This document shows positions 1-64,000 of a stretch of DNA of 64,000 nt, piece after piece. Origin of the DNA: an uncultured Candidatus Saccharibacteria bacterium (GTDB taxonomy: Bacteria > Patescibacteriota > Doudnabacteria > UBA920). The stretch is from positions 7,399 to 71,398 of the forward strand of contig CAZACP010000004.1 of NCBI GenBank assembly GCA_964483665.1, given 5' to 3'. Under the pieces are notes generated by a model. It saw only the letters and a list, made by a program, of their open reading frames with translations. It ran no database searches and was not told where the DNA came from. How positions within the stretch are numbered: position 1 is the stretch's first letter; every line of letters begins with the position of its first letter. Position numbers and translations under genes: made by a program.

Positions 1-974
1 CCGCTCGCGTAGGCTTTAAAGTGTTTGCGCATTATGAAAAAAGATTTTTGGCCGCCCAGCTTTTCCTGAAACAATTTAGCATGCTCAAGAGCAACCGTTA
101 GTCGTTCCTTTACTGATGGTTGATAGTTGTCTTCGCGGAACATCCAGGGAAAGCCAAAAGCGCCTCTTGCTATCATAACTCCGTCGCAGCCTGTTTCTGC
201 CATTCGCGACAAGCCTTCCGTGCGAGACTTAACATCGCCATTGCCAATAATTAAAGTTTTTGATTGTAAAGTATTTCTAACATTAACAGCTTTTTTTACC
301 TCGACCCAACTAGCAGGCACTTTGCTTTTTTCTTGCTTGGTTCTTGCGTGCAAAGTTATAGCCGCCAAATTATGTTTGAGCAAATGTCCTATCCAGATTT
401 CGGTTTCAGGTTTAGAATATCCGGTTCTTGTTTTTACAGAGACCGGCAAACTACCAGCTCCTTTTATGGTTGCTTCGATGATCTCTGATGCCAAAACTGG
501 ATTGCGAATTAAAGCCGCGCACGCTCCTATGCCAATTTCCTTGTCCTGCGGGCAGCCCATATTTATATCTATGCCGTCAAAACCTAAATTCACCATTAAC
601 TTACTCGCTTCATAAAACTTTTCCGGGTCAGTCCCCCATATTTGCGCAACTATTGGCCTTTGATTTTCCGTGTATTCCAAATCTATTTTAAGCCGCTCAA
701 AACCAGTAGGATGCAGTATGCCATCCACATTTATAAACTCAGTAAACATAACGAACGCATTGCCTTTTTTTGTCTCCTCCTCCCCTGGCGAGGGGAGGAT
801 GCCCGATAGGGCAGGAGAGGTTGCTGTGGTCGTGTTATCGTTATTGTTATGAGTAATAGTTTTTACTCCCCCGCTATACTTAGCAAACATTTCCCTAAAC
901 ACCACGTCTGTAACTTCTTCCATAGGTGCTAGACAAAAAATGGGTCTATTAAGTTGTTGCCAAAAGTTAGACAT
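1..974 (-). CDS. dus: tRNA-dihydrouridine synthase (partial; 3' end beyond window start)
   Basis: The minus-strand frame is open from the window edge to an ATG at 972-974. The N-terminus MSNFWQQLNRPIFCLAPMEEVTDVVFREMF matches the LAPMxxVTDxxFR motif of Dus enzymes. It is absent from the ORF track because it has no in-window stop. It contains a roughly 35-aa low-complexity in-frame insert. Confidence 0.8.
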   Translation of the reverse strand, partial: MSNFWQQLNRPIFCLAPMEEVTDVVFREMFAKYSGGVKTITHNNNDNTTTATSPALSGILPSPGEEETKKGNAFVMFTEFINVDGILHPTGFERLKIDLEYTENQRPIVAQIWGTDPEKFYEASKLMVNLGFDGIDINMGCPQDKEIGIGACAALIRNPVLASEIIEATIKGAGSLPVSVKTRTGYSKPETEIWIGHLLKHNLAAITLHARTKQEKSKVPASWVEVKKAVNVRNTLQSKTLIIGNGDVKSRTEGLSRMAETGCDGVMIARGAFGFPWMFREDNYQPSVKERLTVALEHAKLFQEKLGGQKSFFIMRKHFKAYAS

Positions 975-1004
975 AGATATAATAATACAATAAAAACCGC
1001 CCTT

Positions 1005-1045
1005 GTTCCAGCCCGCAGGCCGGAATCAAGGGCATAGTCTACACG
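1005..1045. repeat. Terminator-like hairpin element (AAAAACCGCCC...TCAAGGGC); related copy at 1505-1550
   Basis: Inverted repeat gcccttg...caagggc with a nested GC palindrome. It lies downstream of minus ORF 1057..1443. Confidence 0.45.
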
Positions 1046-1056
1046 TCAAGAATCCT

Positions 1057-1443
1057 TTAGTCGTCTTCGGATTCGGGTATTAACTCAAATGTCGTATACG
1101 CGCCCTGGCCGCGAATTGCGGGTCGGTTGATCATTAGATACTTTTGTTCTTTGAACCCGTACCTAACTACCAGCACCACTCTTGTAAACCGAAGCGCTCC
1201 TATGGGTGGCTTCTCCGCGTCAACCTCTATTCCTATTGGGTAGGCGTTGACGAGATCGTTTGCTATGGCATACCCACACCAGCTCGTAAGAGCAAGGTTA
1301 TACTGGTTCATCAGGTTTGAAATTCGTGAAATCGCTCCAAACAAATCACTAGTCACCCACATAGTAAAAGCGGCCAAGCCGATACCCAAGACAGTGAACA
1401 AAACCGCGAGCATAAAGGTCGAAACAGACATCATGGAATCCAT
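1057..1443 (-). CDS. Hypothetical small membrane protein (GC-rich orphan ORF)
   Basis: 128-aa ORF with an N-terminal TM helix. The local GC is clearly higher than in the flanks. I recognise no homology. Confidence 0.4.
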   Translation of the reverse strand: MDSMMSVSTFMLAVLFTVLGIGLAAFTMWVTSDLFGAISRISNLMNQYNLALTSWCGYAIANDLVNAYPIGIEVDAEKPPIGALRFTRVVLVVRYGFKEQKYLMINRPAIRGQGAYTTFELIPESEDD

Positions 1444-1504
1444 ATTGCTCCCTCTTGTATCTTTTTTCCCGACTACTCATTTAAGCAGAGAGAGAGAGAG
1501 ATTT

Positions 1505-1550
1505 GTCAATCCAAAAAACCGCCCCTCCGCCAGTTGGCGGATCAAGGGAC
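1505..1550. terminator. Bidirectional rho-independent terminator-like hairpin containing CCGCCAGTTGGCGG palindrome
   Basis: The sequence is aaaaaaccgcccctccgccagttggcggatcaagggacggttttt: a stem with an A-run before it and a T-run after it. It is downstream of the rplJ-rplL unit on the minus strand. Confidence 0.5.
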
Positions 1551-1726
1551 GGTTTTTATGTTCGGATCATTCGGATGCGTTCGCAAGTTCGGATCGCAAA
1601 ATTATTTAGTAGATCCTTCGGCTCGTAAACGAGCCTCAGGATGAACCTTAAATAACTGTTACTTGAGGGATCCTTCATCCCAATAAATTGGGACTCAGGA
1701 TCAACTTAAAATAATTAAGTCTAAAA

Positions 1727-2137
1727 TTATTTTAAGTTGACTTTTGCACCGGCTTCTTCCATTTTCTTCTTCATTTCTTCAGCCTGGGCTTTGGCAACAT
1801 TTTCCTTAACTACTTTAGGAGCGCCGTCTACAATGTCCTTGGCTTCTTTAAGGCCAAGACCGGTAATTTCGCGCACAACTTTAATCACATTAATTTTGTT
1901 CGCTCCGGCTTCGGCTAGTTCTACGTTGAATTCAGTTTTTTCTTCAGCTGCAGCCGCACCAGCGCCTGCTCCGGCGGCCGGCATTGCACCCATCATCATG
2001 GGAGCAGCGGCAGAAACGCCGAACTTACCTTCTAAAACTTTTACTAACTCGGAAAGTTCCAAAACAGAAAGCTTTTCAATTTGTTCTACCAAAGCTTTGA
2101 ATTTTTCCGGAACTTCTACTTTATTTTCTTCTGACAT
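1727..2137 (-). CDS. rplL: 50S ribosomal protein L7/L12
   Basis: 136 aa with an N-terminal dimerisation helix, an Ala/Gly-rich hinge ([13 protein letters not shown]) and a C-terminal domain ending [24 protein letters not shown]...KVNLK. Confidence 0.95.
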
Positions 2138-2259
2138 ATGTTTTCTTAAATATATTAATTAATAAATTTTGTAATTTTTTTAATTTTATTAATAATTTTC
2201 TAATGTATAATTTTTGAATTAAAACATTATTTAAAAATTATAAAATTAAAAATTGGGAA

Positions 2260-2787
2260 TTATGCTTTTTGCGTAACCGCGTTAAGCACATTTATTAAGC
2301 TTCTTATGTTGCCGGCAAGTACGTTTACAAAACCGGAAACCGGAGCGTTAATTGTGCCAACAAGCATGCCTCGGAGCTGGTCTTTGCTTGGCAAGTCGGC
2401 CAATGCCTCAACCTGAGTTTTAGCAATAACCGCTTTGTCGACCACACCTTCCAAAACTTTTATGGTCTTAATTTCTTTAGCCAGACTTTTTATAACCCTA
2501 GCCGGCGAAGTCTCGTCTTCGTTAGACATAGACAAAATTACCGGGGTTTTATAGTCCGCAATATTACCGCTAACTCCTGCTTCTGACAAAGCTTTTTTTA
2601 CTAGGCTTAATTTGTAAACCTTGGAAAAAACATTTTCCTTGCGCAAAGCGCTGCGGAATTTGGTAATATCTTTAACTGTTGTGCCTTTATAGTCGGTAAA
2701 GACTATAGACTTTGCGGTTTTAACCTTTTCTGTTAATTCCTGCAAATCAGTCTGTTTTTGAGATTTTGATTTAGACATAGTTTGCAA
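2260..2787 (-). CDS. rplJ: 50S ribosomal protein L10
   Basis: 175-aa ORF immediately upstream of rplL with an L10-like sequence (SIVFTDYKGTTVKDITKFRSALRKENV). Confidence 0.9.
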   Translation of the reverse strand: MQTMSKSKSQKQTDLQELTEKVKTAKSIVFTDYKGTTVKDITKFRSALRKENVFSKVYKLSLVKKALSEAGVSGNIADYKTPVILSMSNEDETSPARVIKSLAKEIKTIKVLEGVVDKAVIAKTQVEALADLPSKDQLRGMLVGTINAPVSGFVNVLAGNIRSLINVLNAVTQKA

Positions 2788-2877
2788 TAACTAATAATTG
2801 TTAATTGATAATTAATAACTTTAGGTACAGTTATGAGATATCAATTATTAGTTATAAATTCTTTCTTCTTTTCGACC

Positions 2878-2940
2878 TTTACCCTGTTAAATAACTCGCT
2901 AAAGGCGAGTTGCCGCTAAGCGGCATTTAACAGGGTTAAT
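2878..2940. repeat. Structured multi-hairpin element (copy 1), about 90 nt upstream of the rplJ start; possible L10 leader or repeat
   Basis: The sequence is ccctgttaaataactcgctaaaggcgagttgccgctaagcggcatttaacaggg: an outer 11-bp stem with two nested hairpins. The copy at 17005-17078 is about 80% identical and has compensatory stem changes. Confidence 0.5.
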
Positions 2941-3221
2941 CGTTAAATATCGTAGACAAATTCCGCCTTCGCCAAGGCTATGGCGGATTGTTCTCTATAA
3001 AAATAAATTTATGGGAACAAAAAACTCGGGCTTAGCCGAGTGAAATACTTATAAGCTTACCAGCTTACGCGCTGATTTGCTTTTATATATTCCTCGGTGG
3101 GCTCCTGTTTAGGAATTAACCCCACTTCTCCTAAGAGGCGGGGACCAACTGTCAATGGATATTAAACTTAATATATAATATAATAAACTAGCTAGAATGT
3201 CAAGGAATGAAAGGGGGGTCT

Positions 3222-3401
3222 ATGGACTCCGAATCTATTAGGTCACTGGGCCAATTTCTGTTTTTGGTGGGCTTCTTAGGCAGTCCCATCTGCCTAATCG
3301 AAATTGACCAGGAAGAAACCCCGTTGACATGGGGAATTATTGGTGCGGTTTTGATAGGCAAACTGCTGAGTTTTTTTGCCAACCTGGCGGGCGGATCGTG
3401 A
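3222..3401 (+). CDS. Putative small two-TM membrane protein (59 aa)
   Basis: There is a G-rich RBS (aaagggggg) 3 nt before an ATG at 3222, followed by two hydrophobic segments. A hairpin plus T-run terminator (ggcggatcgtgagatccgcc then tcttctttt) sits at 3394-3425. It lies in an otherwise unexplained 650-bp gap. Confidence 0.3.
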   Translation: MDSESIRSLGQFLFLVGFLGSPICLIEIDQEETPLTWGIIGAVLIGKLLSFFANLAGGS

Positions 3402-3434
3402 GATCCGCCTCTTCTTTTACCTAATTTAAAGTAT

Positions 3435-4013
3435 TTACTTAAACAAAAACTTCGGCACATAGCTTACCATTGCCGCCATTTCCCTTACGTAATAAAAACT
3501 AAGCTCCTTAAATTTAAAATACCCGCTGTCCGGTGCGCTATAGTAAACTTTTTTAAAACCCAAAGACTTGGCCATTATAACGCTTCTGGCCAAATGAAAT
3601 TTGTCTGAGACCACAATTACAGACTCTGCCTGGGGCAATTTTTCCCGCGCATTTTTTATATTTTCGTAAGTATTAGAAGCATTTTCGTCTAAAATTACAT
3701 TTAAAGTCTTATTGGTATTTTTTTGCAGTATTCGCTGCATATTGGTAGCTTCGGAAATATATTTTTCATTTATCCTGCCTCCGGAAAGCACCATTACCGG
3801 GGCCATTTCCTGCTCATAAAGCTTTAGGGCTTCTAAAGTCCTATTTTGCAAAGCCGGCGTGTTTATAGCAGCGCCCATAACTATTATGGCATCGGCTTTT
3901 TGCACTTGCGGCGAACTTAAGGCATAGCCAAAAACCAACCCGGCATCTAAAACAAGCGCCGCAGCAACGGCATATAGCCCTACTTTTATGGAACTAACAA
4001 CTCTTTTCCTCAT
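3435..4013 (-). CDS. DUF218 (YdcF/SanA/ElyC-like) family protein
   Basis: 192 aa with an N-terminal TM helix and the DUF218 pattern VLSGGR...ASNTYENIKNAREKL...VVSDKFHLARS. Confidence 0.7.
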   Translation of the reverse strand: MRKRVVSSIKVGLYAVAAALVLDAGLVFGYALSSPQVQKADAIIVMGAAINTPALQNRTLEALKLYEQEMAPVMVLSGGRINEKYISEATNMQRILQKNTNKTLNVILDENASNTYENIKNAREKLPQAESVIVVSDKFHLARSVIMAKSLGFKKVYYSAPDSGYFKFKELSFYYVREMAAMVSYVPKFLFK

Positions 4014-4185
4014 TCTTTAATTTTAGCATAATTGAAATAAAAATCCTTATTTACTGTATAATATTGTAACTATACCCCGTAATACAACTTTCTATATTAC
4101 CTTAGGGTATGGGTTATGTTTTAGGGCAAAATATTCTACATAAATATTGTGAGCATTAATAAAATGGAAAGATGATATACGGGGT

Positions 4186-4752
4186 ATGACCGAAACGCCA
4201 AAAACCGACGAAGAGTTAGCCAAACAAACACAAAACGGCAATACGGAAAGCTTTGGTGAGCTGGTGGCCAGATTTGAAAAAAAACTTACGCGTTACGCGA
4301 AAAAATTCCTGTTCGATTACTCCGAAGCCGAGGACTTAGTCCAGGAAGTTTTTTTAAAAGCCTACCAGAATATACAAAGCTTTGACGTAAAGCGTTCTTT
4401 TAATGCCTGGATATACCGGATTGCCCATAACTTGTTTATTAACGAAATAAAAAGAAAGGGCAAAGAACCGCTACCCTTTTTTGACCCTGACACGCTCTTT
4501 CCCCACCCCGTAGACAACCATAAAGCCGACGACGAAGTAAAAGAAAAAGAACTAAAGGAAATGATGGACAAATGCTTAAGCAAGCTAAAACCCAATTACC
4601 GTGAGGCAATGGTTTTGTACTATTACGAAGACCTAGACTACCAAAAAATTTCCGATGTCTTGCAAATTCCGGTTTCCACTGTGGGAGTAAGGCTGAACAG
4701 GGCAAAAAAAGAATTAAGAGAAATTTACCTAAAACTTTACCAGCCCGCCTAA
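4186..4752 (+). CDS. RNA polymerase sigma factor, ECF (sigma-70 family) type
   Basis: 188 aa with region 2 (LVQEVFLKAYQNIQSF...FNAWIYRIAHNLFINEIKRK) and region 4 (YREAMVLYYYEDLDYQKISDVLQIPVSTVGVRLNRAKKELRE). Confidence 0.85.
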   Translation: MTETPKTDEELAKQTQNGNTESFGELVARFEKKLTRYAKKFLFDYSEAEDLVQEVFLKAYQNIQSFDVKRSFNAWIYRIAHNLFINEIKRKGKEPLPFFDPDTLFPHPVDNHKADDEVKEKELKEMMDKCLSKLKPNYREAMVLYYYEDLDYQKISDVLQIPVSTVGVRLNRAKKELREIYLKLYQPA

Positions 4753-4776
4753 TAACTAAATGCTAATTGTTAAACC

Positions 4777-5535
4777 ATGAACGAATTACATCAAACATTA
4801 CAGGAAAAAGTTTTAAGCGCTATTAAGTCCGGAGAAGTTAAGCCGAAATCCAAATGGTACTTCTACGCTCAAAGCGCCGGTTTGTCTTTTGTCTTAATTT
4901 TCCTGGGACTCCTAGTTTTGTTTGTAGGCAGCTTAATTATATTCAGTTTAAAACAAAACGGCGCCTGGTACGCCCCGGGTTTCGGCTTTTACGGCCTTAA
5001 AATTTTTGTTTTGTCTCTCCCCTGGCTTTTAATTTTAGCGGTCGCAGGCTTATTAGTTTTGCTGGAACGACTTTTAAAGCACTACAAATTCAGCTATAAG
5101 CAGCCAATGCTGTATTCTTTTGTCGGGGTCGGGCTTTTGTTTGTTTTAGGTACAATTTTAGTTTCACAAATCCATATTCACGAAGAAATTTTTAACCAAA
5201 CCAGGCAAAACAAACTTATGTTTGGAAAAGGCGTTTATAAGTACTACGGAATGCCTGCAAAAGGCAATGTAACGCGAGGAATAATTTTAGAAAAAAATAC
5301 GGAAGGATGTAAAATAAGCACTTTGTCGGAAGAAATTTTGCAGGTTTTAGTTACGCCCAATACCCGCTTGCCTTACGCCTATGATTTTGTTTCCGGGGAC
5401 GAAATTATGGTACTAGGCCCCAGGGACGACCAAACCATTCGGGCAGTTGGCATAGTTAAGCTCGGCAGCATGCCTGAAATTTTTATAACCCCGACTTCAC
5501 CCCCTGTTATGCTAATGCCTCAATTTACGCAGTAA
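4777..5535 (+). CDS. Membrane protein, putative anti-sigma factor partner
   Basis: 252 aa with several TM helices. It follows the ECF sigma gene by 25 nt in the same orientation. Confidence 0.4.
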   Translation: MNELHQTLQEKVLSAIKSGEVKPKSKWYFYAQSAGLSFVLIFLGLLVLFVGSLIIFSLKQNGAWYAPGFGFYGLKIFVLSLPWLLILAVAGLLVLLERLLKHYKFSYKQPMLYSFVGVGLLFVLGTILVSQIHIHEEIFNQTRQNKLMFGKGVYKYYGMPAKGNVTRGIILEKNTEGCKISTLSEEILQVLVTPNTRLPYAYDFVSGDEIMVLGPRDDQTIRAVGIVKLGSMPEIFITPTSPPVMLMPQFTQ

Positions 5536-5595
5536 CCAAAACCATTCCGAGCCTTTGCGAGGAATCCCTTCTTTTTTCACTAACTTATAACAAAA

Positions 5596-5630
5596 ATCCC
5601 GAGTAAAAACGGGGTTTTTATTTTTTTTCT
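5596..5630 (+). terminator. Rho-independent terminator
   Basis: Stem tcccg...cgggg followed by tttttatttttttt after the 4777..5535 gene. Confidence 0.5.
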
Positions 5631-5719
5631 CTTATTTTAATTTTTTTGAAATATTTTTTTTGCGGTAAAGTAGTAATGTGTGAGCAGCTCAAAAAAATTA
5701 ACTTAAGAAAGGACAACCT

Positions 5720-6187
5720 ATGGAAACAAACCTCCAAAAATCTACTTGGATGAAGAAAAAATATTTAGCTTACGGCATTATTCCGGCTTTTGCTTTAGCC
5801 TTAGCCGGGGCGGGCGTAGCCTCCGCCCATGGATTTGGTTTTGGTATGAGTAATTTAACTCCGCAGCAAATTGCGCAAAACCAAACTGACCGCTTCACTA
5901 AACAGGCCGCGCTTTTAGGAGTCAGCGTGGACGAAGTAAAAACGGCTTGGGCCAAAGGCCAGACCTTGCAGGAACTGGCAAATTCCAAAGGCATAACCGC
6001 CGAGCAACTAAAAGCTAAAATGCAGGCGCAAATGCAGGAACAACAAAAAGCGCATTTGCAGGCTTTGGTTGACCAAGGCGTAATAACCCAAGACCAAATG
6101 AACCAACGCCTTGAATTTGAAAAAAACAACCAGGGCAAAGGCTTTGGCAAGCGCGGTATGCGCGGAATGGGTATGATGGGCTTTTAG
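5720..6187 (+). CDS. Secreted Gln/Ala-rich protein (signal peptide)
   Basis: RBS aaagga 8 nt upstream. The signal peptide is LAYGIIPAFALALAGAGVASA, the body is a helical Q-rich region and the C-terminus is Gly/Met-rich. It is part of the ECF sigma neighbourhood. Confidence 0.5.
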   Translation: METNLQKSTWMKKKYLAYGIIPAFALALAGAGVASAHGFGFGMSNLTPQQIAQNQTDRFTKQAALLGVSVDEVKTAWAKGQTLQELANSKGITAEQLKAKMQAQMQEQQKAHLQALVDQGVITQDQMNQRLEFEKNNQGKGFGKRGMRGMGMMGF

Positions 6188-6203
6188 ATTTAAACAATAT
6201 TAA

Positions 6204-6241
6204 CTCTCTCTCCAAGACTTGGAGAGAGCCGGAGAGAGATT
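6204..6241. repeat. Family A palindromic element (CTCTCTCCAAGACTTGGAGAGAG core)
   Basis: It shares its core with the copies at 24627, 45092, 45512 and 63043 and with the intragenic copies. Confidence 0.7.
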
Positions 6242-6353
6242 AATTCGCCTCTGTCATCCCGGCCCCCGACCGCGTCCTCCATAGCTTTATACGAAGGATG
6301 GAGCCGGAATCCAGTAACTCACTTAACAACTATCTCGAGCAACTAATTATAAA

Positions 6354-6392
6354 CAAAAACCCTTAAGATTTATGACCTTAGGGGTTTTTGTT
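6354..6392 (+). terminator. Rho-independent terminator-like hairpin
   Basis: aaaaacccttaag-atttatgac-cttaggggtttttgtttt. Confidence 0.45.
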
Positions 6393-6459
6393 TTGACTAT
6401 TAATAAGTTGATTGCTAAACTCCTTGCATGCTCGCACCTAGCGGGCTGAAGGAGGTTCA

Positions 6460-6846
6460 ATGTTTTGGTTAGTTGCCATGCTCCTAATGGAGAGTCCACC
6501 CAGCTGGAAGGAGCAACCGAAAAATCACTTCGAGCTGGAAAACTCAACCGACAAGTGCTGGGTCGAAGTGAAGGACTCCAGTTTGGTAGGACGAGTCATG
6601 CATTTGAAAGAAGGTGACGTAGAATATTGGCACTACGTCATTATCTCGGGTTCAAAGCTCAGTCACGAGAACTGGCTTATGAACCCCAAAAGCGGTTTAA
6701 CCTACCAATACGGCGCCGGTGAGCCTTTTCGCAGATGGGCGTTTCAGCAGTTATGCGGCAGGCATCTACGCATGCTGCCAAAAGAAATACAGAAAAGGTT
6801 TAAGAAAGTTGGGTACAAATCCCAACGCCCTCCGCCCCATCCCTAG
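6460..6846 (+). CDS. Hypothetical protein (GC-rich orphan ORF)
   Basis: 128 aa with a strong RBS (gaaggagg 6 nt before the ATG). There is a possible promoter TTGACT-N17-TAAACT at 6392-6420. The local GC is elevated. Confidence 0.45.
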   Translation: MFWLVAMLLMESPPSWKEQPKNHFELENSTDKCWVEVKDSSLVGRVMHLKEGDVEYWHYVIISGSKLSHENWLMNPKSGLTYQYGAGEPFRRWAFQQLCGRHLRMLPKEIQKRFKKVGYKSQRPPPHP

Positions 6847-6924
6847 TCCGTCACACGACGACAACATAAGGCATTAGCTAATTTGGACTGTACATCCAAA
6901 AAGCTAATGCCTTTGCTTTTTTGA

Positions 6925-6960
6925 TTCGCACCCTATTGCACTACTGTACTAGTACGATGA
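6925..6960. repeat. Family E element (GCACTACTGTACTAGTAC palindrome core)
   Basis: It matches the repeats at 12631-12665 and 13570-13627. Confidence 0.6.
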
Positions 6961-6970
6961 AACAAAAAAA

Positions 6971-7231
6971 TTATTTTTTTATTAAAGGCAAAGGTTTATA
7001 CAACCCCCAGGGCTTAGTCCAGCCTTTGGTTTTGTAATGAAAGAAAAAATGTACTACCAAAGAAACAATAAAAGAAATAAGTAAAGTAAAAAGAGTAAAT
7101 TCCAAATCCTTCCAAAAATATAAACCTACAAATATCGGAGTGACTATAGAATACTTAAGAATTCTAAACTTACGCGACTGTCCATGCACCACCACATATT
7201 TTTCTTTTTGTAAGATTTCTTTAAAAGACAT
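6971..7231 (-). CDS. Hypothetical small membrane protein
   Basis: 86 aa with two hydrophobic helices. Its end is 3 nt from the start of the upstream gene (stop 7231-7233, start 7234). Confidence 0.35.
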   Translation of the reverse strand: MSFKEILQKEKYVVVHGQSRKFRILKYSIVTPIFVGLYFWKDLEFTLFTLLISFIVSLVVHFFFHYKTKGWTKPWGLYKPLPLIKK

Positions 7232-7233
7232 AA

Positions 7234-7800
7234 CTACACTTTAATTTCACTTAATATTTTACTTGCTACTTCGGCAATGTCTTTGTTTGAATCAATGGGA
7301 ATAGCACCTCTCTTAATCATTCTGATTTCAAACTCCCTACGTCCACTTAAAGCAAATTCTCTTTCCTCATCGTATTTCCCAAAAGCATTTTCTCCAGGGT
7401 TCATATGGCGTGCCTCCATTCTCTGCGCTAGAATGTTGTCTGGCGATTGAAGTAAAAAGATTTTATCAAATAAATGTAAAAACTCATCTTGATTACCGGT
7501 AATACCTGTTGCGATTAACAAACCTTGATTATTTTTTAATATTTTCTGCAAACTTTCAAAATTACAAACCCAATCATGGTCTTTTAGCCAAGTCATTGTT
7601 GGGCTGTAGTCGTCGGCCTTTTCTTTTGTATTTTTATCTATCCAATAACACAAGTCCTCAATTTCTTCTATATCAAACGCAAAAACACCCCTACTTTTAA
7701 ACTCCTTAGCAATTGCCGATTTACCACTACCAGATATGCCGGTAACATAAATTTTCATATACTGCAATTTTAACACAAAATCGGCTTTGTCAGATAGCAA
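7234..7800 (-). CDS. P-loop NTPase, nucleotide/nucleoside kinase-like
   Basis: Walker A GISGSGKS lies near a probable start at MKIYVTG (about 7758). The overall layout resembles AAA_33-type kinases. Confidence 0.55.
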   Translation of the reverse strand: MLSDKADFVLKLQYMKIYVTGISGSGKSAIAKEFKSRGVFAFDIEEIEDLCYWIDKNTKEKADDYSPTMTWLKDHDWVCNFESLQKILKNNQGLLIATGITGNQDEFLHLFDKIFLLQSPDNILAQRMEARHMNPGENAFGKYDEEREFALSGRREFEIRMIKRGAIPIDSNKDIAEVASKILSEIKV

Positions 7801-7856
7801 ATACTAGATTTTTTTTGTTAAATATCATATAATGTATGAAGTTTTTACCACTCTAT

Positions 7857-7931
7857 TGGGGTGTCGCCAAGTGGTAAGGCAGCGCCCTTTGGAGGCGCCA
7901 TTCGTAGGTTCGAATCCTACCACCCCAGCCA
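7857..7931 (+). tRNA. tRNA-Gln (anticodon UUG)
   Basis: Cloverleaf with acceptor stem TGGGGTG/CACCCCA, a 3-bp D stem GCC...GGC, anticodon stem GCGCC/GGCGC with loop CTTTGGA, T arm GTAGG-TTCGAAT-CCTAC, discriminator G and encoded CCA. A TATAAT box sits at 7828-7833. Confidence 0.85.
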
Positions 7932-8025
7932 CGAAAAATGACTTTGTCATCTCGTGGCAGGCCAGCATACGCTTTTGGTATGATGATCTGCTATGAGAAA
8001 ATGATGAGGTCATTTTTCGTGAGCC
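7931..8025. repeat. 95-bp element bounded by perfect 13-bp inverted repeats CACGAAAAATGAC / GTCATTTTTCGTG, immediately 3' of tRNA-Gln
   Basis: The terminal inverted repeats are read directly from the sequence, and the internal sequence is unique. It lies at the tRNA / GIY-YIG junction. Confidence 0.5.
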
Positions 8026-8083
8026 CCGAGATTATCCACCCATGGTGGAGAATTTTTCGGGGCCACGGTATAATATAACTATG

Positions 8084-8341
8084 CATTATGTATATTTATT
8101 GGAATCCCAACAAGATAAATCATGGTATATAGGCCAAACGGATGACTTAAAAGCAAGAGTAGCCAGGCACAATGCGGGTAATGGAGCCAGAACCACCAGC
8201 CTTAAAACAAATTGGGAACTTATATACTATGAAGCCTATAAGACTAAGGCAGACGCCTTGGGTAGAGAGAAATTTTTGAAAAGTGGATCTGGCTACAAGT
8301 ATTTAAAAAAACAGTTAAAAAATTATTTAGAAATCAAATAA
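8084..8341 (+). CDS. GIY-YIG nuclease family protein (UPF0213/YhbQ-like, about 85 aa)
   Basis: MHYVYLLESQQDKSWYIGQTDDLKARVARHNAG...WELIYYEAYKTKADALGREKFLKSGSG. A TATAAT box is at 8069-8074. The start is moved to 8084 from the ORF-track start of 8042. Confidence 0.8.
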   Translation, partial: HYVYLLESQQDKSWYIGQTDDLKARVARHNAGNGARTTSLKTNWELIYYEAYKTKADALGREKFLKSGSGYKYLKKQLKNYLEIK

Positions 8342-8426
8342 TATAAGCAATAAACGGGTATGGGTCCCGCAAGGAACCAGCTGGCGTGGGGCTTTGTGTT
8401 TATAAAATTAATTTAACAAAAAAATT

Positions 8427-8678
8427 ATGGCTAATTCCTTAATACTAAACATATCTAAAAATCCTTCGTATACAACCCAGTCGTTACAAAACCCGGCAGC
8501 AAGTTATGACAAAACATTAGACTATTTGAATATTGCTTTGGCAGTAGCCGTAGCAATCGTTATATTTTTAATAATGCGTTTTATATTGCTTTGGTACTGG
8601 AAAATCAATGAAATTGTTAGTTTATTAACAGATATTAGAAATAACACCAATAAAAATGAACAAAAAACACAGTCTTAG
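8427..8678 (+). CDS. Hypothetical small membrane protein
   Basis: 83 aa with a single TM helix (LNIALAVAVAIVIFLIMRFILLWYW). Confidence 0.4.
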   Translation: MANSLILNISKNPSYTTQSLQNPAASYDKTLDYLNIALAVAVAIVIFLIMRFILLWYWKINEIVSLLTDIRNNTNKNEQKTQS

Positions 8679-8692
8679 GCTGTGTTTTTTTA
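8664..8692 (+). terminator. Rho-independent terminator
   Basis: acacag-tcttagg-ctgtgt followed by ttttttt. The stop codon lies in the loop. Confidence 0.55.
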
Positions 8693-8744
8693 AATTGACT
8701 TTATTTATGCAAAGTTTTAAACTAGTAGTGTAATTTATTTAGAT

Positions 8745-9410
8745 ATGAAACTAGAAAAAATCGTTATTGAATTAAGGTACAAAGATATAAACCCAATTTT
8801 TAATTGGAGGTCTTCTTTGTTTAAAGCATTAACAGGGACCAGGCCAACACAGGATGTTAGTTTAAATGAAGGTTTCGAATTAAAAATAGAAGATAAAAAA
8901 GCTTTACTGATTTTAGAACAAAGGAGGTGGGCTGTTGCTGTCGAAAATACAAGCAATGTTGAAGATGTTAAAAAATTTTTATACGAGCTATTTACTAAGA
9001 TTCATTCCGTAATTAACTGGGGTACAGGTTGTAGAATCGGTGTAAGAACAGTCTGGGTAAAAGAGTATGTTGGAACTCTGGAAAATCTAGTAAATAAAAT
9101 AAAAGAAGAAGTTTACAAAAACATTCCTATAGTTGATTCAGCTAAGGATATTGCTTTAAACTTGAGCCTTTCAAATCGTGAACATAAGGTAAATTATATT
9201 TTGGGACCAATGGAAAAGAAAGAGCCTACACACCAATATTTTCAAAATAAATCATTCGAAGAATTACCAAACGTATTTTTACTGCTTGACTTAGACTATT
9301 TTTTTGTTAAAAACCAAATTTATACCAAAAAATACTTTAAAGAGTTCGTCGAGGAAGCTATGAATTTTGCCTTGATTAAATCAAATGAAAGTGAGGGTTT
9401 GATTTTATGA
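8745..9410 (+). CDS. Hypothetical soluble protein (first gene of a 4-gene coupled cluster)
   Basis: 221 aa with no motif I recognise. Its stop overlaps the next start (ATGA at 9407-9410). Confidence 0.55.
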   Translation: MKLEKIVIELRYKDINPIFNWRSSLFKALTGTRPTQDVSLNEGFELKIEDKKALLILEQRRWAVAVENTSNVEDVKKFLYELFTKIHSVINWGTGCRIGVRTVWVKEYVGTLENLVNKIKEEVYKNIPIVDSAKDIALNLSLSNREHKVNYILGPMEKKEPTHQYFQNKSFEELPNVFLLLDLDYFFVKNQIYTKKYFKEFVEEAMNFALIKSNESEGLIL

Positions 9411-9730
9411 CAATGTATGGAACAACAACTTTTGAAGATTCTTTTATGGGTAGTACAGGAACCTCGCTCAAACTCCCAAAGAGAAAACAGTTCCAAGTTA
9501 AGAGTATAGATTTAGCTCTTAGATCAAGCAAAAGGGCATCCATAAGACCTTTGATAATTTTTAATTATTCAATGGTTGTTTTTTCAGTGTTCTTTGCAGT
9601 TGAATTTATTTTAGTTTTTTTTAGTAAAAGCATTATAAACGGATTTGTATCACTAAGCGCTTTAACAACAAGCTTGGGTTTATTTTGGGTTTTCAGAACT
9701 CTTCAAGCTGACTATGAAAAAAATGCGTAA
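9407..9730 (+). CDS. Hypothetical two-TM membrane protein
   Basis: 107 aa with overlapping, translationally coupled starts. Confidence 0.5.
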   Translation: MTMYGTTTFEDSFMGSTGTSLKLPKRKQFQVKSIDLALRSSKRASIRPLIIFNYSMVVFSVFFAVEFILVFFSKSIINGFVSLSALTTSLGLFWVFRTLQADYEKNA

Positions 9731-10028
9731 TTGGATTCCTAAAATTATTCGCGAATCAATTAAAGTGGAAAAAGAGACAAAGTACGGGCAGATGAATCAA
9801 AAGGCCGTATCGGCTGTAATTGTAGTTGTAATTATTTCATTAGTAGCTGGAATAACTTTCTCGTACACACCACTAAAAAACATAAATCCTCTAAATGGAT
9901 TTTCTTTTGCTTTAAATAGCGGAACACCATACGTGCTGGTAGCAATAATCCTAGTTTCAGCTTTTGTCTGTATGGGATTTCTTATGTACTGTAAAAATAA
10001 AGGTTGGATTAGCTCAAAAGATTTTTAG
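9714..10028 (+). CDS. Hypothetical two-TM membrane protein
   Basis: 104 aa overlapping the previous ORF by 17 nt. Confidence 0.5.
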   Translation: MKKMRNWIPKIIRESIKVEKETKYGQMNQKAVSAVIVVVIISLVAGITFSYTPLKNINPLNGFSFALNSGTPYVLVAIILVSAFVCMGFLMYCKNKGWISSKDF

Positions 10029-10060
10029 AATTAACAAGGATAAGAAAGTAAAGTGTTCTT

Positions 10061-10303
10061 ATGCAAAAATATTATATTGCTATTATAATAATTTTACTCC
10101 TTGGTTCTTTTTATTGGTTTGAATATAGACCAAATAAGATTAGAAAAGATTGTTTTGTCGTTGCCAAAGATTATAAAAATTCCATTACTAGGACTGAAAG
10201 TGATTTAATAATGGAAGGGTTTACAATAACTAAAAGAGCTGACTATGAGAAATTATTTGATGATAAATTTAAGGAATGTAAACTAGAACACGGGATTCAA
10301 TAA
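10061..10303 (+). CDS. Hypothetical single-TM membrane protein
   Basis: 80 aa with an N-terminal TM helix. Confidence 0.45.
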   Translation: MQKYYIAIIIILLLGSFYWFEYRPNKIRKDCFVVAKDYKNSITRTESDLIMEGFTITKRADYEKLFDDKFKECKLEHGIQ

Positions 10304-10397
10304 ATTATAAACCTTAAAAAGAACCATACTTTGACTAAAAATCATCAAAATAAAGGTGATTTTTTGTTTTATTTAAGAGGAATTTCATACATAGTAA

Positions 10398-10428
10398 TTG
10401 ACAAATAAGGCTAAATATGATATAATAT
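10398..10428 (+). promoter_or_regulatory. Consensus sigma-70 promoter TTGACA-N17-TATAAT
   Basis: ttgaca aataaggctaaatatga tataat. It drives the GC-rich ORF that starts at 10542. Confidence 0.55.
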
Positions 10429-10541
10429 TATGGTTATATAGACATTTTGTGGCACTTCTACCGGAGAGGGTTAATAAATCTTTTGCGGTGGGAGCGATAC
10501 AAAGTCCCAAAAATCAAAAACCATTCTATAGGAGAGATCCA

Positions 10542-10838
10542 ATGATCTATACGCCCCGTAGTGAAAGCACGAATCAGACTTGCACGATCATCAGATTCCG
10601 TGGCTTTATAATTTCTATTGCCATGGACGACCGTTCTCGTGGGGGCACAACTCCACTTACCCGATCTTCTCTGGCAGTCATCGAAGGCAAGGAGATCGTC
10701 ACGCACAGATTTGCAGGTCGTCATAACACCAATGACGGCTACATCGAAGAAGTGGAAGGCGAAACGCTGTTTGAAATTATGGCAGCGATTGCCGCAGTGA
10801 CGCAGCCCGAATCGGAGTTGGTCGCCAAGACTTCGTAA
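10542..10838 (+). CDS. Hypothetical protein (GC-rich orphan ORF, about 55% GC)
   Basis: RBS aggaga 7 nt before an ATG at 10542. The ORF-track start at 10398 coincides with the promoter -35 box, so I trimmed it. A hairpin gggcaag...cttgccc at 10886-10908 follows the gene. Confidence 0.4.
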   Translation: MIYTPRSESTNQTCTIIRFRGFIISIAMDDRSRGGTTPLTRSSLAVIEGKEIVTHRFAGRHNTNDGYIEEVEGETLFEIMAAIAAVTQPESELVAKTS

Positions 10839-11100
10839 AGAAATACAATCAGGCGTATCGCACATAAATCCAGTGACGAACTGGTGGGCAAGATGAACTT
10901 CTTGCCCCTTTACCTTAATTCATTAATAATTGTGGTTTGAGGTAAAGTTTTAAGCAAAACTGTTCCAACTTCGTCAAACAAGGCCAGCCAAAGAAAAGAC
11001 AGTAATCAATGATTGCAGTCTTTTCTTTGTTTATGACCGACTTGTACTTAAGCCTTGCTTTTAGAGCAATATTTTTTTGCCATATGTTATAATTAACACT

Positions 11101-12198
11101 ATGAAAAAACATCAAATAGCCATTTTTTTATTTATTGTCCAAGGAATTTTGTTTCTTGGGCACTATTTTGTTTATAAAATTTTTACTTTGGTTTTTGGCA
11201 TAACTTCCCCACAAAGCCTGTTTTGGACACGGCTAATATTTTTTATTATGTCCGTAAGCTTTCTTTTTGCAACGCTTTTTAATTACAAATTCTACGGCTT
11301 CTTTGGCCGCTTTATATATAGAACTGCGGCTATTTCACTTGGAACCTTTTATTGGCTATTTTTTGCCGCTTTATTAAGCGGAGCCCTTTATATATTAAAC
11401 CTAAGCTTAGCGCCTGTTTTAAGCCAAATTTTAATGTTTAGCGCGGTTTTAGTAAGCCTATACGGCATTATAAATAGCCACAATACCAAAATCACCCAAA
11501 TAAAGGTAACTTTGCCAAACTTGCCTAAAACCTGGTTAAATAAAAAAGCTGTATTGGTGGCAGACACGCACTTTGGCAGTTACTGGAATATAAATTTTGC
11601 CAAAAAAATAGTTAGGCTGATACAAAAACAAAATCCGGATATAGTATTTTTTTCCGGCGACTTTTTCGACGGTCCGCCGGCTTACTTTGACCGTTTAGCC
11701 AAACCCTTTGCGGAATTAAAAATAAAAAACGGCATCTGGTTTGCCCCGGGAAACCACGAGGAATTTTCCGACCCCAAACCTTTTTTTGACGCACTAAATA
11801 AAGCCGGAATAAAAGTTTTAAACAACGAACTTGTAGAAATAGAAGGCGTGCAAATAATTGGCGTGGGTTTTGGCGCGGCTCATAGAGCTGAGCAGGAAAT
11901 GGGCGTGCTGGAAAATTTAAAGATTGATAAAATAAAGCCAAGCATTCTAATTAAGCACGAACCCTCGCATATTAATGTAGCCGAAAAATTCAATATTTCC
12001 CTACAGCTTTCAGGCCATACGCACTCAGGCCAAGTCTGGCCGCTTAACTACATTACCAAAAAAGTTTACGGCAAATTCCACACGGGGCTTAACAATTTAG
12101 GCCAAACTCAAGTATATACAACCACCGGCGCAGGCTCCTGGGGCCCGCCCCAAAGAATTGGCAACCGCCCGGAAATTGTGATAATTAATTTTAAATAA
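11101..12198 (+). CDS. Membrane-anchored metallophosphoesterase (calcineurin-like)
   Basis: N-terminal TM helices, then the motifs LVADTHFG, FFSGDFFDG and GNHE. The start is moved to 11101 because a TATAAT box at 11085-11090 overlaps the ORF-track start. Confidence 0.75.
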   Translation: MKKHQIAIFLFIVQGILFLGHYFVYKIFTLVFGITSPQSLFWTRLIFFIMSVSFLFATLFNYKFYGFFGRFIYRTAAISLGTFYWLFFAALLSGALYILNLSLAPVLSQILMFSAVLVSLYGIINSHNTKITQIKVTLPNLPKTWLNKKAVLVADTHFGSYWNINFAKKIVRLIQKQNPDIVFFSGDFFDGPPAYFDRLAKPFAELKIKNGIWFAPGNHEEFSDPKPFFDALNKAGIKVLNNELVEIEGVQIIGVGFGAAHRAEQEMGVLENLKIDKIKPSILIKHEPSHINVAEKFNISLQLSGHTHSGQVWPLNYITKKVYGKFHTGLNNLGQTQVYTTTGAGSWGPPQRIGNRPEIVIINFK

Positions 12199-12199
12199 C

Positions 12200-12628
12200 A
12201 TGGAAAGATTTAAAATTATCCCAACTGTGCATTTATTTTTAATAAAGGATGAAAAAATCCTCTTACTTAAACGAGCCAATACGGGTTACGAAGATGGTAG
12301 TTATAGCGTTCCGGCCGGGCATTTAGACGGAAATGAAACCGCTAGCTCCGGCATGCTGCGTGAAGCCAAAGAAGAAATTTGCGTTATTATTCAAGAAAAA
12401 AATATAAAATTAGTTCATTTAATGCACAGAAAAAACGAAAGAGAACAATTAGATTTATTCTTTTTATGTAAAAATTGGTTTGGGGAACCAAAAATTGGGG
12501 AACCTGATAAATGCAGCGAACTAAAATGGTTCGAGTTAAATAAATTACCTTCAAATACTATTCCTTACATACAAAAAGCTATTTACAATTATCAAAAGAG
12601 TGTTATTTATTCCGAATTCGGCTGGTAG
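12200..12628 (+). CDS. NUDIX hydrolase
   Basis: Nudix box GHLDGNETASSGMLREAKEEICV. Confidence 0.8.
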   Translation: MERFKIIPTVHLFLIKDEKILLLKRANTGYEDGSYSVPAGHLDGNETASSGMLREAKEEICVIIQEKNIKLVHLMHRKNEREQLDLFFLCKNWFGEPKIGEPDKCSELKWFELNKLPSNTIPYIQKAIYNYQKSVIYSEFGW

Positions 12629-12630
12629 CT

Positions 12631-12665
12631 TTCGCCTGGCCATTTGCATTAGCGTACTAGTACGC
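12631..12665. repeat. Family E element (TTCGCCTGGCC...GCGTACTAGTACGC)
   Basis: A direct-repeat partner is at 13570-13627. Confidence 0.6.
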
Positions 12666-12675
12666 TTATAAAGTT

Positions 12676-13548
12676 ATGACTGAAACAAAAAAAGGCGAGA
12701 TTTATATTTTTTTAGAAACCCTGCTTTGGGCGCTTTTCCCAGTTATTACTCTGCTAAGCTTTTCGAGCTTAAAACCTTTAGCTTCATTAGCTTTAAGCAC
12801 GCTAAGCGCCTCTGTATTCTTTGGGTTTGTTATAACCAAAAAGAAACTCTGGAAAGAAGTTTTCAGCAAAACCGCCAGAAAAGAAATACTGCTCGGCACT
12901 TTGTTTGTCGGGGTAATTTTTTATTTGTTGCAATTTTTCGGCATAAGCCATACCACAGCCGGCAACGCGGCATTAATTTCGCAAATGGAAATATTTTTCA
13001 GTTTTTTAGTTTTTAATGTATATAAAAAAGAATATTTCGATACAAGCCACATTTTTGGAGCTCTGTTAATGCTTTTAGGAGCCTTAATTATACTATTGCC
13101 TAAAAGTTCGCAAATAAACCCGGGCGATATTTTTATTTTGCTTTCAACTGTTGCGGCCCCATTAGGCAATGTCTTTCAACAAAAAGCCATGAAAAAGGTC
13201 AGTAGCTTTAACATTATGTTTTGGCGAAACACCCTAAGCTTTCCTATATTTTTTTTGTTGATGTTTATTTATGGCCAAAACTTTTCTGGTGCGGATTTGC
13301 AAAAAAGTTTGTGGCTTGTAATATTTAGCGGCGTATTTTTGTTCGGTATTTCCAAAATTCTTTGGCTGGAAGCTATACATAGAATACCGGTTGTAAAAGC
13401 CAACGCGCTTAACTGCATAGGGCCTTTATTCACCATAATTTTCGCTTATTTTTTACTCAAACAATCCCCTACCATTTGGCAGCTTTTAGCGGTTTTGCCT
13501 TTAAGTCTAGGGATACTAATTCTCACCAAGCCTTCAAAAAAACATTAA
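12676..13548 (+). CDS. EamA/DMT-family membrane transporter
   Basis: 290 aa with about 10 TM helices in two similar halves. Confidence 0.6.
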   Translation: MTETKKGEIYIFLETLLWALFPVITLLSFSSLKPLASLALSTLSASVFFGFVITKKKLWKEVFSKTARKEILLGTLFVGVIFYLLQFFGISHTTAGNAALISQMEIFFSFLVFNVYKKEYFDTSHIFGALLMLLGALIILLPKSSQINPGDIFILLSTVAAPLGNVFQQKAMKKVSSFNIMFWRNTLSFPIFFLLMFIYGQNFSGADLQKSLWLVIFSGVFLFGISKILWLEAIHRIPVVKANALNCIGPLFTIIFAYFLLKQSPTIWQLLAVLPLSLGILILTKPSKKH

Positions 13549-13569
13549 AAAAACAAAAGCTACTAGCTT

Positions 13570-13627
13570 TTGCCTTAAAATTTTCGCCTGGCCCTTTTGC
13601 ACTACTGTACTAGTACAGTAGTGCAAA
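13570..13627. repeat. Family E element with perfect 38-bp palindrome CCTTTTGCACTACTGTACTAGTACAGTAGTGCAAAAGG
   Basis: Read directly from the sequence. It shares the TTTTCGCCTGGCCC leader with 12631. Confidence 0.65.
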
Positions 13628-13631
13628 AGGT

Positions 13632-14675
13632 TTATCGTATAAAACTCGCTTCAAATGCCCATTTGGTGCACTGGTCTAACTGGCTTTGTGTTAGAATTCC
13701 ATTTTTCCTTAAAAATTCTTCTTCGTGCACAATATTACTTTTGTACATTTCCGGCCCGTCGGTATTTATGGTAAATTTTACACCGTGCTTTATAAGCGTA
13801 TGAATAATATTTTTTAAATCTGAAACATTTTTAACCACGCTATTGCGTAAATTCGACGTCGGACAAATTTCCAAAGTAATATTATTTTTTACCATAGCTT
13901 CCATAATTTTTTTGTCTTTTACGCACAAAATTCCGTGTCCTATTCTGTTTGGCTTAATTTCATTAACTACATATTTTAACTCTTCTAAACTCCCCGCTTC
14001 TCCGGTATGAATGGTTATGCCCAAGCCGGCTTCCCTTGCTCTTTTAAAAAGCGGCGCATGCTTTTTCATTGAAAAAGTTTTTCTTTCAGGGTCGGCAATA
14101 TCAAGGCCAATAACGCCCTCATTTTTATACTTAATGGCTTTGTTGGCAATTATTTCATTTTGCGTAAAACTTAAAGACCTGCCCATCATTAAAATAATTC
14201 CGGCTCTAACTTGAGGGTATTCAAGCATGGCACGCTCAGTGCCCCAAAGCGCGGAATATATAGTGTGGTCCAAATCCCGCTCGCCGCTTCTGTTGCGCTT
14301 CATGGGGTTAAACCTCAATTCATGCAGCACAATATTGCTTTTCCTAAATCCTCCGGCAATAGTTCCCTTTACCGACTCTTCTATCGCTTCGGGCGAAGAC
14401 TGTATTAGTTCGGTCCAATGGAAAAAATTCTTGTCCATTTGGTCAAGGTTTTTGTTTTTTTCCTCACCCGTCATAGTTATCATGTCTTCAAACTCCCAGT
14501 AACTTTTGGTGGGAAGCTTTATGCCTTGCCTGTGCGAAATCGCCCATAAAATGGAAGGGTGTACAGCCGAGCCCAAATGCGAATGAAGCTCTACGTGTTG
14601 TTTAAAAATTTTTTGAGGCACTTTAAATACGTTTAATATAAAACTAATAATAACAAATTTCAGGGATTCTGACAA
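13632..14675 (-). CDS. add: Adenosine deaminase family protein
   Basis: The motifs HSHLGSAV, TIHTGEAG, RIGHG and FTINTDGP are typical of the adenosine/AMP deaminase fold. Confidence 0.75.
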   Translation of the reverse strand: MSESLKFVIISFILNVFKVPQKIFKQHVELHSHLGSAVHPSILWAISHRQGIKLPTKSYWEFEDMITMTGEEKNKNLDQMDKNFFHWTELIQSSPEAIEESVKGTIAGGFRKSNIVLHELRFNPMKRNRSGERDLDHTIYSALWGTERAMLEYPQVRAGIILMMGRSLSFTQNEIIANKAIKYKNEGVIGLDIADPERKTFSMKKHAPLFKRAREAGLGITIHTGEAGSLEELKYVVNEIKPNRIGHGILCVKDKKIMEAMVKNNITLEICPTSNLRNSVVKNVSDLKNIIHTLIKHGVKFTINTDGPEMYKSNIVHEEEFLRKNGILTQSQLDQCTKWAFEASFIR

Positions 14676-14789
14676 CGTCCTGGTATTTTTAAAAAATACG
14701 AAATACGAAACAAACTAAAAATTCTAATTTATGAATTTTAAAAACTAAAATTTTTCGAATTTCGGATTTAGTGCTTCGAATTTTTAGCT

Positions 14790-16523
14790 TTATCTTGTTT
14801 CTCTTGTCGGAGGGATTTGGAAATAATTAACCAAATACTGCGCCAGCTGGCCAAAAGCCGGTGCCGCGGTGCTTTCCGCAAACTTTACTGTTTTTGGCTT
14901 GTCTATACGAACAAGCATTAAAAATTTTGGGTCTTCCACGGGACCAAAGCCAATAAAGGTGCCTATGTTTACATTTTCTTCATATCCAAGGCCGTTAATT
15001 TTAGGAACCTGGGCTGTGCCGGTCTTCCCCGCAATATAGTAGCCAGGAACACCAGCTCTTTTTCCGTGTCCGTTTTCCACGACATTTACCATCATGGCGG
15101 TTACGGTATTGGCGGTTTGAGCAGAAATTATTTGCCTTACTTCCTTAACTTTGGTGTCAGTTCTTTGGCCTTCCGGAGAAATTCTACTGGCAACAATATA
15201 TGGCTTAAGCATCTTGCCTGAATTTGGAAATGCGGTAAAGGCTTGTATGAGCTGTATGGGCGTTACTGTTAAACCCTGGCCAAAACTGGCTGTTGCGAAG
15301 TTTACATTAATATTTGCCTTTAGGTTGTCTAAATTACCTTTTCTCTCCATTAACTCAATCCCGGTTTTTTCACCAAAACCAAATTTTTTTACGTATTCTA
15401 AAAATTTTTGATTCCCGATTTGGTCTTTAACAAAAATCAAGCCCGTATTTAAAGATTCTTCCAGTACTTGTGTCATTGTCTGCAGGCCCCTTGGTTTTGG
15501 GTCAGAATTTTTTATAGTTTTGTCATCTATTTTTACAAACCCCTCGTCCACAAAAGTCGTATCCGGAGTTATTTTGCCTTCGTTTAAAGCCGCGGCCATG
15601 GTTAAAGGTTTAAATACGCTTCCTGGTTCATAAGAACCTATGGTGGCTTCGTTGTTAAAAGCGGCCGGGTCAGTTACTTCGCTGTATTTATTTGGGTCAA
15701 AATCTGGGAAACCGGCCATAGCCAAAATTTTTCCGGTTTTTGGGTCAGCGATTATTACCGTCCCGCTAGTCGCCTCATTTTTTTCCACCGTTTCTTTTAA
15801 AACTTTTTGAGCCTCGTACTGGATATTTTTGTCTATGGTTAAAATTAGAGAGTCACCGTCTTTTGCGGCATCCAGCTGCCTATTGCCGCCAAAAATCCAG
15901 GCTCCGCTTATATCGCCCTCCTGTTTTAAAACTCCTTCTTTTCCGGCTAATTCACTTTCAAAAAAACTTTCAAGCCCGTAAACCCCTTGCTTTGTATCGC
16001 CCTTATAGCCAACAAATCCCAGCACCTGGGAAAGTAAGGATCCTTGCGGATAGTACCTAAAACCTTCGTGGTCAAAATATATACCGCTTAACTTTATTTC
16101 CTTAATTTTATTTACTTCTTCATCGCTGAGCTGTTTTTTTAAAACCACATATTTTTTTTGCTTGTTTGCCAGCTTGTTTAAAAGCTCGTTATGTTCTAAA
16201 GACAAGACCGAAGAAAGACTGGCTGCTGCTAAAACCGGATTTTGAATCTCGCCCGGTACGGCATAAACCAGCGGTTTTTGAATATTGGTAGCCACAGGCA
16301 AAAGCTGGTCGGTCGAGTTTTCAATTAAATTTATTTCCCCCCTTGTGGGCAAAAGTTTTAAAACCATATTCCTTTGCGCTTCCGCCCTGGCTTTACTCTC
16401 CTTGCCGCGAACTATTTGCAAATATCCAAGCCGTAAAACAATTATAAAAAAACATACTATAAAAAAAGCAGCCAATAAACTGCTTCTTAGGTCTAATGGA
16501 TTTTTAACCTTTCTCTGCACCAT
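14790..16523 (-). CDS. ftsI: Penicillin-binding protein (FtsI/PBP2-type transpeptidase)
   Basis: N-terminal TM helix. The motifs are SVFKP (SxxK) and KTGTAQ (KTG). It is positioned after ftsL in the dcw cluster. Confidence 0.85.
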   Translation of the reverse strand: MVQRKVKNPLDLRSSLLAAFFIVCFFIIVLRLGYLQIVRGKESKARAEAQRNMVLKLLPTRGEINLIENSTDQLLPVATNIQKPLVYAVPGEIQNPVLAAASLSSVLSLEHNELLNKLANKQKKYVVLKKQLSDEEVNKIKEIKLSGIYFDHEGFRYYPQGSLLSQVLGFVGYKGDTKQGVYGLESFFESELAGKEGVLKQEGDISGAWIFGGNRQLDAAKDGDSLILTIDKNIQYEAQKVLKETVEKNEATSGTVIIADPKTGKILAMAGFPDFDPNKYSEVTDPAAFNNEATIGSYEPGSVFKPLTMAAALNEGKITPDTTFVDEGFVKIDDKTIKNSDPKPRGLQTMTQVLEESLNTGLIFVKDQIGNQKFLEYVKKFGFGEKTGIELMERKGNLDNLKANINVNFATASFGQGLTVTPIQLIQAFTAFPNSGKMLKPYIVASRISPEGQRTDTKVKEVRQIISAQTANTVTAMMVNVVENGHGKRAGVPGYYIAGKTGTAQVPKINGLGYEENVNIGTFIGFGPVEDPKFLMLVRIDKPKTVKFAESTAAPAFGQLAQYLVNYFQIPPTRETR

Positions 16524-16632
16524 AGTTTAGTAAAATTGACGTTGCTAGATTCTGTAGTTTTCCCCGCCTACAACGCATATGTCGTAGCATTTCGGGCAGG
16601 TGTAGTGTATTTCTATTTGTTATTCTGTAGCT

Positions 16633-16998
16633 TTACTTTAATGCCGTAGCCGGCGCTTGTAAAGTTACAAAAGTCGGCGCCCCTGCCTGGACAAAACCGC
16701 TTTTGGAAAAATCGTCCGTTAAAACTGAAATAGCTGTTGCTTCAGACATTTTTAAATTTAAAGCTTTTTGGGTTTCATTCAATTTTTGGGCTTGTTTCTG
16801 CAACTCCTTTATTTCATAGCCGGTAGAGGCTCTGGCGTTTACTCCGAGCAAATAGCTTAAAAGCAAGGCCGCGTTAACCGCAATTATGGCATAAAGCAGC
16901 CATGGCCTTTGTTGCTCTACTCCAAAATTTCGCCTGGCAGCGGAAATTTGCGGGCGAGCGCTGAAAAATAAATTTTGTAATATGTCGGTTTTTATCAT
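16633..16998 (-). CDS. ftsL: Cell division protein FtsL-like
   Basis: Single TM helix plus coiled coil, sitting between rsmH and ftsI. The start is trimmed to MIKTD at 16998. Confidence 0.5.
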   Translation of the reverse strand: MIKTDILQNLFFSARPQISAARRNFGVEQQRPWLLYAIIAVNAALLLSYLLGVNARASTGYEIKELQKQAQKLNETQKALNLKMSEATAISVLTDDFSKSGFVQAGAPTFVTLQAPATALK

Positions 16999-17004
16999 AT
17001 GTTT

Positions 17005-17078
17005 TTTTGCTTGCCCCGTTAAATAATTCGCTTGTCGAATTGCCGTCAGAGGCGGCATTTAACAGGGTGAATTTTTTG
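17005..17078. repeat. Structured multi-hairpin element (copy 2)
   Basis: ccccgttaaataattcgcttgtcgaattgccgtcagaggcggcatttaacaggg. The stems are conserved relative to 2878-2940 with compensatory substitutions. Confidence 0.5.
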
Positions 17079-17175
17079 TTTTAATTTTTGCTTGTCCGTC
17101 TAAATGTCCCGCCCAGGCGGGACTTTTGACGAGCTTTTGTTTTTTAGTTAATTGTTAATCGTCAATTGTTAATTG

Positions 17176-18153
17176 TTACAGCTTCACTATTGCCCTTAAT
17201 TTAGCGGGCTTTGAGCGAGGATTATTTTTTAATTCGTTTTCAGAAGCAGTTACTATTTTTTTGGTTAATATTTTTCCTTGAGGATTTTTGCCACACACAC
17301 ATTGAGGGAAATCTATTGGGCATACGCAGCCTTTACTTAAGCTATTAAAGTATTGTTTTACTATTCTGTCTTCAAGCGAATGGAAGCTTACTATTACTAG
17401 CCTGCCGCCCGGGTTTAAAAGGTCAAAACTTTTTGGCAAAAACTCTTCTAAGGCTTCCAGCTCATGGTTAACCGCTATTCTTAAGGCTTGAAATATTCTT
17501 CTGGCTGAATCATCGGCGCGATGTTTTACAGGCTTAGGAAGTGAATCATGGATTATTTGATAGAGTTCTGTTGTATAGCGGATTTGGCTCTTAGATCTTG
17601 ATTCTTGGATCTTCCTTGCTATCTGGCGGCTAAACTTTTCCTCACCGTAATCGCTAAATATTTTACTAAGCTCCTGTTCGCTTCTGTTATTTAGTAAAAA
17701 ACTTGCGTCTTCGGGTTTAGTTTGATCAAACCGCATGTCTAGCGGCTCTTTTTTCTGAAAGCTAAATCCCCGCCCAGACTGGTCAAGTTCATATGACGAA
17801 AGTCCCAAATCTGCAACAATGCCTGAAATATTATTAAACTCATGTTCTTTTGTTATTTTGTTTATGTTTTGAAAATTGCCGTGCACCGCTATCACTCCCT
17901 CTCCCTCTGGGAGAGGGCCGGGGTGAGGGTGTTTGATATTTGTCCGCCAGTTTGCGGATTGAAATTTGAAATTCTCAATCGCATCCTTGTCCAAATCTAT
18001 AACCAACAACTTGCCGCCCGGAGATATTTTTTGCAAGATCGTCTTACTATACCCTCCTCCGCCTAGCGTCGCGTCGACAAAATTCTCACCGGGCTTAGGG
18101 TTAAGAAAGTAAATAACTTCCTCAAGTAATACTGGAATATGTTCATAATTCAT
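17176..18153 (-). CDS. rsmH: 16S rRNA (cytosine1402-N4)-methyltransferase RsmH/MraW
   Basis: MNYEHIPVLLEEV...DATLGGGGYS and a C-terminal FHSLEDRIVK. It contains an in-frame repeat-derived insert. Confidence 0.85.
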   Translation of the reverse strand: MNYEHIPVLLEEVIYFLNPKPGENFVDATLGGGGYSKTILQKISPGGKLLVIDLDKDAIENFKFQSANWRTNIKHPHPGPLPEGEGVIAVHGNFQNINKITKEHEFNNISGIVADLGLSSYELDQSGRGFSFQKKEPLDMRFDQTKPEDASFLLNNRSEQELSKIFSDYGEEKFSRQIARKIQESRSKSQIRYTTELYQIIHDSLPKPVKHRADDSARRIFQALRIAVNHELEALEEFLPKSFDLLNPGGRLVIVSFHSLEDRIVKQYFNSLSKGCVCPIDFPQCVCGKNPQGKILTKKIVTASENELKNNPRSKPAKLRAIVKL

Positions 18154-18585
18154 TTAAACTCCTAGGCTCCCTAATTGTTCTGCTATTTGATTACTCGCGG
18201 CTTCGGTTTGCTGTTTGTACGCTTTCCACAGTTCTTCGCTCCAAATTTCTATGCGGTTATACAGTCCGGCAATTACTGCTTTTTTCCCAATTTTTGCAAA
18301 TTCCTTTAAATAGGTCGGTAAAATTATTCTGCCTTGCTTGTCTATTTCACAGTCCATAGCCCCGGCTAACATTAAACGGCTAAAGGCTCTGGTATTTGCC
18401 GTGGCAATTGGCAAGCTGGAAAGTTTTTCCGCCAATTTCTTCCATTCTTCCATTGAGTAAAGAAACAACGAATTGTCTAAACCCCTGGTAACAACGACTT
18501 TTCTTTTAAGTTCTGCTCTAAATTTGGCCGGAACTGAAATTCTGCCCTTTTCATCTATACTTGCTTGATATTCACCTATGAACAT
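18154..18585 (-). CDS. mraZ: Transcriptional regulator MraZ
   Basis: 143 aa, two-domain MraZ with DEKGRISVP and DKQGRIILP motifs. Confidence 0.85.
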   Translation of the reverse strand: MFIGEYQASIDEKGRISVPAKFRAELKRKVVVTRGLDNSLFLYSMEEWKKLAEKLSSLPIATANTRAFSRLMLAGAMDCEIDKQGRIILPTYLKEFAKIGKKAVIAGLYNRIEIWSEELWKAYKQQTEAASNQIAEQLGSLGV

Positions 18586-18769
18586 ATGAGCCGCTGTTTT
18601 CTCGCTGATCGGAACGCTGAGAGATCGCCGATGCTGTTTTTTCAGTGTCAGTTCAGCGTTTCTTTCTTCTGCGACAAATCCGCGTTTTAAGGAGAGACCA
18701 GCCCCGGTTTTCTTAAAAAGCCAGAGCTGGAAGCCGTAAATGACTTACAATTTAAGATGTTTTAGTTTT

Positions 18770-18806
18770 TCCACTTTACTTCCCACTTTTTCCCACCAAA
18801 ACCCAC
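18770..18806 (-). promoter_or_regulatory. MraZ operator: GTGGG direct repeats at exact 10-bp spacing
   Basis: Plus-strand CCCAC at 18782, 18792 and 18802, with a degenerate copy at 18771. On the mraZ strand this reads GTGGG-N5-GTGGG-N5-GTGGG, immediately 3' of the -10 box. Confidence 0.6.
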
Positions 18807-18824
18807 TTTTTAACATCTAAAGCA

Positions 18825-18853
18825 ATTATACCCCACCTTTTAACACCAGTCAA
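18825..18853 (-). promoter_or_regulatory. Consensus sigma-70 promoter for the dcw cluster (TTGACT-N17-TATAAT)
   Basis: On the minus strand: ttgact ggtgttaaaaggtgggg tataat. Confidence 0.55.
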
Positions 18854-19039
18854 AACTATTTGAGCATAAAAAAACAGCCGTTTCATTGGCTATTTCTAAT
18901 ATCTACCTTCCAATATTTAATATCTTCTTAATCTATCCACAGAACAAATAAAAAAACCTAAGAGAATCTCTGGGGTTAAATAACAAACATTTGATTACAA
19001 CATATTTGTTTGTTTTTAGGAAATTTTAAAAATTTTCAA

Positions 19040-19078
19040 ATAAAAACGGCGTGCTATTCCTCCATATAGCACGCGCGT
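19040..19078 (-). terminator. Rho-independent terminator
   Basis: On the minus strand: gcgtgctat-atggaggaat-agcacgc followed by a U-run. Confidence 0.55.
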
Positions 19079-19091
19079 TTCGCTGGTTAGT

Positions 19092-19871
19092 TCAGTCTTT
19101 TGGATTGAACGGGGCCAAAAACGCGGCAAGCTGTTCAAGCTTCCTAGCCAGTACAATATTCTCACCTTGAAGCCTGACGATGGCAGCCTGGTTTTCTTCT
19201 CTCTCACGCCGAAGAGCATCTAGAAACCCAGGTAAGGTCTCTGAAAGCTGGGTCAACAACCTAAGAAAGGCATTGACCTGAGGCGCTTCAAAACATTCGA
19301 CAGAGCCTGAATTCGCACGTTTTTTCCCCCGAAGAGACTGTTTGACAACACCCCTGTTTTTACAGAATTGGTAATAGTAGGTCGAAACCCCACTGTACGT
19401 TGCCCCAGTAAACCCATTTGAGATGGCAAGCATAACAAGCCTGTTAATCTCTGGGGGTGATTCCGCGTCTGGATTGCCGTTTTGGTACACAAACGCTTTC
19501 AGCGTTAGTCTGACTCCATTTCCCACACCGGGTGGCTGAACCGGCTTTACTGCAAGGGGCTCGGGTTCGGCCAAACCCAAGACCCTATGTAGCTTCGTCT
19601 CAAAATCGTTCTGCGCTTCAACCTTCACATACACGCAGCCTTCAATCTCGCCCGCACCTTTTATGACCAAAGCGGTCGCGTTCTCTCTAATTGCAGATTC
19701 GCAGCACAGAACGTGGGTTGTGTTCGAAGGAAACCGGAAAGGGTTTCTTATATCTGCTGTCAAAACTACACCAATTCTCGTGTCATCTGTGACCAGTAGA
19801 GCCAACTCGTTGCTAGCCGTAGTGATGTTAAAACCCACCAACCAGATGCTTGCCCCACTCCCTTTCTCCAT
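19092..19871 (-). CDS. Hypothetical protein (GC-rich orphan ORF, about 50% GC)
   Basis: 259 aa. The C-terminal 60 aa form a heptad leucine zipper ending LEQLAAFLAP. Confidence 0.4.
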   Translation of the reverse strand: MEKGSGASIWLVGFNITTASNELALLVTDDTRIGVVLTADIRNPFRFPSNTTHVLCCESAIRENATALVIKGAGEIEGCVYVKVEAQNDFETKLHRVLGLAEPEPLAVKPVQPPGVGNGVRLTLKAFVYQNGNPDAESPPEINRLVMLAISNGFTGATYSGVSTYYYQFCKNRGVVKQSLRGKKRANSGSVECFEAPQVNAFLRLLTQLSETLPGFLDALRREREENQAAIVRLQGENIVLARKLEQLAAFLAPFNPKD

Positions 19872-20087
19872 GTGTATGCCCGCCTTTCGCTCAAAATCTC
19901 CGGGAAGTTTAACTAATTTTCATTAATCTTCCTCCCTGGAATATGTTTGTAATTCTACATTAAAAAAAGCCCTATTTCAAGGCTTAAAATATACCTAGCA
20001 AGCTAAACTGAATAGTGAACAAAAACAAATAGATTCCGGATAAATTTAACAGCAAAATAAATTTTCCGGAATGACATACTAAAAAAA

Positions 20088-20561
20088 TTATTTATACTTT
20101 GAAATCTCGTATGCTGCAACTCCGAACGCCACAGACACATTCAGACTTTCTTTTTGTCCAAACATAGGGATTTCTACCACCCTATCACAAAGCTTTAATA
20201 ATGCTTTTTCCACACCCCCAACTTCTTCGCCCAATATTAAAACCAAGGGAAACTTTGGTTTAAACTTGTTCAGCTTTATAGTTTTACCTTTTATATTGTT
20301 TTCAAGCGCAACAACCTGAATTTTTGGGTGTTTAAGTTTTAGCTCCTTAACTAACCTAACCGGTGAAATTTTATGTTCCCAAGGCACAAACTCTTCCGCC
20401 CCCAGCGCAGTTTTGCTAATTTTAACTTTATGCTTAAAAAGCTCCGGCGTAGGCGTATAGCCGGTTAAATAAATTTTACTTACAGAAAAAGCATCGGCAG
20501 TTCTAAACAGCGAACCAACGTTAAAAAGTGAGCGAATATTGTGAGCAACCACATAAAACAT
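20088..20561 (-). CDS. SpoU/TrmH-family RNA 2'-O-methyltransferase
   Basis: 157 aa with the C-terminal SpoU motif IPMFGQKESLNVSVAFGVAAYE. Confidence 0.7.
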   Translation of the reverse strand: MFYVVAHNIRSLFNVGSLFRTADAFSVSKIYLTGYTPTPELFKHKVKISKTALGAEEFVPWEHKISPVRLVKELKLKHPKIQVVALENNIKGKTIKLNKFKPKFPLVLILGEEVGGVEKALLKLCDRVVEIPMFGQKESLNVSVAFGVAAYEISKYK

Positions 20562-20579
20562 AACAAAATTATGGAAGTG

Positions 20580-21136
20580 TCAAAGGTCACCTTTGACACT
20601 AAGGGTACTTTCGGCCTTCGATCTACGATTTTTTATTACCCACCAGCTATACCAAACAGCAAAAAAAGTATATTGCGGTATTAGAATTGCCCAATGCGCC
20701 CAACTAAGGCCCCAAGTTAACTTATAGTTAGAGATCGGGAACAAAAACGGGGTGTTGTAAAAATTTGGATGCGTCGGCATATCGAGCAAAATATGAAAAC
20801 CCCACGCCAGCATAGGAAAATAAACAATTTCCCATCCGCTTTTTTTGTGTTTAATTTTTCTGTACAAAGATGTAATTAAAAAACTACCGAAAAAACCACT
20901 AAGGAATGGGTAAAATTGTAAGCAAACGGCGCCCAATTTAAAGTCCAGTGGCTAAAATTCCAATTTTCAGGCCCGCCAAATCTGCCGGTTAAAAACGTAT
21001 ATATAAACAAAGGGGCAAATGGAATTAAGTCAGGCAAAACGCCAAAAGCCACCGCCACCCAGCGCATTTTGCTGTTATGCGGGTATTTTTTATAAACAAT
21101 AATATTACTCCAAAGACCGTGGGCTAAAACATCCAT
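20580..21136 (-). pseudogene. Membrane-bound metal-dependent hydrolase (YdjM/DUF457-like), frameshifted
   Basis: Two overlapping ORFs in different frames cover the N-half (LPDLI...FTHSL) and the C-half (HILLDMPTHP) of a single protein. The shift falls in an A6/T6 homopolymer near 20885-20895. Confidence 0.55.
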
Positions 21137-21148
21137 AATTAGGTTACC

Positions 21149-21568
21149 TTACTCCAAGAGCTTTAAATTAAATTCTTCGTTATTCGTTCTGCTAATTTGC
21201 CCGTCCAGTTTTATTAAAAACATCTCACAAGTTACGGAAACGGTTAATTTAAAAACATGACCGCCAACAGTGGTAAAGTCATTGCGGCCAAACATACCAT
21301 GAGCGTGAATAAAAGGCTTACCATCAACCACACTGCCGTTGCCATTTAAAGAAACCATTTCAAATTCTTCCAAAAATATTTTTTTTCTGTAGTCTTTTAC
21401 ATGAACATTAAAGAAGCCCATTTCCAAGTCTATAACAGCTCCTACCGCGCTAAAAGTACAAGCTCCTATTTGCTCGCTTTGTAAAAATTCTCCCAACTTG
21501 CTTAAAACTTCTTCGCCTTTGTCAAAACGAAGAATATAACGACGGCCGTCTTTAAGAATGGTTTTCAT
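21149..21568 (-). CDS. PPC/DUF296-domain protein (predicted DNA-binding)
   Basis: 139 aa with a PPC-domain-like beta-rich sequence. Confidence 0.45.
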   Translation of the reverse strand: MKTILKDGRRYILRFDKGEEVLSKLGEFLQSEQIGACTFSAVGAVIDLEMGFFNVHVKDYRKKIFLEEFEMVSLNGNGSVVDGKPFIHAHGMFGRNDFTTVGGHVFKLTVSVTCEMFLIKLDGQISRTNNEEFNLKLLE

Positions 21569-21666
21569 AGTAAGCGATCCTAACCTACGAATGCATCCGA
21601 ATTATCCGAATACTTAATTATTTAGACTTCGGGTCATTCGGATAAAGTTCGGATTGTTAGCGTCGG

Positions 21667-22050
21667 TTAATTAAGCTTCACGTCCCTGCTTAAAACGTCT
21701 CTAACTTTTTTCATTACTTCGTCTATAGACTGGTCGCTTTTAAGCAAATAGTCAGTAGCGCCGGCTTCCAAAATTTTGCTTATAGTCTCCATATCGCCCA
21801 TATTAGTCAAAACCACAACCGCGGTTTTTTTTGTTTCTTCGTTACTCCTAAGCTCCCACAATACCGAAATGCCGTCTAACTTAGGCATCATTATGTCTAA
21901 AAGCAAAAGGTCAGGCTTTATTTCCTTGGCTTTTGCCACAGCCTCTTCACCGTCATACGCCGGCGTGGCGTCGTAGCCGTTTTGTTTAAGCGCATCGCAC
22001 AAAGACGCGGAAATGAGTTTATCGTCTTCGGCAACCAAGATTTTGATCAT
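21667..22050 (-). CDS. Response regulator, receiver domain only (CheY-like)
   Basis: MIKILVAEDDKLI...LLLLDIMMPKLDG...TNMGD...ATDYLLK. Confidence 0.85.
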   Translation of the reverse strand: MIKILVAEDDKLISASLCDALKQNGYDATPAYDGEEAVAKAKEIKPDLLLLDIMMPKLDGISVLWELRSNEETKKTAVVVLTNMGDMETISKILEAGATDYLLKSDQSIDEVMKKVRDVLSRDVKLN

Positions 22051-22179
22051 AAATTTGTCTTTTATTTAAGGTTAATTTGTTGACATTATTATAGCAAAAA
22101 ACAAAAAAAATCAACACTATCTAGTAAAATCCCTTTAGTACTTTCGTATATTTTCGCACTTTAGTAGCCAATAGCCAAT

Positions 22180-23853
22180 TTACTCCAAAGGCAACGAAAA
22201 ATAAAAAGTGCTACCCAAATTTTCACCCGGGCTTTCCGCCCAAACTTGGCCGCCATGGGATTCCACAATGCCTTTTGTAACAACCAAACCAAGTCCGGTG
22301 CCTTTACGACTCCTGTCGCCGCTTTTAAGCTGTTTAAATTTCGAAAACAACACGGGCAAATCTTCCGGCGAAATGCCTATACCGGTGTCTTTAACCCCCA
22401 CGACAACGCGCTTTTTTTCCGGCTCGGTATTTACGTTAACGACTATTTCGCCCGTGTCCGAATATTTTATTGCGTTGCTAATTAAATTGCCTAACACCTG
22501 AGCCACCCTAACTCTGTCAAATTTGCACTTAAATTTTTCAGGCGAAGTGAACTTTATAGACAAATGTTTGGCTTCGGCCTGGGGTTTAAATGCGTCCACC
22601 TGCTGTTTTAACACTTCGACCAAATCATACTCCTGGGCATTTAACTCAAACTTCCCGGCTTCTATTTTTGCCACGTCAAGCAGGTCGTTAACCAACTCCA
22701 GCATATTGTTAGAAGCCGTTTCTATGGTTAAGAAGGTATCTTTTACCTTGGTTTGGTCGGTACCTTGAGCCGCGGCCAAAGTTTTTATCATTGATTCGCT
22801 TGACCAACGAACCGCGGTCAAAGGAGCCCTAAGCTCGTGCACCATCATGGCGGTAAATTCCTGACGCAATTTTTCCAAAGATTTTTCCGTGGTAATGTCG
22901 TGAAAAACCACGTTGGTGCCTATTTTTTCACCTGCATCGGTTTTAACCGGCGTAATGGTAATTTCTAAAGCTTTGTTTTTCAACACTACATCCGGCACAA
23001 AAACAGTTTTGTCTTCACTCAGTGCCTGGTCTATTTTAGTTCTCAAGTCCGTCTTGCCGGCAAGCGCGTCAACTATGTCGAACATCGTTAAAGCCTGACC
23101 CGGCTTAAGGCCCGTAATTTCTAAAATTTCCTTTACCGAATGATTAGCAATTAACAATTGGTGGTTTAAGTCCACGTTAATTATACCGTCGGCAATTGAG
23201 TCAATAACTGCTTCTAACTTCCCTTTTTCGCTATGCAAAACGGCCTGCAGTTTAGTAACCGCGGTTGCTGCCTGGTTGGTAATAGCATACAAAATAGATG
23301 CCTGTTCGTCGCCATAACGGCCCGCTTCCGAAGAAGCCACGTTTATAAGGCCGATTAACTTTTCTCCAATAACCACAGGTAAGTTGAAATAAGATTTTAC
23401 ATTTACGTTTATATTGTCGTCTAAAATATTTCCGGTTACGCTTTCATCAACTTTTTGAGGCTTTATATCCTCGTTTAAAATAGCCGCAAAAGCCTGGAGC
23501 ATTTTTTCTTTTACTTCCGAAATAAACTCGTGGTTAACCGTATTTTCTACATGGCATTTAAACACCACTTTATGGTCGTCGGTTAAAACCATATACGAAA
23601 CTGTGTCGTACTCCAGCAAATTACCAAGCGAATTGGTAATAATTTCCACCACTTTGTTGGTGTCTAAGCTATAGCCAATACGTTCGCTTATTTCTTTTAA
23701 CACCTGGGCTTGATAGACTTTTTGTTGCAGCTGCAGGCTCTGGCTTAAGCGTTTTCTTAAAACATTACGCTCTTTTAAAGAGCGAAAAACATACCATGTT
23801 ACAACAATGGCAAGGATAATAAAATCTACTACTAATAAAATATTGATGATCAT
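22180..23853 (-). CDS. Sensor histidine kinase (TM, GAF/PAS-like, HisKA, HATPase)
   Basis: H-box MMVHELRAPLTAV, N-box LISNAIKYS and G-boxes VKDTGIGI and GTGLGLVVTKGIV. Confidence 0.85.
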   Translation of the reverse strand: MIINILLVVDFIILAIVVTWYVFRSLKERNVLRKRLSQSLQLQQKVYQAQVLKEISERIGYSLDTNKVVEIITNSLGNLLEYDTVSYMVLTDDHKVVFKCHVENTVNHEFISEVKEKMLQAFAAILNEDIKPQKVDESVTGNILDDNINVNVKSYFNLPVVIGEKLIGLINVASSEAGRYGDEQASILYAITNQAATAVTKLQAVLHSEKGKLEAVIDSIADGIINVDLNHQLLIANHSVKEILEITGLKPGQALTMFDIVDALAGKTDLRTKIDQALSEDKTVFVPDVVLKNKALEITITPVKTDAGEKIGTNVVFHDITTEKSLEKLRQEFTAMMVHELRAPLTAVRWSSESMIKTLAAAQGTDQTKVKDTFLTIETASNNMLELVNDLLDVAKIEAGKFELNAQEYDLVEVLKQQVDAFKPQAEAKHLSIKFTSPEKFKCKFDRVRVAQVLGNLISNAIKYSDTGEIVVNVNTEPEKKRVVVGVKDTGIGISPEDLPVLFSKFKQLKSGDRSRKGTGLGLVVTKGIVESHGGQVWAESPGENLGSTFYFSLPLE

Positions 23854-23860
23854 TTTTGTT

Positions 23861-23905
23861 TTTGCTACAGAAACCTACTAAAACACACTACGTAAAACTA
23901 CAGAA
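23861..23905. repeat. Family F element (CTACAGA tandem motifs)
   Basis: gctacagaaacctactaaaacacactacgtaaaactacagaagc. The inverted partner is at 24289-24330. Confidence 0.55.
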
Positions 23906-24035
23906 GCTATTTAAAGTTATTTTGATTAAGCACCCTTTTTGGTGCTAAATATTTAGTTCGAAAGTTAACTAAAATACCAAGCTTAAAATTAGTTATATCC
24001 AAGTATCTTTTTATTTGTTCGAAATGTTCTTTTAT

Positions 24036-24314
24036 TTAAAACCGAACAGCCTTTAGCTCCAATATTAATGCATTGTCAATAATAAAATCCACAATATTTC
24101 CTGTGTCCCCGATTATTACTTCTTTCTTATACTTAATACCATTTTCTGAAAATTTTTTCTCTAGCAACTTACTATATTGTTTCTCCTTAGCATATGGACC
24201 TAATTCTTTATAAACTTCAATCAATAAACCGTTTATTTTATAGCTCAAATCCCCGTACAAAAAATCTACCTTCAGTTTCTTCGTTTCTGTAGTTTTCTGT
24301 AGGTTATTACTCAT
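24036..24314 (-). CDS. GxxExxY family protein (PD-(D/E)XK-like), C-terminally truncated paralogue
   Basis: FLYGDLSYKINGLLIEVYKELGPYAKEKQYSKLLEKKF is about 60% identical to the 39534..39923 protein, but it stops at LKAVRF and lacks the last 35 aa. Confidence 0.65.
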   Translation of the reverse strand: MSNNLQKTTETKKLKVDFLYGDLSYKINGLLIEVYKELGPYAKEKQYSKLLEKKFSENGIKYKKEVIIGDTGNIVDFIIDNALILELKAVRF

Positions 24315-24328
24315 TCGTAGTTCTGTAG

Positions 24329-24595
24329 CTACAATGCTTTTATTGAAGGGTATTTTTCGAGCAATGAATTTAATGTCATTTGCGCGATTTGTCCGGAAAG
24401 CGCCATATATTCGTTGGCCACGCCTTTTAAAACCATAGGCGGGTTGCCGTCCATGTCCAAAACCGTTCCGTCGTCGGCTATTTTTACCCCCGGCACTTTG
24501 CGGGCTTTATCGAGTGCAATATTGGGGCCTAACACAACCATTTGCTTTTGGATCAAATCCGTAAGCATTTTTTTGTATTCTGCTTGGTCTTGCAT
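24329..24595 (-). CDS. Hypothetical protein
   Basis: 88-aa ORF with no motif I recognise. Confidence 0.35.
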   Translation of the reverse strand: MQDQAEYKKMLTDLIQKQMVVLGPNIALDKARKVPGVKIADDGTVLDMDGNPPMVLKGVANEYMALSGQIAQMTLNSLLEKYPSIKAL

Positions 24596-24626
24596 ATTTT
24601 TGTTTCCTTAGCTCTTTCCTTATTTT

Positions 24627-24670
24627 TTCCCTCTCCAAGACTTGGAGAGGGTTAGGGAAAGGTTGATGAT
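24627..24670. repeat. Family A element (CCCTCTCCAAGACTTGGAGAGGG TTAGGGAAAGGTTG)
   Basis: Matches the cores at 63043 and 6204. Confidence 0.7.
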
Positions 24671-24763
24671 TTGTAAACTGAGGTAAGTTAACTTATTATA
24701 CCATAAAAAATACAAACACGCCTCTTAAGAGAAAACTCCACTGAGGCGTGCTTAGCAAAAATT

Positions 24764-25429
24764 TCAGCTTTGGAACGCGAGCCGTGCCCGCATGATCAAC
24801 TGTTTTTGAACCGCGGGAAAACCTTTCAACTCAGACAGGCGCATACTCACCGCACCACCCATAAGAATTTGGACTTTCAACTCATGGGGCTTATAAGGCA
24901 CTGAGTCGCGTGTTTGAAACTGAGCTATCTTGAGGTCAAAGGTTGGGCCGATCACATTCGAAACCTTACGCTGCGGTTCGTAGTAGACCACACCAAGGCC
25001 CAATCGACCTGAAAAAACCTTGGTACAGCCTTTGCCCCTAAGCATGTTGTTGAAACTTCGACCGTTCGTCCACGACCATGCACTGTAACAACGGACGGGG
25101 CTGTTTTCAGGCCAATCTCTAGGCTGAATTTGCCCGGGCCCTTCCACCATGAGGCAAGTGTGGAAAGCGTAGCCTGATCCGTCGATCGGTCTTAGTTGTC
25201 CCGCTTCAAGAAGAATCTCGGTTTGCTCCCACTTGGCAGCCATTTGCGACAACCAAGACAGCGAGAACATCTCGGGAGCAAACCGTGGCACGTAGGTGGT
25301 ATTTCCCGGCGAAAAATTATTCCAACCAGTTCCGGGTTTCCCAACCTGATACTTGTAACAATCATCCTCGAAGCGAAACCCGTAGCAAGGCACCAAAAAG
25401 CTGTTGTCGTTCTTTTCAACGTCTTTCAC
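24764..25429 (-). CDS. Hypothetical protein (GC-rich orphan ORF; GTG start)
   Basis: 221 aa, Trp/Gly-rich, with elevated GC and no match I recognise. Confidence 0.4.
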   Translation of the reverse strand: MKDVEKNDNSFLVPCYGFRFEDDCYKYQVGKPGTGWNNFSPGNTTYVPRFAPEMFSLSWLSQMAAKWEQTEILLEAGQLRPIDGSGYAFHTCLMVEGPGQIQPRDWPENSPVRCYSAWSWTNGRSFNNMLRGKGCTKVFSGRLGLGVVYYEPQRKVSNVIGPTFDLKIAQFQTRDSVPYKPHELKVQILMGGAVSMRLSELKGFPAVQKQLIMRARLAFQS

Positions 25430-25534
25430 TTTAACCTACTTTTCCCTTCTTTAACTTGGTTTTGTCGCCTTGGTAGAAAGGAACACCAATACAAGCGACA
25501 ATATTTTATAGCACTTTCAACAGCAATGGTCAAC

Positions 25535-26968
25535 TTACCTTTTAAAACTCTTCCCCGGCCTTATGGAAATATCACCATCGTTATCAACTTCCTTAACTCT
25601 CCCAAAACCTACGCTGTCCCTAAATACTTTCCCTGCCTTTAAAACCGGGGCGTAAGACAAAGTAAATTTGCCGTATTTGGCGTTTACAACATCTATCGCG
25701 CGAGTAAGCGAAGCTTTGGCCGTTTGTTTTTTAAACAAAGACTGCTGAAGAATAAAAGGCTTAAGGCCTGCTACGGTAACGCCTATTAATTTACAATTGG
25801 CGATGATTTTATGTATATCGGTATAATTCTTTATAATATGCCTGGCTTCCCAAAATAAATCCCTTGCGTCAAAAATATCGGTAGACAATTTTGCAGAATG
25901 CCCGTAACTGTTATAATCGCCGTCGCGCACATACGCCACCACAATATTGCCCATTAATTTTTTGCGCCTAAGCCTCTCCCCCACCATTTCGCAAAGCTTG
26001 TATAAAACCGGCTCAAAAAATTCCGGCTTTCTGTATTCCTTAGGCAGAGTATACATATGGCCGATTGATTTTATACTTTCATCAAAATTCACTTTTGCTT
26101 TCCAGCTACCGCTTAACTGTCCCATATGGTGAAGGTGATAGCCGTTAATGCCAAACACTCGCACCAGTTTGCTTAAGGGGTAATCGCGCAGCTCTTTTAA
26201 AGTTTTTATGCCAAGTTCGTTTAACCTTTTTTCCTGCCTTTTGGCTATACCCGGTATGTCGGTAAGTTTAAGACGAGTATAAAGATCTTCTTTGGTTAGA
26301 TTTAAAACCCCATTTGATATTTGAAATTTGATATTTGAAATTAGCACTATTCCATCCGGCTTTTTTAAATCACTCGCAATTTTTGCTAGGAGTTTGTTCT
26401 CCGCAATACCTATGCTGCAAGTTAAATAATCCCCCACTTCTTTTTTCATTCGTTTTTTTATTTCCACAGCTACCCTAACCGCTTCTTGCCAAGGATTGGC
26501 CAATAAATAATCTTTAATTTCTGCCATATAAAAATATGGGTGTTCTATATTTTGAAATTTGGATTTTAAAATTTGTCCGCCAGCTGGCGGATTATTTAAA
26601 AATTTAAAATTTAAAATTGGAAATTTAACATTACAGCTTGCTGTAATGTCCACATACGCTTCATCTATGCTGGCCGGCTCAACAAAATTGCTGTAGTCCC
26701 TTAAAACTTTTAAAAACCGGCGATGATACTCCCTGTAAGCATCGGCCCTTGTATGCACCAAAATAATTTTAGGATACAGCTTTTTAGCTTCCCAGACCGG
26801 CGTGCCGGTCTTTATGCCCCAGCGCTTGGCTTCTATGCTGGCGGCAATAATAATGCCGCCCAAATGTTCGCACACGCCTAAAACCTTGCCGCGGTACTCT
26901 TTATTGTCTTGCTGCTCCACCGAGGCAAAATAGCTGTTCATATCTAAATGCAAAATTACATTTTGCAT
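25535..26968 (-). CDS. dinB: DNA polymerase IV (Y-family)
   Basis: MQNVILHLDMNSYFASVE...SIDEAYVDIT...CSIGIAENKLLAKIAS. It carries two in-frame repeat-derived inserts. Confidence 0.85.
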   Translation of the reverse strand: MQNVILHLDMNSYFASVEQQDNKEYRGKVLGVCEHLGGIIIAASIEAKRWGIKTGTPVWEAKKLYPKIILVHTRADAYREYHRRFLKVLRDYSNFVEPASIDEAYVDITASCNVKFPILNFKFLNNPPAGGQILKSKFQNIEHPYFYMAEIKDYLLANPWQEAVRVAVEIKKRMKKEVGDYLTCSIGIAENKLLAKIASDLKKPDGIVLISNIKFQISNGVLNLTKEDLYTRLKLTDIPGIAKRQEKRLNELGIKTLKELRDYPLSKLVRVFGINGYHLHHMGQLSGSWKAKVNFDESIKSIGHMYTLPKEYRKPEFFEPVLYKLCEMVGERLRRKKLMGNIVVAYVRDGDYNSYGHSAKLSTDIFDARDLFWEARHIIKNYTDIHKIIANCKLIGVTVAGLKPFILQQSLFKKQTAKASLTRAIDVVNAKYGKFTLSYAPVLKAGKVFRDSVGFGRVKEVDNDGDISIRPGKSFKR

Positions 26969-26984
26969 AACTAATAATAATTAA

Positions 26985-27105
26985 TTTAGGACTTAGGCGC
27001 TCGTCATTGCGAGCCCCGAGTCCTCGAGGGGCGAAGCAATCTTTTAATATAAACAAGCCTTATTAATAACAGATTGCTTCGTCCCAAAACCTCCTCGCAA
27101 TGACG
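26985..27105. repeat. Approximately 120-bp imperfect palindrome (CGTCATTGCGAG...GAAGCAATC // GATTGCTTC...CTCGCAATGACG)
   Basis: 12-bp and 9-bp complementary arms surround a 31-bp AT-rich centre. It lies between the dinB start and the upstream gene. Confidence 0.5.
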
Positions 27106-27204
27106 AAAAACCATACTTTGCTTTGTCTCAAATATATTTTTATAGTAAACGATAGTTCACCCAAAGTCAACAAAAACAAACGCCGCGGGGGTATGGAAAA
27201 CCCC

Positions 27205-27471
27205 TCACGGCGCGTCTTTCCTAGACGGTCCAATTACCATTATTGCCCTTGCCGGTAAAAGCGGTTGAAAGTTTAATCTCGCGAGTGGATGAATAATAAA
27301 TATGTCAGGGGGGTCATCAATCAAAAAGTCTCTTACGACCCTTAATTGATTAATATGGGCAACCCAAATCACTTGATGGCATTTAATATCATTCACTGAT
27401 TGGACAAGAGCGTCTCTCCTGTCATAACCAAAAAACCCAACCTTCAATGGCTCTTTATGAGAATGCCACAT
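27205..27471 (-). CDS. Hypothetical small protein (GC-rich)
   Basis: RBS aaggagaagg before MWHSHKEP. The start is trimmed from 27537. Confidence 0.35.
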   Translation of the reverse strand: MWHSHKEPLKVGFFGYDRRDALVQSVNDIKCHQVIWVAHINQLRVVRDFLIDDPPDIFIIHPLARLNFQPLLPARAIMVIGPSRKDAP

Positions 27472-27720
27472 TTTTTCCTTCTCCTTGTTGTACGATACAA
27501 AACCCGTCCCAAAGAATAACAAAAAAGTTATTCTCAAGGACGGGTTGATGAAGTTTCATCAGTTTGCCGCGGTACCACCTTGCTTTCCTAAAACTTAGGA
27601 CTCTTTTTACCGGATTTTACGGCTCGGGCAACCGTGCGGGATATTCCCCCGCCAGCGTTTTGGTGTGCGAAACCAAATCTTTAACTGCTTTATACTATTA
27701 TTCCGCCAAAGGCGGATCCG
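27472..27720 (-). promoter_or_regulatory. Putative structured 5' leader with terminator/attenuator hairpin (riboswitch-like arrangement, class unknown)
   Basis: On the minus strand the hairpin is cccgtccttgagaataac-tttttt-gttattctttgggacggg followed by ttttg, 25 nt before the RBS. The GC-rich upstream segment has several short hairpins. Confidence 0.3.
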
Positions 27721-27788
27721 CCTTTGGCGGAATTTTAGCTTAGTTTACCACTTACAAAAATTCTGTCAATAACTTTGAATAACCAAAG

Positions 27789-27880
27789 ACAAAATTTTAG
27801 TGTTCGACTTCATGGAGAACCTAAAATTTTATCTTAAATACTCAATATTGTTCTCCACGAGGTCGAACAATATTCCGGTT
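27789..27880. repeat. Family H element (AAAATTTTAGTGTTCGACTTCATGGAGAACC + inverted partial copy)
   Basis: Same family as 42511-42552 and 42893-42964. No gene is enclosed. Confidence 0.6.
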
Positions 27881-27903
27881 TCATGATTCAAAGTCAAGAA
27901 AAA

Positions 27904-28281
27904 CTAATGGTGAGCATGCATTTTTTTCCTGGTTTCTATATAACGCTTTTTGTGCAGCAAAAAAACCACGCCGCACATAATTAAATGCCCCAACCAAAAC
28001 TCCCAGGAACGAAAAATAACCGTGCCTAAAATAGCTGAAGTAATTAACAAATCTAAAAACAAAAAAACAACAAACCAAAAAAAAGCTACAAAAGCAGCTT
28101 CTAAAAAAGTTATAGCGCCCAAGCGGCGGCTTAAAACCAAACTCACAAAACCTACCGACCCTAAATAAACATAGTAGCCGGTTTCGCCGCTGCCTAAATT
28201 CCCGTTAAAATAAAAATACCTTAGGGCAAACAGACTTAAGCCGGAAATAAAAGTTATTAAAAAAAAGCTTTTTAGGGTCAT
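27904..28281 (-). CDS. Hypothetical multi-TM membrane protein
   Basis: 125 aa with about 4 TM helices. I reject the antisense Lys-rich ORF on the plus strand. Confidence 0.4.
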   Translation of the reverse strand: MTLKSFFLITFISGLSLFALRYFYFNGNLGSGETGYYVYLGSVGFVSLVLSRRLGAITFLEAAFVAFFWFVVFLFLDLLITSAILGTVIFRSWEFWLGHLIMCGVVFLLHKKRYIETRKKMHAHH

Positions 28282-28323
28282 TGTGGTAAATCTGAAACTT
28301 ACCTTTTACAAAAGCCGATTGTC

Positions 28324-28830
28324 TTAAGCTTTAGGTTTGGAAGTTTTTTTAGTCTTAGTAGTTCGTTTAGCCGCCGGCTTTTTTGCGGAAACCGTACTTC
28401 TTTTTATAACCCGTTTGGGTTTTAAAGCAACCGGAAAATTATTTTCCAAGTTTTCCAATTTTAACAAATCTGCTTCTATTTTTTGTGTGGCTTCCTGAAG
28501 CTTATGTTTGTAAACCTCAACCTTAACAGGCTTGTCGTCCCATATCCAGGCATTTAAGTAGGAAACCAGCCCTCCGTGAGCAGCTTCATGGTATACGGAT
28601 TTGTACCAATACTTGCCTAGCCATAAACCGTAACAACCGCCAATCACTAATACAACACTTAACGTCGCATAGTCCCAAAAAACAAACCTATAGTATTCAA
28701 AGCCCACATCAGCATAAGTAGCAAAAAGCAAGTAAAAAAATACGGCTATTCTATGGAGGATAAAAAACAACAGCAGCCCCATAAGGCCCGCCATAAACAA
28801 ATACGCCGATCTCCTAAAAGCATGTATCAT
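28324..28830 (-). CDS. Hypothetical membrane protein with coiled-coil and Lys-rich tail
   Basis: 168 aa with 3 TM helices. It is downstream of mreB but does not resemble MreC. Confidence 0.4.
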   Translation of the reverse strand: MIHAFRRSAYLFMAGLMGLLLFFILHRIAVFFYLLFATYADVGFEYYRFVFWDYATLSVVLVIGGCYGLWLGKYWYKSVYHEAAHGGLVSYLNAWIWDDKPVKVEVYKHKLQEATQKIEADLLKLENLENNFPVALKPKRVIKRSTVSAKKPAAKRTTKTKKTSKPKA

Positions 28831-28924
28831 TTTGTTTTGATTTTTAGTTTAAAATCTAATTTATTATAAAATAGATTTAACCTTTAAGCAAGATACTTGC
28901 GCTGTGGAAAAGTAAAATAAAATA

Positions 28925-28985
28925 AATGAGCAAAAATGACAAAAATATAAGTACAGATGCATCTAAGTTTTTGTCATTTATTTTA
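28925..28985. repeat. Family G element (AAATGACAAAAAT ... TTTTTGTCATTT inverted repeat)
   Basis: Read directly from the sequence. Related copies occur at 29995-30130 and 53238-53285. Confidence 0.5.
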
Positions 28986-29990
28986 TCTGACGCTCAATAT
29001 ACTTCTCTTATAGCTGTCTAAATTATCTAAAGCAACGCCGGTTCCTTTTGCAACGCAAAGCAGCGCTTCTTCAGCCACATAGCACGGTACACCCACGCTT
29101 TGGCTAATATACTTATCTAAGTTTCTTAAAAGCGCGCTGCCGCCCGTCATAACCATACCTTTTTCTATAATGTCCGAAGCCAGCTCCGGCGGCGTGTCCT
29201 GCAAAACTATTTTTACAGCTTTGGCTATTTCATATAATTCCTCTCCTAACGCGTCAACAATCTCGTTGGTAGAAACATTTACAGTTTTGGGGAGTCCGGT
29301 TACCATATCGCGCCCTTTTATTTCCATAATTTCTTCTTCTTTAACCGGCAAAGCGCTGCCAATATTTATTTTTATTTCTTCGGCGGTTCGGTCGCCAATA
29401 GCTATGCCCTGTTTTTTTCTAACATATTCCACAATCGCCTGGTCGAGCTTGCTGCCCGCAACTCTGACCGAGGTAGAATTCACTATCCCGCCCAAAGACA
29501 AAACAGCCACGTCAGTAGTACCGCCGCCAATGTCTATAATTAAATTTCCTCTTGCTTCAGAAATAGGAATACCCGCGCCAATGGCCGCGGCAACTGTTTC
29601 CTTAATAACATACGCAGCCCTAGCCCCGGCCGCCTGCGCTGCTTCTATAACCGCTCTTCGTTCTGTAGAGGTAATGCCTCCGGGAACCGATATCATAACT
29701 TCGGGTCTGAAAAACCTTACCTTGCCCAAAGCCTTGTTTATAAAATAGCGCAGCATAGCCTCGGTTACCCTATAGTCGGCAATAACCCCGTCTTTCATAG
29801 GCCTGGACGCAACTATGGTTTCCGGCGTTCTGCCAAGCATGTCTTTTGCTTCCTGGCCCACTGCCAAAACCTTATTGTCAGCCAAAGAAATTGCCACAAC
29901 TGTTGGTTCGTTTATAATTATGCCTTTTTTGGGCAAATAAACGAGGGTATTTGCAGTTCCCAAGTCTATGCCGATTTTTGATTCAAACAT
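28983..29990 (-). CDS. mreB: Rod shape-determining protein MreB (actin-like ATPase)
   Basis: MFESKIGIDLGTANTLVY... and the overall actin-fold motifs. Confidence 0.9.
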   Translation of the reverse strand: MFESKIGIDLGTANTLVYLPKKGIIINEPTVVAISLADNKVLAVGQEAKDMLGRTPETIVASRPMKDGVIADYRVTEAMLRYFINKALGKVRFFRPEVMISVPGGITSTERRAVIEAAQAAGARAAYVIKETVAAAIGAGIPISEARGNLIIDIGGGTTDVAVLSLGGIVNSTSVRVAGSKLDQAIVEYVRKKQGIAIGDRTAEEIKINIGSALPVKEEEIMEIKGRDMVTGLPKTVNVSTNEIVDALGEELYEIAKAVKIVLQDTPPELASDIIEKGMVMTGGSALLRNLDKYISQSVGVPCYVAEEALLCVAKGTGVALDNLDSYKRSILSVR

Positions 29991-29994
29991 AAGT

Positions 29995-30130
29995 TAAATG
30001 ACAAAAATGACATAAATGAGCAAAACGGCATTCTCTGAAACACTTTATAGTATGCCTTCCCGAATGAAATGAGGGATCCCTCGCTGTGCTCGGGACGATA
30101 CTTAGTACCGTTTTTTTGCTCAATTTTGTC
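29995..30130. repeat. MITE-like element, about 135 bp, with imperfect terminal inverted repeats AATGACATAAATGAGCAAAACGG / CCGTTTTTTTGCTCAATTTTGTCATT
   Basis: Read directly from the sequence. The internal GGGATCCCTCGCTGTGCTCGGGAC segment is related to the 1611 and 47539 motifs. Confidence 0.5.
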
Positions 30131-30207
30131 ATTACTCTGACTATCGTACCATATAATACAAAAACTCGGCAATTGATACAACTAAGCACTTAATGTAGAA
30201 TATTCTT

Positions 30208-31497
30208 ATGACAAAACGTTCCCGATATTTGCTAATTGTCTTTTGTGTTGTTTTGTTTGCAATTTTGGCCCCATTAACTATTTTTTATAGTATGGGTCTT
30301 AGTTTTGATTGGCAAAAAAAATCTTTAACTAAAACCGGAATTTTGGCTTTTTTCACAGAGCCCAAAGAGCCAAAAGTTTTTCTTGACGGCAAGGAAGTAG
30401 AACAGCCCGTAAGCACCTTACGCTTTTTAAAACCCAAAGATTATACATTAAAATTTGAATTACCCGGGTACTGCTCTTGGCAAAAACGGCTGCCGGTTAA
30501 TCCGGAACAAGTCACCTGGGTAAGTCCGTTTGATAGCAAAATTTATTTGCTCAAATCTGCGCCCAACACAAATGTTTTAGCCACAGGTACGGAAGATTTT
30601 TTTTACAAAGAAAATTACGTTTTTGCAGCAAAAACAAATTCATTAAGCGTTATTTCAACAAAAAATTTTGCAGAAAAAAAATTCCCGCTTGAAGGAAAAT
30701 TGCGCTATATAACTCCCTTAAACACCAGCTCTGACTTTTTATTGGAACTTAAGTTAACCGCTTCAACTTCAACTTTTTCTGTATTTAACCAAACCTTGGG
30801 CACTCTAAACAAAATACCAGGTGACTTTTCTACGGAAACCAAAATTTTTACCCATAACAACGACTATTTAGTTTTTGAAAAAAATATTCTTTATAGCTTA
30901 GAACCCAAAAGCGGAGAAAAAAAAGTTTTGTTAAAAAATGTTTTAGATTTCGTAATCTTATTTTCAGACGGTTACATTTTAACTAAAGGAGATAATTCTT
31001 CAGTATTATATAATTTTCCCCTAAACAACATTGGTCAAATAAACGAACTGGCAAAACTTCAGTCTTTTTCAAAAGCGAAAATTTTTGTAACTGAAGAAAA
31101 ACAAATTTTTATTTTGGCTGACAAAAAACTTTACGAGTTAGGTTTACAAATAAAAAATATAGGCTCCGCTGAATTTGCCTATTTTGAACAAACAAGCCCA
31201 AACTTAATATATTTTGGACAAGGTGAAACTTTTTTCTTTGACTTTTCCTCAAACCAGCAAAAACTGATTTCAAGGACAAGTGAAAAAATCACCAACCTGT
31301 TACTAGCTAGCAATTTGGGTTATGCTATTTTACAAAAAGGACAAAAAATTGAAGCCTTAGAGTTAGATACCCGTGACGCGCAAAATAACTGTGTTTTGTA
31401 CCAGGGGCAAAATATAATAAAAATATTTCCCGACGAAGACAATCACCGCTTATTTGTATTGGACGGGAACGAATTAAAAATGCTGGAAATAAGATGA
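30208..31497 (+). CDS. Membrane-anchored PEGA-domain protein
   Basis: N-terminal TM helix, then a PEGA-like segment (PKVFLDGKEV...YTLKFELPGY). Confidence 0.45.
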   Translation: MTKRSRYLLIVFCVVLFAILAPLTIFYSMGLSFDWQKKSLTKTGILAFFTEPKEPKVFLDGKEVEQPVSTLRFLKPKDYTLKFELPGYCSWQKRLPVNPEQVTWVSPFDSKIYLLKSAPNTNVLATGTEDFFYKENYVFAAKTNSLSVISTKNFAEKKFPLEGKLRYITPLNTSSDFLLELKLTASTSTFSVFNQTLGTLNKIPGDFSTETKIFTHNNDYLVFEKNILYSLEPKSGEKKVLLKNVLDFVILFSDGYILTKGDNSSVLYNFPLNNIGQINELAKLQSFSKAKIFVTEEKQIFILADKKLYELGLQIKNIGSAEFAYFEQTSPNLIYFGQGETFFFDFSSNQQKLISRTSEKITNLLLASNLGYAILQKGQKIEALELDTRDAQNNCVLYQGQNIIKIFPDEDNHRLFVLDGNELKMLEIR

Positions 31498-31502
31498 GTC
31501 AG

Positions 31503-31943
31503 CTAATTTAATTTTGTCATTTCAAGGTCTATTGCTTCATTTACTAGTCTGTCGGCGTCTGAATTTTGGACTCTAGGAACGTGGATGAAATTTACGTTTG
31601 CAAAATTTTTACAAAGTTTTAATACCGTTTCAGCCAGGGGTTTAAGCCCCTGGTCTTTTATTTTATAACGGCCCTGCATTTGCCTGACTATTAACTCACT
31701 ATCCATTCGGATTTCTAGGCTCGCCTTTTCGTTTGAAATTTGAAACTTGTCATTTGAAATTTTAATTGCTTCTTCCAACGCCAAAATCAGAGCCCTATAT
31801 TCCGCCTGGTTATTGGTAGTTTCTCCGATATATTTTTTAAATTCAGCGGTTATTAACCCTTGTTCATTTTTAAAAACCACACCGATCCCCGAAGGGCCTG
31901 GATTCCCCCTAGAGCCGCCATCTGTGTTGATTATTAGTTTCAT
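31503..31943 (-). CDS. rnhA: Ribonuclease HI
   Basis: INTDGGSRGNPGPSGIGVV...TNNQAEYRALILALE...HVPRVQNSDADRLVNEA. It contains an in-frame KISNDKFQISNEK insert. Confidence 0.8.
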   Translation of the reverse strand: MKLIINTDGGSRGNPGPSGIGVVFKNEQGLITAEFKKYIGETTNNQAEYRALILALEEAIKISNDKFQISNEKASLEIRMDSELIVRQMQGRYKIKDQGLKPLAETVLKLCKNFANVNFIHVPRVQNSDADRLVNEAIDLEMTKLN

Positions 31944-32018
31944 AAAATTTATTTGTATATACTAACATTCTATCATCCTAACACAAGCAAAATACCCCGT
32001 TGTTAAAATGTTAAAAAG

Positions 32019-33746
32019 TTAAGATGATAACTGCCTAATATCTATAATTCTTAACTTTAATTGCTTATTCCCGTTCCATTCATCTTGCAATAATTCACAG
32101 GCTAAATCTAACTCTTGGCCTATTTGTAAACTGCTGTCTTTAGGCCCAAAATTAAAAGCGATGCAGGAAATTTGTCTGTTGCCTAAAGAAATTTTCATTT
32201 GCAAATGCTGTGCTTTTTGTCCCACAGCCCGCTTACTTAATATTTTAGCATTTTTCAGCAAAAATTTTGGTTTCGGGTTGCCAACCCCAAAAGGCTCTAA
32301 GGAAGCAATCAAGTTGTAAGTTGTAAGTTGTAAGTCTTCGGAGGAAAGTTCTGCGTCAATATTTAAAACAGGCCCGTCATCTTCTTCCATATTCTTTTCC
32401 GCAAAATCCAAAACGCTTTGGTAAAATATTTCAAAATTTTCCGTTTGCAAGGTAAGCCCCGCCGCCTGCTTATGCCCGCCATAGCGGATTAAATGCTGGC
32501 CGGAATATTTTAAAGCCTCAACTACATTAAATTCCCCCGCGCTTCTGGCCGACCCGGTCGCTTCAAACTCCCCCTTCTCCAGCACAATTGTGGGTTTATA
32601 AAATTCTTCGGCTAATTTGCCCGCAACTAACCCCACAACGCCTTTATGCCAACTTTCCCCCATTAACACCAAAACCTTCCTGTGAAGTATTCCTTGGGCT
32701 TTTTCTCTCGCTTCGCTCATTATCCGCGCTGTTATTTCCTGCCTTCGCAAATTTATTTCTTCAATATTTTGAGCTTGAATTTTTGCCTTTAAGGGATCGT
32801 TTTCTAACAAAAGTTCCAGGGCAACATTAGCGTGTTCAAGCCTTCCAGCCGCGTTTATCCTTGGTGCAATTACAAAACCTAAGGAATAAGTATCCAGCGG
32901 CTGCTTTGCAGGATCCAGCTTTGCTAAATCCATTAAAGCCCTAAGCCCAACCCACTTTGTTTTAGCTAAAACTTTAAGGCCATACTTAACAAAAATTCTA
33001 TTCTCGCCTATAAGCTTATGACAGTCAGCCACTGTGCCTATAGCCACAAGGTCTAATAGCCACTTTTCCCACCCTTGGGATGATTTCGGATTTCGTCCGC
33101 CAGCTGGCGGATCGGATTTCGGATTTTGCAGCAATGCCTGAGCGAGTTTAAAAGCCACGCCGACCCCAACAATTTGGTCATCCGGATAATTATCGTCTTG
33201 ATTTTTAGGGTTTATAAGCGCTAAAGCGTTTGGTAAATTTCCAATAATTTCATGGTGGTCGGTAATAATTAAGTCTATGTTATTTTCCTTGCACCATTCT
33301 GCGGCATCTACAGAATTTGTGCCGCAGTCCACGGTAATTATTACTTTTGAACCATGTTCTTTAATTTTTTTTAAGGCGTCTAAATTTACCCCGTACCCTT
33401 CCAAAAAACGGTCGGGTATATAACTTTCACAGTCCGCGCCCAAATAATTAAAGGCTTGGCGCAAAACCGCATTAGCGGTTATGGCGTCTGCGTCATAGTC
33501 GCCGTAAATAGTAATTTTTTCTTTATTCTCTATTGCCTGCCATATCCTGTTAACGGCTTTTTCCATATCGCGGAATAAAAACGGGCTATTAAGCCCTGTA
33601 GTATAGTCCGCGTTAATAAATTTTTTTATTTCTTCCGGTTCCTTAAGGCCGCGATCAAAAAGCAATTGCCTTAAAAGGACCGGGTAATCTTTATAAACTT
33701 CTTCCAGTTCTGTCGGAATATTGGGTTTTAATTTCCAAATTTTCAT
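32019..33746 (-). CDS. recJ: Single-stranded-DNA-specific exonuclease RecJ
   Basis: DHH motifs (YGDYDADAITANAVL and IITDHHE) and a DHHA1 domain. It has two in-frame repeat inserts. Confidence 0.85.
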   Translation of the reverse strand: MKIWKLKPNIPTELEEVYKDYPVLLRQLLFDRGLKEPEEIKKFINADYTTGLNSPFLFRDMEKAVNRIWQAIENKEKITIYGDYDADAITANAVLRQAFNYLGADCESYIPDRFLEGYGVNLDALKKIKEHGSKVIITVDCGTNSVDAAEWCKENNIDLIITDHHEIIGNLPNALALINPKNQDDNYPDDQIVGVGVAFKLAQALLQNPKSDPPAGGRNPKSSQGWEKWLLDLVAIGTVADCHKLIGENRIFVKYGLKVLAKTKWVGLRALMDLAKLDPAKQPLDTYSLGFVIAPRINAAGRLEHANVALELLLENDPLKAKIQAQNIEEINLRRQEITARIMSEAREKAQGILHRKVLVLMGESWHKGVVGLVAGKLAEEFYKPTIVLEKGEFEATGSARSAGEFNVVEALKYSGQHLIRYGGHKQAAGLTLQTENFEIFYQSVLDFAEKNMEEDDGPVLNIDAELSSEDLQLTTYNLIASLEPFGVGNPKPKFLLKNAKILSKRAVGQKAQHLQMKISLGNRQISCIAFNFGPKDSSLQIGQELDLACELLQDEWNGNKQLKLRIIDIRQLSS

Positions 33747-33749
33747 TGA

Positions 33750-33830
33750 GTAGTTGGTAGTTGGTAGTTGGTAGTTGGTAGCCCAAATTGCTCCGGCTAC
33801 TTACTACTTTACTACCTACTACTTACTAAA
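33750..33830. repeat. Family D element: (TAGTTGG)4 array - spacer - (CTACTTA)n array
   Basis: Read directly from the sequence. The second copy is at 62515-62590. Confidence 0.65.
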
Positions 33831-35745
33831 GTATTTCCAATAAATTTATGCCTGTCATTTCTTCCGGCTTAGGCAAGTCAAATAAAGCTAAAATAGTGGG
33901 CGCTACGTCTGAAATAACGCCATTTGGCATTTCGCCTGAGAGGCTTTCAAAATTAATCCCTAAGGGATTTTTAAACTTTAGACTATTACTTACAAAAAGG
34001 CAAGGCACCGGATTAGTGGTGTGGTCTTTGTCTATTTCCCCGGTTTGCGAAGAAATCATTTCTTCCACGTTGCCATGGTCAGCGGTTATTATTAAAGTTG
34101 CGTTACTTAAAAGCGCTGCGTCCATAACTTGCCGAAGAGATTGGTCAATAAACTCAACTGCTTTAATTGAGGCCTGTAAATTTCCGGTATGCCCTACCAT
34201 ATCGCAGTTAGCGTAATTGGCAACAAAAAAATTAGTGTTGGTTCCGGTAATTTTTTGGGTCAGTATGTCTGTTAACTCTTCCGCGGACATTTGCGGGCTG
34301 TCGGTATAGTTGCGGGCGTTGTTTGGACTGGTTACAATATGCCGCTCTTCTCCCGGGTAGGGGTCTGTTTTGCCGCAATTAAAAAAAGAAGTAACGTGGG
34401 CGTATTTTTCGCTTTCTGAAATATGAAACTGGGTATAACCGCTGTTAGACAATACTTCGGCTAAATTATTTTTTAAATCCATTGGGGGAAATGCAACATG
34501 GACCCCTTTTAAATTTTGGGAATATTCGGTCATTGTACAAAAGTACAAATTCTGCAAAACCGGGTGCCTAAATTCCGCCGGCACGTTTTGCGGCGCCACA
34601 AACATTTCGGTTAATTGGAGTGCTCTATCTTGGCGGAAATTAAAGAAAATAACCGCGTCATTTTCTTCTATTGTGGCCAACGGTTTTTGGTCAAAATTTG
34701 TTATTACCGTAGGCAGTATCATTTCATCAAAAATTTGCTTTTGGTAGCTTTGAGTAATTACATCTTCCGCTGAGGCGGCCATGGGACCCTTGCCATTGAC
34801 CAAAGCTTGATAGGTCATTTCAGTTTGGTTATAGTGCCCGCCTCTGTCCATGGTGTAAAACCTGCCGCCTAACGTGGCAACAGTTCCGACACCTATTCTG
34901 TTAATGCGCTCTTTAACTTTTTTAAGCTCATCCATCGCAACTCTTTCGGGCGTGTCGCGGCCGTCGGTAAACATATGTATAAAGACCCTATTTAAAACCA
35001 TTTCCGAACAGAGTCCCAAAATAGCGAACATATGTTCATCTAAGCTATGCACCCCGCCGTCTGAAACCAGTCCGAGCAAATGGAGTTTGGAATTATTTTT
35101 TTTGGCGTGCTCAACCGCACCCCGCAAAATGGGATTTTTAAAAAAATCGCCGTTTTGTATAGCCATGGTTATGCGGGGCAAATCTTCGCCCACAATCCTG
35201 CCGGCTCCAATATTTAAATGCCCGCTCTCGCTGTTGCCCATTTGTCCCCAAGGCAGGCCAACCAAGGGTCCGCTAGCCTGCAAGGTCAACGAAGGGAAAT
35301 TATTTACAATATGGTTTAAGGTTGGTGTTCTGGCCCTAAAAATCGCATTGCCGGTTGCGGGAGGAGCTACGCCAAAACCGTCTAAAATTACCAGAACAAC
35401 TTTTTTTAATTCTTTCTTATTCGAAGATGTTTGTTCTGGTTGCTGCTTTGTAAAAATTTCAGGTTCCTTTTGTAAGTTATGAGGGCGAGGTATCGGGGCA
35501 TTTGGCATGTTTGCAGCTAAAAAATTTTGGTCGTTATTGGCCTTTGGCCGCAATATTCTTTGTGGAATATTCGGAGCAATCACAGGTTTAAAAGGCTTGC
35601 TGCTTGGGGTTTGTAAATTTTTTTGAGGCAAAATGCCGGCCGGATTTTTCTTTTCCGCCTGTTTTTCTTCGCCATTCTTTGCAACAGAAAAAGGTAATCC
35701 CCCAATTTTATGCGGCCTTGGAATTTGTAAGCTGTCGTCAGACAT
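33826..35745 (-). CDS. gpmI: 2,3-bisphosphoglycerate-independent phosphoglycerate mutase with Pro-rich N-terminal extension
   Basis: The core VVLVILDGFGV...GNSESGHLNIGAGRIV matches iPGM. It is preceded by about 110 aa of low-complexity sequence. Confidence 0.8.
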   Translation of the reverse strand: MSDDSLQIPRPHKIGGLPFSVAKNGEEKQAEKKNPAGILPQKNLQTPSSKPFKPVIAPNIPQRILRPKANNDQNFLAANMPNAPIPRPHNLQKEPEIFTKQQPEQTSSNKKELKKVVLVILDGFGVAPPATGNAIFRARTPTLNHIVNNFPSLTLQASGPLVGLPWGQMGNSESGHLNIGAGRIVGEDLPRITMAIQNGDFFKNPILRGAVEHAKKNNSKLHLLGLVSDGGVHSLDEHMFAILGLCSEMVLNRVFIHMFTDGRDTPERVAMDELKKVKERINRIGVGTVATLGGRFYTMDRGGHYNQTEMTYQALVNGKGPMAASAEDVITQSYQKQIFDEMILPTVITNFDQKPLATIEENDAVIFFNFRQDRALQLTEMFVAPQNVPAEFRHPVLQNLYFCTMTEYSQNLKGVHVAFPPMDLKNNLAEVLSNSGYTQFHISESEKYAHVTSFFNCGKTDPYPGEERHIVTSPNNARNYTDSPQMSAEELTDILTQKITGTNTNFFVANYANCDMVGHTGNLQASIKAVEFIDQSLRQVMDAALLSNATLIITADHGNVEEMISSQTGEIDKDHTTNPVPCLFVSNSLKFKNPLGINFESLSGEMPNGVISDVAPTILALFDLPKPEEMTGINLLEIL

Positions 35746-35753
35746 TTTTTAGG

Positions 35754-37454
35754 CTATTTGCTTTTATTACTATTGCTTATAAAAAAGAGAGTTATTAACA
35801 AAATGCCGCCGTACAAGCCAATTTGGGCAATTGTCCACCCAAAAACTTTAGGCTGGCTCCCAGCCTGGTATAACAAAGCCGAAGCTAAGACAATAGCACC
35901 CAAAAGAGTACCGTAGCTATTAATTTTTGAATTCGCATTTAAAAGCCTTTCGTAATCAACAAGCTGCTGGGTATTAATTTCCATCCCAAAGCGCCCTCTT
36001 TCTATATTACTTATAATAGAAGACGAACTCGATGGCAGCCTTTTTATTAGATCTTCAATAATGATTGCCATATTTTGAGATTTGGATTGTAAATTCTTTA
36101 AAGAAAGCTTTCTTTTCACAATTCGCTGAAGAGTCGGTTTTTCCCATTCTTCCATTTTGAAATCATTACTCAGCTGTTTTACAACCACATCTAAAGTAAC
36201 AATTGCCTTACCCATCATAGTTAAATCTGTCGGTACTCTAATCCCATTCATAACTGCTATGTTCAACATTTGCGAAAAAAGTTTGGTAAAATTTCCCGAC
36301 TGACCAGACATGCCCGAAGACCACTGTAATATTAAAATATTCAGCTCTTTCCTTAAATTATTTATATTAACTAAATCTCCAACATTCTGTTCTTTTAAGC
36401 GTTCGTCATAATTTTCTTCCATTTTGATAAATAATTCCACCAGATTCTGGGTATCTTTTTGAATTAACGCCAAAAACATAGCTGACCCCAAAGCCGTTAA
36501 GCTTTCATCTAAAAATCCAACCATACCAAAATCTAAAAACAAAATCTTTTTATCGGGTAAAATAAAAATATTACCCGGATGCGGGTCTGCGTGAAAATAG
36601 CCATATTCAAAAAATTGTCTAATAAATGCGTCGGCAATATGTCTGGCAAGAAGTGTTTTTTCGTTTTGGGGATACTCACCATCTTTTATAACCTCAGACA
36701 ACTGCTTGCCCTCAACAAACTCCAAACAAAGCACGCTTGAAGAAGAATAATCCCAAAAAACTTTAGGGCCGTAAATATTTTTGTCTTTTTTAAAAAAATT
36801 GGAAAATATCTCGCAATTTGTAGCTTCTTTTCTGTAGTCAAGTTCATTTAGAGTCCAGCGCCTAAACTCCTGTACTGTTTCCATAATGTTAAAATTTTTT
36901 GCTTCCACGCTATACTTTTCCGCCAGGTGAGCCAAAGTTAATAGCACTTCGGTATCTAACATTATTTGCTCTTTAGCTTTTGGTCTTTGTACTTTTATCG
37001 CAACAATTTCTCCGGTATGTAACTGTGCCTTATATACCTGGCCCAAAGAAGCAGAGGCGAAAGGCTTTTCATCAAACTTTTTAAAAAGTTTTGTTAAAGG
37101 CTTTTCAAACTCCCTCTCAATAATTTCCACGGCTTTTTCATAAGCAAAAGGCGGAACTTTTGCCTGCAATTTTTCCAGCTGTTTAATAAAACTTTTAGGC
37201 AAAAAGTCAGAACGGGTACTTAAAATTTGCCCAAATTTAACAAATACTGGACCCAATGACTCCAATGCCAATCTAAAGTTTAAGGCCAAAACCAATTCTT
37301 CCTCTTCTTCTTTACCCCTAAACTTTTTTAAAGGATTTATGTGCTTTTTAAAACCGTAAGCGGAAATAACTCCTGCAAACCCTGCCTTAAAAAACACAAA
37401 AATTATGTGGTTTAACCTGACAATAACTCTTATTTTTTTAAAAAATTTAAACAT
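35754..37454 (-). CDS. ABC1/UbiB-family atypical kinase
   Basis: LGQVYKAQLHTGEIVAIKVQRP...HADPHPGNIFI, with C-terminal TM helices. Confidence 0.75.
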   Translation of the reverse strand: MFKFFKKIRVIVRLNHIIFVFFKAGFAGVISAYGFKKHINPLKKFRGKEEEEELVLALNFRLALESLGPVFVKFGQILSTRSDFLPKSFIKQLEKLQAKVPPFAYEKAVEIIEREFEKPLTKLFKKFDEKPFASASLGQVYKAQLHTGEIVAIKVQRPKAKEQIMLDTEVLLTLAHLAEKYSVEAKNFNIMETVQEFRRWTLNELDYRKEATNCEIFSNFFKKDKNIYGPKVFWDYSSSSVLCLEFVEGKQLSEVIKDGEYPQNEKTLLARHIADAFIRQFFEYGYFHADPHPGNIFILPDKKILFLDFGMVGFLDESLTALGSAMFLALIQKDTQNLVELFIKMEENYDERLKEQNVGDLVNINNLRKELNILILQWSSGMSGQSGNFTKLFSQMLNIAVMNGIRVPTDLTMMGKAIVTLDVVVKQLSNDFKMEEWEKPTLQRIVKRKLSLKNLQSKSQNMAIIIEDLIKRLPSSSSSIISNIERGRFGMEINTQQLVDYERLLNANSKINSYGTLLGAIVLASALLYQAGSQPKVFGWTIAQIGLYGGILLITLFFISNSNKSK

Positions 37455-37455
37455 G

Positions 37456-38235
37456 TTACTTGAACAAAAAAATTGTTATGCCGTAAATTGCCCAGAAATA
37501 AAACCCCAATATGGAAAAAGGTATTATTACCAGAGGGGTAAAATGCCCGCCGTCAAAAGAAAAGGGCTTGTATTTCCAAAATTTTGTCCCCAAATTTCGC
37601 TCCAAAATTTTACCATAAAGGTATTCAAAAAAGCTGGCACTGATTCCTATTATTAACGCAAGCAGGATTAACCCCTCGGTAAAAAGAATTCCACTTACTG
37701 TTAACGCAAACATAAAAGGGAACAAAAATAACAGCTGATTTAACGGTCTTACTGTTTTAAATTTAAAGCTTCTTGGATGTAAAAACTCCATAACAACTCT
37801 CACCATAAATTGAAACGCTAGTCCGGCAAAAAAACATAAAATAAATATGTAGTAAAATATATCTGAGTTTAGACCGTTTAAACTAATTCCATATTGCGGA
37901 AAAATTTTTGAAAAAATGCTTATTACCCATAAACAAAAAAGACCTCCGGCACCCCATGGAATATAATTAATTCTTGCGGAATACGAATGGACAATACCCT
38001 GGACAGAATATTTATAAAGCGGCTGCTCATAAAAACTCATCCACCATTCCAAAAAAATTATTTCACCAAGCATACCAAACACACCAAAAAGACAAAAATA
38101 AACCATTGGCCAAATAGTTTTAGAGTCTATTGTCCACCAAATCGGAAAAATTAAAAGCAAGCTAACCAGCTTATAATACTTATTAACTGAAAAATTTTTG
38201 TGTTTATTTTGAATTGGCATTTTTATTTGTGTCAA
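37456..38235 (-). CDS. Hypothetical multi-TM membrane protein
   Basis: 259 aa with 6-7 TM helices. Confidence 0.4.
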   Translation of the reverse strand: MTQIKMPIQNKHKNFSVNKYYKLVSLLLIFPIWWTIDSKTIWPMVYFCLFGVFGMLGEIIFLEWWMSFYEQPLYKYSVQGIVHSYSARINYIPWGAGGLFCLWVISIFSKIFPQYGISLNGLNSDIFYYIFILCFFAGLAFQFMVRVVMEFLHPRSFKFKTVRPLNQLLFLFPFMFALTVSGILFTEGLILLALIIGISASFFEYLYGKILERNLGTKFWKYKPFSFDGGHFTPLVIIPFSILGFYFWAIYGITIFLFK

Positions 38236-38260
38236 GTTGTGTCAAGGGTCACCTTTGACA

Positions 38261-39478
38261 TTATTTTAATGCTTCTATTCCCGGCAGTTTTTTGCCGGCT
38301 AAGTATTCTAGCATAGCTCCGCCGCCTGTTGAGACGTGGTCTATATTTTCAAATTGGTGCGCTTGTCTTATAGCATCTACCGTATCTCCCCCGCCAGCGA
38401 CCACAAACGCTTTGCCTTTACCCCGACCACCAATAAGCCTAGCTAAAGCAAAAGTTGCATGGTGAAAAGGCTTTTTTTCAAAAAGCCCTAAGGGCCCGCT
38501 CCAAACTATGGTTTTAGCCGCTTTTATGTGTTTAGAAAACTCCAAAATAGTTTTTGGGCCGGCATCTAAAATTTGCTCATTTTCTCTTACCTCGTATGGG
38601 GCGCAGGAACGAATATTTTTTAATTCTTTATTTGCCACCACAACATCTACGGGTAAAACCAATTTGTTTTTATAATTCTTTGCTATTTGCATAGCGGTTT
38701 TCCTTTCGCCTTCCTCTACGCGGGAAATCCCTATTTCAAAACCCTTGGTTTGAAAAATTAAATTTGCCACTCCCCCGGAAACTAAAATTTTATCTGCCTT
38801 TTTGCCTAAATTTTCGAGTGCTCCCACTTTTTCTGAAAGTTTTATACCGCCGGTCATAACCACAAAGGGGCTTTTTGGGTGCCTAATAAGAGCGTCCAAA
38901 GACTTAATTTCCTTTTCTAAAAGAAGCCCGCAATATGAATTTAAATATTTTGTCACGCCCACTATAGAAGCCGCAGACCTATGGTCAACGCCAAAAGCGT
39001 CGTTTACATATACATCCGCTAAATTTGAAAGTTTTTTAGAAAATACCGGGTCGTTCTCTTCTTCCCCTTTATAAAATCTTAAGTTTTCTAAAAATACAAT
39101 GTCTTTTTCAGAAATTGCCTTTATTTGTTTTTGATGCTTGTCTTCCGTGATTTTTCCGGTGTAAAAAATTAAATGCCGTGCATGGTAATCCGGAACCCTA
39201 TGGTCTGTTTCAATGAATTTAAGTTCCAAAAAATCCGCCATTAGCTTTGCCGCCGGTTTTAGGCTGAATTCTTCATTCCATTTGCCCTTTGGCCTGCCCA
39301 AATGCCCGCAAACTATAACTTTATTTTTATTTTTTAGCAAATGTTTTATGGTTGGCACAACCTGCTCAATTCTAAAAGCGTCGGAAACTTTGCCGTTTTC
39401 TATAGGCACGTTAACGTCTACGCGCAAAAGAACAGTTTTGTTTTTAAGTGTTGATGTTTTAAGATATTTAATAGCCAT
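38261..39478 (-). CDS. pgk: Phosphoglycerate kinase
   Basis: LLRVDVNVP...VIVCGHLGRPKG...GGGA. Confidence 0.9.
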   Translation of the reverse strand: MAIKYLKTSTLKNKTVLLRVDVNVPIENGKVSDAFRIEQVVPTIKHLLKNKNKVIVCGHLGRPKGKWNEEFSLKPAAKLMADFLELKFIETDHRVPDYHARHLIFYTGKITEDKHQKQIKAISEKDIVFLENLRFYKGEEENDPVFSKKLSNLADVYVNDAFGVDHRSAASIVGVTKYLNSYCGLLLEKEIKSLDALIRHPKSPFVVMTGGIKLSEKVGALENLGKKADKILVSGGVANLIFQTKGFEIGISRVEEGERKTAMQIAKNYKNKLVLPVDVVVANKELKNIRSCAPYEVRENEQILDAGPKTILEFSKHIKAAKTIVWSGPLGLFEKKPFHHATFALARLIGGRGKGKAFVVAGGGDTVDAIRQAHQFENIDHVSTGGGAMLEYLAGKKLPGIEALK

Positions 39479-39480
39479 AA

Positions 39481-39533
39481 AACTACAAAACTACAGACAT
39501 ATACGAATCTACAGATACCTACAGAATCGTATA
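39481..39533. repeat. Family F element (CTACAGA motifs)
   Basis: aaactacaaaactacagacatatacgaatctacagatacctacagaatcg. The inverted partner is at 39925-39960. Confidence 0.55.
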
Positions 39534-39923
39534 TTAAATATTATTTGGATTTAAAACTCTCTTTATTTGTAATCTGGGGACGCGGAAGTTTACTAATAGA
39601 CCTAATTTTAAATTCGTTTGAATTAAATAACGCTTTAACTGATCATATGTTTCTTGTATTAAAAAAGGTACTGTTTTTAATTCTAGAATAATTCTATTTT
39701 CAATAATGAAGTCAGCAATATTACCAGAATCCCCTATCCTAACCTCTCTCTTATAATTCACGGCTCTGTTTTTAAATATAATTTCTATTTTATCGGCTAC
39801 TTGTTTTTCTCTAGCATATGGCCCCAGTTCTTTATGAACCTCAATTAAAATGCCATTGATCTTGTAAGTAAGATCGCCGTACAAAAATTCTGACATCTTT
39901 TTAAACTTAGTTTCTGTAGGCAT
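39534..39923 (-). CDS. GxxExxY family protein (PD-(D/E)XK-like), full length
   Basis: FLYGDLTYKINGILIEVHKELGPYAREKQ....ELKTVPFLIQETYDQLKRYL. Confidence 0.7.
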   Translation of the reverse strand: MPTETKFKKMSEFLYGDLTYKINGILIEVHKELGPYAREKQVADKIEIIFKNRAVNYKREVRIGDSGNIADFIIENRIILELKTVPFLIQETYDQLKRYLIQTNLKLGLLVNFRVPRLQIKRVLNPNNI

Positions 39924-39956
39924 CTGTAGTACATTTAATTCTGTAGTTCTGGTAGT

Positions 39957-40976
39957 TTACTTTCCCACTAACACAACTTCCTCCACCAGCCTGTTTGAAT
40001 ACCCAAACTCGTTGTCGTACCAGGCAATAACTTTTACAAAATTACCGTCTATAACCTGGGTTAGCGACAAATCTACTATGCTTGATGCCGGGTTGCCGAC
40101 TATGTCTTGCAAAACCAATTGTTCACGCGAAGCAATGAGTATATTTTTATAATGCGGAAGCTTTGCCGCGTCTTCAAAGGCCTCGTTAACTTCTTCTTTG
40201 GTGGTTTTCTTTTTAAGCAGTAAAGTAAAATCAGAAAGGCTGCCAACAGGGGTCGGTACCCTAAAAGCAATGCCGTCAAATTTGCCTTTTAGCTCTGGTA
40301 TTGCCTGAGTTGCGGAAATGGCCGCGCCGGTTGAAGTGGGAATTATATTTACTGCCGCTGCACGGGCACGACGGAGGTCAGTTGATTTTCCGCCTGGCGG
40401 AGGCCCGTCTACCAAGTTTTGCTCGGCTGTATAACTATGAATAGTAGACATAAACGCCTTTTCCACGCCAAATTTTTTGTGCAGCACATCTAAAACCGGT
40501 GCTATGCAGTTTGTGGTACAAGAAGCATTGCTAATAATATTTTGCTTATGGTACTCTTCCTGGTTAACGCCAAGGACTATGGTGGGGGTTATGCCTTCGT
40601 CTTTAGCCGGCGCGGAAATAATAACTTTTTTTGCTCCGGCTTTTATATGCGCGCTTGCTTTTTCACTGTCTGTAAAACGACCGGTGGATTCTATAACCAC
40701 GTCCACATTCAGCCTGCCCCAAGGCAGAGCTTGCGGCTCTTTTTCCGTAAACACCGGATATTTTTTTCCGTCCGCAATAATATGATTTTGGTCAAAAGAA
40801 ACTTTATGTTTAAACTTACCGTAATTGCTATCATATTGTAATAAATGCGCTAACACTTCTGTGGAAGTTAAATCATTTATACCCACAACCTCTATTTCCG
40901 GTTTTTCTATGGCAATTTTAAAAGCCTGCCTGCCAATCCTCCCAAAACCGTTTATTGCTAATTTAATTTTTTGCAT
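39957..40976 (-). CDS. gap: Glyceraldehyde-3-phosphate dehydrogenase
   Basis: INGFGRIGR and ASCTTNC. Confidence 0.9.
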   Translation of the reverse strand: MQKIKLAINGFGRIGRQAFKIAIEKPEIEVVGINDLTSTEVLAHLLQYDSNYGKFKHKVSFDQNHIIADGKKYPVFTEKEPQALPWGRLNVDVVIESTGRFTDSEKASAHIKAGAKKVIISAPAKDEGITPTIVLGVNQEEYHKQNIISNASCTTNCIAPVLDVLHKKFGVEKAFMSTIHSYTAEQNLVDGPPPGGKSTDLRRARAAAVNIIPTSTGAAISATQAIPELKGKFDGIAFRVPTPVGSLSDFTLLLKKKTTKEEVNEAFEDAAKLPHYKNILIASREQLVLQDIVGNPASSIVDLSLTQVIDGNFVKVIAWYDNEFGYSNRLVEEVVLVGK

Positions 40977-41094
40977 TTGATTAATTTAAATTCGAAGCAT
41001 CAAATACGAAATTCGAAACAAATTCAAATAAAAAATTTTTAAATATTAAACTGTAACTATTTTTCGGATTTCGATATTCGGATTTCGAATTTTG

Positions 41095-42111
41095 CTAGTC
41101 TTTTTTCCTTCCCACTATCTCCATTACCTTTTGTTTTATTTTGTCGTTTGTAATGGCAATTGGCTTAAAACTCTTTAGTTTTTTTAATTTGGTTTCTATT
41201 TCGCGCCTTGTTAAAAGCCCGGCCTGCGGCCCTACTTTTTGCACCACGCTGCCGGCATTGACCGGCCCCCACATGAGCGCATCATGGTGCGAAAGACCAT
41301 GGCTTAAAGCCGCAATATAAGCGGTGGTAAAACTGTCGCCCGCTCCGGTGGCTTCCACACGCTCGCCCGGGTATTCGGGGCAATAGTAAAACCCTTCCGC
41401 GCTATAACTATACGCACCCCGCCTACCGTCTGTAAGCGCTATTGCCTTGGGGCCTAACTTACCAAGCCTTCTGCAAAGTTCTTCCGGATCCCTACCGCAG
41501 TCGCCCACCCACGCCTGGCTTTCCTCTATATTTAATGATAGCACACTGGTACGCTTAAGCATTATTTCATTGGTCTTAGGACCTGCCCTTAGCATAAAGG
41601 TCCCCGGATTAAAGCCTAATTTTACTTTGTATTTGTCTAAATATTTTGCCAAATCTTTATAAATTTTTTCAAAACCTTCACCCATACTGGTTAAATACAC
41701 CCAAGCAGAGGCGGGAAATTTGGGTAGTTTGTAGTTACGGTGCTGATGATAAACAAAAATTGTTCGTTCGCCCTTAAAACTTAAAACATAAGAAGCGTTA
41801 GTGCCGTGCTTGTCATCTATTACAATAAACCTGTCAGAAACGCCCTCTTTTCTCATTTTATGCACAATTTCCCTTCCGCCTGTGTCATGAGCGAGTACCG
41901 TATAAAAAGCCGCTTTAAGGCCAAGCCTTGAGCTTCCAACAGCGTTATTAGCAGCATTGCCGGCTACCGACTTATATAATTCATCTACCGGCAATTTGTC
42001 TCCCCAATTCAAAAGGGCTTTTTGTTTGCCGTCGATTTCTTTAACCTCAACGTCATGAACAAATAAAAAGGTGTCTATTGTGGCATCGCCGATGGATATT
42101 ATGTCAAACAT
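41095..42111 (-). CDS. PfkB-family carbohydrate kinase
   Basis: C-terminal GAGDSFTTAYIAAL motif within a ribokinase-like fold. Confidence 0.7.
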   Translation of the reverse strand: MFDIISIGDATIDTFLFVHDVEVKEIDGKQKALLNWGDKLPVDELYKSVAGNAANNAVGSSRLGLKAAFYTVLAHDTGGREIVHKMRKEGVSDRFIVIDDKHGTNASYVLSFKGERTIFVYHQHRNYKLPKFPASAWVYLTSMGEGFEKIYKDLAKYLDKYKVKLGFNPGTFMLRAGPKTNEIMLKRTSVLSLNIEESQAWVGDCGRDPEELCRRLGKLGPKAIALTDGRRGAYSYSAEGFYYCPEYPGERVEATGAGDSFTTAYIAALSHGLSHHDALMWGPVNAGSVVQKVGPQAGLLTRREIETKLKKLKSFKPIAITNDKIKQKVMEIVGRKKD

Positions 42112-42166
42112 ATATTCTTAGATACACAAATAAAATGCAGGTTACACAGATTTCAATCTGTTTCCT

Positions 42167-42472
42167 TTATAAAACCATAGAAACTATATAAACCACCATA
42201 AATATAAATATTAACAATGAAATCAGTTTAATTGCACTTAATAACTTTGTTTGTTTTGGAAAAAATATCTTTATAAGAAGATGTAAACATAAACATAAAA
42301 ATAAAACTCCTATAAATGGAATAGCGAGTACTGCAGCAAAAAATAGTATCCCTTCGGAATTTGAAAATTCTAATGGCCACAAAGCCAGGCCAATTTCTGG
42401 CAACAACATAAATATGAAGAGCGCAAAGAACCAAACTAACTGTTTTTTGATTTGTAAAGAAAAAATAGACAT
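42167..42472 (-). CDS. Hypothetical small membrane protein
   Basis: 101 aa with 3 TM helices. Confidence 0.35.
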   Translation of the reverse strand: MSIFSLQIKKQLVWFFALFIFMLLPEIGLALWPLEFSNSEGILFFAAVLAIPFIGVLFLCLCLHLLIKIFFPKQTKLLSAIKLISLLIFIFMVVYIVSMVL

Positions 42473-42510
42473 TGTGTTTTTGTGTCATCCAAAGCCTGTG
42501 TAAATGGGTG

Positions 42511-42552
42511 GCAAATAATAGTGTTCGACCTTGTGGAGAACCTATTATTTGC
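42511..42552. repeat. Family H element (solo unit GCAAATAATAGTGTTCGACCTTGTGGAGAACCTATTATTTGC)
   Basis: 10-bp flanking stem around the conserved core. Confidence 0.6.
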
Positions 42553-42603
42553 TTTCATCAGTCTAGCAAAATATCTTCTCCATAAAGTCGAAGAATATTT
42601 TGC

Positions 42604-42879
42604 TTACACCCATTTACCCCACTCTCCGCTAATTAATTTTCTTTTCTTTTTCTGGCCCCAACCTTTAACTTGCTTTTCTCTAAGTCTTGCTTCTTCCAAA
42701 TTTTCAAATTCTTCAATATAAACTATATTTTTAACTCCGTGCTTCTTGGTATACTCCGAACCTTCTCCAAGCAAATGCTGATTTCCGCGAATATCGTGGT
42801 TCCAAGTCATTCCGGTATAAAAAGTATCGTCCAGGCACTCCACAATATACACATACCATTTCCAGTTTTCTTTGGTCAT
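42604..42879 (-). CDS. GIY-YIG nuclease family protein (second copy)
   Basis: WYVYIVECLDDTFYTGMTWNHDIRGNQHLLGEG...IVYIEEFENLEEARLREKQVKGW. Confidence 0.75.
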   Translation of the reverse strand: MTKENWKWYVYIVECLDDTFYTGMTWNHDIRGNQHLLGEGSEYTKKHGVKNIVYIEEFENLEEARLREKQVKGWGQKKKRKLISGEWGKWV

Positions 42880-42892
42880 TGCTTAAAAATTT

Positions 42893-42964
42893 TAGTGTTC
42901 GAGCTTGTCGAGAACCCAAAATTTTACGTACTTAATAGTATCACAAGGTCGAATAATATTAAGT
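42893..42964. repeat. Family H element (direct copy plus inverted partial copy)
   Basis: ttttagtgttcgagcttgtcgagaacccaaaatttt ... tcacaaggtcgaataatatt. Confidence 0.6.
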
Positions 42965-42978
42965 GCTCCTACGTGCAT

Positions 42979-43956
42979 CTACCCAGCTTTCCTCTTTACC
43001 ACCCTCCTAACCGCTTCTATTACCGCTTTTTTCCCCATCCCGTACTTTTCAATTAATTCTTCAGGCTGGCCGCTTTCGCCAAAACTGTTAGGCATACCAA
43101 CCATTTCAACCGGCACGGGGTAGTTCATAGCTAAAACCTCACACACAGCCGAGCCGCAGCCGCCCATAATTTGGTGTTCTTCCAAAGTTACCACTGCTCC
43201 GCATTTTTTTGCGGAAGCTATTATAGTAGCCGAATCAATGGGCTTAATAGTGTGATTGTTAATAACTTCTACGCTTACGCCTTCTTTTTCTAGTTCCATT
43301 GCCGCCAAAAGCCCGTTATATAAAACAGGACCGCTGGCAATTATAGAAACATCTTTTCCTTCCTTAAATATTTCCGCTTTGCCTACTTTAAAAGGGGTCT
43401 TTTCAGTGGTTATAACCGGAGTTTTTGAACGGCCTAAACGAAAATAGGCCGGACCCTTTATAATCCCTAGCGCTATTGTACATTTACGCGCTTCTATAGA
43501 ATCGCACGGCACGACTACGGTTAAATTTGGTAATACCCTTGTCATAGCCACGTCCTCTAAAGCCTGGTGCGTTGCGCCGTCAGGACCCACGGTTACACCC
43601 GTATGTGCTCCGGCAACTTTTACATTAGCCATACTGTAACAAACACTAACGCGTAATTGGTCCCAGCTTCGCCCCGGGCTAAACGTGGCATAACTAGACA
43701 CAAACGGAGTTTTGCCGTACAAAGCAAGTCCGGCTGCCACGCCCATCATATTTTGTTCTGCCACGCCGCATTCTATAAACCTTTCAGGATATTTTTTGGC
43801 AAAATCTAAAACCATTGTGCTTTCCGCCAAATCAGCAGTAAGCACAACCACGTTTTCATTTTCCGCTCCCAAATCCAAAGCCCCTAAGCCATACCCTTTG
43901 CGTGTTGGTTCTTGTTCAATATCGGTTTGTCCGATTTTTGGATTTAATAATTTCAT
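42979..43956 (-). CDS. tkt: Transketolase, C-terminal (pyrimidine-binding) subunit
   Basis: 325 aa, transketolase C-half (GVAEQNMMGVAAGLA...). Confidence 0.85.
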   Translation of the reverse strand: MKLLNPKIGQTDIEQEPTRKGYGLGALDLGAENENVVVLTADLAESTMVLDFAKKYPERFIECGVAEQNMMGVAAGLALYGKTPFVSSYATFSPGRSWDQLRVSVCYSMANVKVAGAHTGVTVGPDGATHQALEDVAMTRVLPNLTVVVPCDSIEARKCTIALGIIKGPAYFRLGRSKTPVITTEKTPFKVGKAEIFKEGKDVSIIASGPVLYNGLLAAMELEKEGVSVEVINNHTIKPIDSATIIASAKKCGAVVTLEEHQIMGGCGSAVCEVLAMNYPVPVEMVGMPNSFGESGQPEELIEKYGMGKKAVIEAVRRVVKRKAG

Positions 43957-43959
43957 CTT

Positions 43960-44211
43960 TTATTTTTTTCTTTCTACCCAGGTTTTTTGAATCTCCAATC
44001 TTCTTCTTAAAATTCCTTTTTCTAAATCACCTTGTTTCATTGCTAAGTCTGTTGCCAGCTGCTCAAAATCATCATAAGTTTTACAGTTACCAATTTTTTT
44101 CATCCAGCGTTCAACTGAAGGACGATGATCTTTATATATCTTATGGATTCTTTCAGTCAAAACGGTTTCAGCTAAATGAATATCAAAATTTTTTTCGTTC
44201 ATAATTAACAC
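43960..44211 (-). CDS. Hypothetical 83-aa protein interposed between the two transketolase subunit genes
   Basis: AT-rich ORF fitted between them with 4-nt and 10-nt gaps. Confidence 0.4.
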   Translation of the reverse strand: MLIMNEKNFDIHLAETVLTERIHKIYKDHRPSVERWMKKIGNCKTYDDFEQLATDLAMKQGDLEKGILRRRLEIQKTWVERKK

Positions 44212-44220
44212 TTGAATATT

Positions 44221-45075
44221 TTATTGATGCTCGCTTGTTATTTGTCCTCGTAGAGTTCTTAGCTCGTCTAATGCTAATTTTGCCTGTTCTTTGTTTGGCG
44301 GGTTGCCGTGCCACTTATAGTCGTATTCCATAAAATCTACACCCTTGCCCGGTATTGTATGCGCAATTATTAAAGTCGGCTTTTCGTATATAGCTTTTGC
44401 TTCAAAACAGGCGTCTATAATTTGCTGGTGGTTGTGTCCATCTACTTCAAGCACATGCCAATTAAAGGCTTCATACTTTTGGCGTAGATTCTCCAAAGGC
44501 ATAACTTCTTCTGTATAACCGTCTATTTGAATATTGTTCCTGTCCATAATAGCGGTAATATTATGCAAGCGGTATTTGCCGGCAAACATAACCGCTTCCC
44601 AGGTTTGGCCTTCCTGCTGCTCTCCGTCAGACATAATTAAATACACTCTTTGGGATTTTTTCCTGTCCATAAGCAAACCGTAAGCCATGCCGCAGGCCTG
44701 GCTGGTGCCTTGAGCAAGCGGTCCGCTCGAAGTTTCAATGCCGGGCAAAGCTAAATTATGCGGATGTCCATGAAGCCTGGTGCCAAACTTTCGTAAAGTA
44801 AGCAGTTCTTCTTTTCTAAAATACCCCGCCTCGGCCAAAGTCGCGTACAAAACCGGATTTATATGGCCGCAGGAAAGTATGAGGCGGTCGCGAGTTTCCA
44901 TTTTAGGATCCCTCGGATCGTGTTCTAAAACATTAAAATAAAGGCAAGCAAAAACATCTGCCATACCTAAAGGACCCGCGCTATGTCCGCTTCCGGCTGC
45001 TAGCAGCATTTCTATTATGTCCTGGCGTATATCGTTTGATTTGTATTTTAGTTCGTTGACCGATAGTTTTTGCAT
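44221..45075 (-). CDS. tkt: Transketolase, N-terminal (TPP-binding) subunit
   Basis: GSGHSAGPLGMADV...GHP...DGEQQEG. Confidence 0.85.
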   Translation of the reverse strand: MQKLSVNELKYKSNDIRQDIIEMLLAAGSGHSAGPLGMADVFACLYFNVLEHDPRDPKMETRDRLILSCGHINPVLYATLAEAGYFRKEELLTLRKFGTRLHGHPHNLALPGIETSSGPLAQGTSQACGMAYGLLMDRKKSQRVYLIMSDGEQQEGQTWEAVMFAGKYRLHNITAIMDRNNIQIDGYTEEVMPLENLRQKYEAFNWHVLEVDGHNHQQIIDACFEAKAIYEKPTLIIAHTIPGKGVDFMEYDYKWHGNPPNKEQAKLALDELRTLRGQITSEHQ

Positions 45076-45091
45076 TTTGTTTTTGCGGTAT

Positions 45092-45131
45092 TTCCCTCCC
45101 CTCCTAAGGGGAGGGATTAAGGGAGAGGTTG
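45092..45131. repeat. Family A element (CCCTCCCCTCCTAAGGGGAGGG ATTAAGGGAGAGGTTG)
   Basis: Read directly from the sequence. Confidence 0.65.
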
Positions 45132-45135
45132 TATT

Positions 45136-45501
45136 TTAAAACCCGCATGCTTCTTTTATTTTACTTAAAACTCCTTGAATATTTGTGTCTATTTCATTAT
45201 TCCAAAATCTTAAAACTTTGTAGCCTATTTTTTCTGCGTACTGTTGTTTTCGCTTATCGTAAGCCGATATTTCTTGCTCGCTGTGCTGTCCTCCGTCTGC
45301 CTCCACTAAGAGCATTTTCTCTTTACAACTAAAATCATAAATATACTGTCCAATTTGCATTTGACGCTTAAATTTTAACCCATAAAACCTACCAGCTCTT
45401 AAATAATACCAAAGCTTGCTTTCCCAAGGAGTCTGATTTTTTCTTAGGCTTCGGGAATTGGTTAAATATGGCTCTGGTATAACTCTTTTGGCAGTATCCA
45501 T
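45136..45501 (-). CDS. DUF559 endonuclease-domain protein (Vsr-like fold)
   Basis: YGLKFKRQMQIGQYIYDFSCKEKMLLVEADGGQHS...YKVLRFWNNEI. Confidence 0.75.
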   Translation of the reverse strand: MDTAKRVIPEPYLTNSRSLRKNQTPWESKLWYYLRAGRFYGLKFKRQMQIGQYIYDFSCKEKMLLVEADGGQHSEQEISAYDKRKQQYAEKIGYKVLRFWNNEIDTNIQGVLSKIKEACGF

Positions 45502-45511
45502 ATGTTTTTAG

Positions 45512-45620
45512 TCTCTCCCCTTTTAAGGGGAGATGTCACGAGTGTATCCGAGTGACAAAGAGGTTGTATACTACATCTACTGCAACCTCTCCCTAACCCT
45601 CTCCTTAAAAGGAGAGGGTA
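45512..45620. repeat. Family A composite element (4 hairpins: CTCCCC/GGGGAG, GTCAC/GTGAC, GAGGTTG/CAACCTC, CCCTCTCC/GGAGAGGG)
   Basis: Same stem set as 63043-63138 in inverted orientation, but with different loops. Confidence 0.7.
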
Positions 45621-45645
45621 CCTGTAAAGATATCGTACGTTTCTT

Positions 45646-46284
45646 TCAATTTATCTCCTTCTGCAATTTTTCATACGCCACGTTTAAATTGTCCGCTTTT
45701 ACCAAAGCGCTGCCTACGCATATTAAATCCGCGCCGGCATCTTTTAGGCTTTTTATATTGCTTTCTCCTACTCCGCCGTCCACTTCTATTATAGCATGGG
45801 GCATAAGAGCGCGCAGTTGAGCTATTTTGTCTGGGGTGGATTCTATAAAAGCTTGTCCCTGTTTGCCCGGCACCACGCTCATAACTAAATATTGATCGGC
45901 AGTAATGTCTTTTAAGACATTTACTTCCGTATCCGGATTTATAGCCACACCGGTCTTAAAACCCATACTTTTTATTGAAGCAAGCGATTCTTTAAGTTCT
46001 TTTGCCGATGAAAAAGCCTCATAATGCACAATTAAAGTTTTAAACCCGCAAATTTGATAGTCTAAAAAGTCATTTGGCGCTTTTACCATTAAGTGTGCTT
46101 CCCATTCAAAGGCCGGGTTTAAAGTATCCATTTCTCCTGCTTCTAAAAGCTTATTTTCTATAAATTCCCCGTCCCCAAAATCTACCTGTATTTTACTCAG
46201 ACCGGGAATTTTACATACCAAATTCAGCCTTTCGTTAAAAGCTTCCTTAGTTTTTTCCAAAATTGCGGGAATTATAATAGCCAT
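45646..46284 (-). CDS. rpe: Ribulose-phosphate 3-epimerase
   Basis: SKIQVDFGDGEF...HLMV...IEVDGGV. Confidence 0.85.
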   Translation of the reverse strand: MAIIIPAILEKTKEAFNERLNLVCKIPGLSKIQVDFGDGEFIENKLLEAGEMDTLNPAFEWEAHLMVKAPNDFLDYQICGFKTLIVHYEAFSSAKELKESLASIKSMGFKTGVAINPDTEVNVLKDITADQYLVMSVVPGKQGQAFIESTPDKIAQLRALMPHAIIEVDGGVGESNIKSLKDAGADLICVGSALVKADNLNVAYEKLQKEIN

Positions 46285-46285
46285 A

Positions 46286-46516
46286 TTACTTTTGTCCTAA
46301 AAAATATTGACGTGCTTTTTTGTATGTGTGGGGGTACAAATTATAGCGCGGATGATTACTAAAATTTGAATCTTTTTGGATTGTGCGAACATTTTCCAAA
46401 ACAAATAGTCTTTTAACAACTTCTTCCCATATCTTATCAGCAATAACTTCTTGCTTACCAGACTCCACGTGTAGGGCATCAAAAAATTCTTTCCTAATTC
46501 TTTTAATTTCGTTCAT
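46286..46516 (-). CDS. Hypothetical 76-aa protein
   Basis: Its start overlaps the upstream nucleotidyltransferase stop (ATGA). Confidence 0.35.
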   Translation of the reverse strand: MNEIKRIRKEFFDALHVESGKQEVIADKIWEEVVKRLFVLENVRTIQKDSNFSNHPRYNLYPHTYKKARQYFLGQK

Positions 46517-47028
46517 ATCCCAATATAGGGCAAAAACAACCTAACATATCCATCCAAAATTATAGTCCTTAAATCATCATCTCTCTTATCGGTTAAATTT
46601 TTAGACAAATCAGACATATCCCTGGATAAACGCGCGCCATCATATACTGAAAACTTAACTTCGGGATAACTATAGTCTTTACCAAAAACAATATTTTTTT
46701 TATCAGAGAATTCTTCAAACGCCCTGTTGACCGGAGTAAGTGAATCACTAATATCAGAATACTGTTTTTTTCCTTCGTCAAATAATAAATTTAAATCCCA
46801 GTCACTATCAGGTTTAGCATAGCCTTTAATCTGAGAACCAAGGAACCCTACCCCAATAAATTCAGGGTATAACCTGTGCTGTTCTGTGAAGAGTTCCCTA
46901 ATTGCATCGCGAACATCTTTTCCTTCTTTTACTAAACGAAAACGGTGCCCCAACAATTTTTCTTGAGTAAAATGCCCCAGCTCTCTAGTTATTTTTTCAT
47001 TCTCAACCTTTTCAAAACCCTTATTCAT
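46513..47028 (-). CDS. Nucleotidyltransferase-fold protein
   Basis: GVGFLGSQIKGYAKPDSDWDLNLLF (GS...DxD pol-beta-like motif). Confidence 0.5.
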   Translation of the reverse strand: MNKGFEKVENEKITRELGHFTQEKLLGHRFRLVKEGKDVRDAIRELFTEQHRLYPEFIGVGFLGSQIKGYAKPDSDWDLNLLFDEGKKQYSDISDSLTPVNRAFEEFSDKKNIVFGKDYSYPEVKFSVYDGARLSRDMSDLSKNLTDKRDDDLRTIILDGYVRLFLPYIGI

Positions 47029-47467
47029 TTTCTAAATTATTAATTTTTTTTACTCTCCGCTCATGCCTTCCACCTTCAAATTCAGTATTTAAAAATAAAT
47101 CTATTGCTTTTTTTGCTTCTTCAAAACTTAAAAATTTAGCGCCCAAGGCAAGTACATTTGCGTTATTATGTTTGCGCGCAAGCAAAATAATTTCTTCGTG
47201 GCCACCATAATAATGTGCGGCCCTAACGCCCTTTGCCTTGTTAGCAACTATACCTTCCCCGTTTCCTGACATACCCAAAACTATACCCATACTTCCCGGA
47301 TTCTTGCCTACCTTTTCTGCTGCTAGATAACAAAAATCCGGATAATCATCGTCTTTATCAAAAACAAACGCTCCACAATCTTCAACTTCCAAACTTTTTG
47401 ATTTTAAATATTCAATAATTTGGTTTTTAAGTTCAAACCCTGCGTGGTCAGATGCGATAAATATCAT
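47021..47467 (-). CDS. rpiB: Ribose-5-phosphate isomerase B
   Basis: MIFIASDHAGFELK...GIVLGMSGNGEGIVANK. Confidence 0.85.
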   Translation of the reverse strand: MIFIASDHAGFELKNQIIEYLKSKSLEVEDCGAFVFDKDDDYPDFCYLAAEKVGKNPGSMGIVLGMSGNGEGIVANKAKGVRAAHYYGGHEEIILLARKHNNANVLALGAKFLSFEEAKKAIDLFLNTEFEGGRHERRVKKINNLENE

Positions 47468-47578
47468 ATGTAGCGCTGATTGGCGCGGAACTTTACGCGA
47501 GACAACGCGGAAAGAACTGCGTGTTAATTTTATATTTTCTTAAAAAGGATCCTTCGCTTCGCTCAGGACGACATGTTA

Positions 47579-48262
47579 TCACATGTCGATTATTTCGTTA
47601 AAGTAACTAGGGATCAAACTGGCACCGCCAACCAAAAGCCCGTCTACATTTCTTTGTTCCAAAAATCCTTTGGCATTTGTAGGACTTACGCTGCCACCAT
47701 ATAAAACTTTTTTTACACCATAACGATTTTTTATAAAAAGGCCAATTGTCTCTGCGTGTTCAGGGCTAGCCACTTTGCCTGTGCCAATTGCCCAAACCGG
47801 CTCATAAGCGACCACAACTTTAGAAACTTCTATTCCTTTTAAATCCGTATCTAGTTGCTGTTTTATTACATCGGTTACTTCTAAATCGTCCTGCTCAACT
47901 TTTGTTCCAAAACCAACGCATACTACCGGCGTAATCGCATTGGCCAACGCCGCCTTCGTTTTGGCATTTATCATTTCGTCAGTTTCGCCGGTCGCTCTTT
48001 TCTCGCTATGACCTATTATGCTGTATTTAATTTTCAAAGACTTTAATTGTAAAGGGGAAACTTGTCCGGTAAAAGCACCCTTCTCCTCCCAAAAACAGTC
48101 TTGGGAACCTAAGTTAGGATATTGGATATTAGATACGTAGATGGTAGGCGGGCACAAAACCACGGTATTTTTTTTTGTGCGGGATATAGCAGCCGCAAGC
48201 TTCTGCGCTTCCTTTAAAGTGGTTGGGTTTAATTTCCAGTTGGCGATAATTAGTTTTTTCAT
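47579..48262 (-). CDS. tpiA: Triosephosphate isomerase
   Basis: IIANWKLN...IGHSEKR...GGSV. Confidence 0.9.
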   Translation of the reverse strand: MKKLIIANWKLNPTTLKEAQKLAAAISRTKKNTVVLCPPTIYVSNIQYPNLGSQDCFWEEKGAFTGQVSPLQLKSLKIKYSIIGHSEKRATGETDEMINAKTKAALANAITPVVCVGFGTKVEQDDLEVTDVIKQQLDTDLKGIEVSKVVVAYEPVWAIGTGKVASPEHAETIGLFIKNRYGVKKVLYGGSVSPTNAKGFLEQRNVDGLLVGGASLIPSYFNEIIDM

Positions 48263-48269
48263 AAAAAAT

Positions 48270-49283
48270 TTATGTATTGCTTTTTAAAAACTTTGCAGTA
48301 ACTTCCGGCGGGATCGGGTTTACAGGTATGCCGGTGGCAAATTCAAACCCTGCCCACATTGTAATTCTAGGAAAAATTGTTAAGTGCCAGCGATATGCTT
48401 TTTCATTGTAAGTTTTGCTTTCACGCCTAAGCGGCATATTGTGAATATAAAAATTTAGGGGCGGGTCGGAAAGCTTAGTGTATAGCTGGCCTAAAGTAAC
48501 TTTTAACACAAAAGACAAGTGCTTTATTTCGTCTTCCGTCATTTCCTCAAAACGAGCAGACTGGCGTTTTGGAATAATCCAAGTTTCAAAAGGCTGGCGG
48601 GAGGCGTATGCGGACAAAACCACAAAATGATCGCTCTCATACAAAATTCTGTCTTTTACTTTTAACTCCTCTTTCAACATATCGCCGTAAATGTCCGTGC
48701 CATGAACGCCAAAATAATGCTGGCAACCCACAATTTCGTTATGAATGTGCGAAGGTACTATAGGAGTTGCCATTAATTGGTAATGCGGGTGGATTATGCT
48801 TGCTCCGGCATCACGCCCGTGGTTGTGGAATATTTGAATGTACGCCAGCTCCTTATGTTTGTCCAGTTCGTTTATTCTTCTGACAAAAACTTTTAAAGTG
48901 CTCTCAACTAAGCCTATGGACTGCAAAGAAACAGGCTCGTTGTGCTTTCTGGTAATAATTACTTCGTGGTCGCCGTCTCCCGAATGAGAAACATAAAATT
49001 CTTTATGGCTGTAGCTGGCTGAATGTTCTAAACTGGCAAATTTGTTTGGAATGATTCTTATATCCCAGTCAGGACTGTTCTTTTCTATCAGTTTACCATA
49101 ATAATCAAACCTCTCTATTTCCGGGTTTAAATTTTCGTTGCCCGGACAAAACACGCATTTTTCGTCATGCTCCGGCACGCCGTGCATAACGCTGTAGGTC
49201 TTGTACTCATCCGGCCGTTTGTTCCGCCCCGGAGCTACAAGTACCCAAGACTTTGTTATGGGATTTTGTCGAAACTCACTCAT
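48270..49283 (-). CDS. galT: Galactose-1-phosphate uridylyltransferase-family (HIT-like) protein
   Basis: Zinc-knuckle CVFCPGNE and HIT-like HPHYQL. Confidence 0.7.
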   Translation of the reverse strand: MSEFRQNPITKSWVLVAPGRNKRPDEYKTYSVMHGVPEHDEKCVFCPGNENLNPEIERFDYYGKLIEKNSPDWDIRIIPNKFASLEHSASYSHKEFYVSHSGDGDHEVIITRKHNEPVSLQSIGLVESTLKVFVRRINELDKHKELAYIQIFHNHGRDAGASIIHPHYQLMATPIVPSHIHNEIVGCQHYFGVHGTDIYGDMLKEELKVKDRILYESDHFVVLSAYASRQPFETWIIPKRQSARFEEMTEDEIKHLSFVLKVTLGQLYTKLSDPPLNFYIHNMPLRRESKTYNEKAYRWHLTIFPRITMWAGFEFATGIPVNPIPPEVTAKFLKSNT

Positions 49284-49371
49284 AAAACTTAACAGTGGTT
49301 GGATTAAATTTACTTATTATTGACAATCTACCGACAAAATTATTAATATAAAATCTGAAAAGAGGGCTCAA

Positions 49372-49473
49372 ATGGATCAAGGTACCGGTTTTGTGTTGTT
49401 TTTGCTGATCGTTTTTGTTGTCGGAGCTTTCTACCTCGGGGGCACTGACGACGGGAGTTGTGACAGAGATTAG
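49372..49473 (+). CDS. Putative 33-aa hydrophobic peptide (MDQGTGFVLFLLIVFVVGAFYLGGTDDGSCDRD)
   Basis: RBS agaggg 8 nt upstream, a single TM segment, and a terminator immediately after. It is too short to appear in the ORF track. Confidence 0.3.
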   Translation: MDQGTGFVLFLLIVFVVGAFYLGGTDDGSCDRD

Positions 49474-49480
49474 CTTCCTG

Positions 49481-49520
49481 GGCTCGGGCGGTTCAAAACT
49501 GCCCGAGTTCTATTGTTTTT
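49481..49520 (+). terminator. Rho-independent terminator
   Basis: ggctcgggc-ggttcaaaact-gcccgag followed by ttctattgttttt. Confidence 0.5.
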
Positions 49521-49589
49521 ACTCCACCCCCGAACTATGCATTATATTGGAATTATAAATTTAAAACCATAATTCCTAATTCCAGACCG

Positions 49590-49973
49590 CTAATTCTTTT
49601 TCTTATCTAAATAATTTTGTAAAAGTATTTGCGCGGCAAGGCTGTCTAAATCTTTTTTACTTCCGCTTATATTTTTTGCCATAACAGATGTTAATCGCTC
49701 GTCTATAGTTTCTACCGGCAAACCTGTCTTTTTTGTAATTTGCAATTTGAAACCGGAAATTTCTTCCGTCTTTTTTGTCATTTCCCCGCTCATATTTAGC
49801 GGCCAGCCCAAAACAATTTGGGTAATTTGATGTTCCTCGATAACTCCCGTAATTTTCTCCCAAAATTCCTTTGGCGACAAAATAGTTAACTCCCGCGCAA
49901 AAGTTTTTGTCTCATCAGAAATTGCCAAACCAATCCTCTTTGAGCCATAGTCGATCCCTAGGATTTTAGACAT
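49590..49973 (-). CDS. ruvX: Holliday-junction resolvase-like protein RuvX/YqgF
   Basis: ILGIDYGSKRIGLAISD... Confidence 0.85.
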   Translation of the reverse strand: MSKILGIDYGSKRIGLAISDETKTFARELTILSPKEFWEKITGVIEEHQITQIVLGWPLNMSGEMTKKTEEISGFKLQITKKTGLPVETIDERLTSVMAKNISGSKKDLDSLAAQILLQNYLDKKKN

Positions 49974-50025
49974 TAGAAATTAGAATTAGAAATTATTTAG
50001 TATAATTAGGTTAATTAGAATAATT

Positions 50026-51300
50026 TTATTTGCTATCCTCAAGCCTCACCTTAACCGTCTTCTCATCCCCTTTATGATAAATTTTTAAACTGACTTCGTC
50101 GCCGGTGTTAAAATTCTTAAGAAGCTTGGCTAAAGTATTTTCACCTTCAACCTTCTGTCCTTCTACCTCTAAAATTATGTCATTCTCACCCAAACCCGCC
50201 TTGTCAGCCGGGCTGCCGGGTAAAACAGCAAAATCCGTAACTTTTTCACCCCTTACTATTAAAGCGCCAAAATTCTTAGGTAGTTTTTGAGAGTCCGCAA
50301 GCGCCTGGTTTATCATTATATACCTGACCCCAAGCATAGGACGGCTAATTTTGCCGTTTTTTTGAAAGCTGGCTAAATCTTTTTGCGCGTCGTTAGAAGG
50401 TATGGCAAATCCGACAAGCTGACCCTGCATATCTACCGCGGTATTAATTCCAACCACTTGGCCTTCCAAATTTAATAGCGGTCCTCCGCTGTTGCCCGGG
50501 TTTATGGCTGCGTCAGTTTGAATAACCCCTTCAAGGCTTTCTGAGCCGCCCGTTCCGCCCGCTGTTATGCTACGCCCTATTCCGCTTACAATTCCGCTGG
50601 TAACGGAATTCTGGTATTCGCCCAGCGCGTTGCCTATAGCAATAACGTACTGGCCGACCTGCAATTTTGAAGAGTCTGCCAATTGTAAAAAAGGCGCGTT
50701 GCTTATTTCTATTTTTACTATGGCTAAATCATTAAGCGGGTCTCTCGCCAGTACTTTTGCATCGTATTTTTTTCCGTCATTGGTTAAAACAGTATAGCTG
50801 GCTGACGTGTCGTCGACCACATGCTTGTTGGTTAAAATAAGCCCGTCTGCTGAAACTAAAAACCCGCTACCCGCGCCGACTTGCTGAATATCCGGACCAC
50901 CGGAATTACCGGCGGATGGAAACCCAAAAAATGGGGAAAAAAAGTCATCGCCAAAAGGACTAATGCCATAACCGGGAAGTTTACTTAAGTCTTTACTGAC
51001 CACGATTGAAACCACGGCAGGACGGGATTTTTTTACAACGTCAATTATTACTGAATCTTCTGCTAGAGTAATTTTTTTACTGCTTAAAATTCCAGGCTTA
51101 TTTGAAGTGTTTAAACTGCCGTTTTTTAACAAATAAGAAGTAGCCGCGCTGCCTCCCAGTGCCCCAAAAACTAAGCTTAAAACTATTACCGCTATAAACA
51201 GCGAGCTGTGGTGCTTAGGTTCTAAATTATCTGATTGAAGAGCCGGATGAGGCGGTTCTTTTAATTCTCCTAATGGTTTATTTTCCTTTGTATTCTCCAT
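50026..51300 (-). CDS. htrA: HtrA/DegP-family serine protease with PDZ domain
   Basis: N-terminal TM helix, then GSGFLVSADGLILTNKHVV, GNSGGPL and a C-terminal PDZ domain. Confidence 0.85.
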   Translation of the reverse strand: MENTKENKPLGELKEPPHPALQSDNLEPKHHSSLFIAVIVLSLVFGALGGSAATSYLLKNGSLNTSNKPGILSSKKITLAEDSVIIDVVKKSRPAVVSIVVSKDLSKLPGYGISPFGDDFFSPFFGFPSAGNSGGPDIQQVGAGSGFLVSADGLILTNKHVVDDTSASYTVLTNDGKKYDAKVLARDPLNDLAIVKIEISNAPFLQLADSSKLQVGQYVIAIGNALGEYQNSVTSGIVSGIGRSITAGGTGGSESLEGVIQTDAAINPGNSGGPLLNLEGQVVGINTAVDMQGQLVGFAIPSNDAQKDLASFQKNGKISRPMLGVRYIMINQALADSQKLPKNFGALIVRGEKVTDFAVLPGSPADKAGLGENDIILEVEGQKVEGENTLAKLLKNFNTGDEVSLKIYHKGDEKTVKVRLEDSK

Positions 51301-51380
51301 ATTTTTTTAAATTTAATTGTTGTATTTTCTAATACAACATTCTATTCCCTGTATTTCAAAATTTCATATATTATAACACA

Positions 51381-51410
51381 AAAAACCGCCTTTTTAAAGC
51401 GGTTTTTAAG
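51381..51410. terminator. Bidirectional terminator hairpin
   Basis: aaaaaaccgcc-tttttaaa-gcggttttt. Confidence 0.5.
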
Positions 51411-51421
51411 GATTTGTATTT

Positions 51422-53086
51422 TTAGCGTGGCAAACACGACACATCGGAAGGATTTTGCTGGCAATAAACTTCGTCTACAGTCGGAGGAGGAGGTGGTTGT
51501 ATATATTGCGTCTGATCTAAAGCTAAAATTGGCTGAATTTGAGCAACCGCAACGCAAGTTGCCTGCTCTTTAAGAACCCCAACACCTCCGGCGGGCCCGC
51601 CGGTTACGCCTTTAAATACAAAGTTATTTATTAAAGTTTGGGTTAACTGCGAAACAAAGCCGCTAATCATGCCTTCCGCGTTCTGAGCGCCAAGTTGTAA
51701 AAGAGCTGAAAAACTTGCCCGCTGCGCGCTTACTATGCTGCCCACCGACTTTGCCAAACCACTCTTAGCGGTATCGCGCGCTGCCTTAAGACCCTCGCTG
51801 CTTAACTCTCTGTCTGCATTTTTCTCTGCTTCACTTTTTGCCTGGTCGGCAATATCCTGATAATAAACCTGCCAACCTGTTGGGGAAGCCATAAAATCAC
51901 CCACTTTTGCCATTTTGGAATAGTAGTCAGGGTCGTTAGGGCTAATATTTTCAGGGGTAAAACCCAAATAGTCTTTTGCTTTAGCTTCAAAAACAGGCCT
52001 TAAATCTGCGGTATTTCTTCCACAGGAAAGCTGCGGTATAAACCGCTTTATAATTTGCCTGTCGGACTGCAATTGAACATACTTATTTAAGTAGTCGTCG
52101 GTGTATTGCCCGGCAACAAGCGCATCCGAGTAGTACAAAAAATTGGCGATCATATAATTACTCTCAATTTTGGCAATGAGCTTATTTAGCATTGTTCCCA
52201 TAAAAGAAACAAATGCGCTACGCAGACCTTCTTTTATAGCGTCCATAATAATTCTTGGTATATCACCCACTGTAATAGTTACGTCGCCGATTCCTAAAAA
52301 CGCATGCGCGGTTTTTACAAAGGGAATTTTTGACCTCTGGGAAGCGGCAAAATTTTTGGGCAAGCTAATACTTGCTATTTTATATTTGCCTGTCAGCTTA
52401 GTTAACTCGCTTGAATAATTCTTTGTGGCTTCGTTTATTGCGGTGTAATTTTGGTAGACATTTGGCCAAAGCTCGTCATTTTTTGTGTAATCCGAGGCGT
52501 CGTAATTTTCCGATACGTTTAAAAGCCTGCCGTAACTTTCTACGGCTAACACTATGTCTTTATGCAGACTTTCCGCTTCCTTTGGAACCAAAACAGCTAA
52601 AAGTTGGTCTTTGTAATTACTATAAAACTCCTGCGCTTTTTTAAGGCTATCTTTGTCACCGGTAAATAAAGTCGTCTGAAACTGAGCTGATTTGTTGTTA
52701 AAATCTATTGCCTGACCCACAGTTTCACTCAAGTATTTTTCCACCGCCGGTTTACCTGAGTCCTCCGAAATTTTTATACTGCCTTCGGTTATTTGGGTAA
52801 GTTGTAACGGCTGGTTGGATTTTAAAGCATTTTCAACTTCCTGTTTTATTTCCTGGTCAGTAATAATAGTCTGAAATAAATCTTTACTCGCCGCTTTGTC
52901 TATGGGAAGGCTGTTTACGTAAGCTAAATATTTTCTTGCAAGTTCTACATCGGTATTATTTTGAGTGTATTTTTTTTCGTCGGTAAATTTAAAAGACGTG
53001 CGGTTCCAGAAAGAAACGCCGATTAAAGAAAGTATTAACACAATTACTATTCCAAAATATTGTTTTTGTTCTTTTGTTTCTAGCAC
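51422..53086 (-). CDS. Hypothetical large membrane-anchored extracytoplasmic protein
   Basis: 554 aa with an N-terminal TM helix, no motif I recognise, and a C-terminal PPPPPT...C...C. Confidence 0.45.
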   Translation of the reverse strand: MLETKEQKQYFGIVIVLILSLIGVSFWNRTSFKFTDEKKYTQNNTDVELARKYLAYVNSLPIDKAASKDLFQTIITDQEIKQEVENALKSNQPLQLTQITEGSIKISEDSGKPAVEKYLSETVGQAIDFNNKSAQFQTTLFTGDKDSLKKAQEFYSNYKDQLLAVLVPKEAESLHKDIVLAVESYGRLLNVSENYDASDYTKNDELWPNVYQNYTAINEATKNYSSELTKLTGKYKIASISLPKNFAASQRSKIPFVKTAHAFLGIGDVTITVGDIPRIIMDAIKEGLRSAFVSFMGTMLNKLIAKIESNYMIANFLYYSDALVAGQYTDDYLNKYVQLQSDRQIIKRFIPQLSCGRNTADLRPVFEAKAKDYLGFTPENISPNDPDYYSKMAKVGDFMASPTGWQVYYQDIADQAKSEAEKNADRELSSEGLKAARDTAKSGLAKSVGSIVSAQRASFSALLQLGAQNAEGMISGFVSQLTQTLINNFVFKGVTGGPAGGVGVLKEQATCVAVAQIQPILALDQTQYIQPPPPPTVDEVYCQQNPSDVSCLPR

Positions 53087-53237
53087 AGTTTAATTGACAA
53101 GATTTACCTGCCCGCCAAAATTAATGTTTAGAATAAAAACAAAACAGATATTTATCAACAAAAAGCTAGTCGTTGGCAGGCGGGAAAGATTGAACAATAT
53201 TGACAAAAATAACACCGAACTATGCCTTTAGTGTATT

Positions 53238-53285
53238 TCATTTTTGTCATTTTTGTCAATTATTTAATTTTTGTCATTGGTTTTA
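53238..53285. repeat. Family G tandem TTTTGTCATT motifs
   Basis: tcatttttgtcatttttgtcaattatttaatttttgtcatt. Confidence 0.5.
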
Positions 53286-54857
53286 TTCAATTATTTCCCC
53301 GCCAAAAATTTTCAGCGCGTCACTTAAAACCGCAACTGGGTTTTGCCCTTCCGTAATTTTGTCAGGCAATTCTCCAACAATGCCCAAATTTTTACCGCTA
53401 ACCTCTGTTATTTCCTGGGTAATAAAATTTAAGTTTTTTTCAATAGTTTTTTTATCAAACTGATATTTTACGCTTATTACAATTTTTCCGTTATTTACGC
53501 CAATTATTTGGGCTGCCTTAAGCATACTACCTAGGGGGCCGTTTTTGTCTTTAATTCTAAGAACGACTTTTGGCCAAAAATCTAAAACTTCTTTCAAACT
53601 AACATTTTGGTCAAGCCGGCTTAAAATTTCGCTTTGCGGTTCTAAATCAGGCTTTATAGACTCTTGATTTTGCACTTTGATAATCGGCTGTTCGGTTACT
53701 TCTGTTTTTTCCCTTTGTGGTGCTGGAATTATATTATTTGGCTTTTTTTTTAAAGCCCCTTCAATCGCGGCAAGCAAAAGGGGTATTTCAGGACTGGGAG
53801 CGCCTTGCAGATCTTTAAACGACTTTAAAAACAGCCGGATTATAAAAATAATCTCGCTAATGCTTAAATTCTGTAAAACCCCCTCATTCTGCCCTGTAAT
53901 TTTTTTAACCATTAAGACTCTTAAGTGTTCTAAGAAATCTTTGTTAAAAGCGTTAAAATCAACTCCGGCTTCCAGCAAACGGTCAAAATATTCCGGAATT
54001 TCATTGGCCTTTCCTTCAGAAATAAGCTCTGTAAGTTCAGCTAACAGTGCTGTGTCCGTGATTCCTAAAATTGTTCTAATGTCGCCCAACGAAGTGCTGT
54101 TCCCCAGAGTTGAAATCTTGTCTAAAATAGAAAGCGCGTCGCGCATTCCGCCGCCCGCGTTTTGGGCGACTAAATCTAAAACTTCTTCCGGGTAGCTTAA
54201 ATTCTCTTTGTTTACAATATTTTTTAAATGCTCTTTAATATCTGCCGCTGAATATGCTTTAAAATCAAACCGCTGGGTGCGGGAAATTATAGTAGCCGGA
54301 ACTTTTTGAATTTCCGTGGTAGCCAGAATAAATATAGCGTGTTTGGGAGGTTCTTCTAAAGTTTTTAAAAGCGCGTTAAAAGCGCCTTTGGAAAGCATAT
54401 GCACTTCGTCTATTATAAATACTTTATATTTGCCTAAGGTTGGAGAAAATTTAACGTGGTCAATAATATCCCTGACATTGTCTACCCCGGTATTGGAAGC
54501 CGCGTCTATTTCTATTAGGTCAATAAAGTTGTTGTTTTCAATTGCCTTGCAAACACTGCACTCCCCGCACGCATCCCCCAAAGCACCAGGCGAAGCCTGT
54601 ACATTATTTTTCTCCCCATCTGGGGGGAGATGTCCGGCCGACAGGGCGGATAGAGAGGGTTGATTATTCAGACAGTTAACGCTTTTTGCGAATATCCTAG
54701 CCACGCTGGTTTTTCCAACTCCTCTGCTGCCAATAAATAAATAAGCATGGGCAAAAGCACCCCCGGCGATTTGGTTTTTAAGGGTTTTAATTATTGCTTT
54801 TTGACCAACAACCTGAGCAAAAGTTTGAGGTCTATATTTTCGGTAAAGTACAGCCAT
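53283..54857 (-). CDS. dnaX: DNA polymerase III subunit gamma/tau
   Basis: MAVLYRKYRPQTF...GSRGVGKTS...DEVHML and a zinc module CGECSVC. A repeat-derived insert sits next to the zinc module. Confidence 0.85.
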   Translation of the reverse strand: MAVLYRKYRPQTFAQVVGQKAIIKTLKNQIAGGAFAHAYLFIGSRGVGKTSVARIFAKSVNCLNNQPSLSALSAGHLPPDGEKNNVQASPGALGDACGECSVCKAIENNNFIDLIEIDAASNTGVDNVRDIIDHVKFSPTLGKYKVFIIDEVHMLSKGAFNALLKTLEEPPKHAIFILATTEIQKVPATIISRTQRFDFKAYSAADIKEHLKNIVNKENLSYPEEVLDLVAQNAGGGMRDALSILDKISTLGNSTSLGDIRTILGITDTALLAELTELISEGKANEIPEYFDRLLEAGVDFNAFNKDFLEHLRVLMVKKITGQNEGVLQNLSISEIIFIIRLFLKSFKDLQGAPSPEIPLLLAAIEGALKKKPNNIIPAPQREKTEVTEQPIIKVQNQESIKPDLEPQSEILSRLDQNVSLKEVLDFWPKVVLRIKDKNGPLGSMLKAAQIIGVNNGKIVISVKYQFDKKTIEKNLNFITQEITEVSGKNLGIVGELPDKITEGQNPVAVLSDALKIFGGEIIE

Positions 54858-55012
54858 AAGAAAGATACTCGGATATTCATTGATATTACATATTAAGTGG
54901 GAAAGATTAATATCCCAATATCTAATATCCTTATTGGATTATACCACCGTCTTACATAAAAACAAAAAACCCATACTTCTGGGTTTATAATATCAAAATA
55001 TCCAATATATAT

Positions 55013-55681
55013 TTACTTCCGAAACACAATAACTTTATAACCCGTAAAATTCCAAAATAAAGAGACGCCGGTGGCCAGAGCCGCGGCTATATTTTTGTCC
55101 AAGTCTGAACCGGTTAGACGCAAATTTTCCGATATAAAGGATATTAGAGAAAAATTTATGCCTAGTCCAATTAAAGTGACAATAAAAAACACAACAAAAG
55201 AATGCCCTTCATGATCCCAATCCGACAAATGAAAACCAAAAACCTTCCACAAAACGCTTTCAAAAATTAAATAAACAATTAGAGCAAGAGCAAAAAAAAT
55301 AGCAGGGGCTGAAAAACGAGACCCGATTAAAACAAAAATTATTCCTATAACCCCAAGAGCTCCGACCAAAATAAGCCTGGTAACATTTTTCCAGAGCGTT
55401 ACACCCATTTCATTGCCAAAAGTCCAAGTTCTGTTCCAAAGATAACTTTGAATTACCGCGGCGCAAAAGGATATTACCGAAACACCTCCCAAAGACCAAC
55501 CTCGATCTATATTTAAAAATTTAGAAATCGAATTTAGTATTAAAAAATTAAGAGCGGTATTCAAAAAACCTATACAGACGAAACGGAAAAATTGATAAAT
55601 TACCGGCTTTTTTTCCAAAAAAGCAGTTATTTTTAATTTTAGCGTGTTCGATTGAACTTGATTATCTATTAGATTTTCCAT
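55013..55681 (-). CDS. GtrA-family membrane protein (duplicated GtrA-like fold)
   Basis: FFRFVCIGFLNTALNFLIL...SYLWNRTWTF. Confidence 0.55.
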   Translation of the reverse strand: MENLIDNQVQSNTLKLKITAFLEKKPVIYQFFRFVCIGFLNTALNFLILNSISKFLNIDRGWSLGGVSVISFCAAVIQSYLWNRTWTFGNEMGVTLWKNVTRLILVGALGVIGIIFVLIGSRFSAPAIFFALALIVYLIFESVLWKVFGFHLSDWDHEGHSFVVFFIVTLIGLGINFSLISFISENLRLTGSDLDKNIAAALATGVSLFWNFTGYKVIVFRK

Positions 55682-55891
55682 CTAGTTTTGGACCCCTTAA
55701 TACACCTTGTGGGATGGATTGCTTAGATTTGTTGTTGGTGAACTGATTATATGAGTAAAAAAGCGCTCAGCCGAATATTAATCGAATATTAATCCTGTAA
55801 TAAACAATAAAAAAAAATTAAATTGTTGAGACATTTTTTATAAATTTTGTTTATATCTGTGTAATCTGCATTTTATCAGTGCATCTGTGAT

Positions 55892-56506
55892 TTACATTTC
55901 TTCGTCTTCGTCTAACTTAACTTTCCTTCCACTTACCCCCATTTCCATATCGGTATGCGACGTCCCAGCGCCTTTCTTTATAACATTTTCCACGGCTGCC
56001 CAGTCTGAATCGTGCTCCTCGGGCACTATAATAGTTACTTCATCTCCCGGTTCTGACTTAAAGTAAGTTAAAGAAGCGAGCAAAACTTTATACGGCTTGC
56101 CCTCGGCCATAACTCTAAAATCACCTTTGTCGTCTAGCATTAAAATGCCGAGCATTTTCTTTCGTTCAACCGGACCAATTTGCTTGTATATAAAAGAGCC
56201 GTCGTCAGAGATGGTTAATTTCAGCACGTCGCCTTCCACTAATTTAGATTTGGAGGCATAGTTAGCCGGTACCGGATATTGTTTTTTGTCCGGACCTATC
56301 ATATTTTGTCCGTCAAACACGCCTTCTATAACCTTGCCGCCTTCGGACACGCTTAAAGTCCCCGCCTTGCTGGCTATATTTTCTAAGGTAGCCTTGGCGT
56401 TTGGCATACCCATTACATCACGCAACAAATTCTTGGCGGTTTGAATATTTTTTTCCGCCGACTCTATTGCCTGCACTATTAAAGCTAGGTTCGAAATTTG
56501 GTCCAT
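55892..56506 (-). CDS. Hypothetical acidic protein
   Basis: 204 aa with no motif I recognise. It is flanked by ATCTGTG repeat clusters at 55840-55890 and 56520-56630. Confidence 0.4.
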   Translation of the reverse strand: MDQISNLALIVQAIESAEKNIQTAKNLLRDVMGMPNAKATLENIASKAGTLSVSEGGKVIEGVFDGQNMIGPDKKQYPVPANYASKSKLVEGDVLKLTISDDGSFIYKQIGPVERKKMLGILMLDDKGDFRVMAEGKPYKVLLASLTYFKSEPGDEVTIIVPEEHDSDWAAVENVIKKGAGTSHTDMEMGVSGRKVKLDEDEEM

Positions 56507-56688
56507 ATTATATTCACTGACGCACGGATCACACGGATATCACTAATGCCCTAAAATTCAAACTACCTGTTTAAATAGGTGTCTGCGGCATCTGTGCAAT
56601 CTGTGTATCTGTGATTTTATTTTTTGTTTCAAATAGTTTTTCCTATTTAATACATTATAACACAAGTAAAAATTTATGCAAAAGTGGA

Positions 56689-56964
56689 TTAATGATGTTT
56701 AGGCGCTTCTCCACCTTCAGAAATATCTGCAATCCCCCCCAAGACAGCCCCACCAATTCCCTTAACAACTTTATGACCAGCTTCCAGATCAGCCCCAGCC
56801 TGCGACGCGACTTCAGCAATTCCATGATGCCCAAAAAGCAGTTCCTCTATATTTGGTACTGGGCTTACTGCTTTTGCGACATCTTTTAAAAATCCCCCGC
56901 CCTTACCTCCACCATGATCTCCTGAATGAGATGACTCATGTTCATGACCATGTCCGCCTGACAT
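56689..56964 (-). CDS. His/Gly-rich small protein (possible metal-binding)
   Basis: MSGGHGHEHESSHSGDHGGGKGGG...PKHH. I reject the antisense plus-strand ORF. Confidence 0.4.
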   Translation of the reverse strand: MSGGHGHEHESSHSGDHGGGKGGGFLKDVAKAVSPVPNIEELLFGHHGIAEVASQAGADLEAGHKVVKGIGGAVLGGIADISEGGEAPKHH

Positions 56965-57059
56965 AAAATTCCCTTTCTTAAATATAAGCTAAATATTTCG
57001 CTTATATTATACCATTTATTAATATATTCTACAAGCCTAATTAGGTTTTATTTCAAATG

Positions 57060-57110
57060 TAGCGCAGGCCCGTGGCCTGCTGTTTGCAGGGCAAGGCCCT
57101 GCGCTACGTT
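57060..57110. other. Perfect 10-bp-stem palindrome GTAGCGCAGG...CCTGCGCTAC with nested hairpin
   Basis: Read directly from the sequence. It is immediately 3' of the ATPase gene and has no flanking U-run. Confidence 0.4.
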
Positions 57111-57112
57111 AA

Positions 57113-59665
57113 TTAGAGCCCTCTTTCTACATCGGGCAAACCTTCGCTCATACTTTCCGCCACATTGCCGGCTTCCAACATTTCCGCCTCAACCTCGGAT
57201 CTGGGTCTGCCAAATTTAAGCCTCGAAAGTTGGCGGATGCTTTGCGCCAATTCCTCTGTGCCTGATTTTTGCGGCGGCATAGTTGCCATATTAAAGGGCT
57301 TGCTGGCCGTGCCGTTTACCATAAGCCTGACATAGGCGTTGTAACGGTCTATATTCACCAAATCAAACTGGTTAAAGGTAGGCGCAAACTCTTTACCCAA
57401 AACTTCGCTGTCTTCGGCGCCGGTTCTAAACACCACCATTGTCCCAACATTGCCGAACACTGCGTTTCGCAAGTCTTTACTGGCCGCGCCTTGAGCTCCG
57501 GCCTGAGTTTCCAGTTGCCCCAAATATTGGTGTGCGATGATGAGATTTAACTTATACTTTCTGGCCTCAGAAAGTATGGAAGCAAAGGCATCGGTTATAA
57601 AATTCTGGAACTCGTCTACATATAAATAAAAATCTTTTCTTTTTTCCTCCGGCACATCTGCGCGGGAAAGCGCGGCCATTTGGATTTTAGAAACTAGTAT
57701 AAGCCCGAGCAGCTTGGCGTTTATTTCACCCGTGCGGCCCTTAGACAAATTCACCAGCAAAACTTTGCCCTCGTCCATAACTTTCCTAAAATTAAAGCCG
57801 CTCTTGCTTTGGCCGACTATGTTGCGCATCATGGTATTTTCCACAAAACGCCCGACTTTGGAAATTAAATAGCCAAGCATTTCGCTTCTATGGAAGTCGG
57901 AGGTTTTTGCCATTTCCTTTTCCCAAAAAAGTTTTACCACCGGATCTTTTAGCTTTTCCACCTTATATTTCTGAAAATCTGTGTCCGTAAATATCCTCGG
58001 GATATCTGTAATAGTGCCGGGATGCTCTTCGTCCGCCATAAGCGTGAGCATTGCGTTGCGCATATTGTGTTCAAACATAGGACCAAGCATAGCAGGATCA
58101 GTAACTAATTTATAAAATATAGATATCATTTCCTGCACCGCAAAATCTTTTTGCTCTTCGCTGTCCACTTCCAGCATATTTAAGCCGAGTGGCCTGTCCA
58201 TATCAAACGGCTCAAAGACTATAATGTCCTCCGCCCGTTCTTTAGGCACATTTTGTAAAATATCCTGTATTAAATCCCCGTGAGGGTCAACCACGCACAA
58301 ACCTTCCCCATTTTTTATATCCTGAATGGCCATATTGGCAAGCAATACAGACTTGCCGCTGCCCGTGCGACCTAGCACGTAGGTGTGGCGCCTACGGTCT
58401 TCCCTGCCCATAAAAATTGGGGTCTCCACGCCTCTATAAATATTTTTACCAATTAACAAACCCTCTTTGTGAATATTTAAAGGCGGCGGGGCTTTTTTAG
58501 AAACCAGCCACTTAATGTTTGGCGTTTCAATATACGGCGTTGGCAAATGCCACAGGCTTGCCAGCTCTTCGGTATTTAAAACGGTTTTTAAGCCATAATC
58601 CCTAAAAACTCTAAAAATATAATCTTTAACTATTTCTTCCTTATTTCTTTTTTTGTGTTTAAAACCGTTAAATGGGGGCATATTATACTGCAAAAATGCG
58701 CCCATTAAATTACGCATATGGCTCTGAGCCTGGCCGGGTGTGGCAGATGAAGTTATAAGTCTGACATTAACTTTATACCCCGGACGGCTGGCTTTTTCTT
58801 CAAGTTTCTTTACTATTTCCTGCTGCATTGGGGTAAGCTGAATTGGCGAATAGTATCCGCTTAAATCTTTATGCTTATGCGACTGATTTTGTCCCCCGCC
58901 TTTTACCCCCGCGGCCATTCCGCCAAAGCCTTTAAGCAACCCCATAACCGCTCTGTAAAAATGCCCTTTTTCAACCAACTCCGGATTTTTCCCTTGCTGG
59001 ACTTCTAAAGCCATGTGCCTGGGTTTTCCCTGCCAGGCTGTGCCGGCCGGACTTAAAATAAACTGTACCGCTGCGCCCTCGTTTTCCAAAAGTTTACTCA
59101 TTGCATTGGTTATGGCATTAAGCGGGTCTGACTCCATAGTTTTGTAAGTACGGAAAGGATAAAAATATTTTTTGTTTAAAACTAATTCTTCCGCTTCCAC
59201 CTGCCCGCCTTTTTGGAATGGATTATAACCTTTTACCGCTTCTACAAAAGCATGCGGGTATTGTGCCTGCAATTGCTTTTCTACCAATTCCTGCAAATGC
59301 TTGGGGCAATTTATATAAAAGCTTATTTTTTTGTCTGTGCAAGCTATTTCAAAACTATAGTAGTCCTTACCCAAAAGCCAGCCTTTGCTGTGTCCGCTTT
59401 CAGAAAGCGTGGTAAACAGCTGTTCAGCTATGCCAATTAAATGTTTTTTTTCTTCTTCTGTCTTGGGCTTTTGCTGGTCTTTGTCTTCAGAGGATTCTTT
59501 AGGCATCTGAATTTCCAAAAACACCCACTCCATAGTCCTGGGAATAACATGGCCTAAGTGATAACGGTGGCGCTTGTAAAAATAAAAAAACACGGCCCCA
59601 AAGACAAACAAAAGGCCGACAAATACCAAAAGCACTATATTAAAAGTATTTATTTCAAAAGGCAT
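57113..59665 (-). CDS. TraD/TraG/VirD4-like (DUF87-type) membrane-anchored P-loop ATPase
   Basis: 850 aa with an N-terminal TM helix. Walker A GRTGSGKS is followed by CVVDPHGD. Walker B-like LYVDEFQNF is present. The long N-terminal domain is atypical. Confidence 0.5.
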   Translation of the reverse strand: MPFEINTFNIVLLVFVGLLFVFGAVFFYFYKRHRYHLGHVIPRTMEWVFLEIQMPKESSEDKDQQKPKTEEEKKHLIGIAEQLFTTLSESGHSKGWLLGKDYYSFEIACTDKKISFYINCPKHLQELVEKQLQAQYPHAFVEAVKGYNPFQKGGQVEAEELVLNKKYFYPFRTYKTMESDPLNAITNAMSKLLENEGAAVQFILSPAGTAWQGKPRHMALEVQQGKNPELVEKGHFYRAVMGLLKGFGGMAAGVKGGGQNQSHKHKDLSGYYSPIQLTPMQQEIVKKLEEKASRPGYKVNVRLITSSATPGQAQSHMRNLMGAFLQYNMPPFNGFKHKKRNKEEIVKDYIFRVFRDYGLKTVLNTEELASLWHLPTPYIETPNIKWLVSKKAPPPLNIHKEGLLIGKNIYRGVETPIFMGREDRRRHTYVLGRTGSGKSVLLANMAIQDIKNGEGLCVVDPHGDLIQDILQNVPKERAEDIIVFEPFDMDRPLGLNMLEVDSEEQKDFAVQEMISIFYKLVTDPAMLGPMFEHNMRNAMLTLMADEEHPGTITDIPRIFTDTDFQKYKVEKLKDPVVKLFWEKEMAKTSDFHRSEMLGYLISKVGRFVENTMMRNIVGQSKSGFNFRKVMDEGKVLLVNLSKGRTGEINAKLLGLILVSKIQMAALSRADVPEEKRKDFYLYVDEFQNFITDAFASILSEARKYKLNLIIAHQYLGQLETQAGAQGAASKDLRNAVFGNVGTMVVFRTGAEDSEVLGKEFAPTFNQFDLVNIDRYNAYVRLMVNGTASKPFNMATMPPQKSGTEELAQSIRQLSRLKFGRPRSEVEAEMLEAGNVAESMSEGLPDVERGL

Positions 59666-59697
59666 TTATTTTTGTTTTCAGAATTCTTTTAGTTTAA

Positions 59698-60048
59698 CTA
59701 CTGCTTTGTAACAAAGTTAGTCAATTCATAAGGGTCACCACCACTATTTTGAAGTTTGTGTAACAAATCATTAATTTTTTCTTTTGGGTCAGCAGCACTC
59801 ATAATAGCCGGATCAACATAACCCTCGGGCATATTAAGAATTTTCTCCCTTACTTCTACGGGCAAAACCCCGTTTGGCTGAGTTCCGCCTGTTTCCAACG
59901 ATAAATTTCCCTCTGATATCTTACTGGTTTCAGGGGAATTTTTCGCAGCCACTCTTTCCAAACTATCCTGATTGCCAACACCAAGCTTTTTTCTTACCTC
60001 CGGACTTAATCCACTTATTTCTTCCGGAGTTAAATTTAATTCAGCCAT
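59698..60048 (-). CDS. Hypothetical protein
   Basis: 116-aa hydrophilic ORF. Confidence 0.35.
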   Translation of the reverse strand: MAELNLTPEEISGLSPEVRKKLGVGNQDSLERVAAKNSPETSKISEGNLSLETGGTQPNGVLPVEVREKILNMPEGYVDPAIMSAADPKEKINDLLHKLQNSGGDPYELTNFVTKQ

Positions 60049-60137
60049 AAAATAATTTTATTATACTTATTTATTATACCACACATATAAAATGACCTAA
60101 TATTATAATATTTTTTTAGAATATTGTCAACATTAAG

Positions 60138-60527
60138 TTAAATTTTGCCTTCCTTGGCCCATTTTTCTTCTAAACGCCTTACCCCTTCTTCGTCAAAACC
60201 AAAGTGATGTCCGATTTCATGCCAAACTACCCGTCTAACTAAAGACGCGATTTGATCTTCCCCGGCCGTTAAGCCCTGAGCTTGTCGAAGGGCAAATTTC
60301 TCTATTGTGCCTTTATAAATAGTAATTTTGTCCGGTAATGTTGCGCCCATGCCATACGTTGACCCACGCTTTATTTGCGAAACACCATGGTACAAACCAA
60401 ACAAACTATTGTTTGGCGACTCCCCTTCTTCCATGGTTATAGAAACATTGTTTAACTTTTCACGAATATTCTGAGGCAAAGCTGCCACCGCCTCAGTTAT
60501 TAAATTTTCAAATTGTAGATTTTCCAT
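60138..60527 (-). CDS. Putative zinc metallopeptidase (HExxH)
   Basis: WHEIGHHFG motif. Confidence 0.5.
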   Translation of the reverse strand: MENLQFENLITEAVAALPQNIREKLNNVSITMEEGESPNNSLFGLYHGVSQIKRGSTYGMGATLPDKITIYKGTIEKFALRQAQGLTAGEDQIASLVRRVVWHEIGHHFGFDEEGVRRLEEKWAKEGKI

Positions 60528-61134
60528 TTAAAATTTCGTAACTAGTTAATTGCTGTTTAAAGTTTTCAAACGTTGTAAAGAATTCTGCTTTGAAACCAAA
60601 TTCTTTGGCTGAATCAACAAGGTGTTTCTGGTTATCAAAAACTAAAATTTCATCTTTTTTGTAGCCCTGCAATCGTTTAAACACCTCGTGCCAAAAATTT
60701 GGATCTGGTTTTAAGTAACCTGCACCGGCTGAAGAAAAAATCCCGTCTAAAATTTTTCCTAAGCCAACTGTGTTGGTTAAATATTCAACACGATATTTTT
60801 CGTTGTTTGTAGTAAGATAGCATTTAACCCCTTGTTTGCGTAAACTATTTATTTCTTCAACCATAAACTGGTCTTTTTCGGCCTCTCCTTCAAACCAGTA
60901 CTTTAAAACTTCCTCAACTGGCCAGCTTATGTTCCAAATCGGTAATTGTTTTGCGAGCTCTACTTTTAAATCAAGCTTACCGGTTTCGCAAAGTAAAAAA
61001 TCATTCCGAAAAAAATCTGTTGCTACTGCCTCATTAATATTTATACCAAATTCGTCTTTCATCCTATGACGAAAATACTTTTCTCTCTCTTTCACAATCA
61101 CCCCATCACAGTCAAACAAAATAACTTTAATCAT
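60508..61134 (-). CDS. HAD-superfamily hydrolase
   Basis: Motif I MIKVILFDCDGVIV and the overall HAD layout. Confidence 0.75.
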   Translation of the reverse strand: MIKVILFDCDGVIVKEREKYFRHRMKDEFGININEAVATDFFRNDFLLCETGKLDLKVELAKQLPIWNISWPVEEVLKYWFEGEAEKDQFMVEEINSLRKQGVKCYLTTNNEKYRVEYLTNTVGLGKILDGIFSSAGAGYLKPDPNFWHEVFKRLQGYKKDEILVFDNQKHLVDSAKEFGFKAEFFTTFENFKQQLTSYEILNGKSTI

Positions 61135-61220
61135 AAAAATAACTTAAAAACCTGCCGGTATTATAGCAGGTTTTTAGCGTCGATTCAGCGTTTCTTTTTT
61201 CAGCGATTTATTAGCGGCTT

Positions 61221-62510
61221 TTAAAAGCCCTCATAGTCATGCATTGTCAACTGTGCTTCGATTTTCTTGATTATTTCTATAACCACGGACACCACAATCA
61301 ATAACGAAGTACCGCCCAAAGTTAAGGCCTTGGTTCCGGTTAAATTTTGGGCAACTAGAGGCAGAATAGCAATAATTGCTAAAAATACTGCACCGGCTAA
61401 AGTAATGCGGTTAAGCACAGAAGACAAATAGTCAGCAGTTTGAGCTCCGGGCCTAAGTCCCGGAATGAAGCCGCCATTTTTTTGCACATTTTCGGCAATT
61501 TCCTGAGGGTTAAAGACTACGGCAGTATAAAAATAAGTAAAGCCTAGTATCATAAGGAAGTAAACAATGCCGTAAAACCAGGTGCCGGTGTCATTAAACA
61601 AGGCAATGGTTTTTTGCGCATAGTTAGCAATAAGTGCGCTTTTTGCATTTACAAAGAACTGGGCTATCATTGCGGGAAACAGCATTATGGAAATAGCAAA
61701 AATTATAGGAATAACTCCGGCTTGGTTAAGGCGCAAAGGCAAATGGGTATTAACGCCGCCAAAAAGCCTGTTGCCCCTAACGCGCTTAGCGTAAGCAACC
61801 GGGATATTGCGCTGAGCCTCTGTTACCAAAACCACTCCGGCAATAACGGCTAAGAATACCAAGACAAAGCCGACAATAGTAGGAACTGCGTCCGGATTAC
61901 CCTGATAAATTTGGTAAGCTTGGGAAATGGCGCTCGGGACTCTGGATACAATACCGGCAAAAATAACCAAAGAAATTCCATTGCCAATGTCGAATTCAGA
62001 CATAATTTCACCAATCCACATTATTAACATAGTGCCGGCAGTTACAGAAAGCAAAACCAAAAACCATTGAAAAGGAGAAAAAGTTCCTAAAATTGATCCG
62101 GCTCCCTGGCTGGAAAGAAGCCTAATGGTGCCAAAAGCCTGAAGCGGGGCAAGCGGAATGGTTAAATAGCGGGTGTACTGGTTAAGCTGAGCCCTGCCGG
62201 CTTCCCCACCTTCCTTTTGCATTTCAGCAAAAGAAGGAACTATTATGGTTAAAAGCTGCATTATAATGCTGGCAGTAATGTACGGGCCAACGCCAAGCAT
62301 GGCAATAGAAAAATTAGTCAAACCTCCGCCGGAAAAAACATCAAGCAAATTTAAAAACTGACTCTGCTGAAAAAAAGCTTTAAGCCCGGTTGGGTCTATA
62401 CCCGGAATGGGTATGTGAGTTAAAACCCGCGTAACTAACAAAAGACCAAGCACAATTAAAATTTTGTTGCGTAGGTCTTTGGTTTTCCAAATAAGTAGGA
62501 TTTTGTTCAT
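61221..62510 (-). CDS. secY: Preprotein translocase subunit SecY
   Basis: 429 aa with 10 TM helices. It follows rplO. Confidence 0.9.
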   Translation of the reverse strand: MNKILLIWKTKDLRNKILIVLGLLLVTRVLTHIPIPGIDPTGLKAFFQQSQFLNLLDVFSGGGLTNFSIAMLGVGPYITASIIMQLLTIIVPSFAEMQKEGGEAGRAQLNQYTRYLTIPLAPLQAFGTIRLLSSQGAGSILGTFSPFQWFLVLLSVTAGTMLIMWIGEIMSEFDIGNGISLVIFAGIVSRVPSAISQAYQIYQGNPDAVPTIVGFVLVFLAVIAGVVLVTEAQRNIPVAYAKRVRGNRLFGGVNTHLPLRLNQAGVIPIIFAISIMLFPAMIAQFFVNAKSALIANYAQKTIALFNDTGTWFYGIVYFLMILGFTYFYTAVVFNPQEIAENVQKNGGFIPGLRPGAQTADYLSSVLNRITLAGAVFLAIIAILPLVAQNLTGTKALTLGGTSLLIVVSVVIEIIKKIEAQLTMHDYEGF

Positions 62511-62514
62511 TATG

Positions 62515-62590
62515 TAGTTGGTAGTTGGTAGTTGATAGTTGGTAGCCGAACATTGCCTGACTACTTACTACTTACTACTTCACTAATCGC
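62515..62590. repeat. Family D element (TAGTTGG array - spacer - CTACTTA array)
   Basis: It overlaps the last 8 codons of rplO. Confidence 0.65.
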
Positions 62591-63019
62591 TATTACTGTT
62601 CCACCGGCTTTCTCTATAGCTGCTTTAGCCGATGCCGAAACAGGTAATTTTACGTTTAATTTCTTTTTTATTTCGCCGGCCAATATTTTTACCGACTGGC
62701 CTTTCATAATTATACCTTTTTCTTCCAAAGATTTTAAATCTACAGTTGCTCCGTCTGCGAAAATATCTAGTTTAGTAACCGGCAAAGCAAATGGTTTTGA
62801 GCTTAAAGATTTAAAACCGCGTAATTTAGGCAACTGCCTAACAATAGGCTGGCGTCCGCCTTCAAAACCGGCAGGCATTTTGGAGTGACCGGTTCTTGCA
62901 GTCTGACCTTTACCACCGCGGGTGGAATAAGTACCGTGGCCGCTTCCAAGACCGCGTCCCACAACTTTGCGCCTGCGGGTGGATTTCGGATGTTTTTTTA
63001 ATTGATGTAATTTTAACAT
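62561..63019 (-). CDS. rplO: 50S ribosomal protein L15
   Basis: MLKLHQLKKHPKSTRRRKVVGRGLGSGHGTYSTRGGKGQ. Confidence 0.9.
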   Translation of the reverse strand: MLKLHQLKKHPKSTRRRKVVGRGLGSGHGTYSTRGGKGQTARTGHSKMPAGFEGGRQPIVRQLPKLRGFKSLSSKPFALPVTKLDIFADGATVDLKSLEEKGIIMKGQSVKILAGEIKKKLNVKLPVSASAKAAIEKAGGTVIAISEVVSSK

Positions 63020-63042
63020 AAATAGATATATTCCTTATAGTT

Positions 63043-63138
63043 TCCCTCTCCAAGACTTGGAGAGGGTTAGGGAGAGGTTGAAAATTATTAACCTCTCTGT
63101 CACCTTTCGGGTGACATCTCCCCAAGCTTTCGGGAGAA
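63043..63138. repeat. Family A composite element in the rpsE-rplO spacer (where rpmD/L30 would normally be)
   Basis: ccctctccaagacttggagaggg ttag ggagaggttg..aacctctct gtcacctttcgggtgac atctcccc.. Confidence 0.7.
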
Positions 63139-63155
63139 TTATATTGTGCTTCGCG

Positions 63156-63662
63156 CTACTTGCGCATCTTGGCAAGGGCTTCCTTGCTCTTCATTTTGGT
63201 AAAAGCTTCGAAAACCGCCTTAATATTATTTACTTTGTTATTGCTGCCAAGCATTTTTGAAACAACATTTTTAACTCCGGCTAGTTCAAAAACCTGGCGA
63301 ACCGCGCCGCCGGCAATAACACCGGTACCTGGCCTTGCGGGCTTTAGCATTAATTTGGACGATTTATATTTAACATTAATTTCATGCGGTATGGTTTGGT
63401 TTACCAATGGCAAAGTAATCATATTCTTTTTTGCGGCGTTTACTGCTTTGTTTACGCTTTCGGAGACATCTGCGCCTTTTCTTAAGCCCATACCCACTTT
63501 GCCTTTATGGTCACCAATAACTACGAGTGCGCGAAAACGCATTCTTTTTCCGCCGGCCACAACACGAGTAACACGCTTAACCTCTACGGTCTTTTGGTCA
63601 AACTCGCGGGGTTCTCGTTCCTGCCCGTCTCTGGATGTTTTTCGTCTTTTTTCAAATGCCAT
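63156..63662 (-). CDS. rpsE: 30S ribosomal protein S5
   Basis: RVTRVVAGGKRMRFRALVVIGDHKGKVGMG. Confidence 0.9.
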   Translation of the reverse strand: MAFEKRRKTSRDGQEREPREFDQKTVEVKRVTRVVAGGKRMRFRALVVIGDHKGKVGMGLRKGADVSESVNKAVNAAKKNMITLPLVNQTIPHEINVKYKSSKLMLKPARPGTGVIAGGAVRQVFELAGVKNVVSKMLGSNNKVNNIKAVFEAFTKMKSKEALAKMRK

Positions 63663-63684
63663 AAGTGTAAATATAATTAATAAC

Positions 63685-64000
63685 TTAAAACTTTAATCCG
63701 CCTTCTCTTGCACCCTCAGCCAAGGCTTTTACCCTGCCATGATAAGCAAATCCGCCTCTGTCAAAAACACAAGTTGAAATTTTCTTTGCTAAAGCTTTCT
63801 CAGCTAAAAGTTTTCCCACTTCCTTTGAAACATCTGTCTTTTTTGCTTTAGACCCGGCCTTGCCCGTAATATCTTTTGTGGAAGCAAAAACCAAAGTTTT
63901 ACCGGAAGAGTCGTCTATTAGCTGGGCATAAATACCCGCAAGGCTTCTATATACGCTTAAGCGAGGGCGGTCTGATGTGCCTGAAATTTTAGCCCTTACT
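63685..64000 (-). CDS. rplR: 50S ribosomal protein L18 (partial; 5' end beyond window)
   Basis: The frame stays open to the window end, reading ...[31 protein letters not shown]...[27 protein letters not shown]. Confidence 0.85.

What the first reader, a model, noticed from the sequence alone, without database searches (positions are those of the whole stretch)
31733..31775. RNase HI with in-frame KFQISN-type insert shared with DinB and RsmH
RnhA has KISNDKFQISNEK between conserved blocks, encoded by TTTGAAATTTGAAACTTGTCATTTGAAATTT (family C tandem ATTTGAAA). DinB has ISNIKFQISNG and RsmH has NFKFQS from the same motif. One short repeat generates the same peptide in three unrelated enzymes.
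Basis: seen in the sequence. Interest (0 to 1): 0.65.

Follow-up and report, generated by a model that had tools for sequence, protein, structure and literature searches.

The report
In-frame 7-base repeats inside housekeeping genes
The peptide KFQISN shared by three unrelated enzymes is the translation of a short tandem 7-base DNA repeat (AAATTTC), one of many such repeats that this candidate-phyla-radiation (CPR) bacterium and its relatives carry in frame in surface loops of essential genes, sometimes interrupted by an 18-base palindrome that also occurs in other phyla.

Summary
RNase HI (31503..31943, minus strand) contains K61-K73 KISNDKFQISNEK. DinB contains ISNIKFQISNG and RsmH contains NFKFQ. 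All three are encoded by the same DNA motif.

The repeat unit is 7 nt (AAATTTC on the coding strand), not 8. Three units make 21 nt, which is read in all three frames and gives the cyclic peptide K-F-Q-I-S-N-F. This explains the identical peptide in unrelated enzymes.

Period-7 arrays are strongly over-represented: 13 observed against 0.5 expected in the window, and 7 against 0.35 inside coding sequence. Other periods are not. The arrays mostly occupy length-variable loops.

At the same RnhA, RsmH, DinB and RecJ sites, related Patescibacteria carry heptamer arrays with different units. Minimal RnhA orthologues lack about 9 residues there.

In DinB, RsmH and RecJ the arrays are interrupted by an 18-nt palindrome, ATCCGCCAGCTGGCGGAC. 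It is stop-free in all frames and encodes PPAGG or SANWRT. The same palindrome is found in at least 120 loci of the reference genome collection across several phyla, often in frame.

Best reading: these are DNA-level microsatellite-like arrays plus a nested small dispersed palindrome, tolerated in loops rather than selected as protein motifs. The closest analogues are cyanobacterial heptamer repeats with nested small repeats, and Rickettsia palindromic elements. How the arrays are generated remains inferred.

The parts
31732..31762 (-). Heptamer array in RNase HI. On the coding strand it reads AAATTTC AAATGAC AAGTTTC AAATTTC AAA..., and it encodes most of K61-K73 KISNDKFQISNEK (peptide = 31725..31763).
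   Evidence: (period 7, 4.4 copies). The AF2 model places it at the end of helix 44-66 plus loop 67-74, the lowest-confidence part of the model.
31503..31943 (-). RNase HI (RnhA-type, archaeal/LC11-like) gene that holds the array.
   Evidence: PF00075, PF13456; 3u3g, E=1e-37.
26309..26342 (-). Heptamer array in DinB site 2: AATTTCA AATATCA AATTTCA AATATCA AATGGGG, encoding ISNIKFQISNG. This is a 10-aa insertion relative to PDB 7yll.
   Evidence: (period 7 x4.4; period 14 x2.2 at 100%).
26549..26626 (-). DinB site 1 module: AT-rich heptamer tracts (AAATTTT, AAAATCC, AAATTTC) on both sides of the 18-nt palindrome (26575-26592). It encodes KFPILNFKFLNNPPAGGQILKSKFQN.
   Evidence: D9, I6; (folds, z=-2.8).
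17896..17973 (-). RsmH composite insert N61-G86. It consists of about 2 units of AAATTTC (NFKFQ), a palindrome copy ATCCGCAAACTGGCGGAC (17942-17959, SANWRT), AAATATC AAACACC, and then a second palindrome CCCTCTCCCAGAGGGAGAGGG (17897-17917, GPLPEGEG).
   Evidence: (14-17 aa gap against 1m6y and 3tka).
33082..33126 (-). RecJ site 1 module: AAATCCG AAATCCG + palindrome (33095-33112) + GAAATCC GAAATCA, encoding NPKSDPPAGGRNPKS.
   Evidence: D9; (17-aa gap against 8y30).
32308..32339 (-). RecJ site 2: a perfect (AACTTAC) x3.6 array encoding DLQLTTYNL, in a region of conserved length.
   Evidence: 100% matches. Orthologues carry other heptamer units at this site.
1526..1541 (.). Intergenic copy of the palindrome (TCCGCCAGTTGGCGGA), nested in a larger terminator-like hairpin followed by a T-run.
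48114..48137 (-). Heptamer array (AATATCC-type) inside the triosephosphate isomerase gene.
49729..49753 (-). Weak heptamer array (AAATTGC AAATTAC ...) inside the RuvX gene.

Best explanation
The segment KISNDKFQISNEK of RNase HI is the translation of a short tandem array of a 7-nt unit (AAATTTC on the coding strand).

Because 7 is not a multiple of 3, three units (21 nt) are read in all three frames. They give the cyclic 7-residue peptide K-F-Q-I-S-N-F. Any gene holding the same unit on that strand therefore receives the same peptide, whatever its frame. The opposite strand, (GAAATTT)n, contains TGA in every frame, so only one orientation can survive inside a gene.

These arrays are a DNA-level feature of this Patescibacteria (Doudnabacteria-like) lineage. 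They behave like heptanucleotide microsatellites. The inferred mechanism is that they arise and are homogenised by slipped-strand mispairing or local gene conversion. They persist in coding sequence only where the extra residues fall in length-tolerant surface loops and the frame is kept.

They are most likely neutral or nearly neutral passengers rather than functional protein motifs.

A second element is superimposed on the arrays in DinB, RsmH and RecJ. It is an 18-nt perfect or near-perfect palindrome, ATCCGCCAGCTGGCGGAC (6 codons), stop-free in all frames. It behaves like a very small dispersed, probably mobile, repeat.

Shown: the arrays, their excess over chance, their positions, their presence with different units at orthologous sites, and the distribution of the palindrome. 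Inferred: slippage or gene conversion as the generator, neutrality, and mobility of the palindrome.
For: (1) Period 7 is specific.
- The window holds 13 arrays of at least 3 units against 0.5 expected in dinucleotide shuffles. Periods 4-15 other than 7 show no clear excess: 5, 8 and 9 have only a few arrays, not clearly above shuffles.
- Inside coding sequence, with codon-shuffle controls, there are 7 against 0.35 (maximum 2). Periods 6 and 9 are not enriched.
- Syntenic relatives have 3-7 arrays per 10 kb.

(2) The periodicity is in the DNA, not only in the protein.
- At the RnhA loop, L007 has a perfect (AATATCC) x4.4, L005 has (CAAATCA) x4, and L008 has AAATTTC AAATGAG AAATTTA AAATTTC.
- Further orthologues carry AACTTAC, AAGGGCT and AAATCTT units at the same loop.

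(3) The sites are variable loops.
- The RnhA loop length ranges from 18 to 56 aa among 120 orthologues. Identity at a lag of 7 residues is 25.8%, against 3-10% at other lags.
- The RsmH loop shows 20% at lag 7, against 5-11% at other lags.
- Relative to solved structures there are gaps at RnhA, RsmH, DinB and RecJ site 1.
- In the AF2 model the RnhA insert is the least confident segment and lies between helix 44-66 and strand 75-80.

(4) Orthologous sites carry different homogeneous units.
- DinB site 2: AATTTCA/AATATCA, GCAGTGA and TTACGAG in different genomes.
- RecJ site 2: AACTTAC, GATGAAT.TATCAGT and TGTCAAT.
- This pattern needs homogenisation within arrays.

(5) The chemistry of the inserted peptides is not conserved. 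Examples are ISNFQFPISN, ILNLKSEILN, LTTHNSQLTT and GLRAKGLGLS.

(6) Heptamers are reported as the most over-represented long simple-sequence repeats in bacteria, with polymerase slippage proposed as the cause. This is Mrazek 2007, as summarised in PMC4692102 and PMC4679880.

(7) The palindrome.
- There are 4 copies in the window against 0.08 expected.
- Close relatives have heptamer tracts without it at DinB site 1 and RecJ site 1.
- It matches at least 120 reference-genome loci.
- Some copies interrupt otherwise continuous heptamer tracts, for example L067.
- About 30 copies lie in long open frames, mostly in the PPAGG frame.
Against: - No copy-number polymorphism was seen. Four contigs from independent samples are 99.98-100% identical to the window over 6-20 kb.
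- Some arrays are identical between species whose proteins are only about 77% identical (RecJ site 2, window and L007). The arrays are therefore not hypermutable.
- Simple slippage by single units would shift the frame.
- Loop length classes (+5, +8 and +9 aa) are not multiples of 7 aa.
- The same units recur at unrelated loci and in different genomes: AAATTTC in RnhA, DinB and RsmH; AACTTAC in RecJ here and in RnhA of L130; AAGGGCT at two loci of L131. This could point to dispersal or a favoured sequence rather than purely local slippage.
- No clean empty site exists for the palindrome. Differences from relatives are 12 nt or larger, not exactly 18 nt.
- Neutrality was not tested.
Confidence: 0.62

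Rival explanations
1. The arrays and the palindrome together form one very small mobile element, comparable to a MITE, an RPE or an SDR, that inserts into genes. On this view the heptamer tracts are brought by the element, or are built up as 7-bp target-site duplications through repeated insertion and excision. The three enzymes share the peptide because they were hit by the same element.
For: - Three of the four palindrome copies in the window sit between heptamer tracts inside genes.
- The palindrome is flanked by direct 7-mers in many genomes of several phyla. Examples are L067 AAAAATC[18]AAAAATC, L092, L078 and L030.
- 36 of 101 flank pairs share 7-mers in direct orientation, against 17-21% in controls.
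- Exact 18/18 identity across phyla suggests mobility.
- The same units recur at unrelated loci.
- Small stand-alone nuclease genes (PDDEXK_3 x2, GIY-YIG, DUF559) lie in the window.
Against: - Most arrays, including those in RnhA, DinB site 2 and RecJ site 2, have no palindrome.
- Flanking units differ between palindrome copies (AAATTTT, AAATTTC, AAATCCG).
- Strict period-7 arrays adjacent to the palindrome are only weakly enriched: 6 of 101 against 0-4 in controls.
- No transposase or REP-associated tyrosine transposase (RAYT) was linked to the element.
- No clean empty or filled site pair was found.
- There are only 6 hits in 2.9 million viral contigs.
Confidence: 0.22
2. The heptamer arrays are functional at the nucleic-acid level. 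Candidate roles are binding sites on mRNA or DNA for a protein with a 7-nt footprint (cold-shock/OB-fold type), translational control, or programmed -1 frameshifting, since A_AAT_TTC fits the X_XXY_YYZ slippery pattern and a hairpin lies downstream in some cases.
For: - Arrays persist at orthologous sites while their unit sequence changes.
- Similar arrays lie directly upstream of start codons: CAACTAC x4 before recJ in the window and in L007. This resembles the TAACTGA repeats of Beggiatoaceae, for which translational regulation was proposed (PMC4679880).
- The pure arrays are unstructured as RNA (z = +0.5 to +0.9).
Against: - Units are highly diverse, from AT-rich to AAGGGCT, so a single sequence-specific binder is unlikely.
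- A frameshift in RnhA, DinB, RsmH or RecJ would truncate housekeeping enzymes.
- The slippery phase and a hairpin at the right spacing do not coincide in RsmH.
- Minimal orthologues do without any array.
Confidence: 0.08
3. The peptides are selected protein features, such as a helix extension or an interaction loop. The DNA periodicity would then be a by-product of AT-rich codon usage.
For: - ISN.KFQISN-like peptides recur in RnhA orthologues (6 of 120) and RsmH orthologues (11 of 120).
- Loop length classes are discrete.
- AF2 extends helix 44-66 into the first half of the insert.
Against: - Three unrelated enzymes would have to need the same peptide.
- The chemistry of the insert varies freely among orthologues.
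- Perfect 7-nt DNA repeats, such as L007 x4.4 and L132 (TGTCAAT) x4, are not explained by codon bias.
- Codon-shuffle controls do not reproduce the arrays.
- The insert has the lowest pLDDT of the model.
Confidence: 0.05
4. The similarity is a chance result of low-complexity, AT-rich sequence.
For: The genome is about 39% GC, and the 9-mer ATTTGAAAT alone is only mildly enriched: 6 matches against 2.8 expected.
Against: - The 14-mer gives 6 matches against 0.47 expected.
- Period-7 arrays number 13 against 0.5 expected.
- Inside coding sequence there are 7 against 0.35 with codon shuffles.
Confidence: 0.02

Closest known systems
Heptanucleotide simple-sequence repeats of bacteria (Mrazek, Guo and Shah 2007, as summarised in PMC4692102 and PMC4679880). 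Examples are GGGAATC in Xanthomonas, GGGGA(T/C)T in Nostoc and TAACTGA in Beggiatoaceae.
   Same: - Tandem 7-nt units in 2-6 copies.
- Specific excess of period 7 over other periods.
- Many copies next to start codons or in intergenic regions.
- Variation in sequence and length between related species at the same loci.
   Different: - The described cases are intergenic and usually have one dominant unit per genome.
- Repeats inside genes were reported to favour units that are multiples of three.
- Here many different units occur, and about half of the arrays are in frame inside conserved housekeeping genes, at sites shared across a large part of the Patescibacteria.
Cyanobacterial STRR heptamer repeats (Mazel 1990) and small dispersed repeats (SDR) nested in heptamer tracts (Elhai et al. 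2008, Genome Res 18:1484). Cited from memory; the paper is not held in the library.
   Same: - A very small hairpin-forming repeat (about 20 nt) embedded within tandem heptamer tracts.
- Many dispersed copies.
- No encoded protein.
- Unknown mechanism of spread.
   Different: - Different phylum and different sequences (STRR units are CCCCAGT, TTGGTCA and CAACAGT).
- The SDRs are 21-27 nt, against 18 nt here.
- As far as I recall, SDRs are mostly non-coding, whereas these are translated.
- Sequence relatedness could not be tested.
Rickettsia palindromic elements (RPE; Ogata et al. 2000; mentioned in PMC1779305 and PMC10969869).
   Same: - Palindromic repeats inserted in frame into unrelated conserved protein genes.
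- The insertions add a peptide segment at positions compatible with the fold.
   Different: - RPEs are about 100-150 bp, belong to defined sequence families and are restricted to Rickettsia.
- Here the units are 7-nt arrays of 20-50 nt plus an 18-nt palindrome.
- Here the same loops carry different repeats in different lineages.
REP/REPIN elements mobilised by RAYT transposases (PMC3116915).
   Same: Short GC-rich palindromes dispersed in many copies, including nested and intergenic terminator-like copies.
   Different: - REPs are extragenic by definition, are organised as doublets and are linked to a RAYT gene.
- No RAYT gene was looked for or seen here.
- Three of the four copies in the window are intragenic and translated.

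Membership tests
Bacterial heptanucleotide simple-sequence repeat (microsatellite-like array) | Head-to-tail tandem copies of a 7-nt unit | tested here: met
   TRF gives period 7 at 31732-31762 (4.4 copies), 26312-26342 (4.4), 32311-32335 (3.6 copies, 100% matches) and other sites. One search lists the arrays.
Bacterial heptanucleotide simple-sequence repeat (microsatellite-like array) | Over-representation relative to composition-matched random sequence, specific to the period | tested here: met
   13 against 0.5 in the window. 7 against 0.35 in coding sequence with codon shuffles. Other periods are not clearly enriched.
Bacterial heptanucleotide simple-sequence repeat (microsatellite-like array) | Copy-number or sequence variation between strains or species at the same locus (evidence of slippage) | tested here: inconclusive
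   Between species, units and lengths differ at orthologous sites. Between samples of the same population there is no variation. Some arrays are conserved between species (RecJ site 2, window and L007).
Cyanobacterial STRR/SDR system | Small hairpin repeat nested inside tandem heptamer tracts | tested here: met
   The palindrome lies between heptamer tracts in DinB, RsmH and RecJ and in other genomes such as L067, L078, L030 and L092. Overall, the statistical association is modest.
Cyanobacterial STRR/SDR system | Sequence membership in the STRR1-3 or SDR1-8 families; cyanobacterial host | not tested
   The host is a Patescibacteria bacterium, and the units found here differ from the STRR units as I recall them.
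Rickettsia palindromic elements (RPE) | In-frame insertion of a palindromic repeat into unrelated conserved ORFs | tested here: met
   PPAGG or SANWRT segments in DinB, RecJ and RsmH, with gaps against PDB homologues. About 30 further in-frame copies occur in other genomes.
Rickettsia palindromic elements (RPE) | Element length of about 100-150 bp and membership in the RPE sequence families | tested here: not met
   The palindrome is 18 nt and whole modules are 45-90 nt. The host is not Rickettsia.
REP/REPIN-RAYT | Extragenic location, doublet organisation and an associated RAYT gene | tested here: not met
   Three of the four copies are intragenic and no doublets are present. Only 10 of about 78 ORFs were scanned against Pfam and none was a RAYT, so the absence of RAYT is untested genome-wide.
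RNase HI (host gene) | RNase H fold with the DEDD catalytic residues | tested here: met
   PF00075. D8, E48, D81 and D131 are invariant in alignment A1. The AF2 model has pLDDT 92. PDB 3u3g matches at E=1e-37.

The most novel reading that the evidence does not exclude
An ultra-small mobile element, the 18-bp palindrome ATCCGCCAGCTGGCGGAC (exactly six codons, stop-free in every frame and on both strands), spreads within and between bacterial phyla. It inserts into heptamer tracts, including those inside essential genes. The heptamer tracts themselves would be written by its activity, for example as accumulated 7-bp target duplications or by hairpin-induced template switching. That would be a previously undescribed class of mobile DNA that edits short peptide loops into conserved proteins without any element-encoded protein.
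Probability: 0.15. Interest if true: 0.8.

Novelty: new variant of a known kind. Interest (0 to 1): 0.55.

Why it matters
This finding shows that non-triplet (7-nt) microsatellite-like arrays can live inside essential genes of the reduced genomes of CPR/Patescibacteria. They persist at the same loops across a wide radiation while their sequence turns over.

Several practical and conceptual points follow:
- It gives a simple rule for why unrelated proteins share odd low-complexity peptides: a 7-nt unit read in three frames.
- It warns annotators and structure predictors that such segments are DNA-driven, not functional motifs.
- It supplies natural markers of insertion-tolerant loops.
- It makes the unexplained bacterial preference for heptamer repeats testable. 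Coding arrays are constrained, datable by orthology and abundant in metagenomes.
- The 18-nt palindrome, found in frame in housekeeping genes of several phyla, is a candidate for one of the smallest dispersed or mobile repeats known.

Tried and rejected
- Strain polymorphism. Gene-length differences between L001 and L002/L003 (DinB 477 against 468 aa) looked like indels. They are only different start-codon calls, because the DNA is 99.98-100% identical to the window.
- Phylogeny of gain and loss. A neighbour-joining tree of 120 RnhA orthologues with the loop masked intersperses insert-less and insert-bearing sequences. A 130-aa protein resolves too poorly to decide between one gain and many.
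- Programmed -1 frameshifting on A_AAT_TTC plus a hairpin. Rejected because the phase and spacing do not fit in RsmH, units are diverse, and the products would be truncated enzymes.
- A long-hairpin or MITE reading of the DinB module (repeat finder I6, 38-nt arms at 76%). The arm complementarity is largely a property of AAATTT-type units. The RecJ and RsmH flanks are direct repeats, not inverted.
- tRNA origin of the palindrome. Several hits lie in tRNA-like fragments, but ARAGORN does not call them as tRNAs, and real tRNA-Met genes sit next to them. Left unexplained.
- Phage carriage of the palindrome. There are only 6 hits among viral contigs.
- Literature. No paper in the library holds the palindrome string. 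No description of heptamer arrays in CPR coding sequences was found. Elhai 2008 could not be read.
- A strict test for period-7 arrays adjacent to the palindrome across phyla gave only weak enrichment.
Full report
**1. Check of the observation**

The ORF 31503..31943 on the minus strand encodes a 146-aa RNase HI homologue. It matches Pfam PF00075/PF13456 and has 4233 database homologues, the named ones being from Candidatus Doudnabacteria and Patescibacteria. Its best solved relative is 3u3g at E=1e-37. Residues 61-73 read KISNDKFQISNEK, which corresponds to window 31725..31763.

A six-frame peptide search found KFQIS only in this ORF and in the DinB/IMS ORF 25535..26968, where the context is LISNIKFQISNG. 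It found in-frame FKFQ in the RsmH ORF 17176..18153, in the context ENFKFQSANWRT. The 14-mer TTTGAAATTTGAAA with at most one mismatch occurs 6 times against 0.47 expected.

**2. What the repeat is**

On the coding strand the RnhA segment reads AAATTTC AAATGAC AAGTTTC AAATTTC AAACGAA. The DinB segment reads AATTTCA AATATCA AATTTCA AATATCA. TRF calls both period 7 with 4.4 copies. The unit is therefore a heptamer, not the 8-mer ATTTGAAA.

(AAATTTC)3 is AAA TTT CAA ATT TCA AAT TTC, which translates to K F Q I S N F. Because 7 and 3 share no factor, 21 nt pass through all three frames. Any in-frame occurrence therefore yields a cyclic permutation of the same 7-residue peptide. This fully explains the shared peptide. 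The complementary strand, (GAAATTT)n, contains TGA within each 21 nt, so only one orientation can exist within a gene. Both points follow from direct reading of the sequence.

**3. More than chance, and specific to period 7**

Arrays of at least 3 units with at least 85% self-match number 13 for period 7, against 0.5 expected (maximum 2) in dinucleotide shuffles. Periods 4-15 other than 7 show no clear excess. Within coding sequence alone, using codon-shuffled controls, period 7 gives 7 against 0.35 (maximum 2). Periods 6 and 9, which would be frame-neutral, are not enriched.

Of 19 arrays found at a looser threshold, about 11 lie inside genes. These include RnhA, DinB (twice), RsmH, RecJ, TIM, RuvX and PfkB. 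The rest lie at gene edges or between genes.

**4. Orthologue test**

Among the 120 closest RnhA homologues, the segment between the AEY.AL helix and the MDSEL strand is 18 aa long in 26 sequences, which carry no insert (for example IGATH). It is 20, 23, 26 or 27 aa in most others, with the window at 27. It reaches up to 56 aa in a few.

Identity between residues i and i+7 inside this loop is 25.8%, against 3-10% at other lags. Most orthologues therefore carry heptamer-encoded peptides there, but with many different units. Examples are ISNFQFPISN, ILNLKSEILN, LTTHNSQLTT, FTTYNLQLTT, GLRAKGLGLS and VSSFEFRVSS.

DNA of syntenic relatives confirms the 7-nt periodicity:
- L005: (CAAATCA) x4.
- L007: a perfect (AATATCC) x4.4.
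- L008: AAATTTC AAATGAG AAATTTA AAATTTC.
- L130: AACTTAC/AATTTAC.
- L131: (AAGGGCT) x4.
- L132: AAATCTT.

Solved RNase H structures from other phyla align with 4-9 residue gaps at this point. The peptide is thus not part of conserved RNase HI. Equally, it is not a private insertion of this genome.

An AlphaFold2 model has mean pLDDT 92. It places the segment at the end of helix 44-66 and in loop 67-74 before strand 75-80, with the lowest confidence in the protein (66 for residues 61-70). From general knowledge of the RNase H fold, the loop joining helix A to strand 4 lies at the end of these elements away from the catalytic carboxylates. Here these are D8, E48, D81 and D131, all invariant in alignment A1.

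**5. The same holds at the other sites**

- RsmH. The window protein has 14-17 extra residues relative to 1m6y and 3tka. For the orthologue loops that could be parsed, lag-7 identity is 20% against 5-11% at other lags. ENFKFQISNFK-type peptides occur in 11 of 120 orthologues.
- DinB site 2. This is a 10-aa insertion relative to 7yll. It has the same length in the window, L005 and L007 but different homogeneous units: AATTTCA/AATATCA, GCAGTGA x7 and TTACGAG. L008 has two GC-rich hairpins there instead.
- RecJ site 2. The window and L007 have a perfect (AACTTAC) x3.6 in a region of conserved length. L005 has GATGAAT.TATCAGT (period 14), and L008 and L132 have (TGTCAAT)n.

Close relatives share units by descent. 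Examples are RecJ site 2 in the window and L007, and RecJ site 1 in L005 and L007. More distant relatives have other units. Some units recur at unrelated loci: AACTTAC in RecJ here and in RnhA of L130, and AAGGGCT at both RnhA and RecJ site 1 of L131. Homogeneous but different units at one orthologous site require homogenisation within arrays, that is, concerted evolution, or else replacement of the array.

**6. A second element, the 18-nt palindrome**

The repeat finder family D9 and direct reading show ATCCGCCAGCTGGCGGAC in DinB site 1 (26575-26592) and RecJ site 1 (33095-33112). A variant with two mismatches is in RsmH (17942-17959). In each case heptamer units lie on both sides: AAATTTT/AAATTTC, AAATCCG/GAAATCC and AAATTTC/AAATATC. 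A fourth copy is intergenic and nested in a terminator-like hairpin (1526-1541). This makes four good copies against 0.08 expected.

The 18-mer has no stop codon in any frame. It encodes PPAGG in DinB and RecJ, SANWRT in RsmH, or IRQLAD in the third frame. At DinB site 1 and RecJ site 1, L005 and L007 have heptamer tracts without the palindrome. L005 DinB reads KFQISNIQYQ at that position. The length differences are not exactly 18 nt, so no clean empty site is available.

RsmH additionally carries a second palindrome, CCCTCTCCCAGAGGGAGAGGG (GPLPEGEG). It belongs to a family with intergenic copies in the window. As RNA, the pure arrays are unstructured (z = +0.5 to +0.9) and the palindrome modules fold (z = -2.6 to -2.8).

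**7. Distribution of the palindrome**

About 17 would be expected by chance for 596 Gb, by my own calculation. The hits include many AT-rich Patescibacteria (Saccharibacteria, Gottesman-, Davies-, Wolfe-, Moran- and Berkelbacteria), and also Bacteroidota, Bdellovibrionales, Cloacimonadota and Elusimicrobia.

In a subset, the palindrome interrupts an otherwise continuous heptamer tract. Examples are L067 (CAAAATC AAAAATC [18 nt] AAAAATC AAAAATT), L078 (AAATTTC AAATTTC A[...]), L030, L047, L092 and L104. Statistically the association is modest. 36 of 101 flank pairs share 7-mers in direct orientation, against 17-21% in controls. Strict arrays are adjacent in 6 of 101 cases, against 0-4 in controls.

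About 30 copies in AT-rich genomes lie in open frames of at least 200 codons. The PPAGG frame accounts for 17, SASWR for 6 and (I/V)RQLAD for 8. One example is a Saccharibacteria RecJ that reads HHEPAENPPAGGPKALAVINSK, at a different site from the one in the window. Some copies sit in tRNA-like fragments beside tRNA-Met genes. Viral contigs hold only 6 copies.

**8. Mechanism**

Shown:
- The shared peptide is a by-product of a DNA-level heptamer array.
- Such arrays are specifically over-represented.
- They mostly occupy length-variable loops of conserved proteins.
- They persist at orthologous sites with turnover of the unit.
- An 18-nt palindrome is nested in some of them.

Inferred:
- The arrays arise and are homogenised by slipped-strand mispairing or short-tract conversion. 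This is the explanation proposed for the general excess of heptamer repeats in bacteria (Mrazek 2007, as cited in PMC4692102 and PMC4679880).
- In genes, only frame-preserving outcomes on the stop-free strand and in tolerant loops survive.
- The insertions are neutral passengers.

Points against a simple slippage model:
- There is no polymorphism among independent samples.
- Some arrays are conserved between species.
- Loop length classes are not multiples of 7 aa.
- Units are shared between unrelated loci.

The main rival is that the palindrome, possibly together with the tracts, is a very small mobile element. It cannot be excluded and is partly compatible with the best explanation.

**9. 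Comparison with what is known**

The closest known systems are the following:
- Bacterial heptanucleotide simple-sequence repeats. These are intergenic in Xanthomonas, Nostoc and Beggiatoaceae (PMC4692102, PMC4679880).
- Cyanobacterial STRR heptamers with nested small dispersed repeats (Elhai 2008). This is cited from memory because the paper is not held.
- Rickettsia palindromic elements inserted in frame in conserved genes.

This case behaves like a combination of these but is not a member of any sequence-defined family. The host phylum, the unit sequences, the element size (18 nt) and, above all, the in-frame location of non-triplet arrays at conserved hot-spot loops are all different. The literature summarised in PMC4679880 states that intragenic repeats favour units that are multiples of three. 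That makes the coding heptamers here atypical. No paper in the library contains the palindrome string or describes such arrays in CPR genes.

**10. Verdict**

This is a new variant of a known kind, namely heptamer microsatellite-like arrays plus a nested mini-palindrome, here translated within housekeeping genes across the Patescibacteria. Interest is moderate, at 0.55. The peptide coincidence itself is explained and is ordinary. The lineage-wide coding heptamer hot spots and the cross-phylum in-frame 18-mer are unusual and open to direct testing.

Noticed in passing
window 33745-33830 and 62506-62585; L007 8129-8192: Intergenic heptamer-hairpin-heptamer modules lie immediately upstream of start codons. 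On the gene strand they read (AGTAAGT)n - GTAGCC..GGCTAC hairpin - (CAACTAC)x4, followed by ATG of recJ. A second copy lies upstream of gene 61221..62510. The module is conserved upstream of recJ in L007. The two arms are imperfectly complementary, with G-T pairs on the + strand.
   Followed up: partly
window 17897-17917, 6185-6241, 24608-24679, 63023-63094, 45094-45115, 45597-45618: A second GC-rich palindrome family (CCCTCTCC..GGAGAGGG). It is translated as GPLPEGEG inside RsmH and is otherwise intergenic. Related peptides (PSPLTPLPKGEGN, SPPPPLILRGGEE) fill the RnhA loop of other Patescibacteria.
   Followed up: partly
window 24036..24314, 39534..39923, 45136..45501, 42604..42879 (all minus strand): Small stand-alone nuclease-type genes are scattered among housekeeping genes: two PDDEXK_3, one DUF559 and one GIY-YIG. 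The DUF559 and GIY-YIG genes are flanked by palindromic or direct repeats (D3 at 42512-42552 and 42886-42926, also 27791-27831). They are possible selfish genes or trans-acting factors for the small repeats.
   Followed up: partly
L075 73-90 and 574-591; L111; L127; L085; L106: In Bacteroidota and other MAGs, the 18-nt palindrome sits inside tRNA-like sequences, directly after ..GGGCTCAT and before the T-arm. ARAGORN does not call these as tRNAs, and they lie next to intact tRNA-Met genes. The meaning is unknown. Possibilities are disrupted tRNA copies, integration scars or an intron-like insert.
   Followed up: partly
L008 about 15060-15130 (DinB site 2): Where the window has a heptamer array, this relative has two different GC-rich hairpins in frame (GGCGGCCATTGGCCGCC and GGAGGCCGATGGCCTCC). 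The same loop therefore accepts different repeat types in different lineages.
   Followed up: no
window 1-64000: Nearly all long ORFs are on the minus strand, and GC skew is negative throughout; the cumulative skew falls monotonically. The window probably lies within one replichore with strong gene-strand bias.
   Followed up: no
window 1487-1501 and 1560-1610: An (AG)7.5 dinucleotide run, and ATCCGAA-type heptamer-like repeats, lie next to the intergenic palindrome copy and the terminator-like hairpin.
   Followed up: no
window 17145-17179; L007 1455-1482 and 14818-14851: TTAACAA/TTGACGA heptamer arrays recur at gene boundaries, directly upstream of start codons, in both the window and a relative. 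This resembles the start-codon-proximal TAACTGA repeats of Beggiatoaceae (PMC4679880).
   Followed up: no

What the first reader, a model, noticed from the sequence alone, without database searches (positions are those of the whole stretch)
32316..33135. RecJ with two in-frame repeat inserts: (AAGTTGTA)x3 tandem and a CCGCCAGCTGGCGG palindrome
At 32316-32342 three perfect AAGTTGTA units encode DLQLTTYNLIA. At 33095-33135 GGATTTCG-TCCGCCAGCTGGCGGA-TCGGATTTCGG encodes SDPPAGGRNPKSS inside the DHH domain. The same perfect 14-bp palindrome gives PPAGG in DinB.
Basis: partly seen in the sequence, partly recalled or inferred. Interest (0 to 1): 0.65.

Follow-up and report, generated by a model that had tools for sequence, protein, structure and literature searches.

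The report
Tiny mobile palindrome inside RecJ loop
A DNA-repair gene of an uncultured candidate-phyla bacterium carries a 16-base perfect palindrome that was inserted, in frame, into a run of 7-base repeats coding for a floppy surface loop. The same palindrome turns up in the same kinds of places in more than a hundred genomes from unrelated bacterial phyla.

Summary
The ORF at 32019..33746 (-) is a RecJ of Candidatus Doudnabacteria.

**The tandem repeat.**
- It is a 7-mer, not an 8-mer: AAGTTGT x3.6 at 32311-32335.
- It is not an insert. It aligns without gaps to all orthologues and to solved RecJ structures, and it lies in a confident helix.
- The same array is kept at DNA level in orthologues of about 58-77% protein identity. 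Other orthologues have different heptamers, or none, at that spot.

**The palindrome.**
- It is real: TCCGCCAGCTGGCGGA, 33096-33111.
- It interrupts a (TCGGATT)n array and is flanked by a 3-base direct repeat (TCG).
- Removing 19 bases restores a perfect array, as found uninterrupted in other orthologues.
- It adds four codons in the only low-confidence loop of the model.
- It is absent from a strain about 97% identical in DNA.

**Other copies.**
- Copies lie in DinB, RsmH and a terminator in the window.
- The 18-mer containing it occurs in at least 120 loci from many phyla, in heptamer arrays, at hairpin tips and in RNase P RNA, tmRNA and a SAM riboswitch.

**Best reading.** It is an ultra-small mobile hairpin, like the REP, SDR and RPE repeats, that lands in slippage-prone heptamer arrays. 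The enzyme that moves it is unknown.

The parts
32019..33746 (-). recJ ORF, 575 aa (DHH, DHHA1 and RecJ_OB domains): the host gene
   Evidence: Pfam 3.2e-24, 3.9e-12 and 3.3e-29, all above cut-off. PDB RecJ 8y30 at 1.8e-92; orthologues named RecJ, Candidatus Doudnabacteria.
32311..32335 (-). Heptamer tandem array: (AAGTTGT)3.6 on the + strand, (ACAACTT)n on the coding strand. It encodes LQLTTYNL (residues 472-479). It is part of a conserved helix, not an insert.
   Evidence: period 7, perfect. (no gap in orthologues or PDB). (helix 474-481, pLDDT about 93). (same array in L126 and L127).
32324..32363 (-). Local hot spot of divergence between near-identical strains, overlapping the 5' (coding-sense) part of the array
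   Evidence: 10 substitutions in about 45 nt against L001/L125, with about 2% divergence in the rest of this half of the gene.
33096..33111 (.). 16-bp perfect palindrome TCCGCCAGCTGGCGGA (two abutting 8-bp inverted arms). It encodes (D)PPAGG, residues 212-217. This is the inserted element.
   Evidence: RNA hairpin -13 kcal/mol. Absent in L001. No stop codon in any frame (read from the sequence).
33093..33095 (.). Left copy of the 3-bp direct repeat TCG (putative target-site duplication)
   Evidence: removing the palindrome plus 3 nt restores the heptamer phase 7/7.
33112..33114 (.). Right copy of the 3-bp direct repeat TCG
33082..33127 (-). Whole loop cassette: a (TCGGATT)n heptamer array, (AATCCGA)n on the coding strand, split by the palindrome. 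It encodes NPKS-DPPAGG-RNPKSS in the loop at residues 207-225.
   Evidence: An uninterrupted (AATCCGA)4 array lies at the same place in L004, and with one mismatch in L127. pLDDT<50 at residues 214-223.
33051..33131 (-). Patch that is completely different in the about 97%-identical strain L001, which has (GAAAAGA)3.5 = EKRKEKREKF here
26576..26591 (.). Second exact copy of the palindrome, inside DinB (ORF 25535..26968 -), between AT-rich heptamer arrays. It lies within an extra stretch of about 45 aa.
   Evidence: Shared with L001; absent in L126.
17943..17958 (.). Degenerate copy TCCGCCAGTTTGCGGA inside RsmH (ORF 17176..18153 -), flanked by TTG/TTG and a (TTGAAAT) array, and next to a second GC-rich hairpin at 17897-17917
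1526..1541 (.). Copy with a one-base difference (TCCGCCAGTTGGCGGA) at the tip of the intrinsic-terminator hairpin downstream of rplL
   Evidence: Fold -33.9 kcal/mol, z -6.3, followed by a U-run.
33750..33828 (-). Intergenic heptamer arrays (GTAGTTG)4.6 and (CTACTTA)4.4 just upstream of recJ, which pair into a long hairpin. They belong to the same genome-wide heptamer phenomenon.
   Evidence: Fold -34 kcal/mol, z -5.3.

Best explanation
The gene is an ordinary, intact RecJ exonuclease of a Candidatus Doudnabacteria (Patescibacteria/CPR) genome. That genome, like its relatives, is rich in 7-bp tandem repeats.

SHOWN
(a) The 7-mer array at 32311-32335 codes for part of a conserved helix at the start of the OB-fold region. 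It is an old feature of this RecJ clade, not an insertion.
(b) The loop between helix 194-206 and helix 226-240 of the DHH domain is coded in most orthologues by about four heptamer units. Different lineages carry different units.
(c) In this strain the array is interrupted by a 16-bp perfect palindrome flanked by a 3-bp direct repeat. Deleting 19 bp restores a perfect array.
(d) The same palindrome lies in heptamer arrays, at the tips of larger hairpins and in structured-RNA genes in many phyla.

INFERRED
- The palindrome is a very small non-autonomous mobile element, in effect two 8-bp inverted ends.
- It inserts with a 3-bp target duplication, preferentially into DNA that can loop out as a single strand: slipped heptamer arrays and hairpin loops.
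- A 19-bp insertion shifts the reading frame by +1. Loss of one 7-bp unit by slippage restores it (+19 -7 = +12, which is the observed net four codons). This would explain why heptamer arrays in tolerant protein loops are the places where such insertions survive.
- The insert has no stop codon in any frame and sits in a disordered loop, so it is probably neutral for RecJ.
- The enzyme that moves it is not identified.
For: Host gene.

Segment 2 is not an insert.
- No gap in A1 or against 8y30/5f54.
- Helix with high pLDDT.
- Identical (ACAACTT)3.6 DNA in L126 (77% aa identity) and one mismatch in L127 (about 58-62% aa identity). (CAATTGT)n in L003 and L004, (CAATTAT)n in L128.

Loop coded by heptamers.
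- 50 of 105 orthologues have a 22-residue loop with 7-residue periodic peptides (NPKSEIRNPK class, EKxKxKSxK class).
- DNA confirms (AATCCGA)4 in L004 and (GAAAAGA)3.5 in L001.

Insertion.
- Absent from L001, which is about 97% identical over 8 kb.
- Gap against PDB.
- pLDDT<50 only at residues 214-223.

Target duplication.
- In 9 of 11 informative sites with heptamers on both flanks, the phase is restored only when 16+3 nt are removed. The duplicated triplets differ between sites (TCG, TTG, TGA, CAG, TCA, TGG).
- 4 of 13 additional copies, not selected for their flanks, have a perfect 3-nt repeat, against 0.2 expected.
- 12 of 103 in the flank-biased set, against about 1.6 expected.

Dispersal.
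- 4 copies in the window against 0.1 expected, plus further TCCGCC..GGCGGA hairpins.
103 of 129 copies are in <50% GC context, where chance predicts only a handful.
- Copies lie inside RNase P RNA (three loci), tmRNA and a SAM riboswitch.
- They occur in isolate genomes (Mucilaginibacter, Niastella, Sphingobacterium) and in a complete Berkelbacteria genome.

Other hairpins in the same RecJ array: P0036/L157 and P0063/L156.

[quoted passage not shown] SDR5 inserts precisely into HIP1 (PMC4390886). Heptamers are the most abundant long SSR class, with polymerase slippage proposed as the cause (Mrazek 2007, as quoted in PMC4679880).
Against: - No transposase or other shared gene was found next to the copies, and nothing is known to move a 16-bp element.
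- Most copies outside heptamer arrays have no 3-bp direct repeat. Either the duplication decays, or there is more than one way these hairpins arise.
- No clean filled/empty pair from truly close relatives exists for the RecJ site. L001 carries a different heptamer array there, and the recJ genes of the three strains are a recombination mosaic. The allele may therefore have been imported by recombination rather than created in this lineage.
- P0016 has the palindrome at exactly the same offset in the loop. This could mean one old insertion kept or exchanged, rather than two events.
- The frame-restoring -7 step is arithmetic inference only.
- Only 6 hits in IMG/VR, so no obvious vehicle for spread across phyla.
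Confidence: 0.6

Rival explanations
1. Regulatory or architectural site. The palindrome would be the binding site of a conserved DNA-binding protein (in the manner of parS, NBS or an operator), or an RNA hairpin with a role in transcript processing or termination. Its presence in RecJ and DinB would then reflect co-regulation of repair genes.
For: - 16-bp perfect palindrome, conserved to the base across phyla.
- Stable RNA hairpin of -13 kcal/mol.
- One copy forms the apex of a real terminator.
- Two of the copies are in DNA-repair genes.
Against: - Also found in RsmH, in a GAPDH-like ORF, and in RNase P RNA, tmRNA and a riboswitch.
- Absent from the recJ of an about 97%-identical strain and from the DinB of L126.
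- Family members keep the stem but vary the centre (AGCT, AGTT, AAA, TTT, T). This fits a hairpin, not a dimeric dsDNA site.
- The sites cost extra residues rather than being fitted into existing codons.
Confidence: 0.08
2. Selected peptide. PPAGG would be a Pro/Gly-rich linker and LQLTTYNL a helix, both favoured at protein level, with the DNA repeats as by-products.
For: - The LQLTTYNL helix residues (DL..TYNL) are conserved in many orthologues that have no DNA repeat.
- Pro/Gly peptides suit loops.
Against: - The same DNA palindrome is read in other frames (SASWR, RQLA) in other proteins, and it lies in non-coding DNA and RNA genes.
- PPAGG occurs in only 2 of 120 listed RecJ orthologues.
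- Perfect 7-bp periodicity, including synonymous positions, across orthologues of about 58-62% identity is not explained by protein selection alone.
Confidence: 0.07
3. Phase-variation switch. The 7-bp array, whose unit is not a multiple of 3, would let RecJ switch on and off by slippage (a contingency or mutator locus).
For: - Gain or loss of one unit would shift the frame.
- Heptamer arrays are clearly unstable in this lineage: the DinB arrays differ by +21 and +6 nt and in unit sequence between about 97%-identical strains.
Against: - Only 3.6 copies.
- All eight orthologous DNA alleles examined have the same length and are in frame.
- The array codes for a conserved helix.
- Differences between strains here are substitutions, not unit-number changes.
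Confidence: 0.04
4. Chance or artefact. These would be low-complexity sequence in an AT-rich genome, or an assembly artefact at palindromes.
For: Short repeats are common in AT-rich genomes, and MAG assemblies can mis-join at inverted repeats.
Against: - Shuffles give 0.1 matches against 4 observed.
- Period-7 arrays only, none expected.
- The identical allele is assembled independently from another sample (L125). The DinB copy is also in L001.
- Present in isolate and complete genomes.
- The ORFs stay open.
Confidence: 0.02

Closest known systems
Small dispersed repeats (SDR4-6) of Nostocaceae (Elhai et al. 2008, Genome Res 18:1484)
   Same: - Very small, hairpin-forming, dispersed repeats that behave as mobile inserts.
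- SDR5 inserts precisely into another short repeat, HIP1 (PMC4390886; PMC5861425).
- From my memory of that paper (not held here), SDRs are also found inside tandem heptameric repeats and nested in other elements. That matches the context seen here.
   Different: - SDRs are 21-27 nt and are reported only in Nostocaceae. quotes that none were found in other HIP1-rich cyanobacteria.
- This element is 16 bp (19 with the duplication) and is a perfect palindrome.
- It lies in CPR, Bacteroidota and other phyla, and sits in frame in housekeeping ORFs.
- Sequence relatedness to the SDRs could not be checked.
REP / REPIN elements mobilised by RAYT transposases
   Same: - Short GC-rich palindromes, many copies, often at gene ends or terminators.
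- Some lie inside genes, notably replication and repair genes (PMC3733652; PMC3116915).
   Different: - No GTAG or CGTC tag next to the hairpin.
- Perfect rather than imperfect palindrome.
- 3-bp direct duplication in arrays; REPs make none.
- No RAYT seen near any copy.
- Three of the four copies found by the pattern search in the window are intragenic.
Rickettsia palindromic elements (RPE)
   Same: Palindromic selfish DNA inserted in frame into conserved protein-coding genes at tolerant surface positions (established knowledge; mentioned in PMC3733652).
   Different: RPEs are about 100-150 bp and confined to Rickettsia. This element is 16-19 bp and crosses phyla.
Heptanucleotide long simple-sequence repeats (cyanobacterial STRR; Mrazek 2007 LSSR; TAACTGA repeats of Beggiatoaceae, Cyanobacteria and Bacteroidetes)
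   Same: - Period-7 tandem arrays over-represented in certain genomes.
- Mostly intergenic, and unstable.
- Polymerase slippage proposed as the cause (PMC4679880; PMC4692102).
   Different: - Here the arrays also sit inside conserved housekeeping ORFs (RecJ, DinB, RsmH, RNase H), in in-frame lengths, coding for loops and even a helix.
- Their units turn over between near-identical strains.
MITEs
   Same: Terminal inverted repeats plus target-site duplication; non-autonomous.
   Different: - MITEs are typically 50-500 bp and have a recognisable parent IS.
- This element would be nothing but two 8-bp ends, and no parent was found.

Membership tests
RecJ (DHH-family 5'-3' ssDNA exonuclease): the host gene | DHH, DHHA1 and RecJ_OB domains above Pfam gathering scores; DHH motif present | tested here: met
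   (86, 47 and 101.5 bits against cut-offs of 28.1, 25.9 and 27). D163-H164-H165 invariant in A1. PDB RecJ 8y30 at E 1.8e-92.
REP/REPIN (RAYT-mobilised) | Conserved GTAG or CGTC tetranucleotide at one end of the palindrome | tested here: not met
   Flanks are TTG, TCG or CCT on the left and ATC or ATT on the right. No GTAG or CGTC is adjacent in any window copy.
REP/REPIN (RAYT-mobilised) | RAYT (Y1 HUH transposase) gene in the genome, typically flanked by the repeats | tested here: inconclusive
   No family shared by the 120 loci looks like a transposase. Only 64 kb of this genome is visible, and the window's ORFs were not all scanned.
REP/REPIN (RAYT-mobilised) | Predominantly extragenic location | tested here: not met
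   Three of the four copies found by the pattern search in the window are inside ORFs. In the survey, 23 of 103 low-GC copies lie in open frames.
SDR (Elhai 2008) | 21-27 nt dispersed hairpin repeat | tested here: not met
   The element is 16 bp, or 19 with the duplicated triplet. The hairpin itself is confirmed.
SDR (Elhai 2008) | Found inserted in other short repeats (HIP1; heptamer arrays, from memory) and nested in other elements | tested here: met
   Inside heptamer arrays. Nested in other palindromic repeats in L016, L017, L069 and L085.
SDR (Elhai 2008) | Sequence similarity to SDR1-8 consensus sequences | not testable with these tools
   The paper is not held. The 14-mer occurs in no held paper.
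MITE | Terminal inverted repeats and a target-site duplication of fixed length | tested here: inconclusive
   A 3-bp duplication is supported at 9 of 11 informative array sites, but most non-array copies lack it.
MITE | Size of about 50-500 bp and a parent IS with matching ends | tested here: not met
   16 bp. No parent element was found near the copies.
Rickettsia palindromic element (RPE) | In-frame insertion in conserved ORFs | tested here: met
   RecJ +4 codons. DinB, RsmH and other proteins carry ..NPPAGGQ...
Rickettsia palindromic element (RPE) | About 100-150 bp element of Rickettsia | tested here: not met
   16-19 bp; the host is Candidatus Doudnabacteria.
Phase-variable simple-sequence contingency locus | Unit-number variation between closely related strains that switches the reading frame | tested here: not met
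   Five close alleles (window, P0001, P0002, P0003, P0007) and five distant DNA alleles all have the same length at the 7-mer array.
Heptanucleotide long SSR (LSSR/STRR-type) | Tandem period-7 arrays in excess over chance | tested here: met
   Four perfect arrays of 3 or more copies, all of period 7, against 0 expected. 23 period-7 rows in TRF.

The most novel reading that the evidence does not exclude
TCCGCCAGCTGGCGGA would be a pan-bacterial, ultra-small (16-bp) mobile hairpin, smaller than any described transposable unit. It would insert with a 3-bp duplication into looped-out single strands: slipped heptamer arrays and hairpin loops of terminators, RNase P RNA, tmRNA, riboswitches and tRNA-like genes. 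It would be moved by an unidentified, horizontally shared enzyme.

In CPR bacteria, heptamer arrays in protein loops would act as landing pads. Array slippage would repair the frame, making these loops engines of rapid surface variation in otherwise highly conserved housekeeping proteins.
Probability: 0.3. Interest if true: 0.8.

Novelty: new variant of a known kind. Interest (0 to 1): 0.58.

Why it matters
- It would extend the known lower size limit of mobile DNA. It would also show that the 'very small mobile repeats', so far described only in Nostocaceae, have counterparts in CPR bacteria, Bacteroidota and other phyla.
- It gives a simple arithmetic reason (+19 then -7) why such inserts survive in reading frames.
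- It explains a class of odd Pro/Gly-rich or 7-residue-periodic insertions (NPPAGGQ, KFQISN, NPKSEIR) that clutter loops of CPR housekeeping proteins and can confuse alignment, annotation and structure prediction.
- Culturable carriers (Mucilaginibacter flavidus, Niastella, Sphingobacterium) make the mobility question testable.
- For RecJ itself the finding is benign: the enzyme looks intact.

Tried and rejected
- **Population unit-number variation.** The one metagenome scan (search for related loci with RecJ) returned no close strain; the best was 65% identity. Population evidence therefore rests on five alleles from the protein search and three DNA loci (L001, L125, window).
- **Associated transposase.** All-against-all BLAST of 2261 ORFs from 120 loci gave only housekeeping families (ABC ATPases, glycosyltransferases, PBP, epimerase), plus small GIY-YIG and PDDEXK_3 proteins in 4-5 loci each. 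None is convincingly enriched.
- **Phage vehicle.** Only 6 hits in IMG/VR.
- **Literature.** The 14-mer occurs in no held paper. There are no papers on heptamer repeats in CPR. The Elhai 2008 paper is not held, so it is cited second-hand and from memory.
- **De novo origin by template switching from the array.** Rejected, because the palindrome arms share only TCCG with the AATCCGA unit and nothing with the GAACCAA unit of L003.
- **Ectopic gene conversion between arrays.** Rejected, because the RecJ, DinB and RsmH flanks have different heptamers.
- **DGR-type mutagenesis for the substitution hot spot.** Considered, but there is no template repeat and no clear adenine-specific pattern.
- **tRNA variable-arm origin.** ARAGORN does not call the palindrome-bearing tRNA-like copies.
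Full report
**What is at the coordinates.** The ORF at 32019..33746 on the minus strand encodes a 575-residue protein. It has DHH (77-238), DHHA1 and RecJ_OB domains, all far above Pfam cut-offs. It matches solved RecJ structures (8y30 at E 1.8e-92, 5f54, 2zxo). Its closest database relatives are RecJ of Candidatus Doudnabacteria / Patescibacteria. The window is about 40% G+C with nearly all genes on one strand.

**Check of the observation.**
- The tandem repeat is AAGTTGT x 3.57 at 32311-32335, with period 7. It is not an 8-mer and not at 32316-32342.
- It encodes DLQLTTYNLIA on the coding strand, as stated.
- The palindrome is exact. In full it is 16 bp, TCCGCCAGCTGGCGGA, at 33096-33111.
- It lies between GATTTCGGATTTCG and TCGGATTTCGGATTT, which is a (TCGGATT)n heptamer array split in two.
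- The DinB copy is exact at 26577-26590.
- Within two mismatches the 14-mer occurs four times, against 0.10 expected.
- Perfect tandem arrays of three or more copies exist in the window only at period 7: four arrays, none expected.
- TRF lists 23 period-7 arrays. Twelve are inside ORFs and eleven are in, or overlap, the 19% of the window that is intergenic.

**Segment 2, the 7-mer array, is not an insert.**
- In an alignment of 33 orthologues there is no gap at this place. There is none against 8y30 or 5f54 either.
- In an AlphaFold model (mean pLDDT 90.2), LQLTTYNL (472-479) lies in helix 474-481 with pLDDT about 93.
- The peptide, or close variants of it, is found in many orthologues.
- At DNA level the same (ACAACTT)3.6 array is identical in L126 (77% protein identity) and has one mismatch in L127 (about 58-62% identity).
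- Other orthologues carry (CAATTGT)n at the same place, giving QLSIVNCQLL. The array is identical in L003 and L004, including the same mismatch. L128 carries (CAATTAT)n. Others have no DNA repeat.
- So a heptamer array is an old property of this position in the clade.
- The two closest strains (L001, L125) differ from the window by 10 substitutions in about 45 nt here, against about 2% divergence in the rest of that half of the gene. There is no length change.

**Segment 1, the palindrome, is an insert in a heptamer-coded loop.**
- The loop between GVGVAFK... and ...EKWLLDL is 22 residues in 50 of 105 orthologues. It often shows 7-residue periodic peptides, such as NPKSEIRNPK and EKCKVKSEK.
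- DNA shows that these are heptamer arrays: a perfect (AATCCGA)4 in L004, (GAAAAGA)3.5 in L001, and a decayed (GNAAAGT)4 in L126.
- The window and P0001 have 26 residues: AATCCGA AATCCGA | TCCGCCAGCTGGCGGA | CGA AATCCGA AATCA.
- Removing the palindrome plus one CGA (19 nt) gives a perfect (AATCCGA)3.7 array (read from the sequence; phase test).
- The insert is a gap against 8y30. It falls in the only segment of the model with pLDDT<50, residues 214-223, within the non-helical stretch 207-225.
- L001 is about 97% identical to the window over 8.2 kb, yet it has a completely different 80-nt patch here and no palindrome.
- The three strains' recJ genes are a recombination mosaic. The window equals L125 from 33746 to 32919, with 0 differences. 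L125 nearly equals L001 from 32918 to 32019.
- The allele may therefore have arrived by recombination.
- P0016/L003 has the palindrome at the same offset, but in a (GAACCAA)-type array with CAA|pal|CAA.

**The same thing elsewhere in the window.**
- DinB (25535..26968) has about 45 extra residues after DEAYVDIT and about 10 more at residues 212-224 relative to solved DinB structures. Both stretches are built from AT-rich heptamers, and the first contains the palindrome.
- DinB is about 95% identical in protein to that of L126, except in these two loops. There, three genomes have three different heptamer arrays.
- RsmH has about 15 extra residues holding a degenerate copy flanked by TTG/TTG, plus a second GC-rich hairpin.
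- A copy with one changed base forms the apex of the rplL terminator: -33.9 kcal/mol, z -6.3, followed by a U-run.
- Further TCCGCC..GGCGGA hairpins with other centres lie at 27702-27731 and inside a GAPDH-like ORF at 40389-40401.

**The palindrome outside this lineage.**
- The 18-mer GTCCGCCAGCTGGCGGAT was found in at least 120 loci of GTDB species representatives.
- Uniform base composition predicts about 17 hits in the whole library, mostly in GC-rich genomes (my calculation). Yet 103 of 129 copies are in <50% G+C context.
- The hosts include many classes of Patescibacteria and many Bacteroidota, among them the isolates Mucilaginibacter flavidus, Niastella and Sphingobacterium. They also include Bdellovibrionales, Cloacimonadota, Elusimicrobia, Fermentibacteria and an archaeon.
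- The contexts repeat:
  - inside heptamer (once octamer) arrays;
  - at the tip of larger hairpins or terminators;
  - nested in other palindromic repeats;
  - inside RNase P RNA (L021, L023, L096), tmRNA (L010) and a SAM riboswitch (L044);
  - in tRNA-fMet-like pseudo-copies next to real tRNA-Met genes in Bacteroidota.
- About two dozen copies lie in open frames, mostly as ..NPPAGGQ...
- Hits in GC-rich genomes look like chance coding matches.

**Evidence on how it gets there.**
- Fifteen sites have period-7 signal on both flanks, and eleven give an unambiguous answer. In nine of these the heptamer phase is restored only if 3 nt are removed together with the 16-mer.
- The duplicated triplets differ between sites (TCG, TTG, TGA, CAG, TCA, TGG). 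By chance each of the seven offsets is equally likely.
- Thirteen further copies were not selected for their flanks. Four of them have a perfect 3-nt direct repeat, against about 0.2 expected.
- Most copies outside arrays do not have one.
- No gene is shared by the neighbourhoods, and phage contigs hold only six copies.
- The same RecJ array hosts other hairpins in other lineages. L157 has a 21-nt CCTGTCTCGTTGGCAGACAGG hairpin, present twice. L156 has another insert at exactly the NPKS|..|EIRN position. Longer palindromic repeats occur in about half of the orthologues.

**Interpretation.**
- *Shown:* the gene, the two repeats, their structural positions, the presence/absence pattern, the 19-nt phase rule and the cross-phylum distribution.
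- *Inferred:* the palindrome is a minimal non-autonomous mobile hairpin that lands in DNA able to loop out.
- *Inferred:* a +19 frame shift is cured by loss of one 7-nt unit, giving the observed +12.
- *Inferred:* the insert is neutral for RecJ.
- *Unknown:* the mobilising enzyme.
- Heptamer arrays as such are known. They are the most abundant long SSR class, with polymerase slippage proposed as the cause (Mrazek 2007, as quoted in PMC4679880; PMC4692102).
- Palindromic repeats inside genes, notably replication and repair genes, are also known for REPs (PMC3733652) and for Rickettsia RPEs.
- The nearest analogue is the SDR family of Nostocaceae (details from memory).

**Novelty.** The kinds are known. 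New are:
- this particular 16-bp element;
- its spread across phyla, including CPR;
- its occurrence in structured-RNA genes;
- its systematic pairing with in-frame heptamer arrays in housekeeping proteins;
- the 3-bp duplication.

I rate it a new variant of a known kind. Interest is moderate to fairly high for the genome-wide phenomenon and low for RecJ itself.

Noticed in passing
window 33750-33828 and 62514-62585: Pairs of intergenic heptamer arrays, (GTAGTTG)4.6 followed by (CTACTTA)n, fold into a long imperfect hairpin (-34 kcal/mol, z -5.3). They lie between gpmI and recJ, and again near 62.5 kb. In L001 one arm is made of different heptamers.
   Followed up: partly
window 40389-40401 (ORF 39957..40976 -): TCCGCCTGGCGGA, with the same stem and a 1-nt centre, lies inside a GAPDH-like ORF and gives ..VDGPPPGGKST... 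This looks like a few extra residues compared with canonical GAPDH (comparison from memory only).
   Followed up: partly
window 27702-27731: Two back-to-back hairpins, TCCGCCAAAGGCGGA and TCCGCCTTTGGCGGA, together form a 30-nt palindrome in an intergenic region.
   Followed up: no
window 17897-17917, 24629-24651, 63044-63066, 45093-45116, 778-799, 54611-54630: A second family of GC-rich hairpins with polypyrimidine/polypurine stems (CCCTCTCC..GGAGAGGG). Two are identical 23-mers in intergenic DNA. One lies in frame in RsmH (HPHPGPLPEGEG) and one in ORF 53283..54857. Similar PLPKGEGG peptides occur in the RecJ loops of P0031, P0040 and P0118.
   Followed up: partly
window 24036..24314 (-) against L001 10471-10860: A PDDEXK_3 (GxxExxY) gene is intact in the sister strain (129 aa). 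In the window it is cut to 92 aa by a stop codon. It is flanked by CTACAGAA / TTCTGTAG motifs.
   Followed up: partly
window 26288-26372 against L001 8308-8419 and L126: The second DinB loop is coded by different heptamer arrays in three genomes: (AAATATC/AAATTTC) in the window, (AAATTCG)4+(AAATCTT)4 in L001, and (ACGAGTT)3 in L126. Length differences between the window and L001 are +21 and +6 nt, while the rest of DinB is about 95% identical in protein.
   Followed up: yes
window 31732-31762 (RNase H ORF 31503..31943 -): A (TTTGAAA)4.4 array codes for ISNDKFQISNEK. The same KFQISN peptide, from the same heptamer, recurs in DinB (NIKFQISNG) and RsmH (ENFKFQSA).
   Followed up: partly
L070 73-90 and 574-591; L106 (3 copies); L122 1868-1993; L101; L080: In Bacteroidota the 18-mer replaces the 3' half of the anticodon arm and the variable loop in tandem tRNA-fMet-like copies. 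These lie next to a real tRNA-Met gene, and ARAGORN does not call them as tRNAs.
   Followed up: partly
L021 2823-2840, L023 4532-4549 and 4646-4661, L096, L010 5358-5375, L044 6887-6904: The palindrome lies inside Rfam-confirmed RNase P RNA, tmRNA and a SAM riboswitch, apparently as the cap of variable helices.
   Followed up: partly
L157 (P0036) RecJ loop; L156 (P0063) RecJ loop: Other small hairpins occupy the same heptamer array in other Doudnabacteria. L157 has two tandem copies of [CAAAATC + CCTGTCTCGTTGGCAGACAGG]. L156 has a different insert at exactly the NPKS|EIRN junction.
   Followed up: yes
window recJ against L125 and L001: recJ is a recombination mosaic among three co-occurring strains. 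The 5' 830 nt of the window are identical to L125, and the 3' 900 nt of L125 nearly equal L001.
   Followed up: yes
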